From contig CBDDDZ010000005.1 in the NCBI GenBank assembly GCA_965226795.1, positions 1,824,001-1,888,000 on the forward strand: a stretch of DNA of 64,000 bases, read 5' to 3'. Shown piece by piece: positions 1 through 64,000 of the stretch. The notes below the pieces were generated by a model. That model did not search any database, was not told where the DNA came from, and was given only the letters and a program-made list of their open reading frames with translations. How positions within the stretch are numbered: the first letter of the stretch is position 1; each line of letters opens with the position of its first letter. The stretch comes from Candidatus Latescibacterota bacterium. Its GTDB lineage: Bacteria > Latescibacterota > UBA2968 > GCA-2709665. Made by a program: the position numbers and the translations under genes.

Positions 1-62
1 AACGAAAAATTGCCGCGGCAAAGCGCAAACGCCTGAAGTTCGAAACGCGATTCAACCAATAA
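1..62 (+). CDS. rpsU: 3' end of a small basic protein, probably 30S ribosomal protein S21 (partial)
   Basis: Frame from nt 3 reads RKIAAAKRKRLKFETRFNQ* (TAA 60-62), resembling the Lys/Arg/Ala-rich S21 C-terminus; rpsU commonly lies upstream of cvpA/mutS2/dnaG. Confidence 0.6.
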   Translation, partial: RKIAAAKRKRLKFETRFNQ

Positions 63-87
63 AACAAATATAGTGAGTATGGCAACG

Positions 88-128
88 ACAACCGCACCGA
101 TTCGCCTTCGGATGCGGTTGTATTTTTT
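88..128 (+). terminator. Intrinsic terminator
   Basis: ACAACCGCA (88-96) / TGCGGTTGT (113-121) stem followed by ATTTTTT. Confidence 0.7.
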
Positions 129-211
129 GCGCTTCGTCGTTGAGGGGGACCGCCTGAATCAATGACGTCGAGGTTCCCCCATGTCTCCATCTGAGTCTGA
201 GGGAGGACCGA

Positions 212-880
212 ATGAACATAGTCGATCTGATCTTGGTGATCGGGCTCTGCTGGATGGTTTTCAGAGGGTGCCGCATCGGACTGGTCCGCGGCCTGGTCGG
301 TCTGGTCAGTTTTATTCTGGCTTACGGACTCGGCCTCGCATACGGCGGCGTGGTCTCGGAGTGGATTTCGGGTCAGAACGCTGGCCATGGCCCCGCGATG
401 CTGGGTTTTGTCTGCGTATTCTTCTCGACGTTAATTGCGTGTTACCTTTTTGGACGCATGCTTCAGGCGATGCTGAAAGCCACCCCCCTCGGCGTCGTGG
501 ACACGCTTTGCGGCGGGGTATTCGGCATGGCGCAGGGGGTACTCCTGCTGGGATTACTGATCCTGTTGCTGCGGGCTTATCCCCCTCACCCAAGGGTGAA
601 GGTGTACATTGACGACGCGCGGTTAACGCGTCAGGTACAGCAGGCGTGTCTGGTCTTGATGGATGTCTTCAAGGCCGGCGTTCCACGAGCGTCGGAACTC
701 TACAAATACCTCGAACCGGAGAAACAGAAGTCATCGATCCATCCATTTGTAGACAGTATGACCCGGGGAACCGGAAAAGCACGCGCCAAATTGAAGGGAC
801 TCATCGAAGAATCTCAAGGGAAAGAAACACCGACGTCCGGGAATCCCCAACCGACCTCATCTACCGGCAACCAGGATTAA
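212..880 (+). CDS. cvpA: CvpA family (colicin V production) membrane protein
   Basis: MNIVDLILV...GCRIGLVR N-terminus, four hydrophobic segments, 'VDTLCGGVFG' motif; GGAGG RBS; cvpA-mutS2 synteny. Confidence 0.85.
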   Translation: MNIVDLILVIGLCWMVFRGCRIGLVRGLVGLVSFILAYGLGLAYGGVVSEWISGQNAGHGPAMLGFVCVFFSTLIACYLFGRMLQAMLKATPLGVVDTLCGGVFGMAQGVLLLGLLILLLRAYPPHPRVKVYIDDARLTRQVQQACLVLMDVFKAGVPRASELYKYLEPEKQKSSIHPFVDSMTRGTGKARAKLKGLIEESQGKETPTSGNPQPTSSTGNQD

Positions 881-953
881 TGGAACCCGGTGCTGATGCG
901 GGGTTTATTCGCGCAGGAAAATCTCATGGATTTTCCTATCGATTCACGACCTT

Positions 954-3326
954 ATGACCCTACCACCCAAAACCCTCCAGACGCTCGAATTCAATAAGAT
1001 TCTCGACCTCATCGCGAAACGCACCGTTTCCGATCCAGGGCGAGACAGAGTCGAAAGCCTCGCTCCGGCAGACGATCCCGAACGCATTGAAGCCCGACTC
1101 CGCCCGGTGCTCGAAGCCATGGACCTGATCGGGTATGACGACCCCCTTCCAATCGGACGCATGCCCGATATTCGCGCGGCGACTCGCACCGCCGCCGTAC
1201 CGGGTACGACACTCACCATCGGCGAACTGATCCAGATTGACGAAATTGCGCGGATGTCTCGCCGCCTTCTGGGATATTTCCTCAAACGGAAGGCGAAATA
1301 TCCCCGACTCCAGGCGCTCGTGTCCGGGTTGTCCGAGCACCCCGAGCTGGAAGCACGTATTCACCGTTCCATCGATCCCTCGACGGAAACCGTCAAGGAT
1401 TCCGCCAGCACCGAATTGAGGCGGGTCCGACGCAGCCTGGAACAAACCCGATCGGGCATCCGCAGTTCCGTTGAGGGCATCCTGAACCGGCTCCCCGACA
1501 CAGTCGTGCAGGAGCGGCTGATCACCATCCGGAACGGCCGCTTCGTCATACCGGTACGGGAAAATCGGAAACACCGGCTGGAAGGCCTGGTGCATGATCA
1601 ATCGGCCAGCGGCGCCACACTCTTTGTTGAACCCATGGCCACACTGGCGCTCAACAACCGGCTTCGGCAATTCGAACTGGCCGAGCAACAGGAGGTGAAA
1701 CGCATCCTCCGCGAACTTACCGGGAGCGTTTCCGAAATCAGCGACAGCCTGCTTGAGAATCTGCGTATTCTGGGGAAATTCGATGCGGTGTACGCGATGG
1801 CCGACTTTTCACGCGAACTGAAATGCAGCGAGCCGATTTTCAACCTGGACGGACACCTCGAACTCCACGACGCCCGGCATCCCCTTCTGGTCTACCGCCT
1901 GCGCGGTGAGAACCGGCCTGATTCCATTGTCCCGTTTAGCCTTACAATGGGAGTCGATGACATTCGCACCCTCGTCCTGACCGGCCCGAACGCCGGTGGC
2001 AAGACGGTAGCCCTCAAAACGGTCGGATTGCTTGCGCTGATGGCTCAGGCCGGCTTGCCCGTGCCGACCGCGGAACATTCGCAGTTTCCCATATTCACCG
2101 GTGTTTTTGCAGATATCGGCGATGCACAGTCCATCGAGAACGATCTCAGCACCTTTTCGTCCCATGTGGCGAATCTGGTTGAGGTCGCCAACCATGCCCA
2201 AGCCCGGTCGCTTGTCCTTCTCGACGAAGTTGGCGCCAGCACCGACCCCGACCAGGGCTCGGCCCTGGCGATGGCGCTCCTGAATAGGCTCACTGAACGG
2301 GGCTGTCTGACCGTCGCCACCACCCATCACGGCACGCTCAAAGCCTTTGCGCACCGCACGGACGGTATGGCCAACGGCTCCATGGCCTTCGATGCGGATA
2401 CGCTGACCCCCACCTTTCAGCTTCGTCTTAACACGCCCGGCAGCAGCTATGCCTTCGAAATCGCCCGCCGGCTTAAGATGCCATCCAACATTGTGGACGA
2501 AGCCGAGCGTATTGCGGGCAGCGATATCGGCCGTCTGGAAGCCCTCATCGCGGATCTTGACGACACCTACCAGCACTATAACGAAGAACTGGAACGGGCC
2601 CAATCCAACCGACGTAAAATGGAAGGCCTGAAAGCGGAATACAATAGTCGCCTTAAGGAAGTGGAACAGCGGGAGCGGGCGCTCAAACGTGGCGCGGAGG
2701 AAGACGCCCGACGCATTCTGGACGGCGCCAATGCCCTCATCGAACGCACCGTTTCCGAACTTAGACAGAGCAACGCCGACAGTAACGCCATCAAGAAAGC
2801 CCGGGCGGAGGTCCGGCAAGCCCGGCGGGAATTGGCGGACACAGGCGAAGGACCCGATGCGCCCCTGCCCGCACTCGAACCCGGTTGCCGGGTGCGGGTG
2901 CGGAGCCTCGGAAAAGAGGGGATCGTGGCGGCCGGCCGGATTGAGGGATCCCGCGTGTCTGTTGAAGTCGGCAACGTGCGGCTTCAGGTGCGGCGGTCGG
3001 ACCTCGAACTGCTGGAATCCGCCAAAGAGAAGTCTTCAGGAGCCGCCAGAATCGGTTTCGCCGCGCGCGATTCCGTTGCAGCCGAGGTGAATTTGAGAGG
3101 AATGACCGTCGATGAGGCGGTGGAAACGGTCGACAAATACATCGACGAACTCTACCTGGCCGGAATGGAGCACGCGGCGGTGATCCATGGAAAGGGCACG
3201 GGCGCCCTGCGAAGGGCTATTGGCGCCCACCTCCAGAGCCACGAATTCATCAAATCTCAGCGCCTGGGACTGCACAACGAGGGCGGCGCCGGTGTCACGG
3301 TCATCACGCTGGCATTGGACCCGTAA
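954..3326 (+). CDS. mutS2: Endonuclease MutS2
   Basis: TLEFNKI start, VHDQSASGATLFVEP, Walker A TGPNAGGKT, DIGDAQSIENDLSTFSSH, C-terminal Smr domain (NLRG...IHGKGTGALR...GGAGVT). Confidence 0.97.
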   Translation: MTLPPKTLQTLEFNKILDLIAKRTVSDPGRDRVESLAPADDPERIEARLRPVLEAMDLIGYDDPLPIGRMPDIRAATRTAAVPGTTLTIGELIQIDEIARMSRRLLGYFLKRKAKYPRLQALVSGLSEHPELEARIHRSIDPSTETVKDSASTELRRVRRSLEQTRSGIRSSVEGILNRLPDTVVQERLITIRNGRFVIPVRENRKHRLEGLVHDQSASGATLFVEPMATLALNNRLRQFELAEQQEVKRILRELTGSVSEISDSLLENLRILGKFDAVYAMADFSRELKCSEPIFNLDGHLELHDARHPLLVYRLRGENRPDSIVPFSLTMGVDDIRTLVLTGPNAGGKTVALKTVGLLALMAQAGLPVPTAEHSQFPIFTGVFADIGDAQSIENDLSTFSSHVANLVEVANHAQARSLVLLDEVGASTDPDQGSALAMALLNRLTERGCLTVATTHHGTLKAFAHRTDGMANGSMAFDADTLTPTFQLRLNTPGSSYAFEIARRLKMPSNIVDEAERIAGSDIGRLEALIADLDDTYQHYNEELERAQSNRRKMEGLKAEYNSRLKEVEQRERALKRGAEEDARRILDGANALIERTVSELRQSNADSNAIKKARAEVRQARRELADTGEGPDAPLPALEPGCRVRVRSLGKEGIVAAGRIEGSRVSVEVGNVRLQVRRSDLELLESAKEKSSGAARIGFAARDSVAAEVNLRGMTVDEAVETVDKYIDELYLAGMEHAAVIHGKGTGALRRAIGAHLQSHEFIKSQRLGLHNEGGAGVTVITLALDP

Positions 3327-3536
3327 AGACGGGTATAGCTTCCCATCGGAAAACACACATAGCCGATTCCCGCTTTCTCCGCGGGTCTCAGGCAACGCGT
3401 ACCCCTCTCCTATTGGTTCACTGCAGGCGTTCGCCCGATTCGCTGAACACGCGCCCCTTCCCCGCGCACGTATCCTTCTCCAAACGCCGGGATTCCCACC
3501 GCGTTCGGTGGTATACGTTTACTACGTTGGCGCCGA

Positions 3537-3565
3537 TTGACACGTCGTCCGGTTTCCTCTATATT
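3537..3565 (+). promoter_or_regulatory. sigma70-type promoter of ispG
   Basis: TTGACA (3537-3542) - 17 nt - TATATT (3560-3565). Confidence 0.7.
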
Positions 3566-3622
3566 AGAACCGAGTCGGATATAATAACCCCTCCTTTCCG
3601 CCTATAACATACATACTGCCCG

Positions 3623-5563
3623 ATGCTGATTACCGACCTGCAGACCGATCATCGAGAATACTGCAACAGCCTCACCGAGTACAGCCGTTACCGGACGCGG
3701 GAAGTGGGCATAGGCGGCATTCCCCTTGGCGGCGACAATCCCATCCGCATACAGTCCATGACGACGACGGATACGATGGATACGCTCGCCACGGTTGAAC
3801 AGTCCATCCGGATCATCGAAGCGGGAGCGGACTACGTGCGCATCACGGCGCCGAGCCAGAACGAGGCGCGCAATCTGGAAGCCATCAGGAATGAACTCCG
3901 GGCAAGGGGGTATGAGGCCCCGTTGATCGCCGACATTCACTACACGCCCAACGCGGCTGAGATCGCCGCCCGGATTGTCGAGAAGGTGAGGGTCAATCCC
4001 GGCAACTACGCGGACAAGAAAAAATTCCAGATTGTTGAATACACCGACGCGCAATACGCGGCCGAGATTGAACGCATTCGAGAAAAATTCACGCCACTGG
4101 TGAATGTATGCAAAGAATACGGCACGGCCATGCGCATCGGGGCCAACCACGGTTCCCTGTCGGACCGCATCATGAGCCGGTTCGGCGATACGCCATTGGG
4201 GATGGTCGAATCGGCACTGGAATTCGCACGTATCTGTGCCGATCTGGACTACCACGAAATCGTCCTGTCCATGAAAGCCAGCAACACCAAGGTCATGATC
4301 CAGGCCTACCGCCTTCTGGTGAACTGCATGGATGCGGAGGGTTTCAACTATCCGCTTCACCTGGGCGTCACGGAGGCCGGCGAAGGCGAAGACGGCCGCA
4401 TCAAGTCCGCCATCGGCATCGGCGCACTTCTGGAAGACGGTCTGGGCGACACCGTTCGCGTCTCTCTAACCGAAGAACCCGAAGCCGAGATCCCCGTCTG
4501 TATCCGCCTGGTCGAACGATACACCACCAGGCCGGGGCACCCGCCGATCCCCCCGATCGCACGAAACCCGATTGACCCGTACTCCTATACCCGGCGGCAT
4601 ACCCGGCAAGTGGACCGGCTGGGCGGCGAGAATGTGCCGGTCGTGATCCTTACCCCCCAGGAACTGGCCTCTCCTGCGTGCCTGTCCACCATCGGCTACC
4701 AGTACGACGCCGGGCTGGACAAATGGAATATCGCGGACATGGCGCCGGACTTCATCTATCTGGGCAAACGGGACATCGATTTCGGCCTTCCGGGTACCCT
4801 CGGCAAGATCTTGGATTGCGGCGCCTGGCGCGCCAACCCCGAGGCGTCGAACGCCTATCCGCTGTTCGATCTGACCAACTTCCAGGACGTCCCATACCGC
4901 TCTGAACGACTCAATTTCGTCCTCGCCGAACCCGATGACCTCGACGCAGGCGCACTGGATACGCTGCAGCATGCCGCCAATTGCGTGCTCATCCTGCTGA
5001 CCGATAATCCGCACGCCATGCCTGATCTGCGCCGGATCATGGCTGAATTTCTGGAAAGTGACATTCGGATTCCCGTCGTCTTCAAACGTGAATACCAGGA
5101 CATCGACGACGACGCGCTCATACTACACGGCGCCATCGATACCGGCGGGCTGCTCGCCGACGGCCTTGGCGACGGTATCTGGCTGGCATCGACCGACGCC
5201 GATCCCGGGAACCTCAATCGTCTTTCGTTCGGTATCCTGCAGGCAACGCGCACGCGCATCTCGAAAACCGAGTATATCTCCTGCCCTTCTTGCGGACGCA
5301 CCCTCTTCGACCTGCAGGAAACCACCGCCCTGATTCGCGGACGCACCGACCATCTGAAGGGCGTCAAGATCGGCATAATGGGGTGCATCGTTAACGGCCC
5401 CGGTGAAATGGCCGACGCGGACTACGGCTATGTCGGCAGCGGTCCGGGTCAGATCACGCTTTATCGTGGGAAGGAGATCGTCAGGCGTAACGTCCCCACT
5501 GCCGTTGCCGTCGATGAACTGATCGAACTGATCAGGGTAGACGACCGGTGGGTGGATGCCTGA
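3623..5563 (+). CDS. ispG: HMBPP synthase IspG/GcpE, long three-domain form
   Basis: IRIQSMTTTDT, ADIHY, RVNPGN, RIGANHGSLS, YPLHLGVTEAG, DGLGDTVRVSL, SCPSCGR, IMGCIVNGPGE; central insert of roughly 200+ aa. Confidence 0.97.
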   Translation: MLITDLQTDHREYCNSLTEYSRYRTREVGIGGIPLGGDNPIRIQSMTTTDTMDTLATVEQSIRIIEAGADYVRITAPSQNEARNLEAIRNELRARGYEAPLIADIHYTPNAAEIAARIVEKVRVNPGNYADKKKFQIVEYTDAQYAAEIERIREKFTPLVNVCKEYGTAMRIGANHGSLSDRIMSRFGDTPLGMVESALEFARICADLDYHEIVLSMKASNTKVMIQAYRLLVNCMDAEGFNYPLHLGVTEAGEGEDGRIKSAIGIGALLEDGLGDTVRVSLTEEPEAEIPVCIRLVERYTTRPGHPPIPPIARNPIDPYSYTRRHTRQVDRLGGENVPVVILTPQELASPACLSTIGYQYDAGLDKWNIADMAPDFIYLGKRDIDFGLPGTLGKILDCGAWRANPEASNAYPLFDLTNFQDVPYRSERLNFVLAEPDDLDAGALDTLQHAANCVLILLTDNPHAMPDLRRIMAEFLESDIRIPVVFKREYQDIDDDALILHGAIDTGGLLADGLGDGIWLASTDADPGNLNRLSFGILQATRTRISKTEYISCPSCGRTLFDLQETTALIRGRTDHLKGVKIGIMGCIVNGPGEMADADYGYVGSGPGQITLYRGKEIVRRNVPTAVAVDELIELIRVDDRWVDA

Positions 5564-5682
5564 ATGCCGGTTGCGCCAGCCCTGACGATCGACATTCCTT
5601 CCGGCCTGTGTTTGCGCAAGGTTTATCGCGTTGGCGTTTCCGCAACGCTGTTTTTGTTTCAGTCCGACTGGTAAACCCCGTC

Positions 5683-7497
5683 ATGTCCCGTATACCTGAA
5701 GATACCGTCGAACAGATCCGCAACTCGGTGGATATCGTCGACGTTATTTCCGAATTTGTCGCGCTCAGCAAACGGGGCAAGAGTTATCTGGGCCTCTGCC
5801 CGTTTCACGACGACCGGACGCCCTCACTGAACGTCTCTCAGGTGAAACAGATCTACAAGTGTTTCTCCTGCGGCGCGGGAGGTAATGCGTTTAGATTCCT
5901 GATGGATCTCGAACGCATCAGTTTCATCGAATCCGTGCGCAAACTCGCAGATCAGGTCGGCATCGTACTGCCGGAATTCGAGGCCAGGAACCCTGCCGAA
6001 AAGGACACCAACGACGAGGCCTACAGGACGGTCGAATTCGCGCAGAAGTACTTCCGCCACATGCTGATGCGCCACCCGTCCGGCGAGGGCGCTCGCGATT
6101 ACCTCATCGGCCGCGGCGTCTCCGAAGCCACAATGGATGCCTTCTCGCTGGGGTACGCCACCAAAACCTGGGACGGCCTGCTCAACGCGGCCGGCAGGCG
6201 CGGTTTCAGCGCACAGATGCTCGAACGGGCCGGACTTGTTACGCACCGCGGGGACGGCCGATACTACGACCGCTTTCGCGACCGCGTGATCTTTCCCATC
6301 GAATCGCACACGGGCCGGACCGTCGCTTTCGGCGCCCGCGCCCTCGATCCGGAGCAACAACCCAAATACCTGAACTCTCCAGAGACCCCCATCTACAACA
6401 AGAGCGCCACGCTTTACGGTCTCTGGAAAGACCGGGACCCGATCCGTTCAACCAGGACGGCGGTTGTCGTCGAAGGCTATATGGACCTCGTCGCCCTGGC
6501 ACAATTCGATATCCGAAATGTTGTCGCCTCGTCCGGAACCGCGCTCACTCCGGAACATGCTCGTCTGCTCAAGCGGTACGCCGACCTAGCCGTCCTTGTA
6601 TTCGACGGCGACGCGGCGGGTACCGCCGCTACCGTGCGCGGCGTAGGCGCCCTGGTGGAATCCGGGCTGGAAATCCGCGTGGTCACGCTCGACGGCGATG
6701 AGGATCCGGACAGCTTCGTCCGACAGCGGGGTTCGGTGGCCTTTGACGAACTGATCGAAACCGCCGCGCCAATAATGGATTTTCTCTTCGAATGGGTGCG
6801 GTCGCGGGAAGACCTGTCCACGTCGGACGGCAAGACCCGTGCCGTTGAAACCATTTCGGAATTCGTCGCACGCGAGAAGGACAGCACCCGAAGGCGTTTT
6901 CTGACTCAGGAAATCGCGGAGAAACTGGGGGTCGACGAAGCCATCGTCATCCAGTCGGTCCAGCGCGCGGCACGTTTCGGAACGGGCAGACGCTCGGCAG
7001 ACGCGACAGAGACAATATCCGAGTCCGGGTCTTTCGATCCCCGCCCTCGAATGGAACGGGAACTGATTACGATGATGATGGCGGACGATCGCACGGCCGA
7101 TACGGTGCTTGCGCAGATTGACGGCCGCCACTTTAGCAACAGTGTGTACCGTCGGATCGCGGGGATGATCGGGGCGGCGCGGAAGGAGGGTCGGACCGCG
7201 GCTGCCGCCTCGCTGCTGAATCAGTGCGAGGACGCCGGCCTGGCCAATATCGTATCCGCGCTATCGATGGAAACCGGCATTCTCAACCCGGAGGCGCAGG
7301 TCCCGCTGCAGGATTATCTCACAAGAATGCAGCTCAAGGCCCTGGACGCACGCATCGACGCCCTGGAGGCGCAACTTCGAACAGCCGGCGCCGGGACGGA
7401 TCCGATCGCGTTGATGGACGAACACAAGGAACTGACCCGACAACGCAAAACGTTGTTCGCCGCTCAGCGCGGACAAACCGAAACGGCGCCGCGTTGA
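5683..7497 (+). CDS. dnaG: DNA primase
   Basis: Zn finger CPFHDDRTPS...CFSC, YDRFRDRVIFP, PKYLNSPET, TOPRIM VVEGYMD / FDGDAAG / DPD; start moved to ATG 5683 (MSRIPEDTVEQ). Confidence 0.97.
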   Translation: MSRIPEDTVEQIRNSVDIVDVISEFVALSKRGKSYLGLCPFHDDRTPSLNVSQVKQIYKCFSCGAGGNAFRFLMDLERISFIESVRKLADQVGIVLPEFEARNPAEKDTNDEAYRTVEFAQKYFRHMLMRHPSGEGARDYLIGRGVSEATMDAFSLGYATKTWDGLLNAAGRRGFSAQMLERAGLVTHRGDGRYYDRFRDRVIFPIESHTGRTVAFGARALDPEQQPKYLNSPETPIYNKSATLYGLWKDRDPIRSTRTAVVVEGYMDLVALAQFDIRNVVASSGTALTPEHARLLKRYADLAVLVFDGDAAGTAATVRGVGALVESGLEIRVVTLDGDEDPDSFVRQRGSVAFDELIETAAPIMDFLFEWVRSREDLSTSDGKTRAVETISEFVAREKDSTRRRFLTQEIAEKLGVDEAIVIQSVQRAARFGTGRRSADATETISESGSFDPRPRMERELITMMMADDRTADTVLAQIDGRHFSNSVYRRIAGMIGAARKEGRTAAAASLLNQCEDAGLANIVSALSMETGILNPEAQVPLQDYLTRMQLKALDARIDALEAQLRTAGAGTDPIALMDEHKELTRQRKTLFAAQRGQTETAPR

Positions 7498-7508
7498 CCA
7501 CAAAAAGC

Positions 7509-7536
7509 TTGTCCTTTCCGCAAGATCACGTAAATT
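7509..7536 (+). promoter_or_regulatory. Probable tRNA promoter
   Basis: TTGTCC (7509-7514) - 16 nt - TAAATT (7531-7536), 12 nt before the tRNA. Confidence 0.45.
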
Positions 7537-7547
7537 TCCCAGTTACC

Positions 7548-7624
7548 GGGCCCTTAGCTCAGTTGGATAGAGCGGCGGACTCATAATCCGTTGGTCGCAG
7601 GTTCGAGTCCTGCAGGGCCCACCA
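7548..7624 (+). tRNA. tRNA with CAT anticodon, most likely tRNA-Ile2 (lysidine-modified)
   Basis: GGGCCCT/AGGGCCC acceptor stem, TAGCTCAGTTGG D arm, GCGGA-CTCATAA-TCCGT anticodon arm, GGTTCGAGTCC T arm, encoded ACCA end; resembles E. coli ileX rather than Met tRNAs. Confidence 0.93.
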
Positions 7625-7631
7625 GAACACC

Positions 7632-7667
7632 AAAGAGGGAGTCCGAGAATCCATCGGCTCCCTCTTT
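7632..7667. terminator. Bidirectional hairpin terminator between the tRNA and the convergent islet
   Basis: AAAGAGGGAG(T)CCGA / TCGGCTCCCTCTTT inverted repeat. Confidence 0.7.
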
Positions 7668-7711
7668 AATATTTGGGGCGAAAATACCTGACTTGACGGC
7701 GCTTTCTCTGG

Positions 7712-8368
7712 TCAAAAATCATCCACTGCCGCAGCAGATGTGTCTTCCTCCACGCGATCCGGGCATTCGCTCACGGGAATTTTGCAAAACCCGCATTCAC
7801 CATAACTTGGTACCTTTCTGGATGGTTCATTCGATGCCAGCCTGCGTATTAACTCTGAAAATCGCTCGACGAATTTACCATCAACAGCTGATGACGGGAC
7901 AGGAACCTCCTGCTCTCCATAAACAACCCGCCCCTCAAAAACAACATCTCTGTATTTCTCAGGAAACGCTTTGGGAATTGCATACATATAAAGCATTACC
8001 TGAACGTGATCTGATGTCCTTGGTTGACCCGTTTTGATATCTACGATTATGCCGCGATTTCCCTTCTTTGCAATTAAATCAGGCTTTCCCCCAACCGTCG
8101 CTGTCGTTCCTTTAAGGTGGAAGTAATTTTGAGTCTCGGTTGACACATCAAAGCCTTTATCTTCCAGCTTCTGTCGATATGTATCGGTGGCTGCTGTATG
8201 ATTGAGTTGCCACGCGGTAGAATCGAAATCACCTGGCAAAGCAGTCCAGCTTTTCCTGTCATGTTGGGCTTGAAACCAGCTGGCCCATTCACATGACGCT
8301 TCCCCAGTAAGCAACTTCGTCAACCACGTCACCCAAACATACGGAAGACCAGATCTTTTTTCCGACAT
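7712..8368 (-). CDS. PD-(D/E)XK nuclease, Cas4/AddB/RecB-like, probable Fe-S cluster
   Basis: KPDLIA...IVDIKTG catalytic motif, QVMLY (QxxxY), one N-terminal Cys (CEW) plus C-terminal CGFC-x6-C. Confidence 0.8.
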   Translation of the reverse strand: MSEKRSGLPYVWVTWLTKLLTGEASCEWASWFQAQHDRKSWTALPGDFDSTAWQLNHTAATDTYRQKLEDKGFDVSTETQNYFHLKGTTATVGGKPDLIAKKGNRGIIVDIKTGQPRTSDHVQVMLYMYAIPKAFPEKYRDVVFEGRVVYGEQEVPVPSSAVDGKFVERFSELIRRLASNEPSRKVPSYGECGFCKIPVSECPDRVEEDTSAAAVDDF

Positions 8369-8405
8369 CTCCGCCTCACTCTCGAGACCCTTTACCCCTA
8401 GGTAC

Positions 8406-10509
8406 CTATTTTAATGAGACAATTTCCAGTTGACGAGTTTGTGCTCCCAAGTCATCCAGAAATTCGGAAGCAGTCTTGACGCCGGAAACCATCAGGTGGT
8501 CACGGGCACGGGTGCACGCAACATACAGCAGGTGTCGCTCCGTGTTGTAAACCTCCTCAAGGTCCGCGTCATCCGCGACGGTTTCAATGCGCTCCTGTCG
8601 TGGAATGGCTTCGTCGTCGCACGCCATGACGGCAACAGCCCGAAACTCCAGTCCCTTGGCAAGATGCATGGTGGCTACCGACACCCTTCCAGTATTGGTC
8701 TCACTCCGTTCATCCAAAATCTGGAATGGAAATCCCGATCTCTGTACGGGCCTCGCGCGCTCGGTCCAGTTCCGTCGCTGATCGAACAAATATCCCCATC
8801 TCACCAGCATCGACATCCGTGTCGCCGTACGCTTTCAACCAATCGCCGACTGCCTCACTCTCCTGCTGCGCCGTATCGAACAAGCGTATTTCCGGAGGAT
8901 CGCCGTTGAACGCCGAAACCGTCCCCCGGCGATTCTCGACGTTGCCATCCACATCGGCAACTTCGTTGCCCAGCAGACGGTCCGCTCGCACTCTGATTTG
9001 ATGGGACGTTCGATAGTTGAGTGTGAGTGTCTCAGATCTCCCCCGGATATCCACGCCCGCCGCCTTCCAGGAAAACGGCGCCTGGAAAATCCGTTGTCCC
9101 AGATCACCCGAAAAGAATAGGCCGTTCAGCCTTTCGCCGCCCATAGCGGCCAGAAAACGAAGTTGGGCGACGCCAATTTCCTGAGCCTCATCCACGACTA
9201 TAAACCCATACGGTGGATGGCGACGTTCTTTGAGCCTTTCCGTGAGTATACTGCACATACCTGATCGCGTAATCAGGTTCCGTTCCGTCAATTTGACCTT
9301 GACCCGTTCGAATATATTCCACAGGCTCGAACGCTGCTCAAGAGGCAGGCGCGGCTTGCGGCCGAGTCGTCTTACGTCGCGATAGGCCTCCCAGCCTTCC
9401 AATTGCCACGCGTCAACGACATTCTCCCATTCGCTCACCAGAAAGTTGGGGGAAAACCGACGTGTTTCCTCCTCTTTGGCGCCTTCAGCCAGTAGCTCGC
9501 GAACCATCTCCCCAGACGCAATTCTCGGGACACCGACCTGCACCTTATAGACACGTTCGCATACTTGATCAATTGTGTTGACCTCCAGCCGTTCCATAAG
9601 CCGCGGTTCGTTGCGAATCAGCCGCCTGACTCCGGAACGAAGAAAGTCGGCCAGGGTGTCGGAGAAGGTGGTGAGCAGAACCCGTGCGTCCGGATTGGTG
9701 CGCGCGAGAAATACAGCCCGGTGAATTGCGACAACAGTTTTGCCAGTACCTGCCGTTCCGGATACGCGAAAAGGTCCGTTGTAGTCCCGCTCAACAATCT
9801 TCCGTTGCGTCGGGTGCAGAAAAATCGCCCATTTCGCCAGCGGAAAGTCGAGCGCAAGTTCGAGTTCGTCTTCGTTCGACACCAGCTTGAATCGCCGCTC
9901 CGCGTCTGGGTGCTCAAACGGATCGCCGGAAACAACAGGCGCCACCGGCTTCGGTGTTTCACCGACGGCGATCTGCAGCAACGCCTCCGCTGCTTCATCG
10001 GGTAGATGTTCTGCCAACTCCAAGAGGCTGTCTTCGTTAGCGTTACGAACGTCTTCCAGCCATTCATTCGGGACTCCGTAGCCCAAGAGATCCTCTTCCG
10101 CGACCTCCGCGAAGAGAAGCGGCTTGACCGGCGCCTTCTGCTCCGCTTCCACATAAACGGGCACGACGATTTCCTGAACTGTCTCCCTCACTTCGACCAA
10201 TTGCGCCGCTCCGGTCCTGGGATGGACTTCCAGTTTACGTTTTTCAGCCCATCTGTAGGCTTTGTCATGGTGGTCTACGTAGCACAACATCAGACTCTTC
10301 CGCGTCCGATGCACAACTATACGGATATCGCGATTGACACGAAAAGACCAGAAATTCGGGTCCTTCGCTCTATCAACCTTGTGGAATTTCAATCCGGGCC
10401 GAGCCGGGTCCATCTGCAAATCAAAGGCCGTGGTTTTCACGGCCTTTTGTTCGCTACCCGTCAGCCTGGCAAGGCTGTCTGTAAACGTGTCGGCTATCCG
10501 AAAGTCCAT
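8406..10509 (-). pseudogene. UvrD/SF1 helicase with N-terminal RelE/ParE-like domain, split by a +1 frameshift
   Basis: Walker A GTAGTGKT, VVDEAQE, GDLGQRIF, LNYRT in the upstream frame; TMHLAKGLEF and ERHLLYVACTRAR in the 8406-8816 frame; removing one G from GGG 8748-8750 gives ...DRAREA-VQRSGFPF... and a 700-aa protein. Confidence 0.8.
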
Positions 10510-10659
10510 CTTGGCGTCCAAGGGATTCGCAACCACAGGGAATTCGTGTTCTCGGTGCTGCTCGGCGGATCATCGGTAGTGGGCGACCGTGAGATTTTCA
10601 GTGGAAGTGTCACGTGTTGTCTGATGTTCAATACGCAAAGGCGTCAAACCCAATTTATC

Positions 10660-12365
10660 TTATAGATTGACCCGCCAAATACCCGTCGCCTGTTTCGCCA
10701 TCCAAGCTTGGCGCGTACGAATTTTCTCTACGGTCCAAGCGTCGTAGTCTTCTGCCAGCTTGCGGGTGATGGCGAAGTTACTCTTATGATAGACCGGTCG
10801 TTTTTCGTCGAATCCCGCGTTTCCCAAATTGCGATTGTCAGCGGTCGCCATCAGGGTCACGTTTCCAAGACGGTAGGTGGACGCCTCTCGCTGCCGGTCG
10901 TCAAACTGCTCCCAGCCATCGTCGGGATTCTCCGGCAGCACATGTTCGATGCCGTATCTCGCGCTCTCATATTCAAAGCGTTGTCCCGACAACTGCGCTT
11001 CCAGCCGGAACAGCATAAAGCGCACAACCTTATTGTTACGACTACTGGTCGTTCGCAGCGACTTGTCAGCAAACGCTGCCCTGAATTCCGGATCATCGGG
11101 ATAGACAGGCCGAAGTTCCGAAATGACAACACCGCTACGGCCGTGCTGTTAACACGGCCTACGGAGATTCCCCGGGCAATCTGGTTGTAGACGACCTCCT
11201 GCTCGTTGCTTTGGCGGCTACAAATCACGTTGTATCGAAATGATACGACCGCTACCGCCTGTAGAAGTCGTCCAAAGCCGACACGGTCGTTTTCTGCGAA
11301 GCGCTCAAGTGCCGCCAATAGTAATGCCAACGGCTGACGCACGTTGAACATCTGTAACTGGGCCAGGCTGGCGCGTTCGTCTGGTGTCCAGGAGTCTTCC
11401 TCCGGGCTCCGCAAGGCCGCATACACCCGGGCACTCCTGTCGATGTCCCGGATCAATTCAAACGCTTTGGACCTATCGCAAATCGCGTTCCGAAAGACCT
11501 TGAACAAGTCCGCCTTTCGCACCAGCCTGTTGCGGCTGTTCCAGAACACCCGCAAGAACTCGGGAAAACTCTCACTGCCCAGCAACCCTACGATGCCCTC
11601 CCACCGATCTTCCAAGTTGCTAATCTCAGATTCGTGCGGATTTCCGCGTGAGACAACCGAAAACAAGTAATTCTTGAGCAAATCGGTAGCGGACAAGCGC
11701 ACGCCGCGAGCGTTCAGTGTTTCGAACACCTTAAAGGCATTTAATTCGTCAGTCACGGTAATGATCGTAAAGAACAGCTTATCTACAGCGACGTCAACAA
11801 AACGCGCTACGGATTCACCGTCATTGCCTGATCGTTCCTTGATATGCTCCTTGAACCAGATGAAAGCACGACGCACCAAATGTTCCGAGGCGTTTAAGCC
11901 CCGTTGCGGCAGACGCTCCAGGGGTACGAGGTAATTCTGGTAAAAGCGATCGTTATGCCGATTAAGCGTTAGCTTTGAGCGCGACACCAGGCTGACTGGG
12001 TCCAGGTAGCCGATGTAGTTGCTACGCAACTGCTCAGCGCGTCGATTTTGTGGGTCATTCGGATCACCCGGCGGCGCCAGGTCCACCAGATGCGCTACCG
12101 CCGCCAGCATCAACAAGCTAAGCGTGGTCATTCGCTGCTGTCCGTCGATAATGTCAAACGACCTGTTGTCCGACGATTGCAGTACCAAATAGCCCATGTA
12201 GTGAGCGGGTTCCGGGTCCTCGCCGAATAGCGCAACAATGTCCTGCCACAGGTCGTCCCATTCGTCGAGACCCCAGGAATAGTCCCGTTGGAACTTAGGG
12301 ACGCGATAACTCAACCCATTGCCCATTAATTGGCGAAATGTGTTGTTGGTCGTGTTAAAGTTCAT
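10660..12365 (-). pseudogene. DUF262 + DUF1524 (GmrSD/SspE-like) nuclease, split by a frameshift near 11130-11150
   Basis: PKFQRDYSW, IIDGQQRMTT, FETLNARG (DUF262); the second frame continues VISELRPVYPDDPEF... to IEHVLPENP and RLGNVTL..N..GN (HNH-like DUF1524); joined length about 568 aa. Confidence 0.8.
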
Positions 12366-12473
12366 TAACTATTCATCTCCAGGACTCGTCTCGTTTAATC
12401 AGCTAGCTGATCCTTCGAAACGGTATTTCACGCTCTCCTCTACACCTTCCAATATACACGAAACTCGGAAGGA

Positions 12474-12556
12474 GAATTGTCTCACGAATATAGGCACAGA
12501 GGGAGATGTTTACATTAGGTACCAGGGAAATGTCCCACTAATATAGGCACAGAGGG
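12474..12556. repeat. Two 30-bp direct repeats (27/30 identical), period 53 bp
   Basis: GAATTGTCTCACGAATATAGGCACAGAGGG (12474-12503) and GAAATGTCCCACTAATATAGGCACAGAGGG (12527-12556). Confidence 0.9.
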
Positions 12557-12629
12557 TTCGTCCGTGTACATCTTTCAAAGCAATGGCATCGAATTTATCA
12601 TGGGCTCGACGAGCAGAAGGTCAACTCGA

Positions 12630-13958
12630 ATGAAGTTTCGCCTCCCGACCGGAAGATGGCTCCGTGCGTTCGTGACTTTGATCCTGATCTTCGCACATCC
12701 GGGATGCGGCGCGGAATCACCCGTGGACGAGGCGCCGGACGAAAGGGATGATGTTCCGGGGGAACAGGTCACGTCGGAGAAGTCACGGATTACGTCGCTT
12801 TCCGCGTCAGACGTGAAGCTGGACGAACTGGTGCGGGGAAACAGCGCTTTCGCGTTCGACCTCTACAGCGCTTTGCGGGAGCAGGATGGAAATCTGTTCT
12901 ATTCGCCGCACAGCATCTCGTTGGCACTTTCAATGATGTACGCCGGCGCCAGGGACCGGACGGCAGGCCAGATAATGGAAGTACTTCAATGTCTCCTTCC
13001 ACCGGATCAATTGCACCCTGCATTCAACGTGCTGGATCTCGCGCTTGCCGCGCGCGGCAAGGGGAAAAGCAGCCAGGACAGCGTGAAATTCCGGTTGAAC
13101 ATCGCCAATGCTATCTGGGGACAAAGAGGATATCCATTCCTGCCGCAATTTCTGGACGCCTTGGCCGAGAACTACGGCGCCGAGATGAGGCCGCTGGATT
13201 TTGTCAACGCACCGGAAGCGTCACGCAAGGCGATCAATGACTGGGTCGCGGACCGAACCGAAGATAAGATCGAAGAACTGATTCCGCAGGGTCTCATCAA
13301 TACATTGACGAGGCTGGTCCTGGCCAACGCCATCTACTTTAACGCGGCCTGGCACCTGCCCTTCGACGAAAGAGAGACCTTCAATGACACCTTTTTTCTG
13401 TTGCGCGGGGAACGTGTCGAAGTACCGATGATGCGGCAATACGAGGATTTCAATTACACGTGGCACAGGCCGTCCAATGCCCAGGCCGTGGAGTTGCTTT
13501 ACCGGGATCGCGAGGTATCGATGATTGTCTTCCTTCCCGCGAAAGGGAAATTCGAACAATTCGAAACCTCGTTGACCGCGGATCTCGTCCGCGAGATTCA
13601 TAAATCCATGAGACCCCTTCGCCTGGAGCTTTCAATTCCGTCCTTCGGGATCAAATCTGAATTCAGGCTGGCCGACACCCTGGCCGGGATGGGGATGCCG
13701 GACGCATTCGACCCGGTATCAGCGGATTTTTCCGGAATGACAGGGAAGAAAGGCCTGTTCTGCTCCGCTGTTATTCACAAGGCTTTTGTAAAGGTAAATG
13801 AACGGGGCACGGAGGCGGCCGCCGCGACGGGCGCAGGGATGCAGCTAACGTCGGTTACGCCCGAATTTAAGGCCAATCGCCCATTTATCTTCCTCATCCG
13901 CGACATCGAGACGGACGCGATCCTCTTTATAGGGCGCGTAACGGATCCGAGGAAATAA
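12630..13958 (+). CDS. Serpin (serine protease inhibitor), probably exported or a lipoprotein
   Basis: NLFYSPHSISLAL, INDWVADRTEDKI, LVLANAIYFNAAW, hinge VNERGTEAAAAT, FKANRPFIFLIRD; signal-like N-terminus ending ..HPGC; start chosen at ATG 12630. Confidence 0.93.
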   Translation: MKFRLPTGRWLRAFVTLILIFAHPGCGAESPVDEAPDERDDVPGEQVTSEKSRITSLSASDVKLDELVRGNSAFAFDLYSALREQDGNLFYSPHSISLALSMMYAGARDRTAGQIMEVLQCLLPPDQLHPAFNVLDLALAARGKGKSSQDSVKFRLNIANAIWGQRGYPFLPQFLDALAENYGAEMRPLDFVNAPEASRKAINDWVADRTEDKIEELIPQGLINTLTRLVLANAIYFNAAWHLPFDERETFNDTFFLLRGERVEVPMMRQYEDFNYTWHRPSNAQAVELLYRDREVSMIVFLPAKGKFEQFETSLTADLVREIHKSMRPLRLELSIPSFGIKSEFRLADTLAGMGMPDAFDPVSADFSGMTGKKGLFCSAVIHKAFVKVNERGTEAAAATGAGMQLTSVTPEFKANRPFIFLIRDIETDAILFIGRVTDPRK

Positions 13959-14002
13959 CCCTTGCGGCGACCCGTACTCGAATCTGATAGGCCGCCGCTC
14001 AG

Positions 14003-14037
14003 AATCCGTACGCAGCAGGCGTGCGGATTTCTTTTTT
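14003..14037 (+). terminator. Intrinsic terminator after the serpin
   Basis: AATCCGTACGC / GCGTGCGGATT stem followed by TCTTTTTT. Confidence 0.75.
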
Positions 14038-14071
14038 CCAGGTTCGGGTCCGCGGACAAGCAGGTGACATC

Positions 14072-14449
14072 TCAGGCAGGATCGGATTCGCGTTGAAACA
14101 ACTGGAGGAGCACATCATTCGGGCCGTTGAAGAAGCTCAGCCGGATGTCGGTTCCCTCCGCGTCGAACGGCTCCGCGGCAATGTCCACGCCGGCAGCCTT
14201 GAGTTCGCTCGCGCTGCGGTCGACACTGCCAACCTTGAATGAGATGTGGTGAAAGCCCACGTCGGCCTGCATGGTCTTTTTCGGCATCAGTTCCAGAATG
14301 ATGTTTCCGGCCTTGAGGAAGACGAAGTCCTCGTCGTTCTCATTCTGGAAGCGCTCGACTTCGGTCAGGCCCAGCGTCTCTGTATAGAAGCGAACGGCCC
14401 CTTCAATATCGTCGCTGACGACGGCGATCTTGTGGATATTTTTGATCAT
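14072..14449 (-). CDS. VOC/glyoxalase family protein
   Basis: IHKIAVV..DIEGAVRFYTETLGL, ILELM, HHISFKV, FFNGPNDVLLQL. Confidence 0.85.
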   Translation of the reverse strand: MIKNIHKIAVVSDDIEGAVRFYTETLGLTEVERFQNENDEDFVFLKAGNIILELMPKKTMQADVGFHHISFKVGSVDRSASELKAAGVDIAAEPFDAEGTDIRLSFFNGPNDVLLQLFQRESDPA

Positions 14450-14646
14450 GTTGTTCTCCCGCGGTTACACGGAGCCGCGTTCCGGTCCGGCCGGATTTGA
14501 TTCGATAGCCGCAGCGTAAGACAACTCGCTGTCAAGCGACGGCGTGATGCATTTCCGGGCAGGCCCAACGGCCGGGTCCAGCCATCCAGACCCGGGTCCT
14601 GGTCGCTATGCTACTTTTGAGGCCCTTTTTCCGCCGTCGATCTTAC

Positions 14647-15768
14647 TCAATACAATAATCCAAGTAGCCGCGGGGGAAGCGATTCCCGATGCGCGGGATG
14701 GCGGGGCGTCAAATCGAGGAGATCGACGCCATAGATCTCTTCGAATGCCGAGTGAATCCCTTTTTCGTGATCGGTCATACCCGCCAGGGGCAGCGCAACA
14801 GACATCCCGTCCTTGCCGGCCGATTCACGGATACCCATCAGCACCTCGATATCCTTTCTGGCGTTGCGTGCGCCATATTCGAGTGCTTTGCCGCGGACCA
14901 CGGCATCGTGCAGGCTGCACCAGGCCTCAGCGACGGCAATGCTATCTTCGTTGGGAAGCATATAGTGCTTGAGTCGGCTCTCCCAAAACACCTCCGGCTT
15001 TGTTCCCACGCTGGAACGATGCCACGTTTTGTCCGGCCCATCGCCCCGAGTTCCGGTGACGATCTCCAGTCTCTTATCCCCGCTATTCAGGTGCAGTTCC
15101 ATTCCCCGTATGGCCCCATCCGATCCCAGAATCTCCCAGTAGTTCTTCCTCAGTACATTGTGTTCGTACGTCCCCTGGAGCGTGGGCGACCACCTGATGA
15201 TTCCCCGCTCTCTCACATCCGGTGAGTCGGGGTACGTACCTGAAACCACCCGGGGCTCTGATCCGAGAATCGCCCTGATTGCGCTTATTCCGTGATATGA
15301 GCCCGATGTGTATGAGAGGTAGAATTCCCGGACCTCGCCGATGAGCCCCTCCTTTACAATCTTCTGTTTAAGCCTCTCACGAGGCCATCTTCGGGCGTTT
15401 TCGGAGACTTCCAGAAAAACGCCGTTTTCCTCCGCAGCTCGGATCATCATGTCGGCGCACGGCAATGTAAGGGCGATCGGCGTTTCGGTGAGGATGTGGA
15501 CCTTTCTTTCGGACAACAGGCGTGCGATACCGTGATGAATCTCGGGTTGCGCCGCGATAAGTCCGACATCCAGTGTCTCCGAATCCAGCATCTCATGCAG
15601 ATCCGTGTACGCGTTCGCAGCATTTTCATAGGCGACCGATCGCGCCCTCTCCGCGTCTATATCGCATACGCTTACCAATCTGTACCTGTCAGAGAGTATC
15701 GGCAAAACTGACAGGTGCGCGCTTGATCGCCCCCCCAGACCGACGACCGCTGCATTCAAGATCGCCAT
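14647..15768 (-). CDS. Gfo/Idh/MocA family oxidoreductase
   Basis: AAVVGLGGRS Rossmann start, VCDID, HILTETPIA (variant of the EKP motif). Confidence 0.85.
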   Translation of the reverse strand: MAILNAAVVGLGGRSSAHLSVLPILSDRYRLVSVCDIDAERARSVAYENAANAYTDLHEMLDSETLDVGLIAAQPEIHHGIARLLSERKVHILTETPIALTLPCADMMIRAAEENGVFLEVSENARRWPRERLKQKIVKEGLIGEVREFYLSYTSGSYHGISAIRAILGSEPRVVSGTYPDSPDVRERGIIRWSPTLQGTYEHNVLRKNYWEILGSDGAIRGMELHLNSGDKRLEIVTGTRGDGPDKTWHRSSVGTKPEVFWESRLKHYMLPNEDSIAVAEAWCSLHDAVVRGKALEYGARNARKDIEVLMGIRESAGKDGMSVALPLAGMTDHEKGIHSAFEEIYGVDLLDLTPRHPAHRESLPPRLLGLLY

Positions 15769-15891
15769 ACGCCCTGCACCTCCAATTGCATCATAGCCCG
15801 CGCGCCGTCACGATCCACCGCCACGGCGTACGTGAAAAAGGCACTCGAAGAGCGCCATTTGAAGTGTCCCCGACGTCGGCGTGTTGATGGG

Positions 15892-16539
15892 TTAACGATC
15901 TTTCGCAGCCGCCATACTCAAGATCTCCACAACTTCGGCCTTGTCCCGGTACTCGGCCAGCCAGAGCGCGGACTTTCCGTTTTTGGTAATGGCGTTGGCA
16001 TCCGCGCCCGCATCCAGCAGACGCGTCACCACCTTCTCGTGTCCCCCATAGGCTCCGTAGAACAGCGGCGTCCAACCCGACCGCGTAGAAGCATTGACGT
16101 CCGCTCCCGCAGCCAGCAGGACGTGGACCACGCCGGTCAGTCCCGCGTCGGCGGCGAACATCAGGGGTGTCCGATGATTCAGATCGCTGGCATCCACAAC
16201 CGCACCCACTTCCAAAAGCATCTCGGTGATTGTGGAGTCCTTCTTGAGCGCGGCCTCCATCAACGCCGTTCGGCTGTAGTGATCGTCGTTGACTTCCGCA
16301 CCTGCATCCAGCAAAAGCTGCAAAACTTCAGGAACACCCTTTTTCGCGGCCTCAATCAACGGGATCGTACCCGCCTTGCCCTCTTCGTTCGCGTCGGCCC
16401 CTTCGTCCAAAAGCGTCTTGACCCCCTCTTCATCTCCCTTTTTGACCATCGCGATCAGATCGGTGTCCTGGGCGGACTTGCATGCCGCAAATAAGAAAAG
16501 CGGTATGAGGACCAGAGGGTTCAGAATGCGACGTACCAT
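15892..16539 (-). CDS. Ankyrin-repeat lipoprotein
   Basis: Lipobox LFAAC; about 5-6 ankyrin repeats (TALMEAA, TPLMFAA, TPLFYGA, LLDAGADAN). Confidence 0.88.
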   Translation of the reverse strand: MVRRILNPLVLIPLFLFAACKSAQDTDLIAMVKKGDEEGVKTLLDEGADANEEGKAGTIPLIEAAKKGVPEVLQLLLDAGAEVNDDHYSRTALMEAALKKDSTITEMLLEVGAVVDASDLNHRTPLMFAADAGLTGVVHVLLAAGADVNASTRSGWTPLFYGAYGGHEKVVTRLLDAGADANAITKNGKSALWLAEYRDKAEVVEILSMAAAKDR

Positions 16540-16670
16540 ACGAACACCACGTATCGAGCCACGGACTGCGTGACGAATCCGTTTTGTAGAAAACCACTGG
16601 AACCACACGACCCCTGCTGAACAGTTCCGGGAAATTAACCGCAATCGTCCGCCCGGAGTCCGAACGGTCC

Positions 16671-17096
16671 TTATTGACCGGCCTTGGCAAAGATCATCGA
16701 AATCGTCTGTGCCTGCCCGCCTGCCTGCACCGAAATCAATATGGTTATCGCACTTCCTCCGTCCGCAACCTGGCCGGATTGTGTGCCGCCTCCGCTGTCC
16801 GCCGTGAGACTCAGATTCGCGCCGGATTTTTCGTACATGCCGGTCTGCGCGACCCGGATGACGTCGGCTGACCCGGCGGTAACGTAGGAGGCCACAACCG
16901 AATACTGGTTTTCCGTTAACGTCATTATCCCGGAAGCGTCAGGAGGTGATATCGCGGAGCCCCCTGAAGGAGTCAACCTCAAAAGATCGTAGGAACCAGC
17001 CAGCGTTTCGGACGCCGCGGGGTTATTGTCGTTGTCATCGCCGCCACAGGCCACACCGACGCAAATTGCCAGCAGACCCAACAGAATGGGTTTCAT
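16671..17096 (-). CDS. Small lipoprotein, lipocalin-like beta fold possible
   Basis: Signal peptide plus lipobox GVAC-GGD, 'LAGSYDL' (GxW-like) motif, AGGAG RBS. Confidence 0.7.
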   Translation of the reverse strand: MKPILLGLLAICVGVACGGDDNDNNPAASETLAGSYDLLRLTPSGGSAISPPDASGIMTLTENQYSVVASYVTAGSADVIRVAQTGMYEKSGANLSLTADSGGGTQSGQVADGGSAITILISVQAGGQAQTISMIFAKAGQ

Positions 17097-17305
17097 TGAT
17101 CCGATCTCCTCTTGGTAATCCGACGCGAAGCCCGTGCGTATCGGCGTGCAAACGGGCCGCTTCGGCGTTCGATTTCAATATAAGTCCCGCGTGAAATCCC
17201 GGCAAGCGTTCTTTTCCAAGGCCGGAGGGTATCCCGCCCCCATTTCCCGCGGCGCCGCGGCCGGACAGGATGGTCTGATTCTAATTCCGGGAACCTGTTT
17301 TTCTA

Positions 17306-17334
17306 TTGACATTGAAAAATTTCTGAGTTATTGT
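17306..17334 (+). promoter_or_regulatory. sigma70-type promoter of the HU/IHF gene
   Basis: TTGACA (17306-17311) - 17 nt - TATTGT (17329-17334). Confidence 0.65.
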
Positions 17335-17380
17335 TCTCCGGTTGCAATTGCCCAATCACGGCCTCGATCAAGGGAAACGT

Positions 17381-17692
17381 ATGGCAACGATCACGAAGGC
17401 TTCTCTGGCGCGGTATCTTTCGGACAACGTCGGCCACCCCAAAACCAAAGCCTTAGAAGCCGTCGACGTCCTGTTCGAAGCCATGACGTCTTCCATCTGC
17501 AAGGGCAAGCGGATTGAGATACGTGGTTTTGGCTCCTGGGAAGTCAAGGAAACAAAGGAAAAGACCCAGGCGCGTAATCCCAGCACCGGCGAAACGGTAT
17601 ACGTACCCGCCCGCCGCAAAGTCATGTTCAAACCCGGCAAGATTCTGAAGAAAGTCCTGTCCCAGTCGCTGGAATCCGGAACATCGCAATAG
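17381..17692 (+). CDS. HU/IHF family DNA-binding protein (IHF-like)
   Basis: TITKASLA, RIEIRGFGSW, ARNPSTGETVYVPARRKVMFKPGK. Confidence 0.93.
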   Translation: MATITKASLARYLSDNVGHPKTKALEAVDVLFEAMTSSICKGKRIEIRGFGSWEVKETKEKTQARNPSTGETVYVPARRKVMFKPGKILKKVLSQSLESGTSQ

Positions 17693-17739
17693 AACTTAAT
17701 CCCGGAACGCCGAAACGCCGCGGACGATGGCGTTACAAG

Positions 17740-18537
17740 TTGAAGCAATTTCAGGCCGACGGCCCGGACAGGCTCCTGGTTGTCAGCGACTGGGACCGAA
17801 CGCTGACGCGGTCCACAGCCGAGGATGGCAGCGATCAGTCCACCTGCTCGGTTATCGCGAACAGCGGGCATCTCGGGCCGGCGTTCAACCGGCGTTACCG
17901 GGAACTGTTTGACCGCTATCGAAAGATCGAACGTGCGATCGATTTGCCCGAACGTGTTAAGTCGCCTCACCTGCGCCGCTGGTGGTCTCTGCAGTTCGAT
18001 CTGCTGCTCGATTACAGATTAAGCACGCAGACGATCCAACGGATTGTCAGCGAAAATCGGCCGCACCTTCGAGATGGTGCGCGCCTTTTTTTCGATACCC
18101 TCCACGATCGCCGCATTCCCCTGATCATTCTGTCCGCGGGCATCAAGGAAATCATCGAAGCCCGACTCGCCGCGGATCGTATCCCCACCGCCAATGTCGT
18201 CATCATCGCCAACACGCTGGTTTTCGACCCGAAAGGCGATGCGGTGGCGTACAAGACGCCGCTTATCCACAGCCTGAACAAACACACCCTGAAAGAGGCC
18301 GATGTCCCGGAGTTCACTGGACGCCACAACCTGCTGCTTCTGGGCGACACGCTTGAAGACATTAAGATGGCTGCTGGCATCAGCCACTCCCGCCTGCTCA
18401 GCTTTGCCTTCTCCGCTGACTGCGACAACATCGAACAATACCGGTCCACATACGATGTCGTACTGGCTCCAGGCGCCTCTTTGGAGCCGGTAACCGCCGT
18501 CTTGAGGGATACGTGCGCGGCTTCTCACGGACATTGA
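17740..18537 (+). CDS. HAD-family pyrimidine 5'-nucleotidase (UMPH-1/NT5C3-like)
   Basis: Motif I VSDWDRTLT, 'RRWWS', LRDGA, ILSAG, IHSLNK, LLLGDTLEDIKM; start uncertain. Confidence 0.75.
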   Translation: MKQFQADGPDRLLVVSDWDRTLTRSTAEDGSDQSTCSVIANSGHLGPAFNRRYRELFDRYRKIERAIDLPERVKSPHLRRWWSLQFDLLLDYRLSTQTIQRIVSENRPHLRDGARLFFDTLHDRRIPLIILSAGIKEIIEARLAADRIPTANVVIIANTLVFDPKGDAVAYKTPLIHSLNKHTLKEADVPEFTGRHNLLLLGDTLEDIKMAAGISHSRLLSFAFSADCDNIEQYRSTYDVVLAPGASLEPVTAVLRDTCAASHGH

Positions 18538-18639
18538 TCAGGAGCGTACAGGAATCCACCATCGTCAGCCGATCCGCAGGAGAAGAATAGACGCGCGTGC
18601 ATCCACTGGCGTGTAAATATGCGGACCGCTAGGTACAGT

Positions 18640-18814
18640 TGTTGTTGACGCGTCAACAGAATCCGGACAGGCCATTGCGCGTGACCTGTCTGCGAAAGAA
18701 AGGAGGCGAATTATGAAGGAGATTACCACGCGGAGGGCGACCGCCTGAACAAGCCGGTCGATATCCCTTCAGAAAGTCGAACCGGGCGCTCCCTCACGAG
18801 AGCGCCCGGTTTTT
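18640..18814 (+). other. Stand-alone small transcription unit: hairpins, strong RBS, 11-codon ORF (18713-18748, MKEITTRRATA) and terminator
   Basis: Perfect palindrome TGTTGACGCGTCAACA (18643-18658), hairpin 18664-18692, AGGAGG (18701-18706) 6 nt before ATG, terminator at 18779-18814. Confidence 0.45.
18779..18814 (+). terminator. Strong intrinsic terminator
   Basis: GAACCGGGCGCTC / GAGCGCCCGGTTT stem plus T run. Confidence 0.8.
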
Positions 18815-18845
18815 AAAATGGAAAAAGCCGTCTTCGAAATGTCAT

Positions 18846-20213
18846 CTACTCCATCCGCAATGGCATCAGCAATGCCTTCCGGTCCGGATGGTCTACCGGG
18901 ACAAATAGGAGAGCTTTCAGCGGGTCGGTAACGAAAACTTCCAACATTCCTTCCGCCTCGATTCCGGAAACTACATCGCTCAGAAAAGAGTGATTTACAC
19001 AGATCCTGAACGGTTCCGGGCTGTCTTCCAGGTTGACTTGGCCTTCCACGGAGGTCGTGAACCTCCAGTAAGGAACACCCCTCCAAGGGGCCTCATCCGT
19101 TGAGACCCCGCGACCCCCTTTTTCCTCCCGGACCTTATACCCCATATCCCGCGACGTGGTCAGAGAAAGCGCCCCGGGCACCGAGGTAATCTGAATTTCG
19201 ACTCTTGGCAGATAGTCCCAGGTCTCCGACCCCGGGTGCCGGGATTCCAGATGCTCTGCGATCAAATTGACTGCTCGCAGCAATTCACCTGCCGCCAACC
19301 TGACACGAATGCCCGCCGCGTCGGGAATGACCGCCTCATAGTGCACATAGGGCTCATCGATAATCGGAATGACCCTTTCATCCTCTCCCTCCATGCAAAG
19401 GATCGCCTCCTCCTCCCGGATCGACAGCGTGGCGCGTTCCGCATGTGCCGCCTCCAATTCAAAACCGGGTCCCAGGATCACCTGGGTCTCCAGGTCCTGC
19501 GCACCCTCCAGTGTACGCAGCAGCAATCTCGCCCCGTCCCCAGCCACAACGCGCCCACCCGGATCCAGGCAAACCCCCTGAAGTCTACCGCGTGATTCGT
19601 CCCGGCTCACAAACCGGGTCGCCCAATAAAGAGCTTGAAGATCCTGTGCCGTAAGGTCGTACGTGTGTCCAGCGCTTGTCATCTCGCTCATCTCCTTTCG
19701 GATCCGCTGCCTCGCCTTCTGCAGGCGGCTGCGAACCGTATTCATTTCCAGGCCCAACTGTTGTGCCGTTTCCGCGTAGGAATGGCCCTTGAAATAATGA
19801 TGTTCGATCACGTCCCGGTGCGCACCTGAAAGCTGGCGAATCGCCTGCCTGACCAACATGCGGGCCTCTCGCTCCGACTCCGATTCGTCGACTGCGTGTT
19901 CGCCCCATTCGGTCGTCAAGAGCTGCTCGAAACGGATTTGCACCATTCGCCGCTGGCGCCACCTGAAGGCCGCATTGTCCGCAATTTTCAGCAACCAGCC
20001 GGAAAACCGACGACCGTCGCGGAGTTGGTCGAGGCGGCGGTACGCATGCAGGAAGATCTCCTGAACCAGATCCTCTGCCTCATCAGGCTGCCTGACCACA
20101 CTCATGACCCTACCGTACAACAAGCGGGTATAACGCTCCACCAGGCGGCCAAACGCCCATGTTTCGCCGGATACTGCAAGCCGCACCAGGTCCCGATCCT
20201 CAATTACATCCAA
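18846..20213 (-). CDS. ECF RNA polymerase sigma factor fused to a DNA polymerase III beta-clamp-like C-terminal region
   Basis: aa 1-175: sigma2 (DEAEDLVQEIFLHAY, FSGWLLKIADN) and sigma4 (SYAETAQQLGLEMNTVRSRLQKAR); aa about 178-455: DnaN-like motifs ATRFVSRDESRGRLQGV, VVAGDGARL, IIDEPYVHYEAVIP, ICVNHSFLSDVV, ALLMPLRM; TTG start with GGGAGG RBS. Confidence 0.85.
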   Translation of the reverse strand: MDVIEDRDLVRLAVSGETWAFGRLVERYTRLLYGRVMSVVRQPDEAEDLVQEIFLHAYRRLDQLRDGRRFSGWLLKIADNAAFRWRQRRMVQIRFEQLLTTEWGEHAVDESESEREARMLVRQAIRQLSGAHRDVIEHHYFKGHSYAETAQQLGLEMNTVRSRLQKARQRIRKEMSEMTSAGHTYDLTAQDLQALYWATRFVSRDESRGRLQGVCLDPGGRVVAGDGARLLLRTLEGAQDLETQVILGPGFELEAAHAERATLSIREEEAILCMEGEDERVIPIIDEPYVHYEAVIPDAAGIRVRLAAGELLRAVNLIAEHLESRHPGSETWDYLPRVEIQITSVPGALSLTTSRDMGYKVREEKGGRGVSTDEAPWRGVPYWRFTTSVEGQVNLEDSPEPFRICVNHSFLSDVVSGIEAEGMLEVFVTDPLKALLFVPVDHPDRKALLMPLRME

Positions 20214-20333
20214 AACACGCCTCCCTGCAGGGGCGAACCATCACGCGCGACATGAATACAGATCCGCATCATCGCCCAAAGTATCCCGTGCGCGGAAAAT
20301 AAACTCCTCCCACCTCCCTGTCTTTCGCCGGAC

Positions 20334-20358
20334 AAAAAAAAACACCCCGATAGGGGCG
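20334..20358 (-). terminator. Intrinsic terminator upstream of the sigma gene
   Basis: Minus strand CGCCCC-TATC-GGGGTG followed by 9 T. Confidence 0.65.
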
Positions 20359-20373
20359 GATGTAATTCCGCGT

Positions 20374-20438
20374 TCTGATCCTGAATACGCTTTTTCATCA
20401 GGAATCAAAAAAAGCCTTCCAAATCTGATTCCTGAATA
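20374..20438. repeat. Three copies of a TGA(T)TCCTGA motif (direct, inverted, direct)
   Basis: TCTGATCCTGAATA (20374-20387), TCAGGAATCA (20398-20407), TCTGATTCCTGAATA (20424-20438). Confidence 0.75.
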
Positions 20439-20490
20439 GCAACAAAAGGCCGTATGGCGGGCCACCGCGCGTACGACGATAGCTGCTAAG

Positions 20491-22569
20491 TCAGCATGCG
20501 ACTGTGAGGCTGCTGATCGGTCCCATAACACCTGCGCTATTGACGGAGCGTACCCCGAACGTGTTCAGCCCTTTGTGTAATTTCCAATGGAACTCCTCCG
20601 GGCAGGCATTCCACGGTCCCCGATCCATCCTTGACAGATAGCCCGCGAAACAGGGTGTCTGCGTCTCCAGCCTGACCGTCAGATCGGCTGGGTCGTGGGT
20701 CGCCTCGGCCGTATACCTGGTCTGGTTCATCGAGGGATAAAAGTCCGCGCTCCGGTTGGTGTGATTCGTAAAGTGGGACAGTGGCGGCACCTTTTCGTCG
20801 GCCCAGTTGAGATACCCGTCCCAGGCCCACACCTCCGTGCCCTGACTCACCGGCAGAGGTCGCGGCTGGCTGAACATATTGTTGCGCGGGATCATACGGA
20901 AATGGCAAAACGACCGGAACAGAAAATGCGCCCCTTCGGTGGTGGAAAACTCGTGGCGCCCGTCCCGAATTGCAATCGGCAGGTCCCGAACGAGGGATTC
21001 GAGATCCTGCCGGAACAGATACGGGCGATCCCAGCTTTCGACTTCCTGAACTCTGTCCGCGAGGACCCGATGCACCTCGAGCGTATTCAGCGGCACACGC
21101 GTCTTCGGATCGTACCAATAGTAATCTCTCGTCGCGTCAAGGTGGACCCACTTGCAATAGTCGTTCGACCAGACCTCCGCGATCTCGTGCCCCGTCATGC
21201 CTTCACTGTGGAAGTTCACATGCCGCGCTGGAAAACCGAAACTCAGACAGGCAGCCACCAGGACCACGTTGGGATACAGACACATTTTGTCGCGCCGACG
21301 CTCGCGGTACCGATTCTTCACAATCGCACCGGATGGGTCCCGATCGAGCATCAGCCAATCAAGAACGTCCCAGGGATAATGGCGGCAGGGACCCAGCGGA
21401 ACGGCATACGCCCACGCCATCAGGCGCTCAATGGCTTCGAATTCGGTTTGCGCCCCGGCAACAACGGCATCCAGTTCGGACCGTTCGCGCAGTTCCAGTA
21501 ACGTCTTGTGCCTGTAGTCCTCGTCTGCAATCCAGTACGAAGACCGGTGGATGGTGGGATTCTCCGCCATAACGACTCGGGGCAGCGGCTCCCCTTCCGC
21601 GCGCGCCTCGGCAAGGACCGTCATCGCTTTCAAAACGGGGGTGTATGACGGATCCGCCGTCTCAAGCCGCATGCGCCATTGCAGGTAACGCCCGGTAACG
21701 TCCCCCACCGGCGATCCGAATTCACACGATTGCCAGTGGCTCCACTGCGCGGCATTCACCACGGGACCCGTTCCGGTGCGCACGTCACAGTGTACGGCAG
21801 TACCGGCGGGGACCCCAGCGTCCCAAACCAAACGCAGTCTGCGAACGGTATGGCACCGCTTCACGCCATCCCCCTCCCTCGCGGCATCCATGACCGTTGA
21901 CACGACATGCCCGCTATCGCGGTACCCGTCCACGATCAGCCGAATCACATATTCGCCGCGTTCGGACTCCCATTCAGGAACCCGGCGAACAAAACTCGAG
22001 GCCGGCAGCACAACCGGATCCACCGTCCCCTTTTTGTAGTCCCGATAATCCGCCACCATCAGACTCCATCCCACACTGCCTTCCACGACATCCATAACTA
22101 TATGGTTTTCGCCCGGTCGAAGGCAGCCGGCAGGGAGTTCCACGTAATACCATCGACTCCAGCTCCACGCGCCGTCATCGGGCGCCAACTCCCAGTACTG
22201 TCTGGCATCGGGGGTAGCCAACGGGGACGGCGGCCGCAGTACCTCCTGCCCGTTGACGTTGAATCGCAACGTGGCCGAATGACCCCTCCGCTCCCGCGCA
22301 ATAAAGGCCAACTGCGTCCTCACGGAAGGAACTCGGGTCAACGTCAGCACCTTTTTTAGCGCCAACGGGCCGGAAACCTCCACAAACGGATCCTCATCCA
22401 GGTCGTCCGACCGTCCGACGCCGGGGCTGTCATTCTCCACGACTGAACCCCTGAAGAGGCGGATACCCTCATCCCCATTGCCCATCCAGAGATTCGCAAT
22501 GTCCGCGGTACGGTAAATCTCCTCCGCGGATGAAAGGGTGCGAACCCGCCTGAATTCCTCCACAGCCAT
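20491..22569 (-). CDS. Transglutaminase-like (Cys-His-Asp) domain protein with large beta-rich N-terminal region
   Basis: MCLYPNVVLVAACLSFGFPARHV...GHEIAEVWSNDYCKWVHLDAT. Confidence 0.75.
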   Translation of the reverse strand: MAVEEFRRVRTLSSAEEIYRTADIANLWMGNGDEGIRLFRGSVVENDSPGVGRSDDLDEDPFVEVSGPLALKKVLTLTRVPSVRTQLAFIARERRGHSATLRFNVNGQEVLRPPSPLATPDARQYWELAPDDGAWSWSRWYYVELPAGCLRPGENHIVMDVVEGSVGWSLMVADYRDYKKGTVDPVVLPASSFVRRVPEWESERGEYVIRLIVDGYRDSGHVVSTVMDAAREGDGVKRCHTVRRLRLVWDAGVPAGTAVHCDVRTGTGPVVNAAQWSHWQSCEFGSPVGDVTGRYLQWRMRLETADPSYTPVLKAMTVLAEARAEGEPLPRVVMAENPTIHRSSYWIADEDYRHKTLLELRERSELDAVVAGAQTEFEAIERLMAWAYAVPLGPCRHYPWDVLDWLMLDRDPSGAIVKNRYRERRRDKMCLYPNVVLVAACLSFGFPARHVNFHSEGMTGHEIAEVWSNDYCKWVHLDATRDYYWYDPKTRVPLNTLEVHRVLADRVQEVESWDRPYLFRQDLESLVRDLPIAIRDGRHEFSTTEGAHFLFRSFCHFRMIPRNNMFSQPRPLPVSQGTEVWAWDGYLNWADEKVPPLSHFTNHTNRSADFYPSMNQTRYTAEATHDPADLTVRLETQTPCFAGYLSRMDRGPWNACPEEFHWKLHKGLNTFGVRSVNSAGVMGPISSLTVAC

Positions 22570-22750
22570 TTTCCGACCTCTGTCGATGCATGCGCGACCG
22601 GCGGCGTTCAACCCTGGACGATATCAGTACAGGATCCTGACCCGGAACCGCGATCCAGGGGCGCCAGGAAATCCGCAGCCGCGCCGGGAAAATTTACTGG
22701 ACATTCCAGGCAAAAGCTGTCACACCGTTGCGTCGACGTTGAATGACCGC

Positions 22751-23989
22751 CTATTTCAGATAGGCGGTCTCCACCTTCTCGAGAGAGGCCACGATGTCGC
22801 ACACCTCCTGCTCCCCGTAATTCTCATGAATTGGCATCGTAAAGTGGCTTTCGGCGGCCGCGACGGCGTTCGGGCACGGAAACGTCGCATTGCGATCTCC
22901 ACGATAGTCAGGGAGTCCCCAGGGATAGTCGCTGTTTCCGAAAACCTTGCGTTCCTTGAACCAGGTCGCCTCGGACGGGATATGCCTGTAGGATACCGAC
23001 GCCGGAATGCCTTCAGCCGCCAGCGCCTTGACGAAGCCGGCCTTGTCCACACTCAGTCTGGCCGTATCCAGGTGGAACCGGAGGAACCAGTACACGCACT
23101 CGGTACCTGGCACCTGCCTGCCCATCGATACGGCCTGCAGATGTTCGATACCGTCCCGAATTTCATCACCCACTCTTCGTCGGTTATCCGCAATCTCCCC
23201 CAAACGGCGCAACTGGACCCGGCCGATTGCCGCGGCCAGATCGCTGCCGTTCATATTCAAGCTCGCTCTCACGTTGGAAAGCCCGCTCCCCTCCAGATTG
23301 ATGGGCTTGCCCCGATCGGAGAAACGCTTCACACGCCAATAGAGATCGTGATCCTTCACAAAGACCACCCCGCCCTGCGAGCCCGTGGCGTGATGCTTGC
23401 CGCTCATCGTTGAGTAGGTCCCCATCGACCCCATGCCGCCCACCAGCCTTCCCCTGTACCTGGCGCCGTGCGCCTGCGCGCAATCTTCGATCACGGGCAA
23501 CCCGCGCGAATCGGCAAGCTCCAGAATCGGGTCCATGTCCGCCGGTTCCCCGGCGATATGCGCAACGATGATCGCACGCGAGTGCTCGGTCAGCACGGCT
23601 TCGATCTGTTCCGCGCCGGCATTGAACGTTCCCGGGGCCGCATCCGACACGACCGGTACCAGGTTCAAGAGTGCCACGGGCATCACCCCACCCGGATCGG
23701 TGATTGGCGGCACCACCACCTCGCCAGGAACCTCCAGTTCGAGGGCTCCAAGCGCTGTGTACAGTGACGTCGTGCCCGAATTCACCAGATCGGCGTACCC
23801 GCCGCCCATGAAATCTGCAAAGTCTCGTTCGTACGCGCGTTCTTCCGGCCCGTCGTACCCGAAGGCGTTGCCCGTCCGGATACTTTCGTCGAAGAGAGCC
23901 ATCACCGCCTGCTTCTCCTCTTCGCCGAAGAGACGCCGTGCGGGCATCGGCACAGTGCGGACCTTCTTGCCGCCATCGATCGCCAGCAT
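22751..23989 (-). CDS. DegT/DnrJ/EryC1/StrS family PLP aminotransferase
   Basis: LAIDGG, VNSGTTSL, VAHIAGEPADMD, VIEDCAQAHGA, STMSGKH..GSQGG. Confidence 0.92.
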   Translation of the reverse strand: MLAIDGGKKVRTVPMPARRLFGEEEKQAVMALFDESIRTGNAFGYDGPEERAYERDFADFMGGGYADLVNSGTTSLYTALGALELEVPGEVVVPPITDPGGVMPVALLNLVPVVSDAAPGTFNAGAEQIEAVLTEHSRAIIVAHIAGEPADMDPILELADSRGLPVIEDCAQAHGARYRGRLVGGMGSMGTYSTMSGKHHATGSQGGVVFVKDHDLYWRVKRFSDRGKPINLEGSGLSNVRASLNMNGSDLAAAIGRVQLRRLGEIADNRRRVGDEIRDGIEHLQAVSMGRQVPGTECVYWFLRFHLDTARLSVDKAGFVKALAAEGIPASVSYRHIPSEATWFKERKVFGNSDYPWGLPDYRGDRNATFPCPNAVAAAESHFTMPIHENYGEQEVCDIVASLEKVETAYLK

Positions 23990-24011
23990 ACCACTTGCCT
24001 CCTGAAGTTAG

Positions 24012-24878
24012 TTAAGATGTGGCGCCGGCAAAGGCCGTCCACAATTCATCGATGCCCTTGCCCATCGCCCATGAATCCGGAAAACAGCGATAAATCATAC
24101 GCGTATGCGCCACCATCTCGGCGCCCGCCGCCAGATCCCGGCCATAGCACCAATCGTGCGCGGTATCCCATCCGTGGTACTGTCCGGTCAGGTATGTTGT
24201 GAAAACGGGGTCGCAGAGGAACACCAGCGTGAATCCGTTGGACGAATTCCGGGCAGCCAGAATGGGCAGGCTGAAGTTCCTGCCTTCCAGATCCCGATGC
24301 AACCCCCTCTTTGGATCACCGAATCGTCCATCCTGAAGCATTTCGCGCGACAGGTCGTCTCTGACAACGCCGAACGTCCGATTGATTTCCGCCCGGTTGT
24401 TCAGCCTTGTCCAGCTTCGAGACCCGTCGGCATTGGCCAAAGGCGCCCAGGTCTCATTAAAAACGTCGGCGATGTAAGAGGCGAAAAAGATCTCGAAGCG
24501 TTGAATATCCACCGACGGCCGGATCGTCATCTCCAGATCCACCGCGTCGCCGTGCGGCCGATAAACGAGATCCATCACCAGACCGAACTCCGGCTCCGGA
24601 GGGAAGCGGATTGCCACGCCGTCGTGCGACAATTCGTGCGCCACCTTCCTGGCCATAGAAAGCCGCCGCGGGTACATTACCGTGCCCGAACCCGGCCTCA
24701 GATAATATTCGGCATTCAGGAATGCCTTACAATGCCGAACCGCCCCGACCTTATAATCCCGATGCATCAACCCGCAAATCCCGTGGTAATTCATATAGGG
24801 TTGAATACCGCCCATAATTTCGCCGGTATCGAACTCGTAACACTGAGACAGGTCGCTCCAGGCAATCTGCACAACCAA
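24012..24878 (-). CDS. Hypothetical protein
   Basis: 288-aa ORF filling the gap between co-oriented genes, GGAGG RBS; no recognised motif. Confidence 0.65.
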   Translation of the reverse strand: MVVQIAWSDLSQCYEFDTGEIMGGIQPYMNYHGICGLMHRDYKVGAVRHCKAFLNAEYYLRPGSGTVMYPRRLSMARKVAHELSHDGVAIRFPPEPEFGLVMDLVYRPHGDAVDLEMTIRPSVDIQRFEIFFASYIADVFNETWAPLANADGSRSWTRLNNRAEINRTFGVVRDDLSREMLQDGRFGDPKRGLHRDLEGRNFSLPILAARNSSNGFTLVFLCDPVFTTYLTGQYHGWDTAHDWCYGRDLAAGAEMVAHTRMIYRCFPDSWAMGKGIDELWTAFAGATS

Positions 24879-24932
24879 CCTCCGAAAAATCGCGTCGCGT
24901 TTCGGCCGGCGTTAAAAGATCACGCGCGGAGA

Positions 24933-26327
24933 TCATTCGAACGTGAAGTACCGCTTCTTTGCGTGTTCAGGAGGCCATACATCGAGCAGTTCCAGGGTCT
25001 CCATGAAACCGTAACGTCGGAACATCGCCTCCACCTCTTCGGACGTCAATCTGGCGGCGGGCCGCTCGGGCAGATTGGACGCCTGCAGAATAACCTGCGC
25101 ATTGATCGCCGCGCACTCCGTGAGGCCCTGGACGTAAACCTTATCCGGCGTGTCGGCGCGCGTATGACCCCAGAGGCCGTCCAGAGGATCCACCGGTGTG
25201 GTGCCGATCCCGACGGTATGCACGCCGTGTGCGGCAAATGGAAAATGGTCCGACCCCCATCCCGGGGCGCCCACACTGGCCTTAAACGGCGGCAGGCCAT
25301 CGCCGTCCACCCGCACCCGTTTCGCCACCTCGTTCAGCGTAGACTGCCAGTCGTCGTTGCCGGTAATGTGAATTCCCGAAGGGCGCCCACCGACGTCGTT
25401 GTTGATCATCAATATCAGATCGTCCAACTCGTCTTCATGGTCCCGTGCGTACGACCAGGACCCCACGAGCCCGGTTTCTTCCACGCCGAACAGAACAAAC
25501 CGCACCCTCCGCCTCAGATAGCGCTGATAGCCTGCCAGGCCTCTCGCCGCCTCCAGCACAGCGACCACCCCCGCAGCATTGTCGATGGCGCCGGGCCCCA
25601 CGTGCCAGGAGTCGTAGTGCCCGCCCACAACCAGGTATTCTGCCTCACCCCTGCCGCCGCCCAAATCTCCCACGACGTTCCAGGACGGCTTGACCTCCAC
25701 GCGACTGTCCAGGGCCAGCCTGATCCGGACCCTGCCCCTCCGCCGCTCCAAACGCATTAAATATGCCGCATCCTCCTTGCTGATCGAAGCCACTGGAATC
25801 GGAGCTACTCGCGCGAATGCGCACGTGCGCGCCGGTTGAAGTCCGCCGGGATAGTTCCGCCATTCAATCAGGCCCGCAGCGCCGTACTCCGCGGCAAGGG
25901 GGGTTTTCAACTGCCGCGCGACCGGATAATAGGGCGCCGCCACGAGACTGCCGGCCACGTCCGCCTTCCGATCCTCGAATTCCTCCCGGTCGCCCCGTTC
26001 CAGGAAGACGACGACGGTTTCGATACCCTCAACCGGCGTCGACGGGGACAGGCCGCCACACCGGCAGGCGATTTCCCGTTCAACGGGCGCCGTGACCGCC
26101 AGGCGTTCCTCTACAGGCGACCACGCCCGGTGCTGAAATTCCTCGACGTGTACGTCGTTCAATCCGTAGCGAGACAATGTATCCAGCAGGAAATCCCTGG
26201 CCCGTACCTCGTTCTCCGACCCGGCCAAACGCGCCCCGATGTCGTCCGCCAGAACCAGAAGATTCCGGTGCGCTTCCGACGACGCGAATATCTCCTCCAA
26301 CACGCGCTTTTCGATCTCGTGCTTCAT
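24933..26327 (-). CDS. M28 family metallopeptidase with PA domain (carboxypeptidase Q-like)
   Basis: GGHYDSW, GAIDNAAG, FGVEETGLVGS, NND, SDHFPF, WGHTRADT zinc-ligand motifs. Confidence 0.9.
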   Translation of the reverse strand: MKHEIEKRVLEEIFASSEAHRNLLVLADDIGARLAGSENEVRARDFLLDTLSRYGLNDVHVEEFQHRAWSPVEERLAVTAPVEREIACRCGGLSPSTPVEGIETVVVFLERGDREEFEDRKADVAGSLVAAPYYPVARQLKTPLAAEYGAAGLIEWRNYPGGLQPARTCAFARVAPIPVASISKEDAAYLMRLERRRGRVRIRLALDSRVEVKPSWNVVGDLGGGRGEAEYLVVGGHYDSWHVGPGAIDNAAGVVAVLEAARGLAGYQRYLRRRVRFVLFGVEETGLVGSWSYARDHEDELDDLILMINNDVGGRPSGIHITGNDDWQSTLNEVAKRVRVDGDGLPPFKASVGAPGWGSDHFPFAAHGVHTVGIGTTPVDPLDGLWGHTRADTPDKVYVQGLTECAAINAQVILQASNLPERPAARLTSEEVEAMFRRYGFMETLELLDVWPPEHAKKRYFTFE

Positions 26328-26545
26328 CTTCCCTCCGATGGCATCCGGGCACACACAGGATAGCCGGCCTCCCACAATGGGTCGTGCCGTCGGGCGCCTT
26401 CAACCCGCAAGATAATATCCTGGGTAGGCAACGCAACCGGATTCTGGACACGAAAAAAGCGCGAGAATCGAATTCCCGCGCCAAAACGCTATGCAGGCCG
26501 CTATGGCCCGTAAGTGGGATGGAGACGGATCAGGCGCCAGTGCAT

Positions 26546-27232
26546 TTACTCTTTCGTTTTTGCCGTATCCGCGGCAACATCCAGATCCAGCTTCAGCGGC
26601 CCCGAAGTATCCCGCCTGGCATCGATCAGAACCGGCATCGCTTGTGGTGCAACGGCAGGGACGGCCTCACCCACATCGATGTCCGGTCCCGTACTGTCCG
26701 CTGCCGCGGGCTCCGGCTTCCGACCCCAGAAGTCGGGCGTTGCATTCAGATAGTAAGTAATGTTGTTATCGGTCAGATATACCGCGTCTTCGGACGCCAG
26801 GCGCACGTAATTCTTGCTCCAATCCCGCCTGGACTGTCCAAACACAAAACCGGCCAGTTCCGCGCCGCCCGCGTTCCTGACGGTCAACTGAATGCCGCTT
26901 GAATCGTCTACCGAATACACGTCCCACCGGTCCACGCTTCTGGTCATCAGGGTTGTGCGCTCGACCTTCAATACCCTGTCGAGCAAATTGTCAATCGGCG
27001 CCTCCCGGACCTCCAGTGAATCGTGGCCCACGAGCCGCCACACGTCGCCGTCGAGGCGCAGTTCTACGCGTTCTGCACCGCGTTCGATCATGAACTGCTG
27101 AACGTCGTCCCGGCTTCCTTCAAAAATCGGCGTACCCGCAGCCGTATACCTGCTCTTGGAAAACTGAACGTAAGCGACGCCGGCGGCAAGCGCCAGAATC
27201 ACAATCAGCCATACCCTCGCCTGTTTAGCCAT
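26546..27232 (-). CDS. DUF4340-type membrane-anchored protein of Gld-like ABC loci
   Basis: Single N-terminal TM segment, NYVRL..EDAVYL motif, position after a GldG-like gene. Confidence 0.7.
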   Translation of the reverse strand: MAKQARVWLIVILALAAGVAYVQFSKSRYTAAGTPIFEGSRDDVQQFMIERGAERVELRLDGDVWRLVGHDSLEVREAPIDNLLDRVLKVERTTLMTRSVDRWDVYSVDDSSGIQLTVRNAGGAELAGFVFGQSRRDWSKNYVRLASEDAVYLTDNNITYYLNATPDFWGRKPEPAAADSTGPDIDVGEAVPAVAPQAMPVLIDARRDTSGPLKLDLDVAADTAKTKE

Positions 27233-28727
27233 ATTGCTCCTCCAACATCCTTGCACGCCCGGCTTCCCGCCGCCATCGAAGCAGACCGTACGCGACGATG
27301 AGAACCGGCGGCAGCAATACATTCAACCATTTCCAACGCGCCTTCTCCGCGTCGTCGAGTTCCATCAGAGGCCGTGTTGTAATCTCCCGCGAGCGGAGTG
27401 CCACCAGATCGCTATCGCCCATCAGGAAATCGACGACATTGGCAATAAACACGAAATTCTCCTGAAAAGTACCCCCGGATTCGTCGTCGAACAACCCGGA
27501 ATCGCCCACCAGAACCACCTGGCTCATTCCCTGCGCGCCATCCCGCCGCGCCAGCGCTCCTACAACCTTCCCCGATTGATTCAATGTGTTGAAGAACGGA
27601 TTCTCCATAGGCTGTAGATTGAAGAATCCGGTCATCACACCGGATCGGTCAGACGTATACATCAACGGCGTTGTCTGCGCGGCGCCCGCGGCCGAATCGG
27701 CCAGCGCAATCTCGCTGCTGAAAAGCAGGCGCACCTGCTCGAGTCCGCCCACCGTCAGGTGCTTGCCGAAGCGGTGTATCACAGGGAAAAACGGATATTG
27801 TAGCTGTGAACTCATTTGAAGAAATCCGTGGCGCTGGCTTATCGTGATCGCGCTGCATCGCTGATCCAGCACCAGATTTTCCTTCAATTGCAGGCCCAAT
27901 GCTTCCAGAAAGTCAAATAGATTCGACTGTATCGCCGTTCCGCGTTGACCGTTCAGGTCACCGGCGACCCGCCCCTGTCCGACAAACAGATTGCCTCCCC
28001 GATTCGCGAACGCCTCGAGGTTCTTGAGTTCATCCTCGCTCAACGAATCCGTCACCCCGCTGATCAACAACAGGCCGATGTCGTCCGGCACCGGGGAGGC
28101 CAGCCTGATGTTTCGAACGAGGTACGACTGCTGGAGCACGGCGGAAATATTCCGAACCCGGGGCGGCTGAGCGCCGATGATCGCAAATGCGACCGCCTGC
28201 TTATCCGTGTCCAGAAGCTTCTTGATCTGTGTGGTGATTTCGTACTCGAGGCCGGTTGTACTCTCAATTACCGGTATCGCCTCGCGACCGTCCCCATACA
28301 GAAACACGATTCCCATGTAGACCCGTTTCACTTCCAGCTTGTCGTTTTCCACCACCTGGAGCTGCACCGGCTGAATTCCGTATTTCCGCGCTTCGTCCGC
28401 CAGTGTCTGATCGTCTTCGGGCCGAAAAAACTCGAACCGCACGCGACCCCCGCCAAACGCTTCGTATTCTTCAAGAATATCCTGCAGGTAGCGCCGGTTG
28501 TTGCCGTACTGACCCGGCAAATTGTCCGTAAAGTAGACCTTCATCGTCAATAAATCTTCTACCTCGTCCACCACCCGTTTGCTGGACTCGGAAAGTGAAT
28601 AAATCCCGTTCGCAGTCAGATCCAACCGAAAAAACAGGTCTCTCGACACGAAGTTCAGGGCCGCGACGATGACGACCGCCAATAGCAGATAGATGGTGAA
28701 CGACCGTCTATTGTGAACCGCAAACAT
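27225..28727 (-). CDS. GldG-like ABC transporter auxiliary component
   Basis: RLDLTANGIYSLS, LEYEITTQI, VLVGDS, DLVALRSR, terminal TM helices. Confidence 0.88.
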   Translation of the reverse strand: MFAVHNRRSFTIYLLLAVVIVAALNFVSRDLFFRLDLTANGIYSLSESSKRVVDEVEDLLTMKVYFTDNLPGQYGNNRRYLQDILEEYEAFGGGRVRFEFFRPEDDQTLADEARKYGIQPVQLQVVENDKLEVKRVYMGIVFLYGDGREAIPVIESTTGLEYEITTQIKKLLDTDKQAVAFAIIGAQPPRVRNISAVLQQSYLVRNIRLASPVPDDIGLLLISGVTDSLSEDELKNLEAFANRGGNLFVGQGRVAGDLNGQRGTAIQSNLFDFLEALGLQLKENLVLDQRCSAITISQRHGFLQMSSQLQYPFFPVIHRFGKHLTVGGLEQVRLLFSSEIALADSAAGAAQTTPLMYTSDRSGVMTGFFNLQPMENPFFNTLNQSGKVVGALARRDGAQGMSQVVLVGDSGLFDDESGGTFQENFVFIANVVDFLMGDSDLVALRSREITTRPLMELDDAEKARWKWLNVLLPPVLIVAYGLLRWRREAGRARMLEEQYG

Positions 28728-28730
28728 TGA

Positions 28731-29444
28731 CTACCTCCACTTTCTCATCTCCAGAACCCGCAGGGTGAGCGCCAGAAACAACCAGATCATTCCCGCGAAA
28801 TAGATAAGATTCCTGGAATCCACGACGCCCCGCGCAATATTCGACAAGTGATAGTCCACACTCATATATTGCGCAATAGTCGCCAGCCCCGCCGGTATGA
28901 AAAGCAGCAGCTTGTCCAGCAGGAAAAACACCATGATAATTGCGATCGCAATAATCAATGAAACCACCTGGTTCTCTGTCAGGCTGCTTGCAAACGTGCC
29001 CACGGCCGCGTAAAACGCGCCCACGAGGACAAGACCCACGTATCCCGTAATCACCGCACCGACATCCACGTGCGTCCCCACGGCCAGGAGCGTGAGAAAA
29101 TGCACCAGCGTAAACAGCAGCCCCACCACGATCAGGCTCACCGCCGCCACGTATTTTCCCGTGACGAATTCAACGTCCTGGATGGGCATGGTAGCCAACA
29201 CTTCCATGGTTCCCAGGTTCTTCTCCTTCGCGATCAGTCCCATGGAAATAGCCGGTACGAAAAACAGGTAGACCAACGGTACGATGTTAAAGAGGGCACG
29301 CATATCGGACTGTCCGATAAGGAAGAATGTACTCGTGAAAAAGTACCCGCTCAAAACCGCGAATATCACCAGAAAAATGTAGGCCATGGGGCTGTTGAAG
29401 TAGGAACGCAGTTCTTTCAGATAGATCGCCTTCGCATTACGCAT
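28731..29444 (-). CDS. GldF-like ABC-2 permease
   Basis: KELRSYFNSPMAY, EKNLGTMEVL, ASSLTENQVVS, RGVVDSRNLIYF. Confidence 0.9.
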   Translation of the reverse strand: MRNAKAIYLKELRSYFNSPMAYIFLVIFAVLSGYFFTSTFFLIGQSDMRALFNIVPLVYLFFVPAISMGLIAKEKNLGTMEVLATMPIQDVEFVTGKYVAAVSLIVVGLLFTLVHFLTLLAVGTHVDVGAVITGYVGLVLVGAFYAAVGTFASSLTENQVVSLIIAIAIIMVFFLLDKLLLFIPAGLATIAQYMSVDYHLSNIARGVVDSRNLIYFAGMIWLFLALTLRVLEMRKWR

Positions 29445-30381
29445 TGGACGCCCCCTCACCGGTGAGATTCCTGAAAACGTCCTCCAGCTGAACTCGAACC
29501 TGGCTCATTTCAAGAATCACCCATCCATGGTCTTTGGCATAGTGAAAGATCCGCTCCCGGGGATCCGTGTCGCGGTCGTATTCCAGAAAGAGCGTTCGAG
29601 ATCCGTTGTTTTCGGCGGTGCCAGTTAGCGCGACCCCATGCAGTTGTTCAGGCAGCCCCTGCACGCTCTCGTCTTCGGCCTTTCTGACCTCCAGCGTTAA
29701 CTGTGTCTGTCCCCTGAAGCTGGACATCAGTTCCTCCCGCAGGCCGTCCGCGACGATTTCTCCATGGTGAATGATGATGACGCGGTCCACCGTCGCTTCG
29801 ATTTCCTGCAGGATGTGGCTTGACATGATCAGTGTCTTCTCACGCCCAAGAGACCGGATCAACTCGCGGATTTCCACAATCTGGTTGGGGTCCAGCCCCG
29901 TCACCGGTTCGTCCAGAATCAGAATATCCGGATCGTGAAGTATGGCCGTTGCAAGACCGATCCGCTGTTTATACCCCTTGGAACACTCCTGCACCGCCCT
30001 GTGAACCACGCCGGCAAGCCCGCACTGCTCGACAACCCGCTCCAGCGCCTGACGGAACGCCCGGCCCTCCATGCGTCGAATCGTCGCAATGAACTCGAGC
30101 AGGTCGTAAACGATCATTTCACCGTAAAGCGGGTTCAATTCGGGCAGGTACCCGACCCGCTTGCGTATCTCCAGGGAATCTTCCACAATATTCATGTCGT
30201 CCACAAACACATTGCCGGCGGTTGCCGACAGATACCCCGTCATTACCTTCAGCGTGGTTGACTTCCCGGCCCCGTTCTCGCCCAGAAATCCCAGAATCTC
30301 TCCATCGTTAACCTGGAAACTGATATCCCGAACGGCCCGGACGTCACCGTAATTCTTGACAAGATTTTCCACCCGGATCAT
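29437..30381 (-). CDS. GldA-like ABC transporter ATP-binding protein
   Basis: GENGAGKST, SKGYKQR signature, LILDEP, SSHIL. Confidence 0.93.
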   Translation of the reverse strand: MIRVENLVKNYGDVRAVRDISFQVNDGEILGFLGENGAGKSTTLKVMTGYLSATAGNVFVDDMNIVEDSLEIRKRVGYLPELNPLYGEMIVYDLLEFIATIRRMEGRAFRQALERVVEQCGLAGVVHRAVQECSKGYKQRIGLATAILHDPDILILDEPVTGLDPNQIVEIRELIRSLGREKTLIMSSHILQEIEATVDRVIIIHHGEIVADGLREELMSSFRGQTQLTLEVRKAEDESVQGLPEQLHGVALTGTAENNGSRTLFLEYDRDTDPRERIFHYAKDHGWVILEMSQVRVQLEDVFRNLTGEGASNA

Positions 30382-30597
30382 TCACGTTCCTCCTTCAACC
30401 CATGGTGCCCGGAAAACACTAAGCGCATCTGAATTCGACCAAAAAAATAAATAAAAAAAGCCGAAGCGTGTCAAGCCCCTTCTCAGAAAAAAACGCACTT
30501 GCGCGCCTCCCCTGCGCTGCACGCGGGGAGGCCCTGCTCACCGTAACCCGCTGAACAGCTAGCGCGACGACGATTTGGTGACAGCGCTTAATTTTCC

Positions 30598-30626
30598 TTG
30601 ACACGCTATTAAAAATCCTGTACTTT
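30598..30626 (+). promoter_or_regulatory. sigma70-type promoter of the ilvN-leu operon
   Basis: TTGACA (30598-30603) - 17 nt - TACTTT (30621-30626). Confidence 0.65.
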
Positions 30627-30675
30627 TTGTGTTTTAAGATACAGGATGGTCGGATCCTTATCGGAGAGTGCTACG

Positions 30676-30834
30676 ATGAATCCTTATGCTTTAACCTACA
30701 CGCCGGCGTCCTCCGGTGCCAGCCCCTTTCCGGTCCTGCACCCTTCCATTGCGGCCACCGTCGCACGTGCGGAATTTCTTATCCTCCCCGCATCCTCAAG
30801 CCTCTTATTGTCCGCCATCCTTCTGGACAATTGA
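30676..30834 (+). CDS. Putative Leu/Ile-rich leader peptide (52 aa)
   Basis: GGAGAG RBS; C-terminus [19 protein letters not shown] with tandem Leu codons CTC-TTA-TTG (30802-30810). Confidence 0.6.
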
Positions 30835-30953
30835 ACGCACAAAAGAGGCTCTCTTCCACGTCGAATCCCCTGAAAAATCAAAGAACGCCGATCCCGGAAC
30901 GAGCCTCTCGGGCAATCGCGAGGTCCTTGCCCTGTCATATCTTTGCCAAGAGG
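30799..30953 (+). promoter_or_regulatory. Ribosome-mediated translational attenuator (segments 1:2, 2:3, 3:4)
   Basis: AGCCTCTT 30799-30806 / AAGAGGCT 30843-30850; AGAGGCTC 30844-30851 / GAGCCTCT 30901-30908; CCTCT..GGCAA 30904-30915 / TTGCC.AGAGG 30943-30953, which covers the ilvN RBS. Confidence 0.65.
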
Positions 30954-30961
30954 AACGAACA

Positions 30962-31519
30962 ATGCCAATAAGACACACGATTTCCGCGCTGGTCGAAAAC
31001 CACTTCGGTGTTCTATGCCGCATCTCCGGCCTTTTCTCCAGCCGAGGGTTCAACATCGACAGCCTCTCGGTGGGTGAAACCGAAGACGCCACCGTTTCCC
31101 GCATGACCATTGTCGTGAGGGGCGACGACCGAGTGCTGGAGCAAGTCGTCAAGCAACTCAACCGACTCGTGGACGTCATCCGGGTCATTGACATCACACA
31201 GGGTGAATTCGTAGAACGCGAACTGGCGCTCATAAACGTGAAATCCCAAACCGATACACGATCCGAAATCATCCAGATCGCGGAGATATTCCGGGCAGGC
31301 GTGGTGGATGTCAGTATCAGCTCAATGACCATCGAAGTCACCGGAAAAGAGGACAAAATCGCAGCCATAATCAACATGCTGCGGGACTACGGGATCAACG
31401 AAATCGCCAGGACTGGCACGGTCGCGCTTCTCCGCGACTCCCAGAAGAAAAACGCAGAGGATGGAAATCAGCATAGCGCCCCGCCAGCCGGAGAACGATC
31501 AACAGAATGTACGGCGTGA
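30962..31519 (+). CDS. ilvN: Acetolactate synthase small (regulatory) subunit
   Basis: [60 protein letters not shown]. Confidence 0.95.
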
Positions 31520-31647
31520 CGGATTCCGCTCTCATCCCGAATCGGACGTACTCGGGCGCCACATGGCGCTCGCTGCGAAGCCGCAAGGTCGGAGGGTTCC
31601 TGCGGCCACCAGTTGCCTGCTCCGGACGAAGGAGGAGATAGCACCCT

Positions 31648-33192
31648 ATGAATAATCGAGACCGTGTCGTCATCTTCGACACCACATTGCGCGACGCCGA
31701 ACAGACACCCGGCGCGAAACTTTCGGTACGCGAGAAAATCGAAATCGCCCAGCAACTCGGCAGGCTGAACGTAGACGTCATTGAAGCAGGTTTCCCGATC
31801 TCCTCGGATGAGGACTTTGAAGCGGTACGGCGAATCGGACAGGAAGTCGAGGGTCCGACCGTGTGCGGCCTCTCCAGGGCCGTGATGAAGGATATCGACC
31901 GGGCCGGCGAAGCGCTCAGGGGTGCGGCCAGACCCAGAATCCACACCTTCATCGGCACCTCACCGAACCATATCACCATGGTCGGAAAATCCGCCGACGA
32001 AGTGCTCGGCATGGCCGTGAACGCCGTTAAAAGGGCCAGGGCGTATGTCGACGACGTGGAATTCTCGCCCATGGACGCCGCCCGTACCGAACCGGGTTAC
32101 CTCTATGCGGTTATAGAGGCCACTATTGAAGCCGGCGCCTCTACGGTAAACATTCCCGATACCGTGGGTTATGCGGTGCCGGAACAGTTCGGCGGCCTCA
32201 TCCGCGATATCCGTGAGAATGTTCCCAATATAGCCCAGGCTGTGATCAGCGTACATTGTCACGACGACCTGGGCATGGCGGTCATCAACAGCCTCACAGC
32301 CATCCTGAACGGAGCACGGCAGGCGGAATGTACCGTTAACGGCCTGGGCGAACGCGCCGGCAACGCTTCGCTCGAGGAAATTGTGATGGCAATCCGCACC
32401 CGGGGTGATTATTACCGGCTATATACGAATATAGACTCAAAGGAAATCTGTCCCACGAGTCGGCTTGTGAGCCGGCTGATGGGTATACCCGTCGCCCCCA
32501 ACAAGGCCATTGTGGGCGCAAACGCCTTTGCGCACAGTTCCGGCATACACCAGGACGGAGTCCTGAAAAACCGGGCGAACTTTGAAATCATCGACCCGAA
32601 AGACGTGGGCCTCGAAGCCACGAGCATCGTGCTCACCGCAAGATCGGGGCGGCACGCCCTCCGGCACCGCCTGGAAGAATTGGGATACAACCTTGAACAG
32701 AACGACCTGAACAAGGCGTACGAGCGATTCCTGAAAGTGGCCGACAAGAAAAAAGAGGTGTACGACGAAGACCTGATGGCCATTGTGGATGACGAGATCC
32801 GGGATATTCCCGAGAAATACCAACTCCTGTACATGCACACCACCAGCGGCACCGGCACCATCCCCTCCGCCACCGTGCGGATTTGCATCGAGGGCGAAGA
32901 GGAAATCCAGGAATCCGCCTGGGGCGACGGTCCGGTCGATGCCACCTACAAAGCCATCGCGCAGGCCACGTCGACTGACGTCCAGGTCGACGAATACCAC
33001 ATCCGTTCCGTCACCCACGGCGCCGAGGCGATGGGGGAAGTGACCGTTAAGGTCACCCGTCAAGAAGAGAGCGCCAGGGGAAGGGGCGCATCGACGGACA
33101 TCATCCAGGCCAGCGCAAAAGCTTACATCGATGCCCTGAACCATCTGGCCGTACGCGCGGGCGTCCGGCGGCATCGAACAGAAGCGGTATAG
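31648..33192 (+). CDS. leuA: 2-isopropylmalate synthase
   Basis: [63 protein letters not shown], regulatory GDGPVDA. Confidence 0.96.
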
Positions 33193-33263
33193 GCCCGGGG
33201 CTCCGGGCCACGCAACGCCGAATACCGTTTCCGAACCGCATTTTTCGGAGGTTGACACCACCC

Positions 33264-34667
33264 ATGGGCAAGAATCTGTTTAACAAGGTGTGGGATGCGC
33301 ACGCCGTTCGCGAGCTTCCATCGGGACAGACCCAACTCTTTATTGGCCTGCACCTGATTCACGAAGTAACCAGCCCACAGGCGTTTCAGATGATGCGTGA
33401 ACGCGGCCTCAAAGTCGCGTACCCCGAGCGCACCTATGCCACGGTGGACCATATTGTTCCCACCGATATCCGTACCCGTCCGCTCATGGATTCCATGGCG
33501 GAAGAGATGCTCGGAGCGATTGAGGAAAACACGCGGGAGTTCGAAATACCGCTCTTCAACCTCCACGACGATCGTCAGGGCATCGTACATATCATCGGTC
33601 CGGAACTCGGGCTCACGCAGCCTGGCATGACCATCGCCTGCGGCGACAGCCACACGTCGACGCACGGGGCGTTCGGCGCCATCGCCTTTGGCATCGGGAC
33701 CTCTCAGGTACGCGACGTTCTCGCCTCGCAGTGCCTCACGATGCACCCGCTCAAGGTCCGGCGCATCGAAGTGACCGGCAGCCTCTCGAAAGGCGTTTAC
33801 GCCAAAGATGTGATACTCAACATCATCCGCCGCCTCGGCGGCAAGGGCGGCGTCGGTTACGCTTATGAATACGCCGGACCGGTAATCGACGGGTTGAGCA
33901 TGGAAGAACGCATGTCCATCTGCAATATGTCCATCGAAGGCGGGGCGAGAGCGGGATACGCCAACCCGGACCAAACCACATTCGACTATCTCAGAGGCCG
34001 GGCATATTCGCCCGCCAATGGCGAGTTCGACCGGGCGGTGGACTGGTGGAAGTCCATGGCCTCGGATGCCGACGCCCACTACGACGATATTTTCGAGTTG
34101 GACGGGTCGGTGCTCGAACCCACCGTTACGTGGGGCATCACGCCCGGCCAGGGCGTCTATGTGTCCGAAAAAATTCCCGCCCTTCAGGACCTTCGTGAAG
34201 ACGAACGGGATGTCGCCTCAGAAGCTTACGAGTATATGGATTTTAACGCCGGAAGCCCGATTGCGGGCACGCCTATCGACGTCGCGTTCATCGGTTCCTG
34301 TACAAACGGCCGGATTTCCGATCTTCGAGAAGCCGCCGGCGTCGTGAAGGGGAACAGAGTGTCCGGGAATGTCAAGGCCCTTGTGGTACCTGGATCGGCC
34401 GCCGTGCGCAGGAACGCAGAAGCCGAAGGCCTGCATGAGATCTTCCGGGAAGCAGGGTTTGAATGGAGGGATGCGGGTTGCTCCATGTGTCTGGCCATGA
34501 ACCCGGACAAGCTCCAGCACCGCCAGATCTGCGCCTCCTCCAGCAACCGGAATTTCAAAGGCCGTCAGGGCAGCCCCACCGGGCGCACGCTGCTGATGAG
34601 TCCAGCGATGGTCGCCGCCGCGGCCGTTTCCGGTGAAGTGACGGATGTCCGTACCATATTGGCGTGA
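33264..34667 (+). CDS. leuC: 3-isopropylmalate dehydratase large subunit
   Basis: [53 protein letters not shown]. Confidence 0.97.
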
Positions 34668-34679
34668 AAGGACCCCCCG

Positions 34680-35276
34680 ATGAACGGTGCATCATCCTCA
34701 GTCACCCGCGCTGCCGGTCGAGGCATTCCCCTCCGGGGCAACGACATCGATACCGACCGGATCATTCCCGCGAGACACCTGCGCAACATCACCTTCGAGG
34801 GCCTCGGGGAATTCGCCTTCGAAGACGACCGGAAATCCACAGACCACCCTTTCGACGACGAACGCTACCGCGGGGCGTCGATCCTGGTGGTCAATGCCAA
34901 TTTCGGATGCGGATCCTCCCGGGAACACGCGCCTCAGGCCATCATGCGCTGGGGTATCAGTGCTATCGTCGGAGAATCGTTTGCGGATATATTCCAGGGC
35001 AATTGCACGGCAATGGGTTTGCCCTGCGTCACGGCGGCGGCCGGATGTATTCAGGCGTTGATGGACGCCATCGAATCCGATCCGGCACGGAAGGTCACGG
35101 TCGGCCTGAAAGAAAAGACCCTTGCGTGCGGCGATCTGACGGTCGACGTTCAAATCCCGGACGGCGACCGCATTCAGCTCCTGGAGGGGACGTGGGACGC
35201 CACCGGGATGCTTCTGGAGGGTCGTGAGACCGTTCGCGCCGTTGCGCGAAATCTCCCCTATATCTCAGGATTCTAA
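34680..35276 (+). CDS. leuD: 3-isopropylmalate dehydratase small subunit
   Basis: NDIDTDRIIPA, NFGCGSSREHAPQA, SFADIF. Confidence 0.96.
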   Translation: MNGASSSVTRAAGRGIPLRGNDIDTDRIIPARHLRNITFEGLGEFAFEDDRKSTDHPFDDERYRGASILVVNANFGCGSSREHAPQAIMRWGISAIVGESFADIFQGNCTAMGLPCVTAAAGCIQALMDAIESDPARKVTVGLKEKTLACGDLTVDVQIPDGDRIQLLEGTWDATGMLLEGRETVRAVARNLPYISGF

Positions 35277-35293
35277 CCCATTGGAGGAGCACT

Positions 35294-36358
35294 TTGTCCT
35301 ACAAGATCGCAGTCATCCCCGGCGACGGCACGGGTCCGGAAGTTGTCGCGGAAGGCCTGAAATGTGTAAACGCCGTCGCCCGGGCATGCGGATTCGACTA
35401 TGAAACCGTTACCTTCGACTTCGGCGGCGAACGGTACCTGAGAACCAACGAAACCCTGCCGGACTCGGCCCTTGAAGAACTTAAGGGATTCGACGCCATT
35501 TATCTGGGAGCCATCGGCCATCCCGACGTCAAGCCCGGGATCCTGGAGAAGGGCATTCTCCTGCGAACCCGCTTTGAACTGGACCAGTACATCAACCTGC
35601 GCCCGGTCAAGCTCTACCCCAACGTGGAATGCCCGCTCAAAGACAAGGGCCCCGCGGACGTCGACTTCGTTGTCGTACGCGAAAATACCGAAGGCCTCTA
35701 TTCCGGCGCGGGCGGATTCCTGAAGAAAGGCACCCCGGACGAAGTCGCCGTCCAGGAATCCATCAATACCCGAAAGGGAGTGGAGCGCTGCCTGAAGTAT
35801 GCTTTCGAATACACACGCAGGCGCAAGCGCGAGAACACTCTCACCCTCTGCGGCAAGACCAACGTACTCACCTATGCCTTCGACCTGTGGGAACGCGCGT
35901 TCAACGAGCTCGGAGACGCCGAGTACGCCGATGTCAAGCGGGACTATGCCCACGTGGACGCCATCACGATGTGGATGGTAAAAAACCCGGAATGGTTCGA
36001 CGTTATTGTTACTGACAACATGTTCGGCGACATCATCACCGACCTGGGCGCCATGATTCAGGGCGGCATGGGTGTTGCGGCGGGTGGCAACATCAATCCC
36101 GAGGGTGTTTCCATGTTCGAACCCATTGGCGGCTCGGCTCCGAAATATACCGGCATGGGGGTCATCAATCCCGTTGCCGGCATCGCCGCAGCGCAAATGA
36201 TGCTCGACGTACTGGGCGAGACCGAAGGCGCCAGGATCCTGGAAGACGCCATCATAGAGGTCGTTGGCACCAGACTCAAAGGTATGGGCGCCGGAGAAAT
36301 GGGTTACAGCACCTCCGAGGTAGGCGACCTCATGGCCGACGAAGTCGCTCGCACATAG
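35294..36358 (+). CDS. leuB: 3-isopropylmalate dehydrogenase
   Basis: [45 protein letters not shown]; leu operon context; TTG start with GGAGGAG RBS. Confidence 0.93.
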
Positions 36359-36543
36359 CGGGGGAAACCTCCGGTTGACGCACGTGAATCCAGCGGAACG
36401 GAAGTGGAATCACCCGGGCGGCCACCACCGCCCGGGTCGCATTGGAACGGCGATTGTTGAACGCGTGGACGGGACCGTCGAGCTGTTTGGGCGCGTCTGT
36501 TCCATATTCCTGAATCTCCGATCCAATGCAAAAGGAGCCTTTA

Positions 36544-38151
36544 ATGTCCAACCGTGTACAGATATACGATTCCACCCTTCGGGACGGCGCGCAGGCCGAA
36601 GGGATTGCATTCTCGCTGGATGACAAGCTCATGATCGCGCAGCGCCTGGACGCCCTCGGCGTCCACTACATCGAGGGTGGGTGGCCCAATCCCACCAACC
36701 CGAAAGATATGGAATTTTTCAAACGCATCAGAGAACACACCCTGGAAAACGCAAAGCTTGCCGCCTTCGGCAGCACCCGTCGGGCAAACAACCATCCGGA
36801 GGATGACGCCATCCTCAACACGCTGCTCCAGGCGGGCACCGACGTGGTCACCCTCTTTGGAAAGTCCTGGGAACTGCACGTTACCCACGTCCTGCGCACC
36901 ACTCTCGACGAGAACCTGAGACTCATCCGGGACTCGGTTGCGTTTATCGGATCGAACGGACGGGAGGTCGTATACGACGCGGAGCACTTCTTCGACGGTT
37001 ACAAGGCCGATCCCCAATACGCCATTGCCACCCTGCTGGCCGCACAGGAAGGCGGCGCCGGCATTCTGGTACTCTGTGACACCAACGGCGGCACCCTGCC
37101 CTCCGAACTGCCAGAAATCATCGAAGACGTAAAGCGGAAGATCAAACTGCCCTTCGGGATCCACACCCACAACGACGCCGGCGTGGGAGTCGCCAACGCG
37201 CTTGTGGCCGTCGAAATGGGCGCCGCCCAGGTCCAGGGAACGTTCAACGGGTACGGGGAGCGCTGCGGCAATGCCAATCTGTGCTCCATCATTCCGAGCC
37301 TCGAACTGAAACTCAACAAATCCAGTATCGGTCCGGAAAAACTCACGGGGCTAAAGGATTTCTCCCGCTTCCTGAGCGAAATCGCAAACGTCTATCACGA
37401 TCACCGCCAGCCTTATGTGGGAGAAAGCGCGTTTGCGCACAAGGGCGGGGTTCACATCGACGCCATGGTCAAGCAACCCGCTACGTACGAACACTGCGAG
37501 CCCGAACAGGTGGGCAACGAACGGCGCTTTCTGTTGTCCGAGCAGTCCGGAAGCGCCACCATCGCAGCCAAGCTGAACCATCTCGTTCCCGGACTCGACA
37601 AGAAACACCCGGCGCTTCAGCGCCTTCTTCGACAGATCAAGCAACTCGAACACGAGGGATACGTATTTGAAGCCGCGGAAGCATCCTTCGAAATCCTTGC
37701 TCGCAAGGCGCTTGGCGCCGTTTCCGACCCATTCCGGTTGATCGGATTCCGCACAATCAACCGGAAGTCGGCGGAAGGGACCGACGTCGAAGCGATCGTC
37801 AAAGTTGAGGTGGATGGCCAGATCTATCACACAGTGGCCGAGGGAGACGGGCCGGTGAACGCACTGGACGCGGCGCTGCGAAAGGGGTTGGAGTCGGTGT
37901 ATCCCATCCTCAGGGAAGTCCACCTCGAAGACTACAAGGTGCGTGTGCTATCCGGCAAGGACGGCACGGCCGCAAGGGTGCGCGTTCTCATCGAGTCCTC
38001 CGACAGCCACAGGGTCTGGAATACAATCGGTGTGTCTGAAAACATCATTGAAGCCAGTTGGATCGCTTTGGTCGACAGCCTCAGCTACAAGCTGCTCAGG
38101 GAGGGCTTCCTTACGAACAGCGAACCGATCGGACAGGAAGCAACGGCATAA
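36544..38151 (+). CDS. cimA: Citramalate synthase
   Basis: [60 protein letters not shown]. Confidence 0.92.
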
Positions 38152-38203
38152 GCTTCCCGCCAACCGGGGCGAAATAGGTCGGGTTTACTTTCAGGTTGAG
38201 AAA

Positions 38204-39376
38204 ATGAAAATCACGTCCCGCAGAATCGAGCGCCTTCCGCCGTATGTGTTTGCCGAAGTCAACGCGCACAAGATGCGCCTGCGCCGGCAGGGTTTGGATA
38301 TCATCGATCTGGGTATGGGAAACCCGGACCAGCCCACCCCCGCACATATTGTAGACAAGCTCATCGAAGTAGCCGGTGATCCGAAGACCCACCGCTACGC
38401 CCCTTCACAGGGCATCGCCGCGTTGCGCGCCGCCATCTGCCGGCATTACAGGCGGCGCTTCGGCGTCGACCTGGACCCCGACTCGGAAGCCCTTGTCACT
38501 ATTGGTTCCAAAGAGGGACTCGCCCACATATGCCTGGCCTTACTGGATCCAGGCGATCTCGCCATCGTGCCCAACCCGGCGTACCCTCTGCATCTTTACG
38601 GCGTCGCGATTGCAAACGGCAATGTTCTGAGTCTGCCTCTCCGACCGGAAAAGGAGTTCATTCCTGAAATCCAGATGGTGGCGAGAGAACTCTGGCCAAA
38701 ACCGAAAATGATGATCTTCAACTTCCCGAACAACCCCACCACCGCCACGGTGGACCCTGCTTTTTTTGAAGAAATCGTCGACTTCGCCAGGCGGCAGGAA
38801 ATTGTCGTCATCCACGACATGGCGTACTCTGACATCGTCTTCGATGGCTACGAGGCGCCCAGCCTGCTTCAGGTGAAAGGCGCCAAGGAAGTGGGCGTGG
38901 AATTCTACACGATGTCCAAATCCTACAACATGGCCGGCTGGCGGGTCGGCTTCTGCCTGGGCAATCCGGAAGTCATCGAAGCGCTGAAAACCATCAAACA
39001 TTACTACGACTACGGTATTTTCATGCCCATCCAGGTCGCCGCCATCGCCGCCCTGGACGGTCCTCAGGACTGCGTCGTTAAGGCCGCTGAGATCTATCGA
39101 TCCAGGCGCGATGTGCTGGTCGAGGGACTTAACCGAATCGGCTGGCCCGTTTTCAAACCCAAAGCATCGATGTTTATCTGGACGCCGATTCCCGAGAAAT
39201 ACCGTAATCTGGGCTCGATGCGGTTTGCCCTCAAGATGATGGAGGAGGCGGAAGTCGCCGTTTCTCCCGGAATCGGCTTCGGCGGCATGGGTGAGGGTTA
39301 CGTGCGCATTTCTCTCGTCGAAAACGAGCACCGTATCCGCCAGGCCGTCAGAAACATCAAACGGGCATTCTTTTGA
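38204..39376 (+). CDS. Class I/II aminotransferase (AlaC/LL-DAP aminotransferase-like)
   Basis: [54 protein letters not shown]. Confidence 0.85.
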
Positions 39377-39387
39377 GGGGATCGGCT

Positions 39388-40581
39388 TTGAAAATCACCG
39401 AAGGCAGTTGTATCCGCCCCGAAGGGTTCCGCGCGTCGGGCGTCGCCTGTGGCCTCAAGCCGGAGGACAAGGATCTGGCCCTCATCGCGTCCAGCAGACC
39501 GGCGGCGGCTGCGGGTGTGTTTACAACCAACCAGGTACAGGCGGCCCCGATCCAGGTCAACCGGGAACACCTGGCGGACCATACCGCCCAGGCCATTATC
39601 ATCAACAGCAAGAACGCAAATGCCTGCACGGGGGAACGGGGGTTGGCCGATGCCCGGCAGACGGCGCGCGAGGTGGCGGGTGAACTCGACATCGCGCCGG
39701 AAGACGTGCTTGTCAACTCGACGGGTGTGATCGGTGTGCCACTTCCCATAGATAAAATCCGCGCGGGCATTCCGGCGGCAGTCCGCGACCTTCGCGACGA
39801 TGGCTGGGCGGACGCCGCCGCCGCAATCATGACCACCGATACGGCGCCGAAGCCGGCGTCTACGCAAATGCGGCTGGACGGGCGCACAGTCACCATCTGC
39901 GGCATCGCGAAGGGGGCCGGTATGATCGCCCCCGACATGGCCACTATGCTCGGGTTTGTCGTGACGGACGCCGCAATGGATCCAGGGCGGCTTGAAACAT
40001 GTCTCCGCGCCGCCGCAGGCCGGTCTTTCAACTGCATTACGGTGGACGGCGACACAAGTACGAACGACACGGTGCTCCTGCTGGCCAACGGCGCCGCTTG
40101 CGAACGTCCACTGTCTGCCAGCGACGTGGATTCCTTTCAAACGGGACTGAACGCCGTCTGCGGCAGCCTGGCCAGGCAGATCGCCCGCGACGGGGAAGGC
40201 GCAACCAAGCTCATCACCATCCGGGTCGCGGGAGCCGCGTCCTCTCGAGATGCGCGAACCATCGGCCTGTCCGTGGGCAATTCGAACCTCGTCAAGACCG
40301 CAGTCTTCGGCAGAGACCCGAACTGGGGCCGTATCCTCTGTGCAATCGGGTATGCGGGCGTGCCGGTCGAACCCGGCAAGATCTCCGTTTCGATGGCCGG
40401 CATTCCCATCTACGGCGACGGAGGCGGCCTGCCTTTCGATTCCGAGGAAGCAATACGGGCATTGTCGGCGACGGATGTGGATATCGAAATCAAGCTCGGC
40501 CAGGGAGCCGAAAGCGCCACAATTTACACATGCGACCTGACATACGACTACGTCAGGATCAACGCCGAATACACCACCTGA
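39388..40581 (+). CDS. argJ: Ornithine acetyltransferase / N-acetylglutamate synthase
   Basis: NSKNANACTG, STGVIG, IMTTDT, KGAGMIAPDMATML, DGDTSTND, DGEGATK, DPNWGRI, DLTYDYVRINAEY. Confidence 0.96.
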   Translation: MKITEGSCIRPEGFRASGVACGLKPEDKDLALIASSRPAAAAGVFTTNQVQAAPIQVNREHLADHTAQAIIINSKNANACTGERGLADARQTAREVAGELDIAPEDVLVNSTGVIGVPLPIDKIRAGIPAAVRDLRDDGWADAAAAIMTTDTAPKPASTQMRLDGRTVTICGIAKGAGMIAPDMATMLGFVVTDAAMDPGRLETCLRAAAGRSFNCITVDGDTSTNDTVLLLANGAACERPLSASDVDSFQTGLNAVCGSLARQIARDGEGATKLITIRVAGAASSRDARTIGLSVGNSNLVKTAVFGRDPNWGRILCAIGYAGVPVEPGKISVSMAGIPIYGDGGGLPFDSEEAIRALSATDVDIEIKLGQGAESATIYTCDLTYDYVRINAEYTT

Positions 40582-40683
40582 CCGGATGCCGTGCAAGATT
40601 GTTGGAACGGAAACGCAGGGTGGTCCCCGCAGCCGCGGCCTGACGTTTCCCGAATCGCCCACGTGTCGATCTCAACCCGAACC

Positions 40684-41877
40684 ATGGACAATTCCGTCTC
40701 GTCATTTTCCGATCGCGTGCTCAACGTCGACGAATCGCTTACCGTAGCCACCTTTGCCAGAATGGGTGAGTTGAAACGCCGGGGTGTGGATCTCATTTCC
40801 ATGGTTGCGGGAGAACCCGATTTTGACACCCCGCAAAACATCAAGGACGCCGGTATCCACGCCATCGTTACCGGGAACACCAAATACACCGCGCCCGCAT
40901 CGGGCCTGCCCGAACTCAAACAGGCAATCGCAAAAAAACTGGATCGAGAAAACAACCTGGGCTACGACCCATCGCAGATCGTCGTTACCTGTGGCGCCAA
41001 GCAGGTAATCTTCGACGCGGTCGTCGCGCTGATCAACCCCGGCGACGAGGCCATAATTCCCTCTCCGTTCTGGGTTAGCTACGCTGACCAGGTCAGACTG
41101 ATGGGCGGGCGGCCGGTCATTCTGAAAACAACGGAGGAGACGGGTTTCCGGCTCAGCCCCCGAAAGCTTGCGGATGCCATTACGCCGCGTACCAAGCTCG
41201 TACTTCTGAACAGCCCGTGTAATCCAACCGGTGAAGTCTACTCGCCCGATGAGCTGAGCGCCCTGGCAGACGTCGTCGCAGCGGCCGGCATCTACGTTAT
41301 CTCGGACGAAATTTATGAAAAAATCGTCTATGACGGCACCAAGCACGTTTCCATTGCCGCTCTGCATCCTGAAGTCAAATGCAGAACACTGCTTGTCAAC
41401 GGCTTCTCCAAGGCCTATGCGATGACGGGCTGGCGAGTGGGCTATGGCGCCGGTCCTCCCGATCTGATGAAACTGATCGCCAAGGTACAGAGTCAGGAAA
41501 CCACGAACACGTGCACAATTTCCCAGTATGCGGCCATCGAAGCGCTTAATGGAACCCAGGAAAGCGTGGAAACCATGCGAACCGCATTCCAGGAACGCCG
41601 CAATCTGATCGTCAGCCGCCTGAACCGCATGCCGGGCGTCTCGTGTCGGCTTCCCCAGGGCGCTTTTTACGCCTTTCCAAACGTGTCCGCTCTGTACGAC
41701 CAACGTATCAGGAACGACGTCGACCTCGCCAATTACCTGCTGGAAGAGGCCGAGACGGGCTGCGTACCCGGCAGCGGCTTCGGTTCCGGCGACCACCTGC
41801 GATTCTCATATGCCGCGTCTTTACCAAGGATTCACGAGGCCATGGACCGAATCGAGGCCGCCATCAGGCAAATTTAA
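40684..41877 (+). CDS. aspC: Aspartate aminotransferase (class I)
   Basis: AGEPDFDTP, GAKQ, PFWVSY, LNSPCNPTG, SDEIYE, NGFSKAYAMTGWRVGY. Confidence 0.85.
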   Translation: MDNSVSSFSDRVLNVDESLTVATFARMGELKRRGVDLISMVAGEPDFDTPQNIKDAGIHAIVTGNTKYTAPASGLPELKQAIAKKLDRENNLGYDPSQIVVTCGAKQVIFDAVVALINPGDEAIIPSPFWVSYADQVRLMGGRPVILKTTEETGFRLSPRKLADAITPRTKLVLLNSPCNPTGEVYSPDELSALADVVAAAGIYVISDEIYEKIVYDGTKHVSIAALHPEVKCRTLLVNGFSKAYAMTGWRVGYGAGPPDLMKLIAKVQSQETTNTCTISQYAAIEALNGTQESVETMRTAFQERRNLIVSRLNRMPGVSCRLPQGAFYAFPNVSALYDQRIRNDVDLANYLLEEAETGCVPGSGFGSGDHLRFSYAASLPRIHEAMDRIEAAIRQI

Positions 41878-41910
41878 AGGCCCGGATCCCATCGGAAAGG
41901 ACACCTGACG

Positions 41911-42876
41911 ATGAAGGACAAGAAGAAAACATACCTGGATTTCGAGCGTCCCATTGCGGCACTGGATAAGAAAATCGAGGACCTCAAGACCCGCGCCGAA
42001 ACCGAAAACATCGACATGTCCGCCGAACTGTCCACCCTGGAAAAACGGCTTCAAAAGGTGGAAAAGGAAATCTACTCGGATATGAGCCGGTGGCAAATTT
42101 ACCAGGTGGCGGGGCACCCCCAGCGTCCGCACACATTGGATTACATTCGATTGATGCTCACCGACTTTATGGAACTCCACGGAGATCGGACCTATGGAGA
42201 CGATCCGGCAGTTGTGAGCGGCTTCGCCCGGCTCGACGGACAGCCCATCCTGGTCCTGGGTACGCAGAAAGGACGCAATACGAGGGAGAATATTCATCGA
42301 AACTTTGGCATGGCCCACCCGGAAGGATACAGAAAGGCCCTTCGCGTCATGAAACTCGCCGCAAAGTTCAAACGTCCCGTCCTCTGTCTGATCGATACGC
42401 CCGGGGCTTACCCGGGCATCGGATCGGAGGAACGGAGCGTTTCGGAAGCCATCGCCAGGAATCTCTTAGAGATTTTCCGGCTTCCGGTTCCCATCATTGT
42501 GGTCATTATCGGCGAGGGCGCAAGCGGCGGCGCACTTGGCATCGGCGTCGGCGACCGAATCCTGATGCTGGAAAACGCATGGTACTCTGTGATCAACCCC
42601 CAATCCTGTTCTCTGATTCTCTGGCGGAATCGGGACAAGAGAGAAGAAGCCGCCGAAGCGCTGAAGATTACCGCGCCGGACCTGGTCCCCTTCGGGATTG
42701 TCGATAGAATAGTACCTGAGCCCTTTGGCGGCGCTCACAGAGATCCTGTAACGGCAGGTCAAAACCTGAAGCGTATTTTACTGGACGAACTTCAGAATCT
42801 CCTGCGCACGCGCCCCGATATTCTTGTCCGCGAAAGGGTCGACAAATTCGGTCGGATGGGGGTATGGGACGAGTGA
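41911..42876 (+). CDS. accA: Acetyl-CoA carboxylase carboxyltransferase alpha subunit
   Basis: [52 protein letters not shown]. Confidence 0.97.
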
Positions 42877-42930
42877 CACACGCTTGCCGCGGAGAACCCG
42901 AACCGTATGTACTCCAGGCGTCAATTTGAG

Positions 42931-42964
42931 CAAAAAATGGGCCACCGTTTGCCCATTTTTTTTG
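42931..42964 (+). terminator. Intrinsic terminator after accA
   Basis: CAAAAAATGGGC / GCCCATTTTTTTTG. Confidence 0.8.
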
Positions 42965-43176
42965 GACATTATGTCTCTCAACGACAGGCTTTCACTAACT
43001 TGCTGTTTACGTGGGGCGTTCCGAAATTTGATCAAATCTGAGGATATTTGTGAGAGAAAATGGCGCCCTGAACGCCGCCCGCAACACAGAAAAAAATTAT
43101 CACGTCCAGCCATTTGTGTACCAATATCTTATGCGCCAGTCACGAGAATTGTATCTCCTTTTGCTCAAATAATCCC

Positions 43177-43205
43177 TTGACGACACCGCAATCGGAGTAT
43201 ATATT
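43177..43205 (+). promoter_or_regulatory. sigma70-type promoter with no downstream protein gene
   Basis: TTGACG (43177-43182) - 17 nt - TATATT (43200-43205). Confidence 0.7.
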
Positions 43206-43211
43206 TCGAAA

Positions 43212-43785
43212 TGTTCTTACAAAGAGACCGCTTTCTCGTAAGATATTGTCTTGGCGTAAGTTGCATCATCGGATCCGTGCGTCTCTTTGTGGGTGTCCCG
43301 CGGAGAAAGAGCGCAGTTTCGAGACGGAACCGGGGGTTTGCCGCGGTTCTTTTGATGTCGGGCCGAGGCCCATAAAATACCTATTCGTGAGCATGGAAAT
43401 TGGGCGTCGGTGGTGCCTCGTTTTGCAGACAGTAAGCGGTTTAATGGGCGGTATGGTCGTAACTGGAATACGCTACGGCACTTGATCCATCCCGGGGGAA
43501 GTTGAAAGCACCGGCTCTTTGGTTGGCGGCAGTCTTATTGGGGGAGATAATACTGCCGGCTGCACCAATTAGATAGAACTGCTGCTTTTCTTCTTTCGCA
43601 TCGTGGCTCTGTGCCGACACGTTGCTCCTGTGCGTCCATCCGCCCATTTTAATTTGGCCCGAATGTACTCTCCTGGGTCAATTGGGCCGCTCTCGCCGCC
43701 GCCCGGCCCGCCAGACAGCGAGTTTCGCGCGTACTATACACCATTAGGGGGTATAGCACGTCTCGCGTTCACGCCCTTCCCCGCA
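43212..43785 (+). ncRNA. Candidate large structured non-coding RNA, family not recognised
   Basis: Own promoter; about 10 nested helices, many with G-U pairs that work only on the + strand (see findings); no credible long ORF; ends approximate. Confidence 0.6.
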
Positions 43786-43829
43786 GCCCTCCCGGTGACC
43801 GAACGCCGGTGCTTGTCCCGGTCGAGCCT

Positions 43830-46196
43830 TCACGGCTCCTCAAGCCATCCGCGCGCGTCAATACCCTGCTCATCGATGTGAATCTCTATGGCGCCCATCA
43901 GATCGGTCCGGTAAATTGGAATTCCCATTGCCTCGTAACGCTGGATCACCTCACGGGACGGATGGCGGAATTTATTTCTGATCCCGCACGAGACCGCGAC
44001 AAGTTCGGGACGCACGGCGCTCAGAAAGGGGGCGGTGGACGAGGTGCGGGATCCGTGGTGCGCCGCCTTCAGCACCTGGGCGTGAAGCCGGTCCCCCCAC
44101 CGCAGGAGATCCGAATCGGTCTCATGTTCGATGTCGCCCGTCAGCAAGACGGCGAAACCTCTGTACGTCAAACTGATTACCACGGAACCGTTGTTGAGGC
44201 CATGCGGGGCCCGGCCATTATGCGAGACATAGTCCGGTGTCGGGTGCAGAACCAGGGCGTCAACTTCACCCAGTCCCGCGAGCCGGTCCCCCGCCTCCAC
44301 TGCGGCATAACGTATGCCCTTCTCCTGGACCAGCGTTCGGATCCGACGGGCCGTCCAGGAATCGTAATGTTGTCCGGCGTCCAGGTACCAACCTACCTCT
44401 ACCCTCTCCAAAAGCGTCACGAATCCGCCGATGTGATCGCTGTGCGGGTGGGAAGCGACCACAGCGTCGATACGGTCAATCCCCTCCGCCTTCAGAAACG
44501 GGATCAGTACCCGTTCCCCCATATCGATGTTCACTGCACGCAAACCGCTGTCAACCAGCAGGGTCCTCCCATTCGGAAACCTCAGAAAGATTCCGTCACC
44601 CTGTCCCACGTCCAGTACCAGCATCCGCAAGCCCGCGGGACACAGCCAGATACCCGACCACACCCAGAGATTCGCCAGGGACAACGCCACGAGCACAAGC
44701 CGGCGGCCCCATCGGTGGGACCTCGCTCCGGGCAGGATCAGGAGCGCCGCACAGAGATACAATCCCAAAACAGTCCATCCGGGCCTTGGTACTTCGACGG
44801 CTGCCCATGCTGGCTCGGCGAACAAGGTCGCGGCCTGAATGGCGCCCTTCAAGACGATCCAATTCGCGCCATTCAACAACGCCGCGATCGGCGACGACAC
44901 GTGAAAAACGATCACCCCAAGCAGCCCCAGCGCGACGGCAGCCGCCATTAAGGGCACCACGACGAGATTGGCGAGCACCGAGACGACCGAGAGTAAACCA
45001 AAATAGATCAGAACAAAGGGCAGCGTGCCCACCTGCGCGGCCACCGACACCGCAAGTGGCGTCCATACCCATTGGCCCAGGCCACCCGCACGGCCGGCGG
45101 GCAGCCAGGCCCGGATCGGTCTATAGAATAGAAGGATACCCCCGGTGGCGGAGAATGAGAGTTGAAAGCCCACGTCGAACAGATCCTGAGGCCTGAATAT
45201 CAGAATGAGAAAGCCCGCCAGGCCGAGTGAATTCAGCCCCTCTCCCTGTGTGTTTCCCAGGCGACCCAAAATGGCAATCGCGCTCATCATGGAGGCTCTG
45301 ACCACCGACGGCGGCAACCCTGTAACCAGCGCATAGAGCAGCACGGCGCAAACGGTTGCCCAGGCTGTGGTTCTCCTGCCGCATCCGAACGCGCCGAGGC
45401 CGAAAAACACCACCGCGGCAATCAGACCCACGTGTAAGCCCGAAACAGCCAGCACGTGGTTGACGCCGGCCCGGGTGAACGCGGTACGCACGTCGTCGGG
45501 CACCCCGCGTTTCTCGCCCAGCAATATCCCGTTCAGCAGTCCTGCCGCTCCACCGGACAGGTTGCACGCCACGCCCCGGCGGACGCCCCTGCGCACGGGC
45601 AACACCACATACGTCCACAGCCACCCTCCCTTGCCCCTGTGGGTGTCCAGGATCTGTTCGCTCCTGGACACGGAACCCATTACGTGGATTCCCTTTCGTT
45701 CCAGAAACGCTCGGTAGTCGAACGCGCCCGGGTTTCTGGCCGGCTGCGGCCGGCGAAGGTGGATCCGCGCCACCAGACGGTCTCCGTAGTCCACGTCCGG
45801 CCGGAACTTTCGAACCCGCACGAGGACCGTTCCTCGAATCGAAAACACCGTATCCCGGAAGGTCACCCGCTCCGCAGCCAGCCTAAGACGCAATCCGTCT
45901 TCCATCCATTCGGGTTCCTCGGCGACGCGCCCGTCGAGCACCACCGGATCGTTTCGTCCGGCAAACCGGGCGATATGGTCTTCGGGCAACCATTCCATAA
46001 CGCTTTCATACCTCATTGCCCCCAATACTAACAAGAGGGCTCCCGGCCACGCGGAACTCCTTTTCCAGCGTACCAGTAACACGATCCAGAGTGCGAGGCC
46101 CCCGGTCCATAACGCCCAGACCGGTATCTCCCATCGATGTGCCACGAGCACCCCGGTAGCAAAAAACGCCGCAGATAGCAATGCCGGACGTCGCAT
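43830..46196 (-). CDS. comEC: DNA internalization competence protein ComEC/Rec2
   Basis: RNPGAFDY, HVLAVSGLHVG, SVVRA, GFQLSF, LDVGQGD, SHPHSDHIGG, LTGD, HHGS, FRHP. Confidence 0.95.
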   Translation of the reverse strand: MRRPALLSAAFFATGVLVAHRWEIPVWALWTGGLALWIVLLVRWKRSSAWPGALLLVLGAMRYESVMEWLPEDHIARFAGRNDPVVLDGRVAEEPEWMEDGLRLRLAAERVTFRDTVFSIRGTVLVRVRKFRPDVDYGDRLVARIHLRRPQPARNPGAFDYRAFLERKGIHVMGSVSRSEQILDTHRGKGGWLWTYVVLPVRRGVRRGVACNLSGGAAGLLNGILLGEKRGVPDDVRTAFTRAGVNHVLAVSGLHVGLIAAVVFFGLGAFGCGRRTTAWATVCAVLLYALVTGLPPSVVRASMMSAIAILGRLGNTQGEGLNSLGLAGFLILIFRPQDLFDVGFQLSFSATGGILLFYRPIRAWLPAGRAGGLGQWVWTPLAVSVAAQVGTLPFVLIYFGLLSVVSVLANLVVVPLMAAAVALGLLGVIVFHVSSPIAALLNGANWIVLKGAIQAATLFAEPAWAAVEVPRPGWTVLGLYLCAALLILPGARSHRWGRRLVLVALSLANLWVWSGIWLCPAGLRMLVLDVGQGDGIFLRFPNGRTLLVDSGLRAVNIDMGERVLIPFLKAEGIDRIDAVVASHPHSDHIGGFVTLLERVEVGWYLDAGQHYDSWTARRIRTLVQEKGIRYAAVEAGDRLAGLGEVDALVLHPTPDYVSHNGRAPHGLNNGSVVISLTYRGFAVLLTGDIEHETDSDLLRWGDRLHAQVLKAAHHGSRTSSTAPFLSAVRPELVAVSCGIRNKFRHPSREVIQRYEAMGIPIYRTDLMGAIEIHIDEQGIDARGWLEEP

Positions 46197-46374
46197 CACC
46201 GTTCCCTCCGTTTCGCGCCCATATCCCTGCACGCAGCGGCAAATCACGTGCCACTTCAGATGACGCCGGATCTTCCGGTTTTCGCGCTGCCATATGGAAC
46301 GATCCGTTCAACAGGGGCCTCAAAACGTTCACCGTGCCCCGTCCCCGGGGCAGAACGCCTCCTGGAACAATCAA

Positions 46375-46403
46375 TTGACATTCCCCGATGTAGATGCTAT
46401 ATT
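46375..46403 (+). promoter_or_regulatory. sigma70-type promoter of the truA operon
   Basis: TTGACA (46375-46380) - 17 nt - TATATT (46398-46403) with extended TGn. Confidence 0.75.
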
Positions 46404-46496
46404 TCGTAGAAATCCCATCGGCCACCGACCTGCTTTTTGGCAAATGCAAAATATACTCCCTAGGCGTCCCCGACAATTCAAGCCGATCCAGCGTTA

Positions 46497-47243
46497 ATGC
46501 AACGGAATATTCGGCTCCGGCTGGAATACGACGGTACGGATTTCAAGGGCTGGCAGATTCAACCCGACCAGCGCACGGTCCAGGGAACCCTTGAAACGTG
46601 TCTGGCTACGCTGATGGGACATCCCGTCCGCGCCATCGGCGCAGGGCGCACGGATGCAGGCGTTCACGCGCTGGAGCAGGTGGCCAATTTTTCCACGATC
46701 AATCCGCTGCCAATGCAACGAATCTTGGCCGCGCTCAATAGCAGACTGCCGCCCGATGTGGTCGTTCTCGACGTAGACGAAGTTCCACCGGCGTTTGATG
46801 CACGGCGCAGCGCGAGGCGTCGAACATACCTGTACCGCATCGCATACCGGCGCCGGGCTATCGGTCGTGGACAGGCGTGGCACCTGCGCAGCAGGCTGAA
46901 TGTCGACGCGATGCGATCCGCGGCGAACCGCACGTTGGGTTATCACGACTTCACGTCGTTCTGCGTGGCTTCCTCCGAGAAGGAGAACCGGAACTGCCGC
47001 GTCTTTGAGTGCATTCTGGCCTGCATCGATGACGCCGTCCACGTGGAAATTTCGGCCGACCGCTTTTTGCGGTCTATGGTGCGTGGAATTGTCGGCACCC
47101 TGGTTCAGGTGGGAAGAGGCAGACGTACGCCGGACGCGATGGACACGATTCTGCAGGCCCGAGACAGGCAGTGTGCCGGGCCCAACGCCCCGCCCCACGG
47201 CCTCTTTTTAAAAAAAGTTTCTTACGAAGAACCGGAAGAATAG
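46497..47243 (+). CDS. truA: tRNA pseudouridine(38-40) synthase
   Basis: EYDGTDFKGWQ, GAGRTDAGVHA, HDFTSF, FLRSMVR, APPHGLFL. Confidence 0.96.
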   Translation: MQRNIRLRLEYDGTDFKGWQIQPDQRTVQGTLETCLATLMGHPVRAIGAGRTDAGVHALEQVANFSTINPLPMQRILAALNSRLPPDVVVLDVDEVPPAFDARRSARRRTYLYRIAYRRRAIGRGQAWHLRSRLNVDAMRSAANRTLGYHDFTSFCVASSEKENRNCRVFECILACIDDAVHVEISADRFLRSMVRGIVGTLVQVGRGRRTPDAMDTILQARDRQCAGPNAPPHGLFLKKVSYEEPEE

Positions 47244-47246
47244 GAC

Positions 47247-48392
47247 GTGCGGCGACCGGTTTGGATCGTTCTTGAAAGCGTCTTTGCGGCATTGTTTCTG
47301 GCATTTGCCGCTGAAAATCCACCGGGGGTGGCGACTCCGGCTTTCGCCGCGGGTCCCGAAATTGACGCCTCCAGGAAAAACGCCATCGTCCGGGCCGTCG
47401 AAAGGGTGGCGCCTTCGGTCGTGGGGGTAACCACCCTTACCCTCGAACGATACGACGTCCGGTATGTGCATCCGTTTTTTGATTTCTATTGGTATCCCGG
47501 AACCGTTCACAAAAGCCGGCCGGGGATCGGGTCCGGCGTTGTGATCCGATCCGACGGGTACATACTGACCAACTACCATGTCGTCGAAGGCGCGCGGGAA
47601 ATCACGGTCACGTTCTCGGATGGCCGGAGCTTTAAGGTTCAGGACACGCGAAAAGACGTGATGGTCGACCGCGGCGCCGACCTGGCGGTTATTCGCGTGA
47701 ACGCGGAAGATCTCCCGGTTCCGGACCTGGGAGATTCCAAAGACGTCATTATCGGCGAATGGGCAATCGCCATCGGCAACCCCTTTGGGCTGCTCATCGA
47801 AAATCCCGAACCGACCGTAACCGTCGGCGTCGTGAGTGCGGTTAACCGCAATCTGAAACTGGAACAGGATGAGGGTGGTCATTCCTATTCCAATATGATC
47901 CAGACCGACGCGTCCATCAACCCGGGCAACAGTGGCGGTCCACTGGTCAACGGCGTCGGCCAGGTCATCGGCATCAACACCTTCATCTTCACAAAAAGCG
48001 GGGGTTCCCTCGGCATCGGTTTCGCACTCCCCATCAACCGGGCGAAAAAGATCGCCGACAGGCTGATTGCAGGGGGCGTTCAGGAGTTCAGGACCGGTTT
48101 CGAGTTGCACCCGAACCTGACCCGAGGGCTGGCGAACGCGTTGGGGTTGTACACGCATCGGGGCGCCCTGATTACGCGTGTGGCAGACAACAGCCCGGCA
48201 TCTCGAGCAAGGCTGAACCCCGGCGACCTAATTATCTCAGTAAACGGCCTTGCCGTACGAAGCGCCGACGACGTGGACGGGGCCTTCCAGGACGCACGAA
48301 TCGGGGACACCCTTACATTGGAAATTCTACGTGGCAGGCTGCGTTTTGCAGCCCGTCTGCTGCCGGAGCAAACGCCTGCCGGCCAACAATAG
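47247..48392 (+). CDS. HtrA/DegP-family serine protease with one PDZ domain
   Basis: GSGVVI..GYILTNYHV, DLAVI, IQTDASINPGNSGGPL, GIGFA, PDZ SPA..ARL.PGDLI. Confidence 0.92.
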   Translation: MRRPVWIVLESVFAALFLAFAAENPPGVATPAFAAGPEIDASRKNAIVRAVERVAPSVVGVTTLTLERYDVRYVHPFFDFYWYPGTVHKSRPGIGSGVVIRSDGYILTNYHVVEGAREITVTFSDGRSFKVQDTRKDVMVDRGADLAVIRVNAEDLPVPDLGDSKDVIIGEWAIAIGNPFGLLIENPEPTVTVGVVSAVNRNLKLEQDEGGHSYSNMIQTDASINPGNSGGPLVNGVGQVIGINTFIFTKSGGSLGIGFALPINRAKKIADRLIAGGVQEFRTGFELHPNLTRGLANALGLYTHRGALITRVADNSPASRARLNPGDLIISVNGLAVRSADDVDGAFQDARIGDTLTLEILRGRLRFAARLLPEQTPAGQQ

Positions 48393-48436
48393 AAACTGGA
48401 AAAAACAGAAGCCCCGAATTTCGGAGCCATTCCGCT

Positions 48437-49153
48437 ATGAGAAAGAGGGCCGCCGTCCCCAGCATGGTTACACTTTGCAACCTTTGTTGTGGTTTCCTGT
48501 CAATCGCCTATGCCATAGACGGGAAGCTGGTCCCGGCGGCATGGTTAATCGTTATCGCGGGCTTTCTCGATGCCTTCGACGGCAAACTCGCCCGCCTGAT
48601 CGATTCGCCCAGCAACTTCGGCGTTCAGTTCGACTCTCTGTCCGATATCTGCTCGTTCGGCGTGGCTCCCGCCGTTCTGATGTTTCAGTACTTACAGGGT
48701 CTGCTGGACGCCATGTGGATGCCGTTCGCGGCCTGCTTTCTGTTCCTTCTGTGCGGCGCACTCCGGCTGGCGAGGTTCAACGTTCAGCTAAAGGGAGACG
48801 AAAAGGAGGACTTTGTCGGCCTGCCCATTCCCTCTGCCGCCGCAACAATGGCCGCTTACGTCGTCTTTGCGGAACGGGTCTGGCAGAGCACCCGTGAACC
48901 CCATGTCGCCCTTCTGCTGTGCGTTGTTCTGGGCCTTCTGATGATCAGTCAGTTCGGATATCCCGCATTTCCCCGATTCAGCATTGAAACGCGGAGGGAC
49001 CGCTGGAGACTGTCGCTCGCCATTACCGCGTTTATCCCGGTCGCGCTTTTCCCGGACGAAGCATTTTTCCCCATGGCATTTGCATTTTCAATCTCCGGCG
49101 CCCTTCGGTGGCTGTCGCATCTCATTGTACATCGAGAAGTGGCGGATATCTGA
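48437..49153 (+). CDS. pssA: CDP-diacylglycerol--serine O-phosphatidyltransferase
   Basis: PSMVTLCNL, DAFDGKLAR..SNFGVQFDSLSD..SFGVAP, LRLARFN, FVGLPIP. Confidence 0.93.
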   Translation: MRKRAAVPSMVTLCNLCCGFLSIAYAIDGKLVPAAWLIVIAGFLDAFDGKLARLIDSPSNFGVQFDSLSDICSFGVAPAVLMFQYLQGLLDAMWMPFAACFLFLLCGALRLARFNVQLKGDEKEDFVGLPIPSAAATMAAYVVFAERVWQSTREPHVALLLCVVLGLLMISQFGYPAFPRFSIETRRDRWRLSLAITAFIPVALFPDEAFFPMAFAFSISGALRWLSHLIVHREVADI

Positions 49154-49185
49154 AACAACCTGGAACCTGAGTGGAGCGGAAGTCG

Positions 49186-49467
49186 ATGAGGAACAAAAGT
49201 ATCGGTTTCCTGATTGTAGCGATCTTCCTGGGCATCCTGGCAAGCCAGGTCTTCGGCGCGGTCTTGAACGTGATCTTCGGCAGCCTCGGCCTGGAAGATA
49301 ACATGGTATCCAAGGTGCTAGTGGATCCTCTGGTCGCCTACGAATTCTACCCGATGCGCCTTAACCTGATGGTGATGACGCTCACTCTTGGCCTTTCTCT
49401 CAATTTCAACGTACTCAGCCTGATCGGCATCGGAACCGGATACTATTACGTCAAGTATTCCTACTGA
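49186..49467 (+). CDS. Small membrane protein (DUF4321-like)
   Basis: 93 aa, hydrophobic N- and C-termini, 'LNLMVMTLTLGLSLNFNVLSLIG'. Confidence 0.65.
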   Translation: MRNKSIGFLIVAIFLGILASQVFGAVLNVIFGSLGLEDNMVSKVLVDPLVAYEFYPMRLNLMVMTLTLGLSLNFNVLSLIGIGTGYYYVKYSY

Positions 49468-49623
49468 TTGACAGTCGTGTCGGTTCGAACACAAGGTCGG
49501 ACCGCGCCGTTGCACTTTGAGGATCCCACGGACGCCCGCCGGATTTCGGCAGCCACGGAGTCATCGCCGACCGACACCGCCGGAAGCGTGTGCGGCCGTT
49601 CTTCACAAAATGCGAGGTGATCC

Positions 49624-49848
49624 ATGCTGGGTGGAATCGGAACATGGGAAATTCTCCTGATCTTCCTGGTTATCCTTCTGCTTTTCGGGGCCAAACGCAT
49701 TCCGGATATCGCCAAAAGCGTTGGCAAAGGGGTTACGGAATTCAAGAGAGGCCTCCGGGACATCCAGGATGAAATCGAAACCGGAGTGGATCCACCCGCC
49801 AAATCCGCCGACAAAACAACAAATACGGAAAAAACAGCCAAACCGTAA
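49624..49848 (+). CDS. tatA: Twin-arginine translocase TatA
   Basis: GIGTWEILLIFLVILLLFGAKRIPDIAKSVGKGVTEFK. Confidence 0.95.
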   Translation: MLGGIGTWEILLIFLVILLLFGAKRIPDIAKSVGKGVTEFKRGLRDIQDEIETGVDPPAKSADKTTNTEKTAKP

Positions 49849-49860
49849 CTGGGAGGCAAG

Positions 49861-51321
49861 GTGGCAGTCTCCGGAAAGCCACTGAACGAACGGCCCGCCC
49901 ACGAACTGACGGCGTCGATTCTGTCGGGTGAAATTACATCCAGACAGCTCGTCGATGCCGTTTTTCATTGCATTCGAGCGTCGGATCCGGCGATCAACAC
50001 GTACATCACCCTGAATGAAACCGAGGCGATCCGCAAAGCGGAGGAAGTAGACTCCAGAATATCGGCCGGCGGTCCTGTCGGGCCACTGGCGGGCATTCCG
50101 GTTGCCCTTAAGGACCTGCTTTGCACCCGGGACTTGCTCACCACGGCCGGTTCCCGCATACTCGAGAACTTCATTCCCCCCTACGACGCGACTTCCGTCG
50201 CACGCCTGCGCGAGGCCGACGCGGTTATCGTTGGCAAACTCAACATGGACGAGTTTGCCATGGGTTCCTCCAACGAAAACTCGGCGTACGGTCCGGTGCG
50301 AAATCCCCACGATCCGACGCGAGTCCCCGGCGGCTCCAGCGGCGCCAGCGCCGCAAGCGTAGCAGCCAATCAAACCGTACTCGCCCTGGGTACGGATACT
50401 GGCGGCTCCATCCGGCTGCCAGCCTCGTTCTGTGGCGTGGTCGGCCTCAAGCCCACCTACGGTCGGGTCTCCCGTTACGGCCTCGTTGCGTACGCGTCCT
50501 CGCTGGACCAGATTGGTCCCCTGGCACGGAACGTGACGGATGCCGCTCTCCTTCTCAACGTTATTGCCGGGCATGACCCGCTGGATTCCACGTCGGTGGA
50601 TCTTCCCGTACCGGACTACACGGCGGACCTGGAAGCCGGTGTCGCCGGCCTGACCATCGGTCTTCCAACTGGATATTTCGGCGAAGGACTGGACGACGAT
50701 GTACGGAAATCGATTATCGGAAGTGTTGATATCCTGAAAAACGCCGGAGCGGACATCCGAGAGATCGACCTCCCCGTAGCCTGCCATCCGGCCTACTCCA
50801 TAGCCGCTTACTACATCATCGCCACCGGAGAAGCATCCTCGAACCTCTCCCGGTATGACGGCGTCAAGTACGGCAGGCGAAAAGAAGGCCATGATCTCAT
50901 CGATATGTATTGCCGAACCCGCAGCGTCGGGTTCGGTGCGGAGGTCAAACGCCGCATCATGCTCGGCACCTATGCCCTGAGCGCAGGCTACTACGATGCC
51001 TATTACCTGAAGGCCCAGAAGGTGCGCACGCTTATCAAGCGAGATTTCGACCGGGCTTTCGAAACCTGCGACCTGCTCGCCGCGCCCGTTTCACCCACAC
51101 CGGCTTTCCACATTGGCGCGAAAATCGATGACCCGCTCCAGATGTACCTCTCGGATATCTACACCGTTTCGGTCAACCTGGCCGGCATTCCGGGCATCTC
51201 GGTCCCATGCGGCGTGTCGTCGGAGGGCTTGCCCGTTGGGCTGCAACTGCTGGCGCCGGCCTTCAAAGAAGAAAACCTGCTCAGGACCGCCTACGTGGTC
51301 GAACAGGAGTTGACAGGATGA
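49861..51321 (+). CDS. gatA: Asp/Glu-tRNA amidotransferase subunit A
   Basis: [56 protein letters not shown]. Confidence 0.96.
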
Positions 51322-52784
51322 AGTACGAATCCGTCATCGGTCTGGAGGTTCACGCCCAGCTTGCCACGCAGACCAAGATTTTTTGTGGGTGCAGCGTGTC
51401 GTACGACGCCGACGCCAATTCGCGAACCTGTCCGGTCTGCCTGGGGTTGCCCGGCGCACTGCCCGTGCTGAACCGGGAGGCCGTAGAACACACCATACGC
51501 ATCGCGCTGGCGGTTGGTTGCACCGTCCAGCGGCGAAGCCGTTTCCTGAGGAAGAACTATTTCTATCCCGATCTGCCCAAGGGGTATCAGATTTCCCAGT
51601 TCCAGTCCAACGACGAAATGCCCCTGGCCACGGGCGGCGGTATCGAAATCCCTTCCGGTAACGGCACGAAGACCGTCCGCCTCATTCGCATACATATGGA
51701 AGAAGACGCGGGCAAGAGCATCCATGACGAGGCGTTTGTGGCCGCCGGAGAATCGCTGGTGGACCTCAACCGCTGCGGTGTGCCACTCATCGAACTCGTC
51801 AGTGAACCGGATATCACTTCGCCTGAAGAAGCATCACATTTCATGTCCCGCCTGCGACAGATACTGATCTATACGGGCGTTTCGGAAGGGGACATGGAAA
51901 AGGGCCATATCCGGATTGACGCTAACGTATCGATCCGGCCGGCCGGCGCAACCGGACTCGGCACCAAGGTCGAGATCAAGAACATGAACTCCATACGGAA
52001 CTGCCGGCGGGCCCTTGAAGCCGAAATCCTTCGCCAGATCGACACGACCGAAGCCGGCGGCGGAATCACACAGGTGACCCTGCTTTACGATCCGGACCGC
52101 AACCAGTTGCGCACCATGCGAGGCAAGGAGTCCTCCGACGACTATCGCTATTTCCCCGAGCCGGACCTGGTTCCGGTCGTCGTCGACCGGGAATGGATAG
52201 AACGGGTCAAACCCACCGTTCCCGAGTTGCCCCAAGCGAAACGCGCTCGTTTCGAGTCCGCCTACGCCCTCAGGCCAGACCAGATCTCGACCCTGGTCGC
52301 CGACCGGAAAGTGGCCGATTATTATGAAGCTGCCGTTTCGGCGGGGGCCGACGCCACAACGGCCGCAAACTGGGTTCAGGGCGACGTCCTTCGGACGCTC
52401 AACCAGCGCAAGATAGACATCGATGGACTCAAGGCGACACCGGAAAACCTCGCTGCGCTGCTGAAATTGATTGGAGCCGGCACCATCAGTGCGAGCATCG
52501 CCAGGACCGTATTCGCCGAGATGGCCGAAACCGGCGCCGCCCCCGAAACCGTCGTGGAACAGAAGGGACTCGCGCAGATCAGCGATTCGTCCCAAATCGA
52601 GGGTCTGATCGAAACGCTGGTTTCGGAACATCCTGACGCAGCCGGCAGATACAGGAGGGGCGACAGAAAGCTGTTGGGTTTCTTTATGGGGCAGATCATG
52701 AAGGCCACGACAGGCCGGGCGAACCCGAAAGTGGCGAACCAGCTGTTGTGCCGGAAGCTCGAGAATGGAACCGTCCAGGGTTGA
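51318..52784 (+). CDS. gatB: Asp/Glu-tRNA amidotransferase subunit B
   Basis: [57 protein letters not shown] overlap with gatA. Confidence 0.96.
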
Positions 52785-52945
52785 TTCGGCCCTTGTACGG
52801 GACTACCAACGGTAGACGCGCGCTCACAGCACGACCGCCCGGACGATTTCGCCCACGCTCCTCCCACGCCGGTCTCCATCGCCGTTTCTCTTACGTCCCA
52901 CGCTTCTCCGCCCGGCATTGAACAGTTCTTCCAGCGCAAACAGCC

Positions 52946-53626
52946 GTGAGCACCTATCTCGTCATCTTCGCCAGGAACCCCGTACCCGGTGAGGTCAAGA
53001 CCCGTCTCCATTCCCGGTACATGCCGAAACAGGCGGCGGCAATCTACCGCGCATTCATCCTGGATACCGTGAATACTGCGAAGATAGCTGACGTGGACCG
53101 GCGCTGTGTGGCCTTCGATCCGCCCGGGGCGGAAGCCGAACTCGCCGATCTTGCCGGACCGGGTTGGGTCCTTTTCCCGCAGGTCTCCGCCGACCTGGGC
53201 GGACGCATGTACGGAGCGGCCCGTCACTGCTTCGATCTGGGCGCCGGACGCGTGGTGATTCTGGGAACCGACGTACCTTCGCTGCCAGCCCGCCATATCG
53301 AACGGGCATTCGAACTCCTCGAAGGGCAGGAGATCGTGCTCGGACCCAGCATGGACGGTGGTTATTATCTCCTTGGCCTCACAAGACCGGTCCGTGGCCT
53401 CTTCCGTGGCATCGCATGGAGCACGGAGCACGTGTTCGTTCAGACGCTTGAAAGGGCCGAGTCCTTACATCTCACCGTTGGCGTTTTACCGGCCTGGTAC
53501 GACGTGGACACGCCGGAGCAACTGGACCATCTCGTTGCCCACACGCGCGGGCACCTCCAGGCCGGTCTGAAGGACCCCATTCCTCACACCCGCGCCTGCC
53601 TGGAAACTCTGGGCCGCCTCGAGTAA
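52946..53626 (+). CDS. DUF2064/TIGR04282-type glycosyltransferase-like (CofC-related) protein
   Basis: IFARNPVPGEVKTRL, DLGGRM, LGTDVP, LGPSMDGGYYLLG, WST, DVDT. Confidence 0.88.
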   Translation: MSTYLVIFARNPVPGEVKTRLHSRYMPKQAAAIYRAFILDTVNTAKIADVDRRCVAFDPPGAEAELADLAGPGWVLFPQVSADLGGRMYGAARHCFDLGAGRVVILGTDVPSLPARHIERAFELLEGQEIVLGPSMDGGYYLLGLTRPVRGLFRGIAWSTEHVFVQTLERAESLHLTVGVLPAWYDVDTPEQLDHLVAHTRGHLQAGLKDPIPHTRACLETLGRLE

Positions 53627-53677
53627 CGGTCTGTACGGAATGGGCAGGCGGCAAACCCGCTTACCAAGGAAAACCAG

Positions 53678-54820
53678 ATGAAAATTGCCCGTATCGAACA
53701 ATTTTTCCCGCGACCGCGTACCCGCCTGCTGAAAATCACAACCAATAACGGCCTCGAGGGTTGGGGAGAAACCACCCTGGAAGGCAGACCCCGAAGCACC
53801 GTGGCCGCCGTCGAGGAACTGTCAACCTATCTCACCGGCAAAGACCCGCTCCGGATCCAGCACCACTGGCAGCATATCTACCGTTCCGCGTTCTACCGGG
53901 GAGGCGCCGTTCTCATGACCGCCCTGTCGGGTATCGACCAGGCGCTCTGGGACATCGCGGGGAAGCACTATGGGGTGCCCGCGCACCAGTTGCTTGGCGG
54001 ACCGGTCAGGGACCGGATTCGGGTCTATGCCCACTGGGGCATCGGCGGGCTTACGGAAGAGGCGAAGGCCGTTTCAAGACAACGGCTGGACAGCCTCCGG
54101 AAAGTGGGAGGATACAAGGCCTTCAAGACCGGGCCAGGGGGCACGTGGCGGTCGCACGAACCTCCCGCCGTCATCGATGAATTCGTGCGTCGGGCGTACC
54201 TGATGCGGGAGTGGGTCGGGCCCGACGTGGAGCTCTGTTTCGATTTCCATGGAAAAATGACACCCGCGCTGGCGATTGAAATCTGCCACGAACTCAAGGG
54301 CATGCGCCCGATGTTCGTGGAAGAACCGGTTCCACAGGAAAACGTGGATGCCCTCAAGCACGTCTCCGACCGGGTTCCGTTTCCTGTCGCCACCGGTGAG
54401 CGGCTGTTCAGCAGATGGGAATTCCGGCGGATCTTCGAAAATCAGGCCGCGGCCTATATCCAACCGGACGTTTCGCACGCCGGAGGTATTACGGAAACCG
54501 TCAAGATCGCCAACATGGCTGAAGTCTACTACATGCACATCATGCCACATTGCGCCATCGGGCCCGTCGCATTCACGTCATGCCTCCACGTCGACGCCGC
54601 CGTTCCCAACTTTCTGATTCAGGAGCAGGTCGACTCCTGTCTCGGAGAAGGACTGCTGAAGAATCCGTGGCAGGTGAAAGACGGACACATCCTGCTCCCC
54701 ACCGAACCCGGCCTCGGCATTGAACTCGACGAACGCGAAGTCCAGAAAAGGAGTAACTACACAGAGGAACTCGGCGGGGAATATTACGACGAGACCGACG
54801 GGAGCGTGGCCGACTGGTAG
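53678..54820 (+). CDS. dgoD: Galactonate dehydratase-like enolase superfamily enzyme
   Basis: GWGE, FYRGG..MTALSGIDQALWDI, LLGG.VRDRI, DFHG, FVEEP, ATGERL, QPD.SHAGGITE, NFLIQE; exact substrate uncertain. Confidence 0.8.
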   Translation: MKIARIEQFFPRPRTRLLKITTNNGLEGWGETTLEGRPRSTVAAVEELSTYLTGKDPLRIQHHWQHIYRSAFYRGGAVLMTALSGIDQALWDIAGKHYGVPAHQLLGGPVRDRIRVYAHWGIGGLTEEAKAVSRQRLDSLRKVGGYKAFKTGPGGTWRSHEPPAVIDEFVRRAYLMREWVGPDVELCFDFHGKMTPALAIEICHELKGMRPMFVEEPVPQENVDALKHVSDRVPFPVATGERLFSRWEFRRIFENQAAAYIQPDVSHAGGITETVKIANMAEVYYMHIMPHCAIGPVAFTSCLHVDAAVPNFLIQEQVDSCLGEGLLKNPWQVKDGHILLPTEPGLGIELDEREVQKRSNYTEELGGEYYDETDGSVADW

Positions 54821-55029
54821 GCGTGATCCCACAGCCCGTAAACGATACATCGAGGGCTTGTTCCCTGACGGGCGGCCGGGTACGTATTCAGCCATTGTTT
54901 CCGCCCGATTAGCCACGACCGGGACGAACGTTACCGGATGCCGTCCGGCGCCTTGAGACGGCGCGTACCCCGGGTGGTCCCACCCTCTTCGCTCGAAGAT
55001 CGGACCCGATGCGCGCGTCGATCGCACGA

Positions 55030-56328
55030 CTACGCGTCAGCCGACTTCGTGTCCCCGTCAATCTCGCGCCAATGCCTGTGAATCGGTACGGGCACCACCG
55101 TCGTCTCCCAGTAGTCCTCGGGCAGATCCTGCCACGCCGCGACGGTCAGGGCCTCCCGATCCCATACCACCTCACCCTTCCGGAGCGTCAGTTTACAGAC
55201 CAGGCGCTCGGACCCGTCCATCCGTCCCCATCCGCAATCCCGGAAGGAAAACGCACCCTCGACGCGGGCGAGCACCGCGACGTCGGCCTCCGCCCCAACC
55301 CCGAGCGTGCCCAGATCCGGCCGTCGGATCGCCTGCGCCGGCGCTGCCGTCGACCGGTAGATCACCTCCCGCAGGGGAATTCCCATCAGAAGGCACTTGG
55401 ACATCGTGTCGGTCATACTGACCACGGACCCGTGGATATTTCCGGTATGCAGATCCGTGCTGATCGAGTCCGGCGGAAACCCGTCCGCTATGGCACGCAC
55501 GCCATTTCGGTACCAGAAACTCGCCGCGCCGTGGCCCAGATCGAACCAGACGCCACGCTCCCTGGCTTTGAGCATGTAGTCCCGGACCCGCCCATTCCCG
55601 TCGATGACGGGAAACTGCCGCGCGAAGACGTGGGTGTGAATGTCGCCACGACGCAGCTTTTTCAGAATAAGATCCGGGTAGGACCGCTCCGGCGGCCGTG
55701 GCCAGAAGTCCACCATCACCGGCATCCCGCACAGGTCACCCGCCTCCACCGCCCGTTCGACGGATGCCCATGGGGGATGGTCGATGTCAAACGGCTCTCG
55801 CGGCCAGTAGTGGGCCGTCTTGATGCCCACAACCACATCCCTGTGATCTATCGCGGCCGATGCCGCGCCTGCAGCGTCGAACGTACGGATATCCTGTTCC
55901 GAATTTCCCATTCCCGGCGCCGAGATATTGACGTAAGCCAGAATCCGGCAGGTCTTTTTTTCCATCACGGTCTGCCTGAAATGCGAGATTTCGTCGCACC
56001 CTGCCGTCCCGGTATCCACGCATGTCGTCACCCCGTCGCTCAAAAAATGCGCATCCGCGTTCAGGCTGCCCGTAAATTTGTCCGGCGCAGGGTGCAGCCG
56101 ACTGTCGTAGGCGTGGACGTGAATGTCCAACAGACCCGGTGTGACCAGCATGCCCGATACGTCGATGACACGCGCCGCCCGTTCCCCGGCAATCCCTTCC
56201 GAAACCTCGGCGATTTTGCCGTCCCGAATGCCCAGGTCGCAAATTCCTTCCACCCCATTCGCGGGATCGACGACGTTTCCGCCCTTAAGCAACAAATCCA
56301 ACCGAACATCCACCGGAAATGTTTCCAT
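55030..56328 (-). CDS. Amidohydrolase/deacetylase family metallohydrolase (dihydroorotase-like)
   Basis: PGLLDIHVH, GVTTCVDTG, VVGIK, GDIHTH, FDLGHG..SF, ISTDLH, ADVAV. Confidence 0.88.
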   Translation of the reverse strand: METFPVDVRLDLLLKGGNVVDPANGVEGICDLGIRDGKIAEVSEGIAGERAARVIDVSGMLVTPGLLDIHVHAYDSRLHPAPDKFTGSLNADAHFLSDGVTTCVDTGTAGCDEISHFRQTVMEKKTCRILAYVNISAPGMGNSEQDIRTFDAAGAASAAIDHRDVVVGIKTAHYWPREPFDIDHPPWASVERAVEAGDLCGMPVMVDFWPRPPERSYPDLILKKLRRGDIHTHVFARQFPVIDGNGRVRDYMLKARERGVWFDLGHGAASFWYRNGVRAIADGFPPDSISTDLHTGNIHGSVVSMTDTMSKCLLMGIPLREVIYRSTAAPAQAIRRPDLGTLGVGAEADVAVLARVEGAFSFRDCGWGRMDGSERLVCKLTLRKGEVVWDREALTVAAWQDLPEDYWETTVVPVPIHRHWREIDGDTKSADA

Positions 56329-56457
56329 TGTACCATGCTCCCTTTTTAAAGTGAAGTGGCGGCTGCCCCACAGGCGTATGCCCGGTGTGATTCCGGCGCC
56401 ACGAGCGCGGCGAGGGGACCGCGGAACGCTGGGAATAAACACGCGCGTTATTCATTG

Positions 56458-56476
56458 TAACCGGTATGTCCGGTTA
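56458..56476. promoter_or_regulatory. Inverted repeat, candidate operator between divergent genes
   Basis: TAACCGG-N5-CCGGTTA. Confidence 0.45.
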
Positions 56477-56511
56477 TAAATTTCCACGGTATTTACCCGG
56501 CGACTATGATT

Positions 56512-56539
56512 TTGAAATTGGACCGGCGTATGTTATATT
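56512..56539 (+). promoter_or_regulatory. sigma70-type promoter
   Basis: TTGAAA (56512-56517) - 16 nt - TATATT (56534-56539) with extended TGn. Confidence 0.55.
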
Positions 56540-56637
56540 GTAGACCGCGATGCCGATAGCCGCATACACTCGGCGCACCATCCGGCAGGCACAGCAAAAG
56601 AAGAGATTCGAGCCGGAAACTTCGCCCTGGAGCAACC

Positions 56638-57180
56638 ATGAGGCCGAAGAAGCACGGACTCAACAAATATCAAAAGCGGGCATTCAGAATCGGGGAAGCA
56701 CGCATCAACGGAGAGAACATCGCGAAACTTATAGAACTCTCCCGCAGCCGCGACCCGGAAGATCGCAAAACCGCCGCCAATTTCCTGTGCCCCTGCCACG
56801 TCCGCCGCCGCCTGGAGGAAGTCTGGCGCGCGCTATACCGCATGCTCGAAGACCCCGACCAGGGCGTGCGCAAGGCCGCGTGGCACACCCTGGAAGACGG
56901 CGGACGACCCGACGACTCCGCTCTGGATGCCATATTCGAACGCGCGGCGCAAAGCGATTCCGACAAGGGGATTCGGCGCCAGGCTACCGCCTATCTGAAC
57001 GCCCGCACGGAACATTCAGATTTCGCACTGCAGGCGGCAGCGCAAACCGGTTACCCCGAACGCGGCAAATGCGACTTCTGCGGTTCGACTAATATATTTG
57101 CAAAAACCGACTTTGAAACCGAAATTCCGGATGACGGCCGGACGCGCTTCAGTCTCGTCTGCGAGGCCTGCGCCGGCTGA
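56638..57180 (+). CDS. HEAT-repeat protein with CPCH motif and C-terminal zinc finger
   Basis: EDPDQGVRKAAWHTL and DSDKGIRRQA HEAT-like repeats, LCPCHV, CDFC...CEAC; GGAG RBS. Confidence 0.75.
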   Translation: MRPKKHGLNKYQKRAFRIGEARINGENIAKLIELSRSRDPEDRKTAANFLCPCHVRRRLEEVWRALYRMLEDPDQGVRKAAWHTLEDGGRPDDSALDAIFERAAQSDSDKGIRRQATAYLNARTEHSDFALQAAAQTGYPERGKCDFCGSTNIFAKTDFETEIPDDGRTRFSLVCEACAG

Positions 57181-57208
57181 GTCCCGCGTCCAAAACAGTG
57201 GAGGAACC

Positions 57209-58000
57209 ATGCAGATCATTGTCCATAACGAAGACGAACTCAAGGATCGCTGGAACGGCCTACAGAACTTTCTCTTCGACCCGGAGTACTTCCGTTTCGA
57301 CATGGCGTTCCCTTCCGCGGAAGAAATCGTGGACATCCTTCGAATGGATAGTCAGGCACGGATCAACATTCCCGGCGACCTCCCGGAAGATGAAAAAAAA
57401 GAGAGGATTGCGGAATTCAAAACGCTTCCCATCGCGGACGTTATCGACCGGCCCTTCACGCTGGCCCACTTTCACTTGCAGAACTTCTACGGCGAGGGTC
57501 AAGTTCTGCGGGATTTCCAGAAGAGGGTTATGATTCCCTGGCGCACCTTTCTGGCGTCGAACGGCTTTACCTGGCAACGCTGTTATCCCATCATTTTCAT
57601 TTCCGGGAAGCATTGCCACTCCTCCTACCACATGGATACCTCGCACGTCGTAGCCTGGCAGATCCGGGGCGTAAAATACTTCAACGCGTTCAAAGATCCC
57701 TACAAATATGCACCCCTCGACGTCGCCGTCAACAACCGCGAGACACTCAGAAGGCCGGACGGCCCCCCTGACCACGAACCGGACGACGTTCTCTCATACA
57801 AGATGGGAAAAGGCGACCTGCTCTGGAATCAGATACTCACCCCCCATTGGGTGCCTGCGGGTGACAGCGTCGCTGTGAGCGTAAATATCTCGCACGGCGG
57901 CATCGCTTACGGCGGACGGTTCTGCCCCAACGAGACCGCCCTGAGACAACGCTGGGAAACCCATCCCCGGGAAGCATGGCTTGTGGATACACGCTACTGA
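57209..58000 (+). CDS. JmjC/cupin-like Fe(II)/2-oxoglutarate oxygenase
   Basis: SSYHMD..VAWQIRGVK...GDLLW..TPHWV (HxD...H triad); GGAGG RBS. Confidence 0.75.
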   Translation: MQIIVHNEDELKDRWNGLQNFLFDPEYFRFDMAFPSAEEIVDILRMDSQARINIPGDLPEDEKKERIAEFKTLPIADVIDRPFTLAHFHLQNFYGEGQVLRDFQKRVMIPWRTFLASNGFTWQRCYPIIFISGKHCHSSYHMDTSHVVAWQIRGVKYFNAFKDPYKYAPLDVAVNNRETLRRPDGPPDHEPDDVLSYKMGKGDLLWNQILTPHWVPAGDSVAVSVNISHGGIAYGGRFCPNETALRQRWETHPREAWLVDTRY

Positions 58001-58153
58001 CAAAGCAGCCTCTCAGCTTGTACATGGCCGCGACCCGGATCGTCTGCAGCAGAACCGCAGACCAGCCGTGCGGGACCGTGGCGCAGGGTTCAGACGCGTC
58101 GTGAGATACACAACGCAAGCGGCAGTCAACAAACGCTTCATTGTAAATTCTAT

Positions 58154-58984
58154 ATGGCGTACGTCAAACGAGACGCTCATCCGGTTTCCGGATGGCGGCG
58201 GCGTCTACGGAATATCATATTTGAATCTGACACTCCTGCGGGGCGTCGGTTCGACCTCCTTCTCATTTCCAGCATCATTCTGAGTGTACTGACCGTGATG
58301 CTGGACAGCATCGCCGCTGTGCGGGAGATCCACGGCGAACTGCTCTACAAACTCGAATGGTTTTTCACGCTGATCTTTACAGCCGAATACGTTCTTCGGC
58401 TGATGTGCGTCGGCCGCGCGCTGCAATACGCGACTTCCTTCTTTGGCGTGGTTGACCTGCTTGCCATTACACCCACCTACATCAGCTTCCTCATGCCCGG
58501 CAGCCACTATCTGGTGGTCGTCCGTATACTACGCGTGCTTCGGGTCTTTCGCGTACTCAAGCTGGTGAAATATCTGGACGCCGCACGCATGCTCTCAGTG
58601 GCGATCCGGACAAGCAGCCGAAAAATAGCGGTCTTTCTGGTCGCCATGACGACGGCGGTTGTTATCCTCGGTTCGCTGATGTACGTGATCGAAGATCCCG
58701 AGACCGGTTTTACCAGCATCCCCCGAAGTATCTACTGGGCAATAGTGACCCTTACCACGGTGGGGTACGGCGATATCTCACCCAAAACCGTACCCGGCCA
58801 GACCCTCGCGGCCGTCGTTATGGTTCTGGGTTACAGCGTTATCGTGGTGCCCTCGGGCATCCTGTCGGTAGAAATCTCGCAGGCCCTGAGAATGGGGGCC
58901 GCCACCAGGTTCTGCTCGACGTGCAACGCCGAGACCCGCGAATCCGATGCGATTTATTGTCGATGCTGTGGCGCGAAATTATAA
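58154..58984 (+). CDS. 6-TM voltage-gated-type potassium channel
   Basis: S4 RILRVLRVFRVLK, pore TLTTVGYGD, C-terminal CxxC..CxxC zinc ribbon. Confidence 0.93.
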   Translation: MAYVKRDAHPVSGWRRRLRNIIFESDTPAGRRFDLLLISSIILSVLTVMLDSIAAVREIHGELLYKLEWFFTLIFTAEYVLRLMCVGRALQYATSFFGVVDLLAITPTYISFLMPGSHYLVVVRILRVLRVFRVLKLVKYLDAARMLSVAIRTSSRKIAVFLVAMTTAVVILGSLMYVIEDPETGFTSIPRSIYWAIVTLTTVGYGDISPKTVPGQTLAAVVMVLGYSVIVVPSGILSVEISQALRMGAATRFCSTCNAETRESDAIYCRCCGAKL

Positions 58985-59957
58985 GCCGTTTGCCGTGTTC
59001 CTTCTGGTGGGGCTGGCAGTCGTCTGTTTTCGGCCGGCATCCGGGACTCCGGAACAGCGGGCAGCCAATCTGTGCGCCGGCGCCGAAACCGCGTTAAGAC
59101 ACGGAGACGACGAAACAGCGATGGCGTCCTACCGGGACGCCATCGCGATCCACCCGGAATCCGTCCGTGCCAGGCTAGGCCTGACTGGCCTCCTGACGAG
59201 GCGGCGGCGATTTACAGAAGCGAAGGAAACCCTGATGCCGATCTCGACCCTCGTTTCGGGCCCCAGGGAATGGATGGATTACGCGCGCGCCCTTCGAAAT
59301 GCCCGGGCGGACGAAGAGGCCGAAGCTGCCTTGAAGAGAGCGGCAGAGGAAATACCCGACAGCCCGGGACCCGCCCTGGCGCTGGCCGAACTCTACCTCT
59401 CGACGGGGAACCTCGACAGCGCCGAATACCATTACAGGCGCGCCAGGTCCCTGGGCGGTGCTCGTGGCGGACCTCACGCCGGCCTGGGGCGCATTCACTT
59501 CAGCCGCGGCGCACTCGACTCTGCCGCGGCCTGCTTCCGACTGGCCCTTCTGGAAAATCCGGAAGATGTCGATTTGCTCTGTGACGTCGCCTGGAACGAA
59601 CTCCAGAGGAAGCGGGCACACGCGGGAATACACCACCTCCGTCGGGCGGTCGCACTGGATCCCTATCATCCTCGTACACGATATCTGCTGGGACAGACCC
59701 TGCTCGCCCTCGGGCTGGAGGAGGAAGCCGGAAGGAACCTGGAAGCGTTCGGCCGCCAGAGCAGGTTGGCGGGACGCATTCGCGTTCTGGAACAGAGCGC
59801 CGCGGAGAGCCCGACGGCGGAACGTTATCAGACCCTGTCGCACTTCTACAGCCTGGCGGGTCGAGACAGCCTGGCCGCCGCTTGCCTGCAGAGGGCGACC
59901 GCGCTGAACCCTCTGGTTACCGCGCCCCGGGAAGCAATCGGAACCAACCCTTTCTGA
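58947..59957 (+). CDS. Tetratricopeptide-repeat protein, probably exported
   Basis: N-terminal hydrophobic segment, repeated TPR-like A..Y/F..A+..P units; start uncertain (overlaps the channel gene). Confidence 0.75.
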   Translation: MRFIVDAVARNYKPFAVFLLVGLAVVCFRPASGTPEQRAANLCAGAETALRHGDDETAMASYRDAIAIHPESVRARLGLTGLLTRRRRFTEAKETLMPISTLVSGPREWMDYARALRNARADEEAEAALKRAAEEIPDSPGPALALAELYLSTGNLDSAEYHYRRARSLGGARGGPHAGLGRIHFSRGALDSAAACFRLALLENPEDVDLLCDVAWNELQRKRAHAGIHHLRRAVALDPYHPRTRYLLGQTLLALGLEEEAGRNLEAFGRQSRLAGRIRVLEQSAAESPTAERYQTLSHFYSLAGRDSLAAACLQRATALNPLVTAPREAIGTNPF

Positions 59958-60056
59958 CCTGACCGGTTCCGGGATATTCACCTGAGAGGTTCGCGCCCTT
60001 TTTCCGAACGCTGGATATGGGGCATACCCAACCCGGTTTTGGGAAATCAGCAACCC

Positions 60057-62066
60057 ATGTCAATACCATCAACGATATCGACGGATTCCGATGCCGACAC
60101 GTCCTCCGGTCCGGATACCACGCAGAATCGGGGCGTGACCGTCAGATCCATCGTCTACGGGCTCTTCCTTTCGGTGGCCATCGGTATACTGGGCGACACG
60201 GTGCGCTACATCCTCCATGCGTCGTTTATGGCCTACAGCCATATGCCCATGGGCAACCTGATCCTTACGCTGGTCTCCATCATCCTTGGTTCGATGCTGG
60301 CCTACAGGTTCGGCCGGCGGTTTGTCTTCACCTCTTCTGAATGGATCACCATTTTCTGCATGGGATTCATCAGTTCTCTGGGGCCCACCTATGGGATCGG
60401 CGGATACCTCGTGGGGGTTATGGTCGCACCGCACTATTTCGCGACACCGGAGAACGAATGGGCGAGGTACCTTCACCCCTATCTCCCACAATGGCTGATT
60501 CCGGAGAACGACGGCAATGCAATGGCCTGGTTCTACGAGGGCCTGCCCCAGGGCGCGTCCATTCCGTGGGGGGTCTGGGCCGTGCCGCTGTTCTGGTGGT
60601 TCACCTTTATCTGCGCCGTTGCCCTGGCCGTATCCTGCCTGTCCATCATTTTCCGCAAGCAGTGGTCCGAATACGAGCGCCTCGTCTTCCCCGCAATGGA
60701 ACCCATCATAGAATTCACCACGAACGCCGGAACGGGAAAACGATGGTTCCCGGAATTCATGAAGGGCAAAGCGTTCTGGGCCGGATTCATGCTCACCACG
60801 TTCGTATTCGGCTGGAATATGATCGCCTGGTTCTATCCCCAGTTCCCCCGTTTTCCCACGGCTTCGGCCCGATGGACATTTTTCTCGCGCGATTACCCGC
60901 CCGGCTTTTTCTTTTTGAGCACGGTTGTTATCTGCTTTTCGTACTTCGCCAGCCTCGAGATCCTCTTCAGCCTCTGGTTTTTCGACGTTCTGTTCATTCT
61001 TGAGGGGGGTATCCTCAGCGGGTTCGGCGTATCGGCCATCTCACCCTACTATGGACGAGGCCGTTACGTCTGGCAAACGGCAGGGGGGTTTACGGCCTTT
61101 GCCCTCTGGGCGATGTGGATCGCGAGACATCACCTGCGCGACGTCGTCCGGAAAGCGCTCAGCCCGGATCGACCGACTCCAGACGACAGCAAAGAGCTGC
61201 TGTCGTACCGGCATGCCGTGCTGGGGCTTATCGTCGGTTGTCTTTATATGGCGCTGTGGCTGGGGTGGATCGGCATGCAGGTGAAGGTAATCGTCCTACT
61301 CATCCTGTTGATGCTCATCGTATATACGACCGTTGCGAAGATGCTCGCGGACTCGGGCATTATCTATCTGAACCCGCCCACTTCAGCATGGGGCCTCGTC
61401 TCCCGATTTCTGGGCGGCTCCCACACGTTTACCGCGCCCACCAAAATGGCGCTGGGTCTTTCCTCCCGGGCGGTCAATCATTATCGGGGCCTCACCATGG
61501 GTACGATGGCCCATATCAACCGCCTGGCTGAATTTCTGCCGACGGGCAAACGGCGGCTGTTCGGAGCGGTTTGTGCGGCATTCGTGGTCGGAATGGTCAC
61601 CTCCACGCTCTACACCGTGTGGCTCGGTTATACCATTGGCGGGTACAATGTACGGCCCAACTGGCTGATCATCAGTGCACCACTCGGACAGATACGGGGC
61701 ATCGCCAATTCCATCAAGGCCGTCGACATCCCCATCGAACGGGTCAACTACTGGTTTTTCCTTGCCGGCGCCGCTTTTATGGCCTTCCTGAATCTGATGC
61801 GGTATCGCTTCGTATGGTGGCCGCTGCATCCGATCGGGTTCGCCCTGTCCGGTACGGCGCTTTCGCGGCTCACCAGTGTGACCATATTCGTCGCGTGGCT
61901 GGTCAAACTGACCATGCTCAAGCTTGCCGGCGCCGCCTTTTACCGGAAATCGAGACCTTTCTTTATCGGCATGTTAGCAGGTTACATTCTGTCCGTTGCC
62001 GCGGGCGTTGTCGCGGACGCCATCTGGTTCCAGCCGGACGGGCATGTGGTACATAAGTGGTATTAG
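60057..62066 (+). CDS. Polytopic membrane protein, DUF6785/DUF6784-like (OPT-related putative transporter)
   Basis: GVTVRS, YFATPENEW, RKQWSEYERLVFP, C-terminal WWPLHPIGF...W..K...YRK.RPFFIG; many TM segments. Confidence 0.75.
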   Translation: MSIPSTISTDSDADTSSGPDTTQNRGVTVRSIVYGLFLSVAIGILGDTVRYILHASFMAYSHMPMGNLILTLVSIILGSMLAYRFGRRFVFTSSEWITIFCMGFISSLGPTYGIGGYLVGVMVAPHYFATPENEWARYLHPYLPQWLIPENDGNAMAWFYEGLPQGASIPWGVWAVPLFWWFTFICAVALAVSCLSIIFRKQWSEYERLVFPAMEPIIEFTTNAGTGKRWFPEFMKGKAFWAGFMLTTFVFGWNMIAWFYPQFPRFPTASARWTFFSRDYPPGFFFLSTVVICFSYFASLEILFSLWFFDVLFILEGGILSGFGVSAISPYYGRGRYVWQTAGGFTAFALWAMWIARHHLRDVVRKALSPDRPTPDDSKELLSYRHAVLGLIVGCLYMALWLGWIGMQVKVIVLLILLMLIVYTTVAKMLADSGIIYLNPPTSAWGLVSRFLGGSHTFTAPTKMALGLSSRAVNHYRGLTMGTMAHINRLAEFLPTGKRRLFGAVCAAFVVGMVTSTLYTVWLGYTIGGYNVRPNWLIISAPLGQIRGIANSIKAVDIPIERVNYWFFLAGAAFMAFLNLMRYRFVWWPLHPIGFALSGTALSRLTSVTIFVAWLVKLTMLKLAGAAFYRKSRPFFIGMLAGYILSVAAGVVADAIWFQPDGHVVHKWY

Positions 62067-62138
62067 TACCAGCCGGGGGTTCCCGGAACGTCGAACTAAC
62101 GATCTGATCAAAATCCTTATTCTGATGCAGGGATCTTC

Positions 62139-64000
62139 GTGAAAAAAAACAACATCGCCCTCGGCCTGGTCATCCTGATTGTCTTTCTCAGTTTGACCCT
62201 GGTTTCACCGCAGGCGCTCACCGACCGGCTGTTCGACTGGTTCAACATCCGGTATCCGGAGTTACCGCCCGCCAGGGCGGCTACCGGCCAACAGAAATTG
62301 GCTGACACCATCCGCGACAGGATCACGCCGAAGAATATCGAATCGCGTTTGCTCCGACTCAGCACGGCGGGTTCGCGGGTGGTGGGCTATCCGGGCCACA
62401 GGGCCGCATCTCTCTATATTCAGGAAGAGTTCGAACGCGTGGGCCTGGAAAACGTCTCTGTAGAGACCTACGACGTCACGTCGCCGATAGACAAAGGCGG
62501 CAGTCTCCGGATCGTGGGTGAGCCCGGTATCGTTCCCATACATGCGGTCTGGCCCAACCTGGTCCGCACGTCCACGCTGCCAGGCGCCGGACTGAGAGCC
62601 CCGCTTATTGACGCCGGCAACGGCGAATTCTCCGATTTCATCGGCCGGGAGCCCGGCGGCAGCGTCGTTCTCCTGGACTTCAACTCCTGGAATCGCTGGA
62701 TGAATGCCTCCATGCTGGGCGCCAGGGCAATTATCTTCGTCGCTCCGGACTCCACCACAACGGCGGAAGCGGAGCAGAAATTCTTCCAGGTTCCGCTTAA
62801 CGCGCCTCGCTTCTGGATCGGTAAGCCGGAAGGGGAGCGCCTCCGTCGGCGCCTGGCTGCGGGCGAACAAATCGAAGTGGCGTTGACGGCGCGAATGGAC
62901 TGGGAAACGCACCCGACACAAAACATCATTGGCTGGATTACGGGCACGGATCCCCAGCTTCGGGAACGCGTGGTACTCATCGACGCCTATTACGACGCGA
63001 TGTCCGTCGTCCCCGCGCTCGCCCCCGGCGCCGAGCAGGCATCCGGCATCGTCGCTCTGCTCGAAATGGCCGAATATTTCAAGGCGCATCCGCCCGCCCA
63101 CACTGTCCTCTTCCTGGCCACGTCGGCGCACCATCTCGGTTTTCGCGGCGTCTGCGACTTCCTCGGGAGGCATGCCCGAAAAGAGGAGCACTTCGCGGCC
63201 ATGATGACGGATCCTATCGACATTCGGCTTTGGATCTCCCTGGAACTCTCCTCGCAAACCGACCAGATGGCCGTTTGGAACGGTAGCACCGCGTTCTACT
63301 TTCAGCGTTTTTTCACACCGCTCGGCAAACGCTTCAGCAACCTCGGCGCGGACCTTGCACCGGCGTTCGGAATGGACGCAAAGCGGTCTCTCGTAGACGG
63401 AATCAACCCTCCGTCGGGCATGAGTTGGAGCATGTTCATTCCCGGGGGAAATATTAAGACCGATTCGCAAGTCGTGCTTACCACGGGCATGCCGACACTT
63501 GCTTTCGTGACCATCAACGATGCGCGATTCAGGGTGGATACGCCCCATGACACCGTGGAAAAGATCAATCTGACCAACCTGACGAATCAGATCCGGCTGC
63601 TTACGGCGGTGCTCAGCAAGGCCCTTAACGAGCCCGCATTCCTGCCCGATTACCGCGTCGAAATGAAGGATCGGATGCGTGCCCTGAAGGGGCGCCTGCT
63701 CACCTTTCCCCGGCGCAGCATCACCCCTGATCGGCCGCGCAGGGGCGCGGTGGCGGTACTGCGAATGTCCCATGAAAAGTCCGTCAAGGGCGTACGTGCG
63801 ACATTCTACGATCAGGCCGACGAGAACGGCGAATTTTACATTCCCGGCCTCGCAGTTCGCTGGGTTGGCCTGGATGCCTATCACCTGGACCCTGAAAGCG
63901 GCGAAATCACCTATGCGTCGGATCGCGGGCACAACGCCCGGATCTATAAACCCGAATTCGGAATGGACTGGTGGATTACCCGTTCCACGCGCATCATGTT
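62139..64000 (+). CDS. Large exported/membrane protein with degenerate M28-peptidase-like domain (partial, runs off the window)
   Basis: Absent from the ORF track because it has no stop; GTG 62139 MKKNNIALGLVILIVFL..., SRVVGYPG, VVLIDAYYDAMSVVPALAPGAEQASG, LFLATSAHHLG; frame open at all points checked, including the window end. Confidence 0.8.
   Translation, partial: MKKNNIALGLVILIVFLSLTLVSPQALTDRLFDWFNIRYPELPPARAATGQQKLADTIRDRITPKNIESRLLRLSTAGSRVVGYPGHRAASLYIQEEFERVGLENVSVETYDVTSPIDKGGSLRIVGEPGIVPIHAVWPNLVRTSTLPGAGLRAPLIDAGNGEFSDFIGREPGGSVVLLDFNSWNRWMNASMLGARAIIFVAPDSTTTAEAEQKFFQVPLNAPRFWIGKPEGERLRRRLAAGEQIEVALTARMDWETHPTQNIIGWITGTDPQLRERVVLIDAYYDAMSVVPALAPGAEQASGIVALLEMAEYFKAHPPAHTVLFLATSAHHLGFRGVCDFLGRHARKEEHFAAMMTDPIDIRLWISLELSSQTDQMAVWNGSTAFYFQRFFTPLGKRFSNLGADLAPAFGMDAKRSLVDGINPPSGMSWSMFIPGGNIKTDSQVVLTTGMPTLAFVTINDARFRVDTPHDTVEKINLTNLTNQIRLLTAVLSKALNEPAFLPDYRVEMKDRMRALKGRLLTFPRRSITPDRPRRGAVAVLRMSHEKSVKGVRATFYDQADENGEFYIPGLAVRWVGLDAYHLDPESGEITYASDRGHNARIYKPEFGMDWWITRSTRIM

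Follow-up and report, generated by a model that had tools for sequence, protein, structure and literature searches.

Introduction

6S RNA is described as an unbranched molecule with many bulges (PMC8876501), and a two-sided bubble is given as its defining feature (PMC8876501, PMC9130861). Its synteny is presented as not universal (PMC9130861). The 6S-1 RNA of Bacillus subtilis is made with an 11-nt leader (PMC10578484), and Bacteroides thetaiotaomicron has a validated 6S RNA (PMC7366714). In Corynebacterium, a genus described as being without 6S RNA, the 516-nt CoRP RNA is cut to pieces of 318 and 198 nt and binds RNA polymerase as core and as holoenzyme (PMC11077062). The same report proposed that every bacterium has one abundant RNA-polymerase-binding RNA, and that some of these RNAs escape 6S and Ms1 searches.

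The window, that is, the whole 64,000-nt stretch of DNA analysed here, comes from a Candidatus Latescibacterota bacterium (genome G000; G000:C5:1824001-1888000). The original prediction was an unrecognised structured RNA with its own promoter on the + strand, folded between accA and comEC as a single nested structure of ~570 nt. Conservation, covariation, RNA contigs and the lack of an Rfam match upheld the RNA and its promoter. The single nested fold was not upheld: the conserved part was a rod of ~200 nt, and the outer helices and the 3' part were not conserved.

Results

Locus and promoter

The gap between accA (41911..42876, + strand; NCBIfam TIGR00513, 438.8 bits, above the cut-off) and its convergent downstream neighbour comEC (43830..46247, - strand; TIGR00361, 298.9 bits, above the cut-off) contains a genuine stand-alone non-coding RNA gene, in which a promoter (43177-43205) and a leader of varying length precede a ~200-nt rod (43443-43652) that ends in a U-run. 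The promoter proposed after accA, TTGACG-17-TATATT (43177..43205, + strand), was located by a scan that found 4 promoter-like sites against 1.0 expected in shuffles; transcription was predicted to start near 43212. A matching sigma-70-type promoter lay upstream of the rod in 49 of 49 homologs. The hairpin with flanking A and T runs at 42932..42962 was confirmed as a likely accA terminator by its sequence, but was absent from the output of the terminator scan. The gap held no credible protein gene, as predicted: none of the three tested ORFs had an NCBIfam match, and ORFs from shared start columns had unrelated lengths across 14 congeners, except for a 17-codon TTG frame inside the rod (9/14).

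An upstream box (43119..43131, + strand), a putative IHF site, lay 57-59 nt above the -35 box with one mismatch to WATCAANNNNTTR, the IHF consensus. The box pattern was matched at this spacing above the promoter in 45 of 49 homologs, and not in the copy at 43119-43131. Of 168 phylum genomes, 53 had the box-plus-promoter pattern, mostly at the rod locus, and the reversed control had 0 matches. Unrelated genes were also preceded by this layout, at 71 of 80 metagenome loci; these loci (L320-L397) had the IHF-like box, 43-46 nt, -35 and -10 ahead of mRNAs and tRNAs, lacked the rod, and lay on many unrelated, AT-rich contigs. The layout may be a general promoter design or chance. Second loci with the pattern were observed at G038:C1:3418192 and G050:C4:184316 and also in G028, G032 and G039, and were kept within genera g9 and g6.

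Fold, conservation and covariation

On either strand, the region 43210-43790 (581 nt) had a better fold than every one of 100 shuffles (+ strand, z -3.06; - strand, z -4.50), in agreement with the predicted structure. Within it, z on the + strand was -5.07 for the rod, -2.36 for the leader and -0.73 for the tail (43653-43785); on the - strand, it was -5.89 for the rod and -1.82 for the tail. The rod (43443..43652, + strand) was unbranched, ~200 nt in length (170-210 nt in homologs), and closed by a G-C-rich stem of 43443-43451 with 43640-43648.

All 11 nested helices of the original prediction were complementary, 10 of them fully in register and one at 12 of 18 positions due to a bulge. Six rod helices were paired in 87-99% of cells in 13 congeners, whereas the four outer helices (43320/43759, 43359/43704, 43408/43694 and 43435/43684) were paired in 30-38% of cells and had 1.0, 1.8, 4.4 and 0.0 expected ensemble pairs, respectively. 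The RNA is therefore not a 570-nt nested fold, and the selected element is the smaller rod of ~200 nt. The 5' stem (43216-43228/43281-43293) was upheld in part: it was paired in 73% of cells, but only 2.0 pairs were expected in this copy.

Covariation across homologs was found as anticipated. With an unfitted MAFFT alignment of 26 rows, 82.5% of cells were paired (35-46% in slid controls), and compensatory, both-sided change occurred in 46 of 79 rod pairs, a count reached by 0 of 500 shuffles. A model-fitted alignment of 47, biased toward structure, had 62 of 77 compensatory pairs. Covariation counts are inflated by relatedness; the swaps nevertheless separated whole genera.

G-U cells exceeded A-C cells in the alignment (227 vs 74) and in 9 rows not used to derive the structure (88 vs 50). 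Assignment to the + strand was thus favoured by the G-U excess and by the direction of promoter and U-run, but not by single-sequence z, which was lower on the minus strand and is no proof of strand.

The 5' leader (43212..43442, + strand; 231 nt in this copy) varied from 28 to 572 nt in homologs and was conserved at the genus level only (66-67% identity in 13 congeners). Given this range, the leader is expendable, and probably dispensable or trimmed. The likely 3' end, judged from sequence, was the U-run after the closing stem (43647..43655, + strand); family-2 homologs added a separate terminator hairpin behind the rod. The spacer at 43653..43785 lay outside the conserved RNA by identity, deletions and z, and is possibly a comEC 3' region. 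Its positions 43653-43779 had 36% identity within the genus and were largely deleted in several species; the last ~130 nt of the proposed RNA were not conserved.

Apical loop and bulges

The apical loop (YYGGGGGAGA; 43538..43547, + strand) carried GGGGGAGA at the apex in 49 of 49 homologs and in both of two held-out metagenome copies. About 25 pairs down from the apex, group folds left 4-9 nt unpaired as a bulge on the 3' side (43569..43574, + strand). A second 3'-side bulge (43595..43602, + strand) had the consensus motif R(A/G)UGCA(U/C)C, degenerate in this copy; its UGCA-like core followed the apical loop by 55-61 nt in 47 of 49 homologs. The bases flanking the 4-nt core covaried and could pair in 47 of 49 (A-U, G-C, G-U, U-A), the G000 copy being one exception. 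A mini-hairpin of 2 pairs, the outer of which failed in 17 of 49, fits this bulge better than a kissing dimer. A kissing dimer through a palindromic bulge was considered and rejected as the best reading, because the UACG, UGCG and UUCA variants kept the closing pairs and broke the palindrome.

In genus g8, the 5' arm was fully paired opposite a 10-nt bulge. Possible pairing between loop and leader was noticed by eye in family 2 only. Since the stems vary while the length, the loop and the loop-to-bulge distance are held, the rod suggests shape recognition by a protein complex.

Distribution

A BLAST search recovered the region from all 14 congeners (73-79% identity) and from none of 26 other relatives. 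In 30 loci read onward from accA, 28 had this promoter and 27 a rod that carried the same apical loop. A covariance model (R1) built from 26 rod loci had matches in 51 of the 132 genomes of the class: G000 itself, 19 of the 21 family 1 genomes, all 31 of family 2, and none of the 3 in family f3 or the 76 in f4. It also matched none of 36 genomes from other classes. The rod was thus present in 51 of the 53 genomes of the order, with one copy each except in G051 (two). The misses within the order were G018 (80% complete) and G021 (also without accA or a clear comEC). In the sister family f3, both accA loci read by hand had promoter, leader, a shorter rod and the same loop at the same locus. A metagenome scan with the promoter pattern gave 107 stretches, of which 80 were examined and 9 had the rod; two of these rods (96.6 and 80 bits) represent new lineages outside the training set.

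A second model (R2) had 0 matches in 41 f4 genomes and two in a wider search of 39, one true (G041) and one a 26-nt match inside a coding region (G142); the R2 genome search missed its training sequence G043, so that blanks outside the group are weak and no proof of absence. The loop pattern had 79 matches in G021 and three f4 genomes, and none of the 24 loci scored was a rod; 79 accA loci of other lineages also gave none, and no rod match was obtained in IMG/VR (one pattern), plasmids or phages.

The rod was kept without accA upstream (genus g2), with a response regulator downstream (G017) and with neither neighbour (L095), and its survival through these neighbour changes argues for a trans-acting RNA. 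The smallest unit, at L095, was box, promoter, 28 nt, rod and terminator.

Several genomes had unusual arrangements. The accA-linked copy of G036 (L041:2445-3056, G036:C232) broke off just before the apical loop, at a contig end; the unrelated sequence at the break resembles an insertion-element end. The second, divergent copy of G036 (L095:3517-3692) had its own box, promoter, 28-nt leader and terminator, and lay behind a sulfatase gene. The two similar copies of G051 (L099, L100; 10% contamination) lay near both ends of one contig and represent either a duplication or an assembly artefact. G021 (94% complete) yielded neither accA nor a clear comEC, and neither the rod nor the promoter pattern, through either block loss or an assembly gap. 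In G068 (L146), the first ~400 nt after accA held four or five tandem copies of an intergenic ~88-nt unit.

Searches for known RNAs

The proposed Rfam check returned no match for the RNA in Rfam 15. At the gathering score the window gave only a tRNA, and at E 10 the region gave one chance match. The loci of 15 relatives gave none, and the core alone and six further loci gave sub-threshold matches only. The tRNA (7548-7624) had a CAT anticodon and could be Ile2 rather than Met. RNase P and tmRNA were excluded as predicted, with no Rfam match at the locus and both present elsewhere in G000, as was large SRP RNA; the rod matched none of the three. The rod is a well-supported, lineage-restricted non-coding RNA family absent from Rfam 15. 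A literature search that covered few subscription journals found no description of this RNA and nothing linking 6S RNA to Latescibacter; non-coding RNA combined with Latescibacter gave only unrelated work.

The rod resembled 6S RNA in being unbranched and covarying, with a length of 170-210 nt and closing and apical stems (~160-200 nt for 6S), and its length and form agree with the account of 6S in PMC8876501. A two-sided central bubble, with at least 10 open nt in both arms, was predicted in 11 of 49 rods against 6 of 7 6S controls. All 11 belonged to two genera (g6, g10) with competing folds and are ambiguous; the remainder had 0 of 38. Median open runs were 4 and 8 nt in rods and 29 and 20 nt in 6S controls.

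Rfam model RF00013 gave no match at E 10 in 5 of 5 genomes, none on the 216-nt core and none in 41 relatives. Its matches within the phylum were confined to distant families (6 of 151 genomes), and these six genomes had no rod match (families f9 0/6, f12 0/1). A model built from six same-phylum 6S RNAs found a further 6S in G134 and none in 25 class genomes. A same-phylum 6S model (R3), narrow in that it gave E. coli 6S only 12.7 bits, had no match across a full rod in 13 rod loci. RF01685 matched 0 of 26 and none of its controls, so that this blank carries no weight. As RF00013 was silent in the Bacteroides thetaiotaomicron control, the missing 6S is weak evidence. Family f4 was without rod (0/76; 0/41) and without 6S by these searches.

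The rod sat at accA-comEC and not at the neighbours typical of 6S (zapA, ygfA, rny). A mini-6S at zapA-rny was rejected, since nothing but a hairpin of varying length, similar to a terminator, lay in the gaps there. RNase Y and zapA were each encoded twice in G000 (G000:C5:706543-708584 and 802067-803599, 957254-957499), with both RNase Y genes scoring above the family cut-off; 42 of the 45 genomes searched had at least 2 zapA matches. In families f9, f12 and f7 of the phylum (L103-L108, L285), probable 6S RNAs scored below the Rfam cut-off; five of six adjoined tRNA genes and not zapA-rny.

Presence in RNA libraries

Ten RNA runs of three studies held at least half of the sampled words; the visibly labelled runs were sponge metagenomes. 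Four runs, chosen for containing the stretch, were compared as contigs, from RNA libraries only, and RNA contigs covered the leader in all four. In run X4, a contig covering 43231-43722 had a depth of 24.6, and three flanking contigs 2.3-2.9. Gap-spanning contigs had depths of 134 in X1 and 476 in X7, with flanks at 2.5-7.4 and 4-12.7, respectively. A single contig (43240-43546) was the only cover in X12. Stretches lacking RNA cover in X4 and X12 were given no weight. The locus contig was thus 8-60 times as deep as flanking contigs in three runs. The contigs demonstrate presence in RNA libraries, leader included, and hint at abundance; strand, ends and level lie beyond contig depth. Of the transcript expected from ~43212 to ~43785 on the + strand, the contigs show cover in the gap.

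Discussion

Proposed mechanism

The sigma-70-type promoter would give a precursor of variable length, the 3' ~200 nt of which would fold into a stable imperfect rod, with the leader trimmed or dispensable if processing occurs. The rod may act in trans, bound by a protein machine that would read two fixed points, the invariant G-rich apical loop and the 3' bulge about four helical turns below it. RNA polymerase, as core or holoenzyme, would be the most likely partner, sequestered by the rod.

Judged by analogy, the rod may be an RNA-polymerase-binding RNA of the 6S/Ms1/CoRP kind, a functional counterpart of these; the reading leads the others and is still tentative, somewhat short of an even chance. 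The rod's length and copy number, its apparent abundance, the missing 6S and the Ms1 and CoRP precedents make RNA polymerase the best single guess. The lack of a central bubble, the lack of similarity to 6S models, the invariant apical loop, the weak evidence for missing 6S and the limits of contig depth stand against it. The proposed extension of 6S RNA agreed with size, copy number and missing 6S, but not with the central bubble or 6S similarity. "6S-like" is a lead; the rod is not classed as 6S, because the bubble was mostly unpredicted (in none of G000's family) and no 6S model scored the rod. The broader proposition, that the rod forms a new abundant class of housekeeping RNA, a bubble-less rod that would engage RNA polymerase or another core machine through the G-loop and a measured 3' bulge and would have replaced 6S in two orders of Latescibacterota, is a doubtful one.

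Alternative readings

It is rather unlikely that the rod instead serves another RNA-binding protein, or the 30S subunit, as decoy or scaffold, using the Shine-Dalgarno-like GGGGGAGA loop at a fixed distance from the bulge. The loop was invariant (49/49) while the stems covaried, the loop-to-bulge distance was held at 55-61 nt in 47 of 49, and by inspection the 16S 3' tail of G000 offers the loop 7 possible pairs, of which 3 are G-U. However, no start codon was conserved behind the loop, CsrA was not found in G000 (0/1 genome), and the single GGA loop differs from Csr/Rsm sponges.

Pairing of the G-rich loop with C/U-rich target RNAs, as by a base-pairing small RNA, is unlikely. Seeds usually take the form of an exposed, invariant loop carried by a stable scaffold, and G000 had 196 exact TCTCCCCC sites. 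However, no complement stood out (best -14 kcal/mol, with many ties) when 53 stable RNAs of G000 were compared, made up of 50 tRNA/tmRNA calls plus RNase P, tmRNA and SRP; the rRNA scan, at its cut-off, had no site within the true operon; and the conserved length and distant bulge exceed what a seed needs.

That the rod works in cis, whether as an outsized terminator, by stabilising a 3' end or by controlling the convergent comEC transcript in antisense, is very unlikely. U-runs follow the closing stem, most copies abut the comEC 3' end, and the rod also folded well on the minus strand (z -5.89); against these, the promoter was its own in 49 of 49, the rod was kept with other neighbours, family 2 has a separate terminator behind it, there was no overlap with comEC coding sequence, and the G-U excess favoured +. 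That the RNA encodes a small peptide, its G-rich loop holding the ribosome-binding site sequestered, is hardly credible and already disfavoured: GGGGGAG is Shine-Dalgarno-like, with AUG, GUG or UUG 8 nt behind it in several genera, and the TTG frame was common to 9 of 14 congeners, but there was no start codon there in G000's genus or in g8, g9 and g10, single-base indels in the 3' arm within genera shifted the frame, and changes were compensatory for pairing.

Under the preferred reading, the rod is a concrete candidate for an RNA-polymerase-binding RNA in an uncultured phylum, and a bubble-less rod offers a direct test of the need for open-promoter mimicry. The rod is short and amenable to in vitro synthesis, and 49 natural variants of it are aligned. 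With another partner, it would still be a well-supported non-coding RNA family outside Rfam 15.

Comparison with known systems

The rod is like Csr/Rsm sponges (CsrB, RsmY/Z) in having GGA in a hairpin loop and an IHF-like box upstream. Csr/Rsm sponge RNAs carry multiple GGA hairpins, whereas the rod has one GGA loop; CsrA was not found in G000 (0/1 genome, 96% complete), with a match for the control in 3 of 14.

The rod shares with 6S RNA (ssrS; RF00013, RF01685) a ~200-nt unbranched imperfect form, 5'-3' closure, a single copy, its own promoter and a leader, and its 3' bulge lies about where the 6S bubble would be. Unlike 6S, it has no two-sided bubble, no model match and an invariant apical loop, its leader reaches 572 nt, and it is not at zapA-rny. 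The apical loop of 6S is variable, and the strongest conservation of the rod is in its apical loop. In function, 6S binds the sigma-70 holoenzyme and templates pRNA, and Ms1 and CoRP bind core RNA polymerase. The same-phylum 6S candidates, unlike the rod, start at their promoter and adjoin tRNA genes.

Ms1, as described in PMC9130861, replaces 6S in a lineage, has conserved synteny and is abundant, in which the rod resembles it. Unlike the rod, Ms1 occurs in Actinobacteria, is ~300 nt long and has additional terminal hairpins as well as a central bubble; the rod had no Rfam match, and none of the Ms1 traits (~300 nt, central bubble, short terminal hairpins, HAD-hydrolase synteny) was found in it. 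CoRP, compared by description only, differs in that its binding to RNA polymerase was shown, its homologs are confined to Corynebacterium and it lies between tRNA genes. The rod is like CoRP in belonging to a lineage in which 6S was not found, and in being an intergenic, lineage-restricted RNA with a primary form of ~500 nt and a 3' piece of ~200 nt.
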